Below are positions 1 through 34,841 of a stretch of DNA of 34,841 nt, one piece after another (positions within the stretch are counted from its first letter, which is position 1; each line of letters begins with the position of its first letter). The position numbers were made by a program, and so were the translations under genes. Under the pieces are notes generated by a model, which did no database searches, was not told where the DNA came from, and saw only the letters and a program-made list of their open reading frames with translations. This DNA comes from Folioceros fuciformis. Taxonomy: Eukaryota. The stretch is taken from the NCBI GenBank assembly GCA_049999805.1, contig JBNGIO010006249.1, positions 339,140-373,980 of the forward strand. Reading direction: 5' to 3'.

Positions 1-7
1 TCCTCAG

Positions 8-3000
8 GACGATGCAGAGACTGAAGGAGACTCAGCAGACGTATATGAAGGATATTGAATTTTGGGGTGTTGGGACGAGCGCTATTTTCCGAGTGTACCA
101 GAATGCGGATGGCCAGGTGACCAGAGTGGAGATAAATGCGGACGAGATCCTTCTGAGGAGTGGGCTGGAACCTGGTATGCCTCGGTTGGATGATTCGGAA
201 GGGAGGGTGGAAGCGGATTTGAAGCTTGCTAGGGCTAATGTGATAGCGAGGGAGATTGAGCAGGGGTTGAGGGAGCCTCCCGCAGGAAGCACTCTCTATG
301 AGTTCAAGAAGGAGAGGCCATGGGCAGGCACTGCTGGGGGTCGTTTCATAGGGGGCCTTGTGGGCGTTGTTGGTCAAGCTGGGGATATGGTGTTGAGGAC
401 TCCTCCTTTAGTTAGGCAAACCTTCTTCGGCTTGTTGTTTGTCTACTTGTTTTTGGTGGCATGGGGAGCCCGCGTACTTGTTGCTGACGAGCTGGAGAAA
501 GATCAGGTCGACAGTAAGGAAAAGGAATCCGATGATAGAATGATGAAGATGAGAGAAATGAAGGCTCGTGGCAAGGATGAAGAGGGCATGGAAGGGTTTA
601 TTTCAGGACAGACTGCAGCCAGGGTATCCTTTGAGCCATCTGTGGGGACGAGCCAGGGATCTGGGGATGCTGAGGGCTTGCATAGTTTCAGGCCCTTCGT
701 GGAGGGGGAGGAGTTTAAGAGGAAGGTGGCCCAAATTCAGGAAATGGCAAGGCAAGTAAGGCTGTCAGAGAAAGAGAGGTTAGAATCTAGAAAAGGGAAT
801 GAGCAAGCGGATGGAGGCAGTGATGGAGTGGGTGATGTCGTTGAAGGAGCTGTCGATGTTCACGCCAATCAATCGAAGGAGGTGGTGAGGAACGGGAGGC
901 TAAGTGTGTCTCCGGCTATGATCAACGGGAAGGCTGGTGGACCAACGAATCTGATGTCGGTGGATATTGAAAACTCCGACCTGGACGATACAGCAGATCT
1001 GGGTTAGCTCAATGTCCTCTTTTGCCATCTGACGTGAAACACATCTAATCTGATGCCAAAAGCCCTTGTAGCTGCACAGAGAGTCACTTTTAGTGCGATT
1101 GTCCTCGTTTTCAGAAAAGTCCTCGTTTGCTTGAGCATTCTTTGTCTCCATGATTAGTCCTGTCCTACTCGTCAGGAGCTGTGGTCAGTTTTCTCTGTCC
1201 TGGTGAAGTAGTATGTGTCTACTGCCCACATTTGAGCAAGTCAATCTATAATCCCATCTCGACATGGAGAGTGATCCTCTTTTCTTTTCGAGCTCCTGGA
1301 TGTCAATCCCTTGATTTCCTGCGTTGTGGGGAGTGGGTAATCAAGCCGAACAGGGGTTTTGGTTGGCGCAGGGCAAACTGTGAGTGAAGATGACCTGAGG
1401 ATTCTCGCTGATCGGCTGTATGACGTATATCGCTTTGGTGCAGAATCTTGGCGTGACTCCGGGAAGAGGGATCCAATTACACCCTTTGCTGAGGCAAGTT
1501 ACGTAGAGGGTTTGGTTCATGGCAGAGTGGGTGGACAAGGTCCTTCCTCTGGGTCAGATCAAACTTCCCAAGAAAGCGGGGAACATTCAAGACCGGCTGG
1601 TACTGGACAACCCTCCAATGGAGTAATTTATGGAAGCTTGAGCTCTGAAGATCTTGGAGAAAATCATGACCAAGTTGGGGACACAAATGAATCTGAGCCC
1701 ACTACGTCGTCTCCTAAAATGGGAATGGACAGCAAAGGTCGGAATCCGGTATCAGTTAGTCGTCTTCGAGCTGCAGCACGGGCATCTAGACCTAAGGTTA
1801 TTATCTCTGTTGAGGAAGCAAAAGCGAGACTTGCTGCTAAGAAGGCTAGTAGGCAAGATGATAGCTCGCCACCCAAAGGCTCAATCGGGGAGGAAGCTGG
1901 ACGTTCCAAACGGGTAAGCAGATCGGCAGCAGGCATTGATTCCTCCCAAGGATCTGGGAATAGAATCCCTTCTACTGAGGAGGAGTTCTCGGATGAGAGG
2001 ATACAGTCGGCAGACGGGGGTGAGGAAACAGGTGCAAGTGACAGGTTGTCCAAGTTGGAATCGGTGCTGGATACAGTGTTGGACAACATGGCCAAGACGC
2101 ATGACAGAATTGAGGCCTTGAAGAAAGCTGAGAGCTCCGAGGACCAGTCTGCAGATGGAAGTTCCTCTGGCACACCGGACCAGAAAGACGCTGTAGGACA
2201 GAGCCAGCAAGGAAAGCAGACTGCAGATGAGAAAGAGGAAGAAGAGTGGATGAGAGATGATGTTTTGAGGGAGATCGTCTATAAAGTTCAGGCCAACGAG
2301 AAAGCTGGGCGTCAGCCATTCGAAGGACTTGATTCTGATGCCGAAGCATTGTTCTTCAAAGGCTTAGAAAGGAAGTTTGAGAGAGAAGGTGAAGTGGTTA
2401 AGAAATGGATTGAAGAACGGGTCGAGAATTTGGACTACGGACAAGGTGAGAGTAGGGATAAATCACCGTGAAGCCAAAATGCGGTGCTGGAGTTTCAATA
2501 TATTGTTGTCAGCACTCAAGTTTGGAGGCCAAAGCTAAACCTGTCGTATGCTACCAGGGCCCATCAGTGTGGATGATCCACCAGAAAAATTCATGGCGAG
2601 ATGGAAGGACCCCAGTCATGGAAGGTCGGAGCTGCTGGAAAAGTTTACTGCAGAACGATCAAAGATACTCGAAGCTGCAAGGAAAGCTTCAGGTGTTGGA
2701 GCCTCGTCTGCACCCGTGAGCTCTTTGTCGCGGCCACAGCCCCTCAGTAATGTCCCAACCGTAGGGCTCTCAAACGAGGACAGCGACGCAGAGAGTGGCT
2801 TGAAAGATGTCGTCAGGGGCAACGAAAGAACAGGAAACCAAGCGGAAACCGCAAAGAAGGCCGTCGAGTCATCTGACCCTTTATCCAGTAGTGGGAAAGG
2901 CAGTGTTGTCACTGTGAGTGGAAAGCCGGAGAAGGACAGTGAGGAGAATTGGCAGCATACTAAGAAGTGGAGTCAGGAGCTGCAAAGGAAATATGATAGG

Positions 3001-3879
3001 GAGAAGAATCCTGAAACCAAGTCTTTAATGCAAGAGATTGGACAAGATTTGGATAGGTGGATAACTGAGGATGAAATTCATAGAGCACAGACGTTGCTGT
3101 CACAGGGAGTCGAAGGGCAGAAGCAGTATGCGAAGGAGGCTTTTGAAAAGACTAAAGAAAAGATCAACAAGCAGAGGGAAATGTTTGGTCAGGAGGCCAT
3201 GGTGGCCAAGTATTCGGAGTATAAACCACAGAAGGAAGATGAATTGTGGTGGCTTGATCTGCCCTTTGTTGTGGTAAGTTTGTCGACAAACCCTGTATCT
3301 CGTTATCCGAGATGAGGAAGGGCAACCTTGGCCTGGCCTCTGTAGTAACATGTGGGTTTGCAGTGCATAGGTATCCAAACAGACCGGAATGGTGAGACTG
3401 AAGAAGGCATGTACTCGCTAGACATGGCTCCAAGTATGCAAGGAACGGAGAAAAATTCGAAGCTACCGCACACGATTGCTTTCCAGGATCGCACCGATGC
3501 AACTCAGTTTCTGTACATGATGAGGTCTCAGTCAGAGGAGGCGGCTGCAGCAGAGCTTGTCCCAGTACCGCCAAAGGTAGGTGTTCCCGGACTGCCTAGC
3601 CTGTTGCCTGTTGAGAGACGCGTACACTCGGCTGACATGGATTTCTATTGACGGTTGCAGGAGCTCTACCAAGAGGCCAAAAGCGAAGGATTCAGGGTCA
3701 CAGTCTTGAGGAAGGGCCAACTGGAACTTACCCCGGGGCAAGCTTTTGAAGAGGTTGAACAAAGGATCATGCAAATCGGAAGCAGTGTGTACTGGGACGA
3801 CATCCTGCGAGAACGCTCGATTGACATGAACGCCGTTGTGGAAGAGGGGCTTGGTTTTGGCCGGCCTCCATCCACGTAA
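8..3879 (+). CDS. EMB1703: EMB1703-like (embryo defective 1703) protein, 5'-incomplete; exons 8-1002, 1372-2445, 2558-3273, 3364-3576, 3661-3879
   Basis: GT-AG introns join the long ORFs in phase. Recognised blocks: WMRDDVLREIVYKVQANEKAGRQPF, QEIGQDLDRWITEDEI, KEDELWWLDLPFVVCI, GMYSLDMA, HTIAFQD, GFRVTVLRKGQL, EEVEQRIMQIGS, ERSIDM. One predicted TM segment (FFGLLFVYLFLVAWGA). An alternative last exon (donor 3876, acceptor 3970, stop ~4098) is possible. Confidence 0.85.
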
Positions 3880-4599
3880 ATCCCTGTGCATATGAAAGGC
3901 GTCCATGATACGGGAGGGGTTGATGATTCTTACCAGATCTCTCTTGATGTGTAGTTTAAGCTACTGCCAGGGCGGAAGACAGTTCTTCTCCCGACAAACG
4001 AAGCATTGTATACATATGTACACAACAAGTCTCTTACGTCACTTCGCTGTCTTCTCCTTTTTCGCGCAGCCGCCAACACAAGGGAAGTGATATGTGATAT
4101 GTTTCTTGTACCTGCGTGTGTAGTAGCGACAAAACCGGAAGATGGAAGCTTCTGCGGCGTGCACAACACTCAAAACATGAACATGCACTCTCTGTTCGGG
4201 CACAGTCTACCCAACCCCCGTCAAGCAGACTTAATTGATTGCCCCTTCCTCGCTTGCTGGCGCGCAGATAGTTAACTAGCGCATACGCAGCTACGCGGGC
4301 TCCTTCTACCCTTGCTACTGTGCTGTTGCTGGCCGTCGGCGGGACCACGGGAAACATCGCACAAGTCAGGAGGTCGGCAAAGGCAGATGCGGATCCTCCT
4401 CACTGCCGCGATAGGAGTTCATCAACTTCAGGTTCTTGTGAGCGCTACTCTATACCCTCAGCTTCCTGCATATCGTTTCCCCCACTGTGCCGTGAGAGGT
4501 ACATGCAGTGGACCCTGTGCTGCAAGAACTTCGTGTCTTCATTCAAAGGACTCCTGGAGTTGCGATGTACAACGGAGAATGAACAGCAGGAACATTGTA

Positions 4600-4785
4600 A
4601 CTGGTGATACAAATCTGTTGCCAGCAGATGCAAATCTCGCGTACAAACAAGAACAGTGTTCACTGGTGACACAAATCTGTTGCCAGCAGATGCAAATCTT
4701 GCGTACAAACAATGCTTAGTACTAAAAAGGCTCGACCTGCAAATCTTGCGTACAAACAATGCTTAGTACTAAAAAGGCTCGACCG
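4600..4785. repeat. Short compound tandem duplication (~62-bp unit x2, then ~47-bp unit x2)
   Basis: ACTGGTGAYACAAATCTGTTGCCAGCAGATGCAAATCT occurs twice and GCAAATCTTGCGTACAAACAATGCTTAGTACTAAAAAGGCTCGACC occurs twice. Confidence 0.85.
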
Positions 4786-5207
4786 AGCGCAGGTAGGCCG
4801 CAGGTTTAGGATAGAGTCTATGGACGCAGCGCCAGCGCTAGATCAGCTTACAATAATGAAAAGTGTGTTCGGAGAAGGAAACCATGATTGAGGGTTTCCT
4901 TTTCCTTTAATGTCCGCTGTAGGCGGCGCCGGTGGCGGAGAACGGTTTTTGGAGCATGTTCCGCGGGCATTGTGTGATGTCCCGAGAAACGAGCAGTAAC
5001 ATATCTCGGGGAGAGAGCGTAGCTTCTTTGGTATGCCCGCAGGTCTGGTGCTACATTCAGCTTGCATAATCCAAATGTTCGGCAAATTCTCTTAGTGGTG
5101 TGTTCCCAAGGTTCCCGTTGAAGCCTCAGCTTGGTTGCTGTGTGCCTTCGGTTTCCGTTGAAGGGCCTCGTCTTGCCCTTGGAAAGCGTGAAAATCAGTT
5201 TCTGGTC

Positions 5208-6265
5208 ATGGGGACATTTTCTCCTGGTGCACGGCATCTGTCACGGCGAATGGGTTTGGTACAAGACAATAGATCTGCTGCAAAGGGATGGCCACAGGGC
5301 CACAGCAATAGACAATCCCGGACACGGTAGGGATGGCACAGATCCCGCAAGCATCACCACGCTCGAGCAGTTGTCCAGGAATGTCGCCAAATTCTTGGAA
5401 GTCCTCCCTGACGGAGGGCAGGTGATGGATGTCTGCAACCGTTCCTTGCATCTCCTCAATACTTAGCTCTCATCTTTCTCCTGCTTGATTGCAAGGTATG
5501 TGACTCCTGGAATTGCACTCTCCAGGTTATAGTGGTAGCTCACAGCTATGGCGGCTGCGTAGCCAGTTACGTGTCGGAGCACTTCGCGCACAAAATCTCT
5601 GCGACTGTGTACGTGTCTTCGTTCATGTTTCCCGGTCAGGATGTGGAGCTCATGTCCAAGGTACATCCTACCAGGACCTCATTCAAACTCTCGGAAGCTG
5701 TAGGTTGTTGCAGTCAGCTGGACCCGCTTTGCCAAGCCTTCCTGTTGTTGCGTTTTCACAGATCTTCACAGAGATTCCAAACCAGCGAAAGGACGGGCAG
5801 CTTCTGGAATTTCGTGGCGGGAACGGCAGCCTCGCTACTACGGCGTCTATCCATTACTATCGGCCGTTCTACAGTTTGTGTCCCACTGAGGTAACGCTTG
5901 TCCAAGATGCAGGGCAAAGATGTCTGCAGTTTGCAATCGTGGGGTAGAGTCGATCGCACCATAACGTTACTTGCATGTGAACGCAGACGGTAATTCTGGC
6001 TGAGAGTTTGCTCAAGCCCGCACCTTTCCTAGCCATCGAGGAGCTGGTTATCAAGCACAGCCCGGAGCGCTACGGGAGTGTTCCCAGGGTGTTCATCCGG
6101 CTGCTTCAGGATGATGTCCTACCACAGAAAATTCAAGGTTGTATGATCGAGGCAAGTCCTCCCGCCCAGGTTTTGGACATTGATACAGATCACAGCCCCT
6201 TCCTCTCTAGGCCCCAAGAGCTGCATGAGCACCTCCTCCAGATCGCTCGCAAGTACCACGGCTGA
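5208..6265 (+). CDS. Methylesterase, SABP2/MES-family alpha/beta hydrolase; exons ~5208-5421, 5526-5660, 5762-5890, 5987-6265; start codon uncertain
   Basis: HFLLVHGICHGEWVW, nucleophile motif VAHSYGG, YGSVPRVFI..LQDDVL (Asp) and IDTDHSPFLSRP (His) give an intact Ser-Asp-His triad. Three phase-0 GT-AG introns. The nearest ATG (5208) is one base out of frame. Confidence 0.88.
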
Positions 6266-6507
6266 CTGACTGACGCTCGGAGGAAGAATGATTTCTTTGA
6301 CAGTGTAGTGAGACGTGGCTGCCGTGTCGTGTCTTTGTTCACTAAAGCTTAATGTCATGCAAATATGTATATATAATTATTATATAAAATATATTATATT
6401 GTTATTATAGAATATATATATATCATATATATATTAATGCACTTTTTAGATTTTCTTATTATTATTAAAAATAGATGAAAAATCTCATCTACTTCAAAAA
6501 TTAAAGA

Positions 6508-6697
6508 AATAACCCTAAGTCCAAAAGATTAAAGGAATAACCCTAAGTCCAAAAGATTGAAGGAATATCCTAAGTTCAAAAGGTCGAAGGAATAACCCTA
6601 AGTCCAAAAGATTGAAGGAATAACCCTAAGTCCAAAAGATTGAAGGAATAACCCTAAGTCCAAAAGATTGAAGAAATAGCCCTAAGTCCAAAAGATA
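6508..6697. repeat. 28-bp minisatellite, ~7 copies
   Basis: AACCCTAAGTCCAAAAGATTGAAGGAAT repeated head to tail at 6511, 6539, ~6566, 6594, 6622, 6650 and 6678. Confidence 0.95.
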
Positions 6698-7376
6698 GAG
6701 AAAAATTCTAGTAGGGCCAAAGGCGCTGTGGTATCTCACATCTTCATGTGTCCTCTATAGTTCCAGCTCACCTAGTTATCTTTCTATTATACAAAGATTT
6801 TTTTTCTTTCTAATTGGATCAAGGTTGTGGATCCATATGGAATACTCAATAGTTGTTTGGCTATCGGGTTTTGTTTGTACACATTGTCAAGCACAAACAC
6901 ATAAGTACTACATATTAAGAAATCTAGTTGCCACACCTAAATGCTTGTGAGGTTCTATCTCCCAACCATATCCTTTAACATGCCTTTCACTATGTAGCTT
7001 GCAAGCCATGTGATTCATCAGAAGGGTGTTGAACTTCCTGAATCAACGAAGGGACTTAAGGATCTCAAATTTTGTATTACTGCGGGGTTAGGCACAAAGC
7101 TACACTGCAACAATAATAGATGATGTAAAGCATTTTGGTTGCAATTTAACTGCACAACTATGCAAGCACAAGTCAGTTGTTCTTCTTTGATAGAAATGAG
7201 GCAAGGTTGTCCAAGTCCCCTAGCCCACAATAGTGTGGACATCTTATACTTTTGCATTCAACTTGCCCACAAGTGTGGATACCTTACACTTGTGCAACCA
7301 ACCCGAATGGCACGGCGATGATAGGTAAGTTCAGCATCGCAAATGTTGTCTAAGTGATATTGTGTTGTACTCTAGA

Positions 7377-8047
7377 AGCTAACACTGCAATCCTTACTAA
7401 GGAATTGGCTAAGGGAGAGTGGAGTCTTGTAAAGGGTTGGGCTAACACTACAATCCCTCTTTGAGGAATTGGCCGAGGGAGAGTGGAGTCTTGTAAAGGG
7501 TGGGGCTAATACTAGAATCCCTCTATGAGGAATTGGCTGAGGGAGAGTGGAGTCTTGTAAAGGGTGGAACTTACACTACGATCTCTCTATGAGTTGGTAG
7601 TGCATGGGCTAACACTAGAATCCCCCTATATGAGTTGGAAGAGCAATATCTGCAAAAGGCCAACCATTACAGGGGTTGGCACCACAATTTGGAAGCGGCA
7701 TTCACACTCTCCCAAGGATAGTGAACTAATGCCTAACCTGCAAAAGGGTGTATGGGAGGCTAGTGCTAGAGGATGTGCATATAGTGATACACACACTATA
7801 GTACCGAGACATTTGTCATGGTAGTGCATGGGCTAACACTAGAATCCCCCTATATGAGTTGGAAGTGCAATATCTACAAAAGGCCAACCATTAAAGGGGT
7901 TGGCACCACAATTTGGAAGCAGCATTCACACTCTCCCAAGAATAGTGAACTAATGCCTAACCTGCAAAAGGGTGTATGGGAGGCTAGTGCTAGAGGATGT
8001 GCATATAGTGACACACACACACCATAGTAACGAGACATTTGTCATGG
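7377..8047. repeat. Compound tandem repeat: ~62-bp unit x3, then 224-bp unit x2
   Basis: GCTAACACT..AATCC...GAGGAATTGGCYRAGGGAGAGTGGAGTCTTGTAAAGGGT occurs three times. Near-identical blocks start at 7596 and 7820. Confidence 0.9.
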
Positions 8048-8710
8048 AGACAGTATTAGTATGGGTTTTCTCTAAAGGCCTCATTGGGTGTTTTGGTGTG
8101 AAGGCCTTGTACCTTGATCTTGTCCTAAAGGGCTATGGCAATAAGATAGTGCGGATTTCTTTGCCCCCTATTTGTGCCCTACATCCATAGGCTTCCCATG
8201 CTTGGTACACCTAGAAAATGCCCCTACTCTCTTATTACATTGATGTGAAAGCCCTTGCAATCACTTGCATCTAGAGGATGGTCACTAATACTATTGAAAC
8301 CTTAACAACATAGAAAACCCTATCCCCTTTGCAGAGAAAAAAGAACATGTGACACAAGCTTTTTGAGATACTCATTACTTGTATTAAAAGTATAAAAAGA
8401 AAAAATACGATAAATTAATTGCATTAGAATGCCCATAACGAAACACCGAACCATATCTAGAGTACGCCTCTGTACTGACCAAAAGTTACTACCGTATGTA
8501 GAGGTAACTTTTATTACTCACACTACGAATCACATATGTAGGGTCACACCGGTGACAGCAACGGTGTCCCTATAGTATTCCTTACTGTAGATACATACCC
8601 TGGATAGTGGATATTGGGGGCACATAAAAGACGGGGTTGGTAACAGAACCTGTTGGTGAAGCGTGAATGGTGCTGTCAAGAGCGCGACTTGTGGCTCTAA
8701 AACGCCAGTT

Positions 8711-11700
8711 ATGGCGGCGTGGTTTCAAGCTGCAGCTGCGGTCGCTCCCGCCTGCGCTGCGGATTTTGGTCTGGCTGCTTCCTCCTCCTTGACAAGCGCG
8801 GGGGAAGCTTGCGGGAATGCGCCTCGCCGGGTGAGTCAGCGGCTGCGGAGCTGCATCCGGGCGGCGGAATTGAGCAGCCTCAGGCGCAGCTGCATAGCTA
8901 GACCAGCGCGTTGCCGCGGGCGGAATGGGAGCAATGGGGCGAGAGCTATGGGGGCCGCGCTTGCGGAGCCTCCAGAGCTGTCCAAAATTGAGTTGTGGCA
9001 GGAGGGGAAGAGGCTGCAGACTCAGACTTGCCCGGTGGTTCCTGACATCACAACCATTCGGTCCCTCGATTGGGACCGCAATCGCTTTGACATGTTTGTA
9101 CTCCAAACCTTGTCTCCTGTATTGTTTTCCCGCTCTCGTCCCTTTAAGGTGCGGCGTAGTCGGTTCTTCCTGGTGGAGTGTGCGTGAGGTAGCGGTCTTG
9201 AGTTTGTTCTGTTTGAATTGCAACTCTGACTGGACATGATGTTGTCTTTTGCGTGTCAGCGAGTTTGGCCTTCAGAATGGTACCACTTACAATTCCTTCA
9301 TCATCCAAGGCGAGAAGTTGGCTGTCATCGACGCGTCGCATGAGAAGTTTAAGGACCTCTACCTCAAGGCTTTGAATAATCAAATCAATCCCGCGGCCAT
9401 ACAGTACATTATTGCGAACCATACTGAGCCGGACCACAGTGGATTGATACCTGAGCTGTTGAACTTGGCACCTAATGCAACAGTTGTCGGGTCACGAGTT
9501 TGTATTCAGTTCCTGGCGAACCTTGTTCTGCGGCCATTCAAGAGCCTGATTGTGAAGGTGCGCCCATGACAGGTCTGGAGAAGAAGCGAGTGCTCGCTTT
9601 TAGTGTTGACTAACTTCGTCTGTGATGGCTGGATAGGGCGGAGATACCTTGGATCTTGGTAAAGGACATGTGTTGGAGTTTGTGATGGCGCCCAATCTTC
9701 ACTGGCCCGACACTATGTTCACTCTTGACAGGGGAACTGGCGTTCTGTTCACTTGTGATGCATTTGGCATGCATTACTGTTCCGAAGCTGTAAGTCATGA
9801 GAGCTTTTTATTTGCTTGCAGGATGTTGTGTGGCATGTGGGCTTGTTTGCCCAGCGCTCTCCCTTTTACGTCATTTCTTCAAACCCTGCAAGTCTGTGGC
9901 CTGAGTCCCTACCCTAACTATCTGCAGGTGTATGATGAGGACCTGATCACGATTGAGCCACACTACCGCTTCTATTACGATTGTTTGATGAAGCCTAATG
10001 CACGCTCTGCCATTACGGCGCTAAAGAGGATAAAAGACATGGATTTCAGCCTCATAGCCACAGGGCATGGTCCCCTTCTTCGATACAATGTGGCTGAGTT
10101 GATCAATAAGTACGACAGCTGGAGCAAGCAGGCTCTCGAAAAGCAATTGGCGTCTGCTGCTGTTCTCTATGTGTCTGACTATGGCTACAGTGACCGTCTG
10201 TCTCAGGTTCAACTCCTATGCTGTCACTGTATGTCTAGTTGTTCAAATTCCTTGAGCAGGGCTGTCCTTGAGTTTCGGAAGGTTTCGTTTCATCGCTTGA
10301 ACAATTAAGGTCCGACATTTTACTGTTTGTCGCAATAGGCCCTTGCTAGGGGCTTGACTAAAACCAACACAGGAGTGGAGATGATGGACTTGAAGGCAGC
10401 AGATCCGCAGGAGTTGATTGAATGTGTAGGCAAAAGTGGAGCCGTCGTCATCTTGGCACCTCCGAGTTCTGGTGCTGCCCATGCTGCTGTAAATATTTTG
10501 TATGCAGCTGTGAAGCCAAAGCAGGTGAGGACCATTGTATATACCCTTGTTGCTCCGATTGGTGGGATCTTGTTTGCGTTTTCCACTGGAGACTGCGATT
10601 CCACAGTCCAAGGGTGCTTCATCGGAGCACCCTGCTTATTTGATGGCTTGTGCACTGATAATCAGCCAGTTGTTATCGCTGAGAGTTTTGGCGGTGACGA
10701 CGAACCTGTGGATACTATTTTACGTCGCTTTGTGGAGCTCGGCATCAACTCTCCGCTGCCTCCTCTAAGGGTGAAAGAGAGCCCCACCGAAGCTACGTGA
10801 GTTTCGTCAAATTATTGACGGCAAAAACGTTTTTGATATTTGTAGGGTGGGCTCCTGCCTGTGGTGCAGCTACTTAGTTTTGCGGTTTGCCTGTAAGCTG
10901 GCAGGTATCAGCAGTTTGAAGAGGCTGGCACAGATTTGGGACAGCTGCTCTCACAAAAGAAGGCGATTGAATTGAAGAAAGCAAGTATGCCCTTGAATGT
11001 TGCCAAAGCTATAGCCAGAGTTTCTGGAGGGCTGTATGTTGTCACAGCTCAAAAAGGAGATTCGAAGGGTGCCATGGTTGCGTCGTGGGTGTCTCAGGTG
11101 GGCCAGTCAAGCTGGAAAATCCTTTTCAAAGTCCTGGTAGGGGTCTGTGTCTGTGGATGCTGACCCGCGCCATCTGGTTTGGCTCTTCTTCCAGGCTAGC
11201 TTTAAGCCCCTGGGGCTCACAATCGCTGTTGCGAAGGATCGTGCCATTGAATCACTCATGCAGGTTAGTCCATCCGCTTTACAAACCGTGAACTTGTACT
11301 AGTGCCAACTTGCAGAGCTCACATGATGTCAGTCATGAGCAGGTAGGAGACACTTTCGTGTTAAACTGCCTGGAGGAGGGTAATTACCAAAATCTGCTGA
11401 AACATTTCCTCAAACGATTCCCCCCTGGAGGTACGTCCCCGTTTGCAGGTCGCTCAATCATTATTTACTGTCATGGGGCGGGGTCTTAGGTTTAGCCAAA
11501 TTTCTTGATTTCTCTTTCGAAACCAGGCAGATGCTGTGGCAGCGGCTGCTCAATAGTGTCTCTGACCCAGCATGCTTTGTGCAGCGGACCGCTTCGAAGG
11601 AGTGGAGTGCACAGTGGCAACTAACGGATCACCTATCTTGCTGGATGCCTTGGCTTACATCGAGTGTAAAGTTGTGAGTAGAATGGAGATCTCGGACCAC

Positions 11701-11793
11701 TGGATCGTCTACGCCGAGGTCACTAACGGCGATGTCTCAAAGCCAGAGGGGCTTACGGCATCTCACCACAGAAAGATCGGCAACTACTACTGA
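8711..11793 (+). CDS. FLVB: Chloroplast class-C flavodiiron protein, Flv3/FLVB type; exons 8711-9093, 9260-9557, 9637-9789, 9928-10206, 10339-10524, 10666-10796, 10905-11097, 11195-11263, 11343-11430, 11585-11793
   Basis: Ala/Arg/Ser-rich transit-peptide-like N-terminus, then RSLDWDRNRFDIEFGLQNGTTYNS. Canonical diiron ligands NHTEPDH, HWPD, DAFGMH and ATGHGP. Flavodoxin domain (YVSDYGYSDRLSQ) and flavin-reductase domain (SGGLYVVTA, MVASWVSQASF, DHWIVY, HHRKIGNYY). All nine introns are GT-AG and keep phase. Confidence 0.93.
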
Positions 11794-12212
11794 TCTTCGC
11801 CTTTGTATCCCAGTAACTTTTGTGTTTCTTCCCGCAAAACTATCTTCCAGGTGTTCGTTTTTATTTCTGTGGGTCATTTTGTATATTTTACCTGTGTACT
11901 AACAATTCTAGAAGTCTTTGTTTTCCCCTGTCCTCCATGAACTAAATCTTCCACCTATACGGTATGCGTATTGTGTGTTTGATGAAGTATTGTATGCGGT
12001 ATGCTCACAAAATACTCTTCCCTTTGTATTGACTCTATGGTCTACAAAGTTTTTTGGTATGTAAAATTTTATAAGTTATAAATAAATTATGTTTGATTTT
12101 ATAGAAAACTTAACGTGATCGGGAAGAATATGTCTTGAAAGGAAGTGGAACTAGGGTTGAGAGTTGTGAAGTATGCAATAGGCTAAGGCCAAGAAACTCA
12201 TCGTTCATTTAT

Positions 12213-12810
12213 GCTCATGAGCACAGCAGGGTGAGCTTAAGTAGGAGCTCATGAGCACAAGGGAGTGAGCTTAAGTAGGAGCTCATGAGCACAACGGGGT
12301 GAGCTTAAGTAGGAGCTCATGAGCACAATGGGGTGAGCTTAAGTAGGAGCTTATGAGCACAATGGGGTGAGCTTAAGTAGAAGCTTATGAGCACAATGGG
12401 GAGAGCATAAGTAGATGCTCAATTATGAGTTCAAGCAGTGTTTACAATGAAATAGCTCTCCATATGTTAGCAAGCCCATGGAATAGCCCTACGTTGGAGA
12501 GAGCTTAAGTAGGAGCTCAATTATAGGCTCAAGTAGTGTTTACAATGAAACAGCCCTCCTAGGAGCTCAATTATAGGCTCAAGTAGTGTTTACAATGAAA
12601 CAGCCCTCCATCTGCTAGCAAGCCCATGAAACAGCCCTCCATCGGTTAACAAGCCCATGGATAGAGGGCAACAGCAAGCCCACAAGTAGAGGGCAACAAC
12701 AAGCCCACATGTAGAGGGCAACAACAAGCCCACATGTAGAGAGCAGCAGCGGACTATGTATAGAGGAGAACATACCATGTATAGAGAGCAACAGACCATG
12801 TATAGAGGGT
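12213..12810. repeat. Minisatellite block: 34-bp unit x6, a duplicated ~40-bp block, and ~22-25-bp units
   Basis: GCTCATGAGCACAATGGGGTGAGCTTAAGTAGGA at 12213, 12247, 12281, 12315, 12349 and 12383. AGCCCACATGTAGAGGGCAACAACA-like and GACCATGTATAGAG-like units follow up to 12810. Confidence 0.9.
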
Positions 12811-12824
12811 AATAGATGGAAAAA

Positions 12825-13002
12825 TATAGAGATGTGCAGTGATTCTTCTTCTATTACAACAGATTGTTTAGATTATATTATTGTTCATGTTCTTATGGTA
12901 GTGCCTGTGAAGAGCTGTAACGGTTGAGCAAGATGTCCCTTCAGGCAGCAAGTGTCGGCTCATTGAATGGCATGAAATGTGTTGTTGGTTGGGTCTTCAT
13001 CA
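12825..13002 (-). repeat. 3' LTR of the copia element (~178 bp); the PPT/LTR junction is tandemly amplified up to 13272
   Basis: Plus strand reads TATAGAGATG...GTCTTCATCA and is followed by CTCCCGCT (PPT complement). The inverted copy at 17728-17737 shows the ancestral TG end. The LTR matches 17744-17862. Confidence 0.85.
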
Positions 13003-16000
13003 CTCCCGCTGAGTTCAAGATGTCCCTTTAGGCAGCAGGTGTCGGCTCATTGAGTGGCATGAAATGTCTTGTTAGTTGGGTCTTCATCAATCCCGCTTAG
13101 TTCAAGATGTCCCTTTAGGCAGCATTGAGTGTCGGCTCACTGAGTGGTTGTTGGTTGGGTCTTCATCACTCCCGCTCAGTTCAAGATGTCCCTTCATGCA
13201 GCAGGTGTCGGCTCATTGAGTGGCATGAGATGTCTTGTTGGTTGGGTCTTCATCACTCCCGCTCAGTTCAAGCCATCTCAAAAATGCTGCTTACTTGCAA
13301 TGTTCACTAATCCTAGGAATATAGTTAGTGATTCATGGCGGATCCTAGGTAGTGACTTCATGAGTAAGTCAACAAGGTTAGATTCTATGGCGACGTAAAC
13401 CATTTTAACAATACTCTTGGCTACCAGCTGCCTGATAAAATGGGAAGCTACTTTGATATGCCTAGTTCTAGCATGAAATCTGCCACCCTCTATAAAAGAG
13501 ATTGCAACTGTGGTATCACAACGTAGGATGGTGGGATCAAACTTATCATAGCCAAGGTCTTTTAAGATCTGCCTTGAATGAATAACCTCCTTTCCAGCTT
13601 TTGTCAGTGCTCCATACTCGCTCTCTACACTAGACAACGAAATGGTAGCAAGCTTCTTGCTTGACCATGAGACTGCTGAGCCACCGAGGGTAAATATGTA
13701 GGCTACAACACTCAGTCGGGAATTAGGATCGGATGCCCAATCCGCATCTGCCCAACCCTCAAAGTTGAGCTTGTCTTCAGTGGATCTCTTGTAAGTAATT
13801 CCAGAGTGAATGGTGCCCTTCAAGTACTGGTAGATCATCTTTACACACATCTAGTGTGCCCTGCCAGGGTTAGGCATAAATTGTGCAACAGCAGACGTGG
13901 CATAAGAGATGTCATAACATGTCCAACCATGGAGCTAGATGAGGCTACCAACAACACTCAGGTATGGCACCTTGGCCATATCCTCCTTTTCAACTTTGGT
14001 AGTGGGGCAATCATCCGTTATGAGCTTCACATTTTAGTTGGAAGCGGAATCAAAGTAGGACAAGCATTTGATAACTTAAACTTGTCCAAAATTTTGAGGA
14101 TGTACTTGGACTGAAGAAGAGTCAACGTACCTACTTCTTTGTGGCATTGAATCTGCACATCAAGGCAAAATTCCAAGGTCTAACATCTCTCATTTGAACT
14201 TGGCAACAAGCATCTCCTTTACGTCTACAAGTAGCTTTTCTGGATCATTGGTGAACATGATGCAATCATCGACATATAGGGCCAGTGGCAGGAATTTTTC
14301 TCCCATTCACAGCAAGTATAAGTTCTAGTCTGCTAAGGTCTTGATAAAGCCAAATTGGGTGAGGCGACCATCAATCAACATATAAAATTCGGTTGGTGCT
14401 TGCTTAAGGCCGTATAGCCCCTTGAGTAGCTTGCAAACCCAAGTAGGTCTCTTGGGATCCACATACATTGGTGGTTGCTCCATATAAATTTCCTCCTTTA
14501 GTGTGGCATAGAGGAAGGCTGTTGAATGTCGAGTTAATGCACATCAAGGTCATGCTCAGCCGCTATTGCCAAGAGGAATCTAACAGATTGAGGGCCACCA
14601 CAGGTGCATAGATATTATCTCCATAGTCGAGGCCAGGCCTTTGACTGTATCTCTTGATCACGAGCCGTGCTTTGAGTCTTTCAGTGGCTCCATTGGACTT
14701 CAGCTTACGTTTGAATGTCCACTTACATTAAATTGCCTTGCGACCAAGAGGGAGTGGGGTGAGCACCCAAGTCTTCAACTCAATTAGGGAGTCATATTCT
14801 TGCTGGATAGCCTTCATCCATCCTTCCTTGTCAGGCAATGCAAGTGCTTCTTCAAGAGCTGTTGGTTCAAGAACCTGAGTTGCACTTTTTACCGTGAGGT
14901 TAACACAAGTGTCGATCTCAGTACTTGTCTCTACATGTGCATTCTCCGTTTTAGGAGCAATAGGGACCATATCTGCTGGAATAGGTTGTTGTGTGGCAGG
15001 ATCAAGAACATAGTAGTCATCAAGATAAGCAAGACGACGGCGAGCTCTTGTGGATTGGCACCTATCAGGCATGGCAGCTTGAGGAACTGGGTCTTGACTT
15101 GAATCGGCGGCTAGAGGGAGCAATGGACCAATTGGAGCAGTAGGTGGGTGCCCTGGTAGCTGCACAGCTTGGGGAGTTGGGGTAGCTTCGTGCAACGGCG
15201 AAGGTTTAGTGATGGGAATCTCAATTACAACCATTTGCTCCTCCTCATTGCGAAAGGGGTCGTCGAGGTTAGGATAGAAGCCAATAATACTCCCACTGCC
15301 TCCTGGAGCATCAAGATGCTTGCGGAAGTAGATGCTTCGAGAAATGGTGATTTGGTGTGAGGTTGGGTGGACAAGTTTGTAGCCTTTCACGCCATGAATG
15401 TAACCAACAAATATTAGCTTCTGTGCTCGAGCGTCAAATTTTCCAGTCTTGGGGTTGTGAAGTTGAGAGCGCTTCTCCTTCAGAATCCAAGAGTAGGTAT
15501 CAACCCCAAACATTCAAAGATGAGTAAGAGGGGGCATGTGTTCGGTCCAAGCCTCAAAGGAGGTTTGTGTCGGAAGAGCAGAGGTAGGCAGTTGGTTTAG
15601 CAAATGTGTTGGAACAGAGACAGCCTCGGCCCAATACCCACGTGACAAGGCGACATGTGAGAGCATGGCCTTGACCATCTCCTGAAGCCTTCATTTGCAG
15701 TTCTCTACAACACCATTTTGCACATGGGTATGGGACGGTGACTTGTCGAGTGATGCCTCATTCTATAAGAGAAGGGGTGAATTCACCAGAGAAGAACTCA
15801 CCTCCTCCATCCAAGCATACGCACTTAAGCTTATAGCCAGTCTGCAGTTCAACCATTGCGTGGAACTCCTTAAACTTGGTGAAGGATTCACTCTTGAGCT
15901 GGAGAAAGTAGGTGTGGATCATACGAGACTTGTCGTCATTAACAGGCATTAAATAAGAAGCTCCTCCAAACGAATGTGTGGACATGGGTCCACAAAGATC

Positions 16001-17589
16001 AATGTGCACCAACTCAAGGAGCTCGATGGCACGGTGAGAGGAAGTACGGGGTATGGCACTTCCTTACTTTTTCCTAGTAGACAGCTTTCACAGAAGAGGG
16101 AGTCACTGAATTCAGGAAGGGGTTCGGCATAAAAGCTGGCTAGCTTGCATTTCTTTTATCCGTTCAAGCTGGGGTGACCTAAGTGTAGGTGCCAAAGCTT
16201 GGCTATCTCTACCTTAGTTAAAGTCCGAGCTAGGTGAGCTGATCCTAGAAGTGAGGACTTCCAAAAGTTAGAGCCTGTCTTCCTTTGATCCATGGAGGTG
16301 ACATCAACGGGATTGTTATAGGGACAAATCTCACATGTTTGAGCTTTGAAGTGAATCTCATATTGTTGGTTGTCCATCAGAGTGCTCACAGATACCAGGT
16401 TCTTGCTAATTGTAGGCACATGGAGCACATCTAAGAGAGATATCATACCTCCAATTCTGCACTGAAGAATAACTGTGCTTGTGCCAATTAATTTTGCGGA
16501 CCTATTGTCAGCCACATAAATCGATCCTCCACAATGTAGGATTCAATAGGTGCTAAAACAATTGCGGTTTTTGCAGACTGAGCTAACGCACCATTGTTCA
16601 AGTACTAGGAAGAGCAACGTCCAAAGGTGGTGGTCAACGTGATGATCAAAATTGTAGGCGGTCTTTGTACAAGGTGGGCATTTGGGGGACCTTGTCTCCT
16701 TGGTTCACCTGCTTGCTTACTATGGCACTCTCGTTCATATTGCCCTGGCTTCCTGCACTAGTTACAATTCCCCTTACGATGAGGGTTAGCAAGGCCTGAC
16801 TGGGAAGAACCTTCCCCTCCCTTCCTACTTTGCCAGTTCTTGTTTCACATCTGTCTTTGTCCGTTGGGCCGTGAGGTGAAGGGAGCTTGCACTAGGGGTT
16901 CCCTCCTGGAGGAACCCATAGCAGAGTCCTCATCGATTATTGTAGTGATGAACTCCAAGAGGGTCATAAGTTCTTCTAGCTTGTGCTTCTTCGCCTGTGC
17001 AGACTGCTTCATGAGGCCGTTCTGGGTTGCGACAAATGTGCACCAGCTTGCCGGCAGGGTCATCAACAGGGCTATTACCACCTGATCCTCTATTAAGACG
17101 GTCCCGCAGGAGGCCAGTCTTGCTCTCAAAAGTGCGGAAGGTGCTAAGATGTGCCTGGATGCTTTCCCCGTCCATACATTTAAGGTTGTGGAAGTTCCTT
17201 ACGGCAGTGGTAGAGTGCTGAGCATCAGTGGCTTCAAACATTTGTTTGAAGCGGTCACAGATGGCTTGTGCCGTCAAGGCACCAAAGGTATGATGAACCA
17301 TATCTTTATCAAGCGTGGCAATTAATAGATTAAGGGATCTTCTGTCGGATTTGATCCATTGATCATAGTTTGGGGTTCCTGAAGCAGGGCAAGGCACCGA
17401 TCCATTGACTATTGTCCATAGGTCTGCATCCTCAAGGTGTCCCTACATCCGGGTGGCTTAGACGTCGTAGTCTACCCCCGTGAATCTATCTCTTTCCTTT
17501 ATTTCGATGCGGAGGTTAGCAAAGTATTAGGCAATAGGCTTTATAGCGGCAGCACCACCACCAACGATAGCACCTGCACCATCTGCAAC

Positions 17590-17862
17590 ATTATTGTTCA
17601 TGTTCTTATGGCAGTGTTTATGAAGAGGTGTGACTGTTGATCAAGATATATGTTCAGGCATTGCCATAAAAACATGAACAGTAATGTAATCTAAAAAAAT
17701 TGTTGTAATGGAAGAAGAATCACTACGCATCTCTACATTACGATTCATGTTCTTATGGTAGTGCCTATGAAGAGGTGTGACAGTTGAGTAAGATGTATGT
17801 TCAGGCAACAGGTGTCGATTCACTAAGTGGCATGAGCTGTATTGTTGGCTGGGTCTTCATCA
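17590..17862 (-). repeat. Rearranged 5' LTR of the copia element
   Basis: Forward LTR fragment 17590-17660, inverted LTR end 17657-17737, forward fragment 17744-17862 ending CTTCATCA. Confidence 0.85.
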
Positions 17863-18934
17863 ATAAACTGTGTATAAAGGGCAATAGACCATGTATAGAT
17901 GGTGATGGATGGAGCCCCCAAATGGTGAATCAATCCCGACTCGATTTGCCCAACATCTTTAGTCACGTAACTCGGCACTCTCGTCTCATTTCTTTGAGTA
18001 TTCTTCTTCGTTTCTTGCGGGGGTTGCTCATTCCTTTATGTGTTCTTCTTTATTTCTTGTCAAGTTGCTCCTAATTTTTGAGTTTTTGGCTAAGGATGAA
18101 GTTAAAGTTCTTTTCCTGTTACCCCTTGTATCAAGATATTCGCATAATGATTTTCTAAGTTAATATCATAGTACATAAGGATGATATGTTATCAAGTAAT
18201 GTAATGACTAAGCAGGTAGTTTAGTGGTTGATGTTACAAGACCAAGACTAGTGGTTTTAGGATTTGGCGGAAAGCACCTAGTAGTAAGCAAGAAGTTTGA
18301 GAGAGGTCGCACATGCAAGGATGGAAAATGCTATCATCTTCAGTGAGAAGTAGAAGTGGCAATATCCAATGACTTATACAATTGTCCTGATTTTGGTTGA
18401 GCAACTTTGCCCCTTTCTTATTTGTAGTTCTCCAATAACTCCAATCCAACTTGAGAAAGTTGTTGTAATAGTGTTTTTTAAGAGGGTGGCTCCCATACAA
18501 AGTGGAGGTGAACGGGTGTAGGTGTGGTTTCTATCTTGAGATACCACACCTACACTTGCTCAAATGCATTTTGTTATACACCATTAAGAAGATCTTTGAA
18601 CAAGCTTTCTTTGAACTTCTTGTTTGCGATTTTCTACTGAGATTGGATTGAGTTATTCATATTCAAATTTTTTATAGTTTTATAGCACATGAACATCAAT
18701 GTAGGAACATTAAAAACTGGCCATGTATTTAGCTAGTTGGTAGATATGAAGAGCTAAGGAGAAGGAGAGCTAGGTCTTGCCCTCTTTGATGCCTACACAA
18801 CCAACTCAACAATTTTGAGCTATGTATATTATTGAAGCTATGCTACTCTACAATTTTGAGCTGTGTATATTATTGGAGCTATGCTACTCTAGTATTATGC
18901 TCTAGCCCTATCTTTTTTTATGTTTGCAAATTAT

Positions 18935-19596
18935 CTATACCTTTATAGACTCTATCTTGGCATACACCTCAGCAAACTTAGATATGTTGTTTGCTATCCT
19001 GTGAGTCTTGATTCCATCAAACTTGTGCTTCCCATTCTTGGCCTTTCTAGAGGTTATGCCTTTAAGCTTGGTTACCTCTATAATAGGAGAGTCATATGAG
19101 TCTTCGTTGAAAGATAGTATTGCCATAAGAATGGTTGGTGTAGCTGGGGCATAATGGCATGACTCTTTGGCTTGGCATTAAGGACTTTAGTATCCTGTTG
19201 AGGTAGACCTACTTATCTTATGCAACAATTTGAAAAACTCAGATCCATAAAGCCAAGGTCATGAGAGATAGGAATTTCCCATAACTTTTGGTTATCATTC
19301 ATGAATGCATCCATGGTTTCCCGGAACATCCAATCACAAACATACATGGTTGTTATGAGCTTTTTAGCCCCTACCTTGTACTACCACTTCAAGTTGTCCA
19401 TTTTATTTCTGCACTAAATGCTTGTAGGCTGGCAAGGGAGGGATAAGGGAGAAATTTTCGGCACAATTTGCTCATAGTGATATATTGCTAAATTTCCCCA
19501 CGCGAGGTGTTCTACATACATTTCTTCAAAGGTCAAAATCAAAGCAAACTTGTCATGTGCTGTCCATGCACTGTGTTTCACCTTGGGCCTCACCAC
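18935..19596 (-). pseudogene. Trihelix (Myb/SANT-like) pseudogene: ASIL/SIP1-like factor or PIF/Harbinger ORF1
   Basis: Reading through stops gives SAWTAHDKFALI..F.E...GNL..HYEQI...TSI*CRNKMDNLKW*YK...CDWMFRETMDAFM. The C-terminal IANNISKFAEVYAKIESIK resembles the SIP1-clade coiled coil. Confidence 0.7.
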
Positions 19597-19799
19597 AATT
19601 GTTGGAGGTGAACTTGTTTACATTGAAACAAAGACACTTATGAATAGAGAAGGGTGAATGAAGAAAAACAAGACTCAAACCCAAACTTATTTAAGTTATT
19701 GCGGTCCATTGCCTAGATTGTTGAAATTAAAATTTGCAAGTAACACATGCTAATTGAGATTTTTAAGCAAAAAGCAAATAGCTTTGAGTGGAGACAAAT

Positions 19800-20830
19800 T
19801 TTCTCTAGACAATATAGTGAGCCTACTCAACACTTGAAATCAAGTGAGATACACTCTAGTGTTGTGTCATGATAGTTGAATGTAATTAGAGTTGAGAACT
19901 AGGCTCTTGTAGAATGAATAGACGAGATCCACGGCAGCTCATCACTTCTTTATTTGTTGCAAGGAAGAAGGTGTTACTAAGTTGATATCACAACCTTACC
20001 TATTTCTTTGAGTGACATTAAAGTACCTAGATCGTCCATCAAAGTTCTAGAGGATGGTTTCTATAAGAGGTTTCCATTAATCTTCCATTCCAATTACTAG
20101 AAGAGAAGCATGGTAAGAAGATGTCACATAACGACACAAGAGGCCCCTGTAGTGAGGAGTTAGTATCGGGAGACACTAATAGTCGCCTTATATGAAGTTG
20201 TACTAGAGTTGAGAGCATCTAGAAAAGAGGCAAGGAAAAATAAAGAGTCCACATCTGCACAAAGTGAAGAATCTATATATAGAGAATAGAGATGCTTGTC
20301 ACATTTTTGAAGTACTTCCAAAGGCAAACTTGAAGTTGGCTGTACGAGATAAGTATAAGGGAGAGGGAGAACTATAAACTAATGAGTCTTAGATCTACTC
20401 TATCAAAACTTATCTTGCCTTGGCAACGGTTTTCATTCTGCTCTAAGGTTATGCTCTAGCATGATAGCAGAGTTATTTACATTTGCTTATGTGTGTTAGG
20501 CCAATTGAGCACAAACCATCAAAGATAAGGCATCTTTCAAGGAAGCCCTTAAGAAGTAATTCCAGACTACGAATGCTTCATGTTAGAGCTGAAAATTGCT
20601 TAACAATTTCAAGGAGAGAGAGATTGTATGAGAATATATAAGTGCCTTTGAAGCTATCATGCATTGTCCCACACTGAGTAAAGATGATAAGTTACATTGC
20701 TCCATGGTTGGTTTGAAAGAACTAGATTGCTAAAAGAATTGAGTTGTATAGTCCAAGGACTTTGGGAGAGGCCATAAGTGCAACAAATGCCATCCTAGAT
20801 ACCTGTTATTCAACCATATCCGACATCTTA
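19800..20830 (+). mobile_element. Highly decayed Ty3/gypsy 5' fragment (LTR end, PBS, gag)
   Basis: GTGTTAC is followed by TGATATCACAACC at 19983, a 10/13 match to the tRNA-iMet PBS TGGTATCAGAGCC. Gag remnants L*GYALA**QSY, FKEALKK*F, MVGLK and IELYSPRTLGEAISA. The left boundary is approximate. Confidence 0.65.
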
Positions 20831-21410
20831 AGAAGATTTCAAGGCAATATATGTAAACGGTATGCTAAAAACATTGGTTCAAGTACAATTGTAGATAACA
20901 ACTTTAGAGATAACTTCCATGGAAGAAATCGAAGAACACACAATGGGTGCTGAGCTTATAGAATAGTTACAATTGATTCTTACACACAAGACTAGTATTC
21001 ATAAGAACCAGAATAGATGGAAACTCTACCAAAAAAAAAACTTCCATGAAAGAAATCAAAGAACGCACAATGGGTGTGGAGCTTCTATATAAATTCTAAA
21101 TCTCTTGCGCTCCAGCCTGAAGGCATTCAAGTAATAATTAATTTTAATTAATATTGAATACTATGATACGTAGGCTGCTTAAATATTTCATGATCGAAAC
21201 AAGGGCTTCGTACCATCTAGCTCTGTATAAAATGAATAAAATCAATCCATAGCTGGTGGAAAACTCCGTCTTCTGATCCATAATGGAAACCCCTGTCTTC
21301 TGGTCGGATGAAGAGTGTAAAGTTGAACCGGTTTCACTGTCCCCAGTTGTTATAGCGTTTGAGCTAGGTTTGATGTGTTTGGGTGGCACCTGGGCCAGCA
21401 GACGGCAAAG

Positions 21411-21581
21411 ATGGCGGCGGTGGTAAGCAGGGGAACTGCCCAGGCGGTGGTGGCAGTGTGCGTGGCGCTGCCGGCGGTTGCCCTGACGCTCAGGTTTTTG
21501 ACTGCTAAGCCGCCTGCTCCACAAGGTGTGGATGATAACACACTCCCTCCGCATGCTCCCCCACCTGTGCATGCACGATGA
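21411..21581 (+). CDS. Putative 56-aa small protein with a signal-anchor/TM segment and Pro-rich tail; may be exon 1 of a spliced gene
   Basis: Strong plant initiation context AAAG-ATG-GCG in a GC-rich island. Hydrophobic stretch AVVAVCVALPAVALTLRFL. No family recognised. Confidence 0.4.
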   Translation: MAAVVSRGTAQAVVAVCVALPAVALTLRFLTAKPPAPQGVDDNTLPPHAPPPVHAR

Positions 21582-22199
21582 GGTTCCTGGAGCATCGAAG
21601 GAGGGCTGAGTGGCGTTTGTTGCATCGTAAGAGAGGTTTGTGTTGGTGTCACGCATTTCTGCATGTTCAGCAGGCTTCACTTGGCCTTGGCAGCTTCTGA
21701 CAGTGCCGTTTGGTCATGTTGGCTCGCAAGTCTCTGTCTGGGTAAGCGCTACATCTGTCTCACTGTGGAGTAATCGATTCCTTTGCAGGCAGATGGTTAT
21801 GTGTCCAGACTCTCATACACCGTTTGTCACCTGGGTAGGTGAGGTAACATGTGCTGCAATGCTACGTATCACCGGTTCGGTCACCTGTGTCAAAAGTTGG
21901 GCTTACACGAGGCGAGAGATCAGCGATTTGCTTGGAATTCTCGTACTTCTTGCCGTTCGGCTGCACATGTTTCCTGTACAGTGCTCCAAATTGGAGCAAG
22001 TCCTCAAACCCTTTGGGGCTTAGTTATTTCCTAGGACGTGGTGCATGGAGTTAGTCACGAGTTTCACAACGACTTTGTTATGACAACTTCCGTTACTGGC
22101 GTCTGAAAGTTGCCCTGACTTGACACGGTTCTTTGGAGGTTAGGCGTGTGGTTGATAAGCCACCTGAGCTCTTGTTTATTTTTGGTTGCTTGACTTTAT

Positions 22200-23800
22200 G
22201 GGCTAAGTGGTGCTTCTGACTCAAAGCGTTTGCACGACAGGACTCGATCCGTCTTCCATGGGCCAGTGTGTGGTGTCGCACAAATCGATGATTACAATCC
22301 CGTTTCCGGCAACCGTCCTGTCAGCGGGCTTCACGTTCCGAAGGTCTCTTGTGCCAGTGTCGTTGTAAAGAATGCGCCAGGTACACCAACTAGAGCTGAC
22401 TTGAAATCGACCTTACTTGTCCGCTCTTAGGACCCATGAGTCTTGCAGAGAGCAGTCACAAATCCGTAGTGATACAAATGTTCCCAAGCACAAGCTCCAG
22501 GTCAAGTTCCTGGAGAGGTGAGGATTTCACACCGACAGATTACTGTAGTGTCCGTGCGATCACAGTTCACTGTATTGATGTGTATGTCATATCTAACCTA
22601 CTTGCCTTCCGTCTATAAGACCTATCGAAACACGGCAATCAAGGAATGCCAAAGTTGCTGCCAAACTTATTTTTCGAAAAGTATCCAAGTAAATCATGAG
22701 CAGTCTGGGACTGGACTCGTGGAAGTAGTGGTCGTTGATTGTGTTCCTCGAGCTCATTCCAACGGTGAGCTACCAAAACGACCGGTTGTCCGACAGTTGC
22801 GGCAAGGCAATTTCTACTCGTGGGGACTGGGCCTTCTGCCACGCAACTGAAAACCTCCCGTCAAACTTCATCACGTTGGATGACTGTCCGCAGATTAGGA
22901 GTTCTCTCGTCTGAGCGGAAAATCGGCTGCTTTTGATAACCTGCGAGCTTCCCGGTCCTGCAAATCGTGTGAAAGTGAACATGAGTGTCATAAGTCAGAA
23001 GTCGATGAATCACCTGAGGCATCACCAATGCGATCAGAGCGAAAGAGCCCTTACCTGAAGCTTACTGTGAATGTGTTTGGATGAAGATCATTCACCTCGA
23101 ACGAAAATGCGCTCAAGATGTTGTAAGAAGTATTGACGAGTGAAGGATATGGCAAGCCAGCTTCATGATCACCATTCCTGTAGGTGATCCAGTTCTCATT
23201 CTCGCTAATACGCGCAGTCCAGCCAAGGCAAGTCAACAATGGGAACAAGAGGTCGTGATCCTTCAACTTGAAGTCGCTGTTGGATAACAGCAGGCAAGCT
23301 TTCGATATCTTCACTAAACCGATCCTGATAAGAAGTTCTTTCAACACCAACTCCCACCATACTTTCTTCAACCTCATCGCTTTCGCCTTCATCGGGCCTG
23401 GCGACGAAAACTGACTCTTGATACGCTGACAGTGTGCGCCGCAACAAAATATACGAGCTTCTAGCCTGCCACACAGGAGTGTAATGTTTGTGAGTCTGCT
23501 GATCTACTGTGCAGGAAACAGTTGATGAGGACATTAACGCTGCTAGCTACACAGCTCCTACCAAACACGCTAAAACCGCAGGAAGCTCGGTAAACCTTCA
23601 ATTCTGGAGCCTAGACCTCAAAACAAACTCGCAGTGTGCTGCCTGGGAAGCAGTTGCAGGATGATCTCGCCGCACCTCCAATCCAATGACTCTATGCGCT
23701 ATGCGCGTGCCTCGCCCGCCTCCACTGGAGCTCGTGAACAAGCCACTCCAAAGCAACAGCCAAGAATTGCTGCACACGAGAGGTGCCGTGTCGCATCGGC
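22200..23800 (-). other. Possible spliced non-coding transcript or pseudogene
   Basis: Genic base composition with good minus-strand splice signals: CAG|GTAAG at ~23054, TTTGCAG at ~22958 and CTCTCCAG at ~22510. No long spliced ORF could be assembled. Confidence 0.3.
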
Positions 23801-24646
23801 CGCCTGGATTCCGCATGCAGGTGACTTATGTACATCGGTTTGCGACGAGCGATTTGGAAACAAACAATGAGTGCATACACCAGGGATGGAAAGTATGAAA
23901 ATGATGAGCCGTCAAGCTGAGCCAAACCACTAGTCTGCTCGTTTCACGACCCATTCAGTATGTTACCAGAAGTGAAATGTGACGACATTAGAAAATACCG
24001 TCCCTCCAAAAATGCAAGCGAACGCATCACACGACAGGAAAACACCGCTCGTGATATCAATATTCTCCGTAAATACGAAAAAAGGAATTTCCTATTTTAC
24101 TATAGAATACCGATATACAGTATACGCTTCCGTATTTTTAGCCTAATGGACATGACGGTATGTGTGCGGCTGTCAGGGCATCCCATCTGGCCATCACCAG
24201 ACAAAGATTCCTTTTCTTTCTAACACATCGAAAACTTCACGTTTTTTTCTCTGATACGATCTCATTATGATTTTTTGGTTTCGAGGACACATGAAACCCT
24301 AAAATACGTATGTATACGAGGGATACTATTCGTATACAACGAAAACCTAATCATGTGCCGTATATCCGTATCGGTATTCGGTAAACCATGTCCTTCACAT
24401 TGAGTTGAGATTTGGCAAGATACTCACGAACATACGCAGTAAAATGTGTCCAATAAAATTTCGAATAATCCGACGTCTGTCATCCAATTTCTTACACCTA
24501 CCTTCGTAGGTACATTGGCATTGTCGTGATCGCATTCGAGCTGCCGGATCGGCCTGATCGTAAGGAGCCCCGTGTGGTGTGGGCAAATACGTTCGTGGAC
24601 ATTCTGGAATAGTCTGGTCTTTGCACAGCGGGCAGGATCTGGATCG

Positions 24647-27331
24647 ATGGCTACTGTATGGCAACGGGATCCTGGGTTTAGGACCCAACAACTTGGTGTG
24701 TGTAAAGGGATTCTACCAGGAGTTCCTCTTCACATCATTGTAGGGAGTCAGCCGGTGGCAACCAAATTTTCCAGGTGCAGTAGTGAAAGGAGCTCAGCAC
24801 TTCCAGTTTCTAGAGAAGGTGTGGCTGTGGACGGGGTTGCCAGCAATGGTCGTTGCCAGGAGCAGGAGCACTTGTGGCAGCAGTTTTTTCTGGAGCCTAC
24901 CATGTGGTGGGACAATAGACGAGATAAGAAGAGCCCCCGTTCGCCTGATTTCCGGCGGAAGGGGTCCGGCGAGGTGCTGTGGTTAAACAGCATGTTTAAG
25001 CCAGCGTGGGTTGATGGAGAGCTCGTTTCCTTGGATATGCAGATGGATCATGGGTCCCCTCCACCCCAATCCAGCTCTCCGAGTGAGCCTGGTAGGCGTG
25101 CAGGATGGAACATGGGTTTGACAACCGTGAGCGCATTATGTGAGCAGGGGAAGCTTTCTGAGGCTGTTGGAGTCCTGGAATCTGTGGGGCAGACGGATCC
25201 TGCTGTTTCCCAGACTGTGTTTTGCACTGTGCTGAAATTGTGTACAGCTAAGAAGGATCTGGTTGTGGGGCGACGAGTTCATGAACTTATTGTCAAACTT
25301 GGGTACGAGTCGAATGCTTACCTGGGGAATCATATTCTGCGCATGTATGCAGGTGGAGGTAGGCTAGAGGAGGCCATGGATGTGTTCACCAGGGTAGGCA
25401 AACCCGATGTTATCACGTGGGGTTCTATCATCTCTGCGCATGCTAAGCATGGGAAGCCTAAAGAGGCTATACAACTGTACCATGAGATGTGTAGGTCAGG
25501 AGTGCAGGCGAATGGTCATGTCTTTGTAGCTGCCCTTCAAGCCTGTACATTTGCTGCGGACTTGGAGTCCGGCAGGAAAGTGCACTTCGACGTGTTGCAG
25601 GGTGGCAATCCCACGAACTTGTTTGTTGACAACTGCCTGGTGGACATGTACGCAAAGTGTGGCGCACTGAAAGATGCACGCCAAGTCTTTGACAGCATGG
25701 CCACAAAGGACGTGGTAACATGGAATGCCCTGATATCTGGTTATATAAAATGTGGTGAGCTGAAAATGTCACACCACATTTTTGACAGCATGAAGGTGAA
25801 GAATGTGGTGACATGGACCGCTCTGATTTCGGGATATTCACAGCAAGGATTCGGCCATGAAGCGCTTGATGTGTATGAACAAATGGAACAAGAAGGCCAC
25901 ATTTTGGCTAACCATGTGACTTTTGCTTGCCTTCTGAAGGCCTGTGCAAGCACTGGTGCCTTGCAGAAGGGCAGGCAGCTACACTCACTGATTGTGGAAA
26001 GAGGACTGTTGGATAACGTGGTGTTGGGCAACTGCTTGGTGGACATGTATGCGAAATGTGGCAAACTCGAAGATGCACGCCAGGTGTTTGACAACATGAC
26101 CACAAAGGATGTGGTAACATGGACAACCCTGATTGCTGGCTATGCACAGCAAGGACTCGGCCAAGAGGCGCTTGTCGTGTATGGACAAATGGGGGAGGCG
26201 GGTCTCATGTTGGCTGACGACGTTACTTTGGCTTGCCTTCTGAAGGCCTGTGGGAGCAGCGGTGCCTTACAGAAGGGCAGGGAGCTGCACTCACAGATTG
26301 TGGGAAGAGGACTGCTGGATGACAGAGTGTTGGGCAACTGCCTGGTGGACATGTATGCAAAATGCGGTCAACCCGAAGAGGCACGCCAGGTTTTTGACAG
26401 CATGAACACAAAGGATGTGGTGACATGGACTGCCCTGATATCCGGGTATGGTGCTTGTGATGATGGTCACAGGGCACTAGCCTGTTTTGAGGAGATGTTA
26501 AGTGCTGGCATTCAGCCTGATGGTGCTACTTTTACTTGTATTCTAGTGGCATGCAGTCATGAGGGACTGGTCCACGAGGGTCGCAAGCACTTTGATTCAA
26601 TGGCTGAACAGCATGGCATTAACCCTTCTCTTGAGCATTACAATTGCATGATTGATCTTTTTGGGCGTGCAGGGCAATTAGATGAGGCAGAGAAGATGCT
26701 ACTATCATGCGGGGACCAATGTAATGTTGTGGGATTGACGACTTTGCTGAATGCCTGCAAAAGTCATGGAAATATAGAGAAGGCCATGTGGTGTTTTGAA
26801 AGCATTGTTAGGCTGGACCCCCAGTGGGCGCCTGCCTATGTGCTCATGGCCAATGCCTATGCAGATGCAGGTAGGTGGACGGATGTAGAGAGGGTTGAAA
26901 CACAGAGAAGGCTAGCTGGAGCTAACAAGAAACCTGCAGTGGCGACCATTGAGGTGAATCAGGAGGTACATAAATTTATGGTTGGGGAAAGGAGAGAGGA
27001 TATTGCTCTCAAGGTAGAGAGCACGAATGCACGTGTGAAGCAGGAAGGGGGCCACGTACCTCACACAAAGCTGGTGTTGAAGCCAGTGCATGAGGAGGAG
27101 AAGGAAGATGCGCTTTGTGGGCATGCTGAGAAGCTAGCACTGGCGTTTGGTCTCTTGAACACTCCGAGTGGCACACCTCTGGTGGTAACGAAGAATTTAC
27201 GCATGTGCAGTGACTGCCACAGTTCCACAGAGATCATGTCCAGGCTTGAAGAGAGAGACATTGTTGTAAGGGATGGGTATCGTGTGCATCGATTCACAGC
27301 CGGGTCTTGCAGTTGTAAGGGTCGACCATGA
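24647..27331 (+). CDS. PLS-class PPR RNA-editing factor (894 aa): N-terminal OSB-type PDF motif, 15 P/L/S repeats plus one degenerate P-like repeat, E1-E2, and a DYW:KP (GRP-type) deaminase-like domain
   Basis: Uninterrupted ORF from ATG 24647. Array L1-S1-P1-L1-S1-SS-P1-L1-S1-P1-L1-S1-P2-L2-S2-E1-E2. Deaminase motifs KKPAVATIEV, LCGHAEKLALAFGL, KNLRMCSDCH and HRFTAGSCSCKGRP-stop. Probable 5'UTR intron at 24560-24628. Confidence 0.96.
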   Translation: MATVWQRDPGFRTQQLGVCKGILPGVPLHIIVGSQPVATKFSRCSSERSSALPVSREGVAVDGVASNGRCQEQEHLWQQFFLEPTMWWDNRRDKKSPRSPDFRRKGSGEVLWLNSMFKPAWVDGELVSLDMQMDHGSPPPQSSSPSEPGRRAGWNMGLTTVSALCEQGKLSEAVGVLESVGQTDPAVSQTVFCTVLKLCTAKKDLVVGRRVHELIVKLGYESNAYLGNHILRMYAGGGRLEEAMDVFTRVGKPDVITWGSIISAHAKHGKPKEAIQLYHEMCRSGVQANGHVFVAALQACTFAADLESGRKVHFDVLQGGNPTNLFVDNCLVDMYAKCGALKDARQVFDSMATKDVVTWNALISGYIKCGELKMSHHIFDSMKVKNVVTWTALISGYSQQGFGHEALDVYEQMEQEGHILANHVTFACLLKACASTGALQKGRQLHSLIVERGLLDNVVLGNCLVDMYAKCGKLEDARQVFDNMTTKDVVTWTTLIAGYAQQGLGQEALVVYGQMGEAGLMLADDVTLACLLKACGSSGALQKGRELHSQIVGRGLLDDRVLGNCLVDMYAKCGQPEEARQVFDSMNTKDVVTWTALISGYGACDDGHRALACFEEMLSAGIQPDGATFTCILVACSHEGLVHEGRKHFDSMAEQHGINPSLEHYNCMIDLFGRAGQLDEAEKMLLSCGDQCNVVGLTTLLNACKSHGNIEKAMWCFESIVRLDPQWAPAYVLMANAYADAGRWTDVERVETQRRLAGANKKPAVATIEVNQEVHKFMVGERREDIALKVESTNARVKQEGGHVPHTKLVLKPVHEEEKEDALCGHAEKLALAFGLLNTPSGTPLVVTKNLRMCSDCHSSTEIMSRLEERDIVVRDGYRVHRFTAGSCSCKGRP

Positions 27332-28381
27332 GAACAAGCCAGTATGCACTCCGCAACGAATTCGCTTGTTGTGCCCTCTCAACGTTAAGACTGCAGTAGT
27401 TCTGTCTTCCCATAGATCAGAGGCTAAGTGAGTGGTGGATCGTTCCCCCTGTGTCACCTGACACTACGTGGACGAGTGGCTGGAAGAGAAACTTGCTGCA
27501 GAGATGCATGTGTTTTGCTGCACCAAACGAACCTAACTCTCGCTCCACTTGAGGACGATGAATATCTACCTCGTTGCAGCAGAAAGAGTCGCTGGTCGTT
27601 TGTCACCAATTTTTGTCTCCCGATTTGGAGCAGTGGCGGGCAAGGCCACCGCCCCACAGCCTGTCATTGTAGATTTGCGCAGCCTTGCAATCTAATTTCG
27701 TTTAAGCGTGGAGGGAGGCATTGACTTGGAGGAGGGTAATCCAGGATGCTGGATCCCTCAAGGTACTGCAACTGTGGATGTAAGACTGAAGGAGCTCCTC
27801 TGAGGATCCTCCAATGGAGACTGGTGAGGATCACATTGCAGAGTCCTTTGGCGATCGTGGAGACTTCAGAAGATCAGCAATTTGTATCTTAAATGGTGGA
27901 CAGCTTCAAGAGTCGACGAAGTTCTTTGCTTCCGGCGTGAGTTCCTGAAGTTTGAGTCGCTAACACGTTCTAGAACACGACTTCAGATTCTTACAATAAA
28001 GCTGCATGTCCTCTTCTTATTAAAACAGGTTATATATATAGCAATATTCATATGCTGGAGGGGTTTATGAAAAACTAGTGGAGGAAGACTATATATGCAT
28101 CACAATATGGGATATATTAGTATTGTTTGAATATGAGATATTTGAAGTGAGAGGACAATGATTCAAATTAAGATCCTTGCAAGCTGGATTTTATTATCTT
28201 ATTTTAAGTACTAGGTGAAAACATACTTTGTCACACTAAAGGGTTTAGGGTTTAGTGTTTACTGTTTAGGGTCTAGCATAGTCCATAGATGTCCTTCCAT
28301 ATATCAAATTATAGCTTCTTTTCTTCTTTCTCCTTTTTTTTTCCAAGGAAACCATTTTAATCTTAGACGTGGAACTTGGAA

Positions 28382-29056
28382 ATGGGCACTTCTGCTACTT
28401 TGTCTACGAATTGCAAACAAGAAGAACAACTGATTGAAGAAGGTTGGCAAATCTTAGAGTATGAAGGCCATATTGAGAACCCACTTTACACGAATTTGAA
28501 ACAGCCAATTGCAGATGGAAATGCAAGTCACAATGAAGGGAATGAGATAGATGCAGTTGTGAAAGTTGATCAATACAAATATGGCATGTCAGTTATCCAC
28601 ACAACTTACAACAAAAAAAGTAAGGATTCGGAGAAATGTGAGGAAAGTGATTTAGAATTCCATCAGATTCAAGACATTGAAAAAGAGTTATGTGAATCTG
28701 TTATCCAACACAAATCAAATAATGGTTATTTCATATTTTACGTGTCACCTCCAACACCAAACATGCAACTGATATATTTTATATCTATACCTCAAACTTG
28801 CTAGATGACTGTAGATACTATAGATGATTGTAAAATTGTAGTGTTGCGTGAAGAAGACATTGTGTTAATGTTCATGTCCTCTTTGGTTGAAACTTGTTCA
28901 ATTTATTTGGAATCCCCTCCTCCAAGACATGTTATATATTTATGCCCTTGTTGTAAACATCCATTTCACATAGAGTGTGTCTCAAGATGGTCGTATTACA
29001 ATACCTCATGTCCACTTTGTAGGACTGATATTGATCAACCTACTTATGAAGAGTGA
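28382..29056 (+). pseudogene. Intronless AT-rich RING-H2 zinc-finger pseudogene
   Basis: CSIYLE...CKHPFHIECVSRW...SCPLCR has the second Zn ligand changed from Cys to Tyr (TAT). An in-frame TAG at 28802-28804 splits the single reading frame. Confidence 0.7.
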
Positions 29057-29761
29057 TATGAAGGAAAAAAACAAGGGTGATATGAAAAAGAAACATTATG
29101 GGAAGCTTTGATGTACCTAACGTTGTAGTAAACCAATCATGGTTTTCAAGTCTTTTTTAAATATAATGAAGTCTTCCATTTCTGAACCCTAAACTCGAGG
29201 TCTTTTTTTTGAAGTATTAAGGATAGATAACCAGAGCAACTACACATTTGTCCAAGAATTTTGTAGCTCAATAGTCCTTGTTGTCTAGGGTGTGAGGAAT
29301 AATTTTGCAATTCAGTAGCCCTTGCTATTTAGTGTGTGTCAAATTAACTAATATGTATTAAGAAAAAGTGTACCAACACTTTATAAAGAAAAAATAGGAC
29401 AAATCGTGCTCTAAGTGTTGGATGAGGCATTGGTTACAATAGAATCATAAACAACAGCAAGCTTTCCTACCCTTAGAGGTTAGATTCATACTAGGCTTGG
29501 GCAGACTTAAAATCATATATAATTAATATCATTGAGTCCTCTAAGGAGTCCTTGAAATCACAAATTTTATTATGGTAAAGATACAAAATTTAAACTTGTC
29601 TGGTTTGAACTCTAGACCTATGATTAATTAGGGAGAAAAAATACCATCCCTGTTGAGTTTTTTTAAAAAGTAGATTATTTTCTATTATTGAAAAAGAGAT
29701 GGAACGTTCCATTACTCCAAAGATTGGAGGAGCAACCCAAGCAAGGTTTAGGGTCCACGGC

Positions 29762-30058
29762 TAGTGGTGAGGGGGACGAATCCACAAGTTCTGCTAGCAT
29801 GGGAGGTTTTTCCTTCTCCCTTATATCCTGAGCTACCCGCCATGTTCCGAAATTTGAGGGTGTCTGAGATAACTTCCCAGTTGAGATCCCCATGGTGATA
29901 AGGTGGGAAGTATGTGCGAGAAGCTCCTAGGGGTGGTTGAGAGCGTTGTTCCGCAGCTGGTGGTGAGCGGGACGAATTCGCAAGTTCTGCTAGCATGGGA
30001 GAGGTTTTTCCCTCTCCCTTGTTCCCTAAGCTACCTATCGTGTTCTGAAATCTTGAGT
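29762..30058. repeat. Pair of ~97-bp diverged direct repeats
   Basis: GTGGTGAG.GGGACGAAT.C.CAAGTTCTGCTAGCATGGGAG...GTTTTTCC.TCTCCCTT at ~29764 and ~29960. Confidence 0.8.
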
Positions 30059-30698
30059 TTGGAAATGAATGTGTGAAGACGAAGGGGTGAGTAAGGAGAG
30101 TGTGTATGTGTGAGTGAGTTGAGGAGAAAAGAAGGAAAGAAGTGTGGCCAAGCACTGAACGCGACGCAAGGTGTGAGCTAGGTAACTGAGATTAAGAGGA
30201 AGAACTAACTGGAAAACTATATAAGATTGCTAAGAGATCGGAGATGTTTGCTGAAAGATTGCTGGAGATTGAGGATGATTTCTAGAAGATTTTTCAGAAA
30301 TTTCTAGACATTTGAAGATTGTTGGAGAATGGAGGAGATTGTGGAGGATTGCTGAGAGATTGCTGGAGATTTTTGGACATTGCTAGAGGATTGGAGACAT
30401 TTGGAACTAGGCCTGTGAGAAACGAGTGTGAACCAGAGTTCTCGTGTGTGTTTACATTTGTAGAGAATCTTGCATGTGTGTGTGGGGGAGTGTGGCTGAT
30501 CCGCTGTATCTTGTTTGCCAAAGAAAAGAAAAAAAAATTCGCGAAGAAAAGATATGATTATTCGCAATTTAGGCTATACCAACGGCATATCAATTGCGTC
30601 CACAACTGAATACCTTAGCCTGGACTCAAAATCTAAGCTGCAGAAGCAAGCACAGCTGGACTGCCCTATGATCAAGAGACACCCAGCCCTTATGAGAC

Positions 30699-32560
30699 TT
30701 ATCTGCCCCACGGGCAGGAGTACTCCCATTGGTCATTGTGCCGGAGGAAGCCTGCAAGTATCCACTCTCTCCGCCTGAACTTAGAGTGAGTGGACGTTCG
30801 AATACTTTCCGCGACCACAAGTACATGCTCCCAGATGCGCCATAGCAAAGCTTTCATAGCGGCCGGCTCACTCCCACCATATACCATTGCTGTCCAGTTT
30901 TGCCACAAGGAAAACAATAATAGGGACCAAACCACTCCCCACCATTGGAATTTGAGAAGTGGCCTCCCTACCTGTCTGTTCAGCCCAAATAAGGCAACTT
31001 GCTCAGTAACCAAGCTGGCTCTCTCCAGGAGAAGTCTCTGTAGCCACCTACCGACTTCGTTCCAAATACCCTGCGCATACTCGCAATGAAAGAAAATATG
31101 TTGGCTTTTATGCAGAGCGCCAACGTTGCATAGCCTGCAGCATTCCTCCCCCATGGCCACCAATAGCCCGTCCCAACGGTCTGCGTTAGGCAAGCAAGCT
31201 TGGAAAAAACACCAGATGGTAACCCTCACCTTAGGGGGGATCCCTAGGGTCGACCACAAGAGTTTGATCGTTTCCTTTTGCCGACGCTGGGAGAGCTGCA
31301 ACCCAGGAGCTAGTTGACATCGCCGAGGACCTTTTTGCGCTCGCACCAATCGAATGTACACGGTTGCCGACGGAAAATTGAAGAGTGACTTCCAAGTGGC
31401 CTGCTTACTTCTTGCGCTCCCAGGCCACATATATAGGTCGGGGCGTATCACTAACTCCCAATTCTCCTTCAAGCGAAACCATCATCCTACAGGACGCTGT
31501 TGCATGATCTGTTTCCGGTTGCCTTGCTCTTCCTGGGTAAGCCAAAAACCGGCTCGTCTAGCCTTGTACAGTATGGTAATCCCTCTGAGGGTGGCTCCAC
31601 CCATCGCGCCTTCAGCTCTATCTTTTTCCTCCAGCAGCCCTTCTATGTTTAGCGTCCTATAAGATAGGGTTCCTTCCTCATCTGTCCTTGATGTCACTAG
31701 CACCGCTCTGTCAAAATCTGGGAGGGGCTCGTCCTGCTCCTGGTCGGAGCCACCTGCTCTATTGTCCACGGGGTAAGCTCCCCACATATTGATGCCAACC
31801 TAAGCTTCCTGTAGCAGCGTTAGCTTCACATCCTCGGCCATCCCTTCCTGGAGCCAGGCAAGCATAAGTCTAACGTGTCGAACAGGGATCCCAAACTCTT
31901 CCCACGTCTCCTCCACTGATTTCCAACCAACCTCTCTATGGTTCCATAGGTGTCCGAGCTGCACAGAGCCGCTCCTGCTAGCGGAACCAAAGATTGAGAC
32001 TGGTTCACTCGGGGAAGGAAGTTCTGAGACCACAGCCCTTAAAACCTTGGAGAGGGAGCCCTAGCACATCGTCCCTATTCCTGGGCTTGGCATAGATAAG
32101 AAAGGTTTTCACCTCCAGAAAACTGCGCCAGATTGAAGCAAAAAGAGGGGAGCAATTCCTGGTATCCAACAGGGGCCTATCCGCCAGGAGGTTGTCCATA
32201 GACCTCCGCTCCCGGGCGACCGCTTGAGAAAGCTGCAAGTGTTGGGTTAACCAGCTTTTCCAAGGGTATCCCGTTGGTCCAGCTGCCTTCAGCACCCATT
32301 ACGCATGTACGATCTTCACTTTGCTTGTGGGGTCAACCAACCCTAGACCCCCCAAGCGCTTGCACTGAATAATATGATGCCACGCCACCTGATGGGAAGA
32401 AGAGAGCAGCTCCTTAGACTTGCTCCATAGGAAGTTGGAAATTACTTGTTGCAATTGTCTCAGATCCGCCTTGTTAAGAGCCTCTTTCCCAAAGATTGGC
32501 ATTTGCATGTGTGGAAAGCATCCAATAAGACTAGATCTGTGAGTCTGGAAGCTCTTGGAG
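30699..32560 (-). mobile_element. Degenerate L1-type LINE ORF2 3' portion (post-RT region and zf-RVT)
   Basis: ISNFLWSK...VAWHHIIQCKRLGGLGLVD and LLWSTLGIPPKVRVTIW...LP...CRLC...HIFFHCEYAQGIW (zf-RVT). Broken by stops and frameshifts. No RT core seen. Confidence 0.88.
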
Positions 32561-33934
32561 CAGAAACCCATGGTAGAAACCTTCAGCGGCGTCGGCGCCG
32601 GGAAAATATTAGTTAGGGTTTTGGGTGGGACCCACCACGGTCGTGGAAACAACTACCAGTCGCGGAGCCAGCAACCGTCGTCGCAGAGTAGGAACCGGAG
32701 ACGTAGGGTAAGGTACGGGGTAGCTGGGCTAACTGGGAGTAGTGGTAGTGAGCGGTTAGGTAGTAGAAGCGGTAATAGGTGAGGCCTAACTTAAATAAGG
32801 GTCAGTAGTGATAGAAGTTAGTGTTACTTGGCACAAATCATTCCCTTGGAAGCGAATCATATGACTACAATGACATAGAGGGTGAATATGGACCTCACAA
32901 TGTCTTCGGACATAAGATTTCACTCCACACCTTCCACCACTAGTAATGTTGGAAAACTCTAGTGTAGACAAGCAAGACCCGGTTGGATTGCTCCATGCTA
33001 GGCAATTGCGAATGCTCTAGTGTGCCTTTCGCTTGCCATGACCCCTTGGTCCCTACAGGATTTAATGAAACGAGGTAAGGTGCCTAAACGTCCAAACATG
33101 GTGTTAGGCAAGCTGTTCTTCAACTTGTTGTGTCCTTCGGTTTTGTGCAACTTTGAGCCGCCGCATATCAAGACAGTGGATTAATTTTGCTGGAAAAGGA
33201 TGAAAAGTGATTTAATTAGATTTTTTTTCCTTCCTTTTTGTTCCCTTTTCGACATGTGGGGAAACCTTCCAATAAGAAATGAGAGTTGTTCGAGATGTGG
33301 ATAAAGGTTTGGAAGCCAAACTTATGGGTGCATAGACTTAGTATCGAACATTAGGGTCAATTTGAGGCTCGAGGTTAGTTTGAGGGTTGGTTTGGCAGCA
33401 AGTTTGGTGGAAGGCCAAGAGACTCTCTTCAGGCTGAACTCAAGGGGCAGTGAGAGTCGAGAAATACACAAACTAGGCCAACGGTAGCTACCTACAAGAG
33501 AAGGAGGCCACTCTTGGAAGCGAGCTGCAAGAGGTAGAGCGCGTGGGACATGAAGGAAAAAGAAAAACTCCCTAACCTTAGATGGTCACTCCTTCAACAT
33601 TGACCACATAGTGATCAATTGTTTAATGGAATATTATGCCTTCAAGTATTTGTTCTTTATTTTCTAATGAATGTGGACCACATTCAGATTAGAGTGCCCT
33701 TAGATAAAAAATGTGTAGTTCTCTCTATCTTGACATCATTGCATGTTCTACAAATATGTCTTTCGATTATTATCATGTAATGTATACACATAAAAAACAG
33801 AAATAACTCATTTTGCCTTACAAGCTATATACTTTTGGTAAAAAAAAAGGTATTGAACTATTCTTGCTTGAAAAAGGATACTAAAAAGGACCATGCATTA
33901 GCATTTTCTAATATAAACACAATTATGAGAATTT

Positions 33935-34837
33935 CTAGGTCAATTTTGAACGCTTGGGATTTAACGGAGATTGTACTTCGTCTTCTAGTGTATGCTTCAA
34001 ATTTGGGTGAGATTGAAAATTCAAACTTTCTTGTTGCATTGCGGGTTCTTCATCAACTACGTATTGTTGATGATATTGTTGTTGTTGAGGAGGTTGTACT
34101 CCGTCTTCTAGTGTATGCTTCAAATTTGGCTGAGATTGAAAATTCAAACTTTGTTGATGCATTGCGGGTGTTTTATCAACTACATATTGTTGATGATATT
34201 GTTGTTGTTGAGGATCAAGCTCTTGAAGCTGAGTTTGTTGGACTCGAGGGTTAACATAAGAGTGATTGAAGTTCACTTGTGTGTCCCATTCATTGCCATG
34301 AAATTGTTGTTGTTGTTGTTGTTGAGGATCAAGCTCTTGAAGCTGAGTTTGCTGGACTCGAGGGTTAGCATAAGAGTGATTAAAGTTCACCTGTTTGTCC
34401 CATTTATTGCCATGAAATTGTTGTTGTTGGTGATATGGATTGTTCAACATATATTGATATTGATTTACTTCATGTCTCCACAGTTGTTGTTGAGGATTCA
34501 CATAATTAGGGTAGATTAATCCATTGTTCCACCCATAATTCTGTAACTGATGCATATACTCCATCCTTGGATATGGTTGAACCAAATAGACCTCTGGCAT
34601 GTCATAAACCCTTTGCTGCCTACCACGAGCCTCTTGTTGCATCGCATAATACTTATGTTGCATCTCATAATTCTCTTGATGCATCTCATTAACCTGCTTT
34701 TGCATTGTATGAGCTTGTGGAATCCTTGCATGATCTTGTTGAACCCCCAAATCTTCTGGGTATTCAATTTTAGGGACTTGTTCAATTCCTCGAACTTGAT
34801 GTCCTTGCGGATAATTTTGAGGCATGTCAAATGCCAT
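33935..34837 (-). CDS. Gln/Asn/His/Tyr-rich low-complexity protein with internal tandem duplications; may be 5'-incomplete
   Basis: 300-aa open frame in AT-rich DNA with a 114-nt unit x2 and a 123-nt unit x2, both in frame, and a basic C-terminus PKRSK. No family recognised. Confidence 0.45.
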   Translation of the reverse strand: MAFDMPQNYPQGHQVRGIEQVPKIEYPEDLGVQQDHARIPQAHTMQKQVNEMHQENYEMQHKYYAMQQEARGRQQRVYDMPEVYLVQPYPRMEYMHQLQNYGWNNGLIYPNYVNPQQQLWRHEVNQYQYMLNNPYHQQQQFHGNKWDKQVNFNHSYANPRVQQTQLQELDPQQQQQQQFHGNEWDTQVNFNHSYVNPRVQQTQLQELDPQQQQYHQQYVVDKTPAMHQQSLNFQSQPNLKHTLEDGVQPPQQQQYHQQYVVDEEPAMQQESLNFQSHPNLKHTLEDEVQSPLNPKRSKLT

Positions 34838-34841
34838 AGTT

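What the first reader, a model, noticed from the sequence alone, without database searches (positions are those of the whole stretch)
24860..25024. OSB-type PDF ssDNA-binding motif fused to a reverse-editing-type PPR-DYW:KP protein
Seen: in the same exon and frame, between the putative targeting peptide and the PPR array, lies EQEHLWQQFFLEPTMWWDNRRDKKSPRSPDFRRKGSGEVLWLNSMFKPAWVDGEL, followed by a Pro/Ser linker. Known: this matches the ~50-aa PDF motif (W..F...P..WWDNR..K.....PDFK.K..GE.LWL....P.WV) that confers ssDNA binding on plant organellar OSB proteins. Typical PLS-DYW editors have no such domain. Inference: a three-part editor (ssDNA/ssRNA binder, PPR reader, DYW:KP enzyme). It could tether U-to-C editing to nucleoids or transcription bubbles, melt RNA structure in place of the MORF cofactors that non-seed plants lack, or act on ssDNA. 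I cannot verify whether this architecture has already been reported.
Basis: partly seen in the sequence, partly recalled or inferred. Interest (0 to 1): 0.88.

Follow-up and report, generated by a model that had tools for sequence, protein, structure and literature searches.

The report
PDF nucleic-acid domain on PPR editor
A plant RNA-editing protein carries, ahead of its RNA-reading repeats, a small domain otherwise known from organelle DNA-binding proteins, and the same combination turns out to be a sizeable, apparently undescribed gene family in clubmosses, ferns and peat mosses.

Summary
Window 24860-25024 (+) translates exactly as quoted, inside one open frame (ATG 24647, stop 27329-27331, 894 aa).

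**What the segment is.** It is a true OSB-type PDF motif.
- A profile built from 397 motif copies in 150 database proteins hits the window once: 75.7 bits, E 5.6e-25, nt 24860-25036.
- It is 47% identical to both motifs of a poplar protein named OSB1.
- It keeps 17 of 18 positions conserved in OSB-linked motifs.
- AlphaFold folds it confidently (pLDDT 91). Foldseek found no significant match among solved structures.

**The rest of the protein.** It has a disordered presequence, a disordered Pro/Ser linker, a PLS PPR array, an E motif, and a DYW domain with KP-type marks (KPAVA, HAE, C-terminal GRP).

The fusion is neither unique nor tied to reverse editing.
- I found 39 other PDF-PPR proteins in Diphasiastrum (29 loci), Selaginella, Adiantum, Ceratopteris, Pteridium and Sphagnum.
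- All 5 that carry a DYW domain are canonical DYW.
- Pfam has no PDF model, and six literature searches found no description of the fusion.

**Likely role (inferred).** A sequence-independent single-strand binder that helps the PPR array engage its target.

Interest is moderate to high; it is a new variant of a known kind.

The parts
24647..27331 (+). Complete intronless coding frame of the PDF-PPR-DYW:KP protein (894 codons plus stop)
   Evidence: ORF list and sequence. Pfam finds PPR, E_motif and DYW_deaminase. The AF2 full-length model has mean pLDDT 81.4.
24647..24859 (+). Presequence, aa 1-71, a putative organelle targeting peptide (inferred)
   Evidence: Net charge +4, 11 Ser/Thr, 4 acidic residues. 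pLDDT is below 50 for aa 1-67 in the full-length model. No targeting predictor was available.
24860..25036 (+). PDF domain (OSB-type), aa 72-130
   Evidence: HMM hit of 75.7 bits, E 5.6e-25, covering model positions 1-58. 47% identity to both motifs of P0041, named OSB1 mitochondrial-like, Populus nigra. 17 of 18 positions that are >=80% conserved in 393 OSB-linked motifs are kept. The AF2 model of the motif has pLDDT 91.4: helix, small sheet, helix.
25037..25108 (+). Flexible Pro/Ser-rich linker, aa 131-154
   Evidence: Sequence GSPPPQSSSPSEPG at aa 136-149. pLDDT is below 50 for aa 132-154.
25100..26917 (+). PLS-class PPR array with E motifs, aa about 152-757 (36 helices)
   Evidence: Pfam PPR 6.7e-89, PPR_2 3.7e-83, E_motif 7.5e-12. 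Helix pattern and pLDDT mostly above 85.
26924..27328 (+). DYW-type deaminase domain of KP type, aa 760-894: KPAVA at 26930-26944, HAEKLA at 27122-27139, CSDCH at 27206-27220, C-terminal GRP
   Evidence: Pfam DYW_deaminase 1.9e-33. Aligned to solved canonical DYW domains, the window has KPAVAT where they have EPGCSW and HAE where they have HSE. The KP criteria are from passages of PMC9478123.

Best explanation
The segment is a bona fide PDF domain, the roughly 58-residue module that binds single-stranded DNA in plant organellar OSB proteins. It is encoded in frame at the N-terminus of a PLS-class PPR RNA-editing factor with a KP-type DYW domain.

In the model, a disordered presequence (aa 1-67) precedes the domain, and a disordered 24-residue Pro/Ser linker separates it from the PPR superhelix. 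I therefore expect it to remain on the mature organellar protein as a tethered, independently folded module.

The gene belongs to a family of PDF-PPR proteins present in lycophytes, ferns, Sphagnum and this organism.

Inferred mechanism: the PPR array reads the RNA sequence, with N-terminal repeats on the 5' side (established for PPR proteins). The PDF module adds sequence-independent grip on single-stranded nucleic acid next to the 5' end of the footprint. This would raise affinity or keep the region unfolded, so that the C-terminal DYW:KP domain can act on the target uridine.

This role is general to the PDF-PPR family and is not special to U-to-C editing.

Shown: homology, reading frame, conservation, predicted fold, and that a family exists. 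Inferred: retention after import, nucleic-acid binding by this copy, and any help to editing.
For: Homology:
- 665 proteins at E<=1e-3.
- a single window hit at E 5.6e-25.
- 47% identity to both PDF motifs of an OSB1-named protein (name).
- many rows named OSB1, OSB2 or OSB3.
- the SSB family PF00436 is in 49 of the 150 best hits (21 of 69 plus 28 of 81).
- an OSB-like OB region is in 82 of 150.

Conservation:
- The window keeps all 10 invariant columns of A3.
- It keeps 17 of 18 positions that are >=80% conserved in OSB-linked motifs.

Fold and boundaries:
- The motif model has pLDDT 91.4.
- In the full-length model, aa 1-67 and 132-154 are below 50, while the PDF and PPR parts are confident.

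Family:
- 10 of the 150 best hits are PPR proteins with N-terminal PDF motifs, from Diphasiastrum, Selaginella, Adiantum, Ceratopteris, Pteridium and Sphagnum.
- 30 of the 120 rows listed carry PPR families; 29 of these are Diphasiastrum loci with 2-3 motifs each.
- In a tree of 657 motif copies, 76 of 77 PPR-linked copies (the window's copy included) fall in two clades that contain no OSB-linked copy.

Contigs of other runs:
- Dozens of distinct contigs that are >=90% alike lie over PDF-coding positions. At 24958 there are 13, 53, 45 and 45 contigs in X1, X2, X3 and X7.
- Loose ends continue into a similar linker sequence (table 7).

Biochemistry of the motif in OSB proteins: ssDNA binding resides in the PDF motif (passages of PMC6963530, PMC4166229 and PMC6451138).
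Against: - No experiment on any PDF-PPR protein was found.
- The review passage says OSB1 and OSB2 prefer ssDNA to RNA. This fits a DNA tether at least as well as an RNA clamp.
- PPR-linked and OSB-linked motifs have nearly the same consensus, so nothing in the sequence points to a shift towards RNA.
- Retention after import is inferred only. No targeting or cleavage predictor was available, and no transcript evidence could be obtained.
- In two database proteins (P0118 Selaginella, P0044 Adiantum) the motif starts at residue 4. This leaves no room for a presequence, so either those gene models are cut short or not all family members are organellar.
- The tools return no coordinates, so I could not see whether the PDF docks on the PPR array.
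Confidence: 0.6

Rival explanations
1. Nucleoid tether. The PDF domain keeps its OSB function and binds single-stranded DNA (transcription bubbles, R-loops, replication intermediates). This places the editing factor on the organelle nucleoid, so that editing is co-transcriptional.
For: OSB PDF motifs bind ssDNA, and the review passages state a preference over RNA. PPR-linked motifs keep almost the whole OSB consensus; the window keeps 17 of 18 positions. Diphasiastrum members carry 2-3 tandem motifs, as OSB3-type proteins do.
Against: No localisation or binding data exist for any PDF-PPR protein. A flexible 24-residue linker next to an RNA-bound PPR array makes RNA the nearest single strand. 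Sequence cannot tell the two apart.
Confidence: 0.25
2. Specific helper of reverse (U-to-C) editing. On this reading the PDF domain was recruited because the DYW:KP reaction needs it.
For: The window protein itself combines the two.
Against: Of the 39 other PDF-PPR proteins found, 5 have a DYW domain, and all 5 end in DYW; the one whose active site I read, P0127, has HSE. The others end after the E region or are cut. The fern members (Adiantum, Ceratopteris), from a lineage with KP proteins, lack a DYW domain. Caveat: only the best 150 and 120 rows of the two searches were visible, and multi-motif proteins rank first, so single-motif KP proteins may sit lower in the lists.
Confidence: 0.08
3. 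Protein-protein or self-association module. The PDF domain recruits partners (for example OSB or other PDF proteins) or oligomerises the editing factor, and does not bind nucleic acid itself.
For: A review passage reports that OSB2 is a tetramer. Proteins made only of PDF repeats exist, with up to 13 copies.
Against: The cited OSB work places ssDNA binding in the motif itself. The conserved residues are mainly Trp, Phe, Arg and Lys, which suits base stacking and backbone contacts. I ran no interaction prediction.
Confidence: 0.1
4. No role in the mature protein. The motif is removed with the targeting peptide or spliced out, or the gene is a dead retrocopy or an assembly chimera.
For: 91 in-frame GT..AG pairs could in principle span the motif. 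No run on record as RNA was available.
Against: The 894-codon frame is intact with all catalytic marks. The motif keeps all invariant residues and folds confidently. The same arrangement recurs in 39 proteins of at least 7 species. An exact contig of run X1 covers 24976-25163 without a gap (table 8). The only joints listed over the motif are single contigs with 21-22-letter sides and non-canonical ends, and they skip 130 or 365 nt, which is not a multiple of three (table 5).
Confidence: 0.05

Closest known systems
[quoted passage not shown]
   Same: The same roughly 58-residue PDF motif: 47% identity to both motifs of an OSB1-named poplar protein, and 17 of 18 conserved positions kept. It is plant-specific and sits behind a presequence.
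   Different: OSB proteins have an SSB-like OB fold in front of 1-5 C-terminal PDF motifs. Here there is no OB fold in the protein or anywhere in the window. The motif is N-terminal, and a PPR array and a deaminase domain follow it.
PPR-DYW:KP proteins, natural candidates and designer KP1-KP7 U-to-C editors (PMC9478123, PMC11845758)
   Same: A PLS PPR array, E motifs, and a DYW-like domain with KP in place of PG, HAE in place of HSE, and a C-terminus that is not DYW.
   Different: The passages I read describe no N-terminal accessory domain; the designer proteins start with the PLS array. This protein adds a PDF domain and a linker.
PDF-PPR proteins in public proteomes, annotated only as hypothetical or generic PPR proteins (for example P0193, P0216, P0250 and P0261 of Diphasiastrum, P0127 of Sphagnum, P0079 of Adiantum, P0118 of Selaginella)
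   Same: The same order of parts: presequence, 1-3 PDF motifs, short linker, PLS PPR array. The window's motif groups with the fern members and P0002 (clade of 9, support 0.92).
   Different: None of those seen has a KP-type domain. Five have canonical DYW, and the others end after the E region or are cut. Lycophyte members have 2-3 motifs where the window has one.
Other accessory RNA-binding parts in plant editing: RRM-PPR fusions, and MORF and ORRM cofactors (PMC13386178)
   Same: A sequence-specific PPR reader joined, in cis or in trans, to a general nucleic-acid-binding or helper domain.
   Different: The fold and origin differ. That kingdom-wide survey does not mention OSB or PDF (0 occurrences in the main text). 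From recall, MORF proteins are confined to seed plants, whereas the PDF-PPR proteins I saw are all from non-seed plants.

Membership tests
PDF motif (OSB-type) | A motif of about 50 residues with the Pro-Asp-Phe signature and the conserved W..WWDNR..K..PDFKHK..LWL..P.WV pattern | tested here: met
   HMM built from 397 database copies: 75.7 bits, E 5.6e-25, full length. All 10 invariant columns of A3 are present. 17 of 18 OSB-conserved positions are kept.
PDF motif (OSB-type) | Binds single-stranded DNA | not testable with these tools
   Known for OSB proteins only from review and paper passages. The primary paper, Zaegel 2006, is not held.
OSB protein family | A central SSB-like OB fold in front of the PDF motifs | tested here: not met
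   No SSB family on the protein. tblastn of the 150 hits gave 0 of 362 alignments outside the gene. None of the 10 PPR hits shares the OB region of P0041. The protein is therefore not an OSB; it only shares the PDF domain.
PLS-class PPR editing factor | Tandem PPR motifs followed by E motifs | tested here: met
   PPR 6.7e-89, PPR_2 3.7e-83, E_motif 7.5e-12, which is above its cut-off. 36 helices in the model.
PLS-class PPR editing factor | DYW deaminase domain with HxE and CxxC zinc ligands | tested here: met
   PF14432 at 1.9e-33. HAE and CSDCH align with the ligands of solved DYW domains 9kfx, 7w86 and 7o4e.
DYW:KP subtype | PG box replaced by KP, HAE active site, C-terminal triplet not DYW (criteria from passages of PMC9478123) | tested here: met
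   KPAVAT against EPGCSW, HAE against HSE, and a GRP ending.
DYW:KP subtype | Falls inside the KP clade in a tree of DYW domains | not tested
DYW:KP subtype | Catalyses U-to-C editing | not testable with these tools
   Needs an editing assay.

The most novel reading that the evidence does not exclude
PDF-PPR proteins may be an ancient class of editing factor in non-seed plants, in which a domain borrowed from the organelle DNA-maintenance machinery docks the editor on single-stranded DNA of the transcribing nucleoid. Editing, both C-to-U and U-to-C, would then be physically coupled to transcription. The PDF domain would fill, in cis, the helper role that MORF proteins play in trans in seed plants.
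Probability: 0.15. Interest if true: 0.85.

Novelty: new variant of a known kind. Interest (0 to 1): 0.62.

Why it matters
Both halves are well known, but I found no description of their combination, so three things follow.

1. **A new accessory domain in editing factors.** The PDF domain appears on PPR editing factors in lineages that, from recall, lack MORF helpers. That makes the question of what assists PPR-DYW proteins in non-seed plants directly testable, by comparing activity with and without the domain.
2. **A blind spot in domain surveys.** Pfam has no PDF model: one search finds nothing on the segment, and OSB rows show either no family or only PF00436. Surveys that rely on domain libraries cannot see this fusion. 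This may explain why recent kingdom-wide studies of editing factors and of OSB genes do not mention it.
3. **A possible add-on for designer editors.** A small, autonomous, confidently folding single-strand binder could be tried on designer PPR editors, including the U-to-C editors built from KP consensus sequences.

The finding also links organelle DNA maintenance and RNA editing in evolution.

Tried and rejected
- **Own genome.** None is held, so I could not count PDF-PPR genes in this organism.
- **Earlier findings of this scan.** Nothing by place, sequence or words.
- **Word-based protein search with the region alone.** 'Near' lengths gave 1 hit among 23 candidates. 'Shorter' lengths gave 0 hits among 3 candidates. 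That index evidently lacks this organism's close relatives.
- **Solved structures by sequence.** Only weak matches to CP29 N-termini (best E 0.098), which I take as chance.
- **ESM Atlas.** Best score 0.84, to phage gp49-like clusters. This is below the tool's 0.9 threshold and I rejected it.
- **Expression.** No RNA holder is listed. All four runs laid are contigs whose RNA status is a guess, so says nothing for or against transcription. Parts without cover (23934-24603) are no finding.
- **Joints over the motif** (24871>25002 in X3; 24879>25245 in X2 and X7). Each is a single contig with a 21-22-letter side and non-canonical ends, and the skipped length would break the frame. I read them as mosaics of paralogues at 90% likeness, not as introns.
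- **Motif tree.** It cannot say whether there was one fusion event or two. The two PPR-linked clades are not resolved as sisters, and their common ancestor also holds 75 OSB-linked copies. Support for the large clade is only 0.47.
- **Zaegel et al. 2006.** Not held, by DOI or by PMC id. What I say about PDF biochemistry rests on passages of later papers.
- **Supplementary tables** of PMC13386178 and PMC13393729. I could not see them, and they may list such fusions.
Full report
**1. The observation**

The segment lies in one open frame. The first in-frame stop upstream is at 24527, the first ATG is at 24647, and the stop is at 27329-27331, giving 894 residues. In that protein the segment is residues 72-126.

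A 71-residue presequence precedes it, with net charge +4, 11 Ser/Thr and 4 acidic residues. The stretch GSPPPQSSSPSEPG follows it at residues 136-149. Pfam then finds about ten PPR repeats, an E motif (7.5e-12) and a DYW deaminase domain (1.9e-33). It finds no family at all on the 55-residue segment.

**2. Is it a PDF motif?**

I used no sequence from memory. phmmer of the 65-residue stretch (window 24845-25039) against 1.84 billion representative proteins found 665 proteins at E<=1e-3, 180 at <=1e-10 and 20 at <=1e-30. Many carry 2-13 tandem matches.

Of the 150 best hits:
- 49 carry the SSB family PF00436 (21 of 69, 28 of 81).
- 82 share the OB-like N-terminal region of P0041, by jackhmmer.
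- P0041 is named "protein OSB1, mitochondrial-like [Populus nigra]".

The window stretch is 47% identical to each of P0041's two motifs (E 5e-18 and 2e-14). A later profile search lists many rows named OSB1, OSB2, OSB3 or "organellar single-stranded DNA binding protein 3".

An HMM of 58 positions, built from 397 motif copies in those 150 proteins, hits the six-frame translation of the whole window once. The hit is at nt 24860-25036, full length, 75.7 bits, E 5.6e-25; the runner-up scores 0.1 bits. The window copy has all ten invariant residues of an alignment with 38 single-motif proteins: W, D, R, K, P, D, F, L, P, W. It also keeps 17 of the 18 positions that are at least 80% conserved in 393 OSB-linked copies; the one change is Lys to Arg.

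So the match is real homology.

Passages in three papers say that this motif carries the ssDNA binding of OSB proteins, and that OSB1 and OSB2 prefer ssDNA to dsDNA or RNA (PMC6963530, PMC4166229, PMC6451138). The primary paper is not held.

**3. Fold and boundaries**

A full-length model (35-row alignment, mean pLDDT 81.4) is below 50 for residues 1-67, 132-154 and 803-824. It is confident over the PDF domain, the PPR helices (36 helices between 152 and 757) and the DYW domain.

This fits a picture of disordered presequence, folded PDF domain, flexible linker, PPR superhelix, then enzyme. The tool gives no coordinates, so I cannot say whether the PDF docks on the array.

**4. The enzyme end**

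Aligned to solved canonical DYW domains (9kfx, 7w86, 7o4e), the window has KPAVAT where they have EPGCSW, and HAE where they have HSE. It has CSDCH at the zinc site and ends in GRP.

Passages of PMC9478123 name exactly these three regions (PG box, active site with a conserved alanine, last triplet) as what separates DYW:KP from DYW:PG. They restrict KP proteins to hornworts, lycophytes and ferns. I did not place the domain in a tree of KP and PG domains, because I had no reference KP sequences.

**5. What surrounds it**

No OB fold lies nearby. tblastn of all 150 hits against the window gave 362 alignments, none outside 24500-27400. The protein is therefore not an OSB; it shares only the PDF domain.

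**6. The fusion is a family**

Ten of the 150 best hits are PLS-type PPR proteins with the motif at the N-terminus. Their source names are:
- Diphasiastrum complanatum: P0151, P0149, P0102
- Selaginella moellendorffii: P0118
- Adiantum capillus-veneris: P0079, P0044
- Ceratopteris richardii: P0129
- Pteridium aquilinum: P0093
- Sphagnum compactum: P0127
- An unnamed assembly: P0002, with three motifs

A profile of the window motif plus 12 PPR-linked motifs found 1079 proteins at E<=1e-3 among 8000 scored candidates. Of the 120 rows shown, 30 carry PPR families. Of those, 29 are distinct Diphasiastrum loci and one is Adiantum; 4 also carry the DYW family. Those Diphasiastrum proteins have 2-3 N-terminal motifs, and the first starts between residues 5 and 140.

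All of these are annotated as hypothetical or generic PPR proteins.

All five DYW-bearing members (P0127, P0193, P0216, P0250, P0261) end in DYW. P0127, the one whose active site I read, has EPGRTW and HSE. None is of KP type. The visible lists are the best-scoring rows only and favour multi-motif proteins, so KP members may exist lower down. What I can see gives no support for a special tie to reverse editing.

**7. Origin**

In a FastTree of 657 motif copies, 69 of the 77 PPR-linked copies (the window's included) sit in one clade of 73. That clade has no OSB-linked copy, and its support is 0.47. The window copy sits in a second clade of 9 (support 0.92) with the fern PPR proteins, P0002 and two short fragments. 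The two clades are not resolved as sisters.

This fits one or two old fusions followed by expansion. A 58-column tree cannot decide between them.

**8. Contigs of public runs**

Four runs were laid at 90% likeness: 2952, 22536, 12507 and 13308 contigs for X1, X2, X3 and X7.

Over PDF-coding positions, dozens of distinct contigs carry a variant letter:
- At 24935: 24, 49, 36 and 39 contigs
- At 24958: 13, 53, 45 and 45 contigs
- At 25006: 15, 46, 43 and 31 contigs

Loose ends beyond 25016 continue in a sequence like the window's own linker (table 7). I read this as many close paralogues that share the PDF-linker-PPR arrangement in these organisms.

By my own reading of the codons (sequence), two of the three listed variants are synonymous third-position changes and one is Pro to Ser. 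That is too few to weigh.

Run X1 has exact contigs at 24976-25163, 25135-25267, 25417-25660, 26038-26169 and 27310-27800. It may be the sample the window came from. Whether any of these runs is RNA is a guess, so I draw nothing on expression.

**9. Literature**

- No paper in the held library combines "PDF motif" with DYW. Only one combines it with PPR, and in an unrelated context.
- "PDF domain", "PDF motifs", "WWDNR" and "OSB-like" gave 16 papers. By their titles and abstract starts in the listing, none is on PPR proteins.
- OSB with PLS-class, lycophytes or Diphasiastrum gave nothing relevant. A search on N-terminal extensions and novel domains in PPR proteins gave nothing relevant either.
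- A 2026 study of OSB evolution has 0 occurrences of PPR or pentatricopeptide (PMC13393729, passages).
- A 2026 kingdom-wide study of editing factors and their domain fusions has 0 occurrences of OSB or PDF (PMC13386178, passages).
- The Diphasiastrum genome paper has 0 occurrences of PPR.

I could not see supplements, and subscription papers are not covered. "Not described" therefore holds only for these searches.

**10. Reading**

The best-supported account is that the PDF domain stays on the mature protein as a tethered, sequence-independent binder of single strands. The PPR array supplies the specificity, and the DYW:KP domain supplies the chemistry.

The domain sits at the N-terminal end of the array, which lies on the 5' side of the bound RNA (established for PPR proteins, from general knowledge). 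The nearest single strand is therefore the RNA just upstream of the footprint, and I lean to an affinity or unfolding aid.

A tether to ssDNA in the nucleoid is the main rival. The reported ssDNA preference of OSB proteins and the unchanged consensus both favour it.

Noticed in passing
window 13278-17397 (-): Remnants of a copia-type LTR retrotransposon. The ORF at 16933-17397 matches gag (Retrotran_gag_2, 1.2e-10) and the ORF at 14731-15513 matches SH3_retrovirus (8.3e-14). The frames are broken into several ORFs.
   Followed up: partly
window 30702-31472 (-): ORF with the zf-RVT domain of reverse transcriptases (1.3e-11), probably a fragment of a non-LTR retroelement.
   Followed up: partly
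window 12-3312 (+): Three long ORFs (331, 370 and 255 aa), acidic and Ser-rich, with no Pfam family. They look like exons of one gene.
   Followed up: no
window 9649-10305 (+): ORF with a weak match to the ODP family beta-lactamase fold (7e-05, below the curated cut-off), possibly an exon of a metallo-beta-lactamase-fold gene.
   Followed up: no
window 33938-34837 (-): Gln-rich repetitive ORF of 300 aa that runs off the window end, with no Pfam family.
   Followed up: no
proteins P0003, P0004, P0005, P0011, P0015, P0008: Proteins that consist of PDF repeats only, or nearly so, with no OB region detected: 9-11 copies in P0004, P0005, P0011 and P0015. P0003 (Kingdonia uniflora, 1160 aa) has 13 matches, though I did not check its region label. 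P0008, with 5 copies, is named as from the green alga Sanguina aurantia.
   Followed up: partly
proteins P0039 (Coptis chinensis) and P0048 (Striga hermonthica): PDF motifs inside a kinesin-motor protein and inside an 'interactor of constitutive active ROPs 2' protein. These may be merged gene models.
   Followed up: no
proteins P0118 (Selaginella) and P0044 (Adiantum): The PDF motif begins at residue 4, which leaves no room for a targeting peptide. Either the gene models are cut short at the 5' end, or some PDF-PPR proteins are not imported into organelles.
   Followed up: no
window 24956-25024 (+), residues 38-60 of the 65-aa stretch: Weak local likeness of the second half of the motif (LWL..PAWVDG.L) to the N-terminus of CP29 and other chlorophyll a-b binding proteins (best E 0.098). 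I take this as chance.
   Followed up: no
window 24600-27420, runs X1, X2, X3, X7: Between 2952 and 22536 short contigs per run lie on this one gene at 90% likeness. This shows a very large family of closely similar PPR genes in these organisms.
   Followed up: partly
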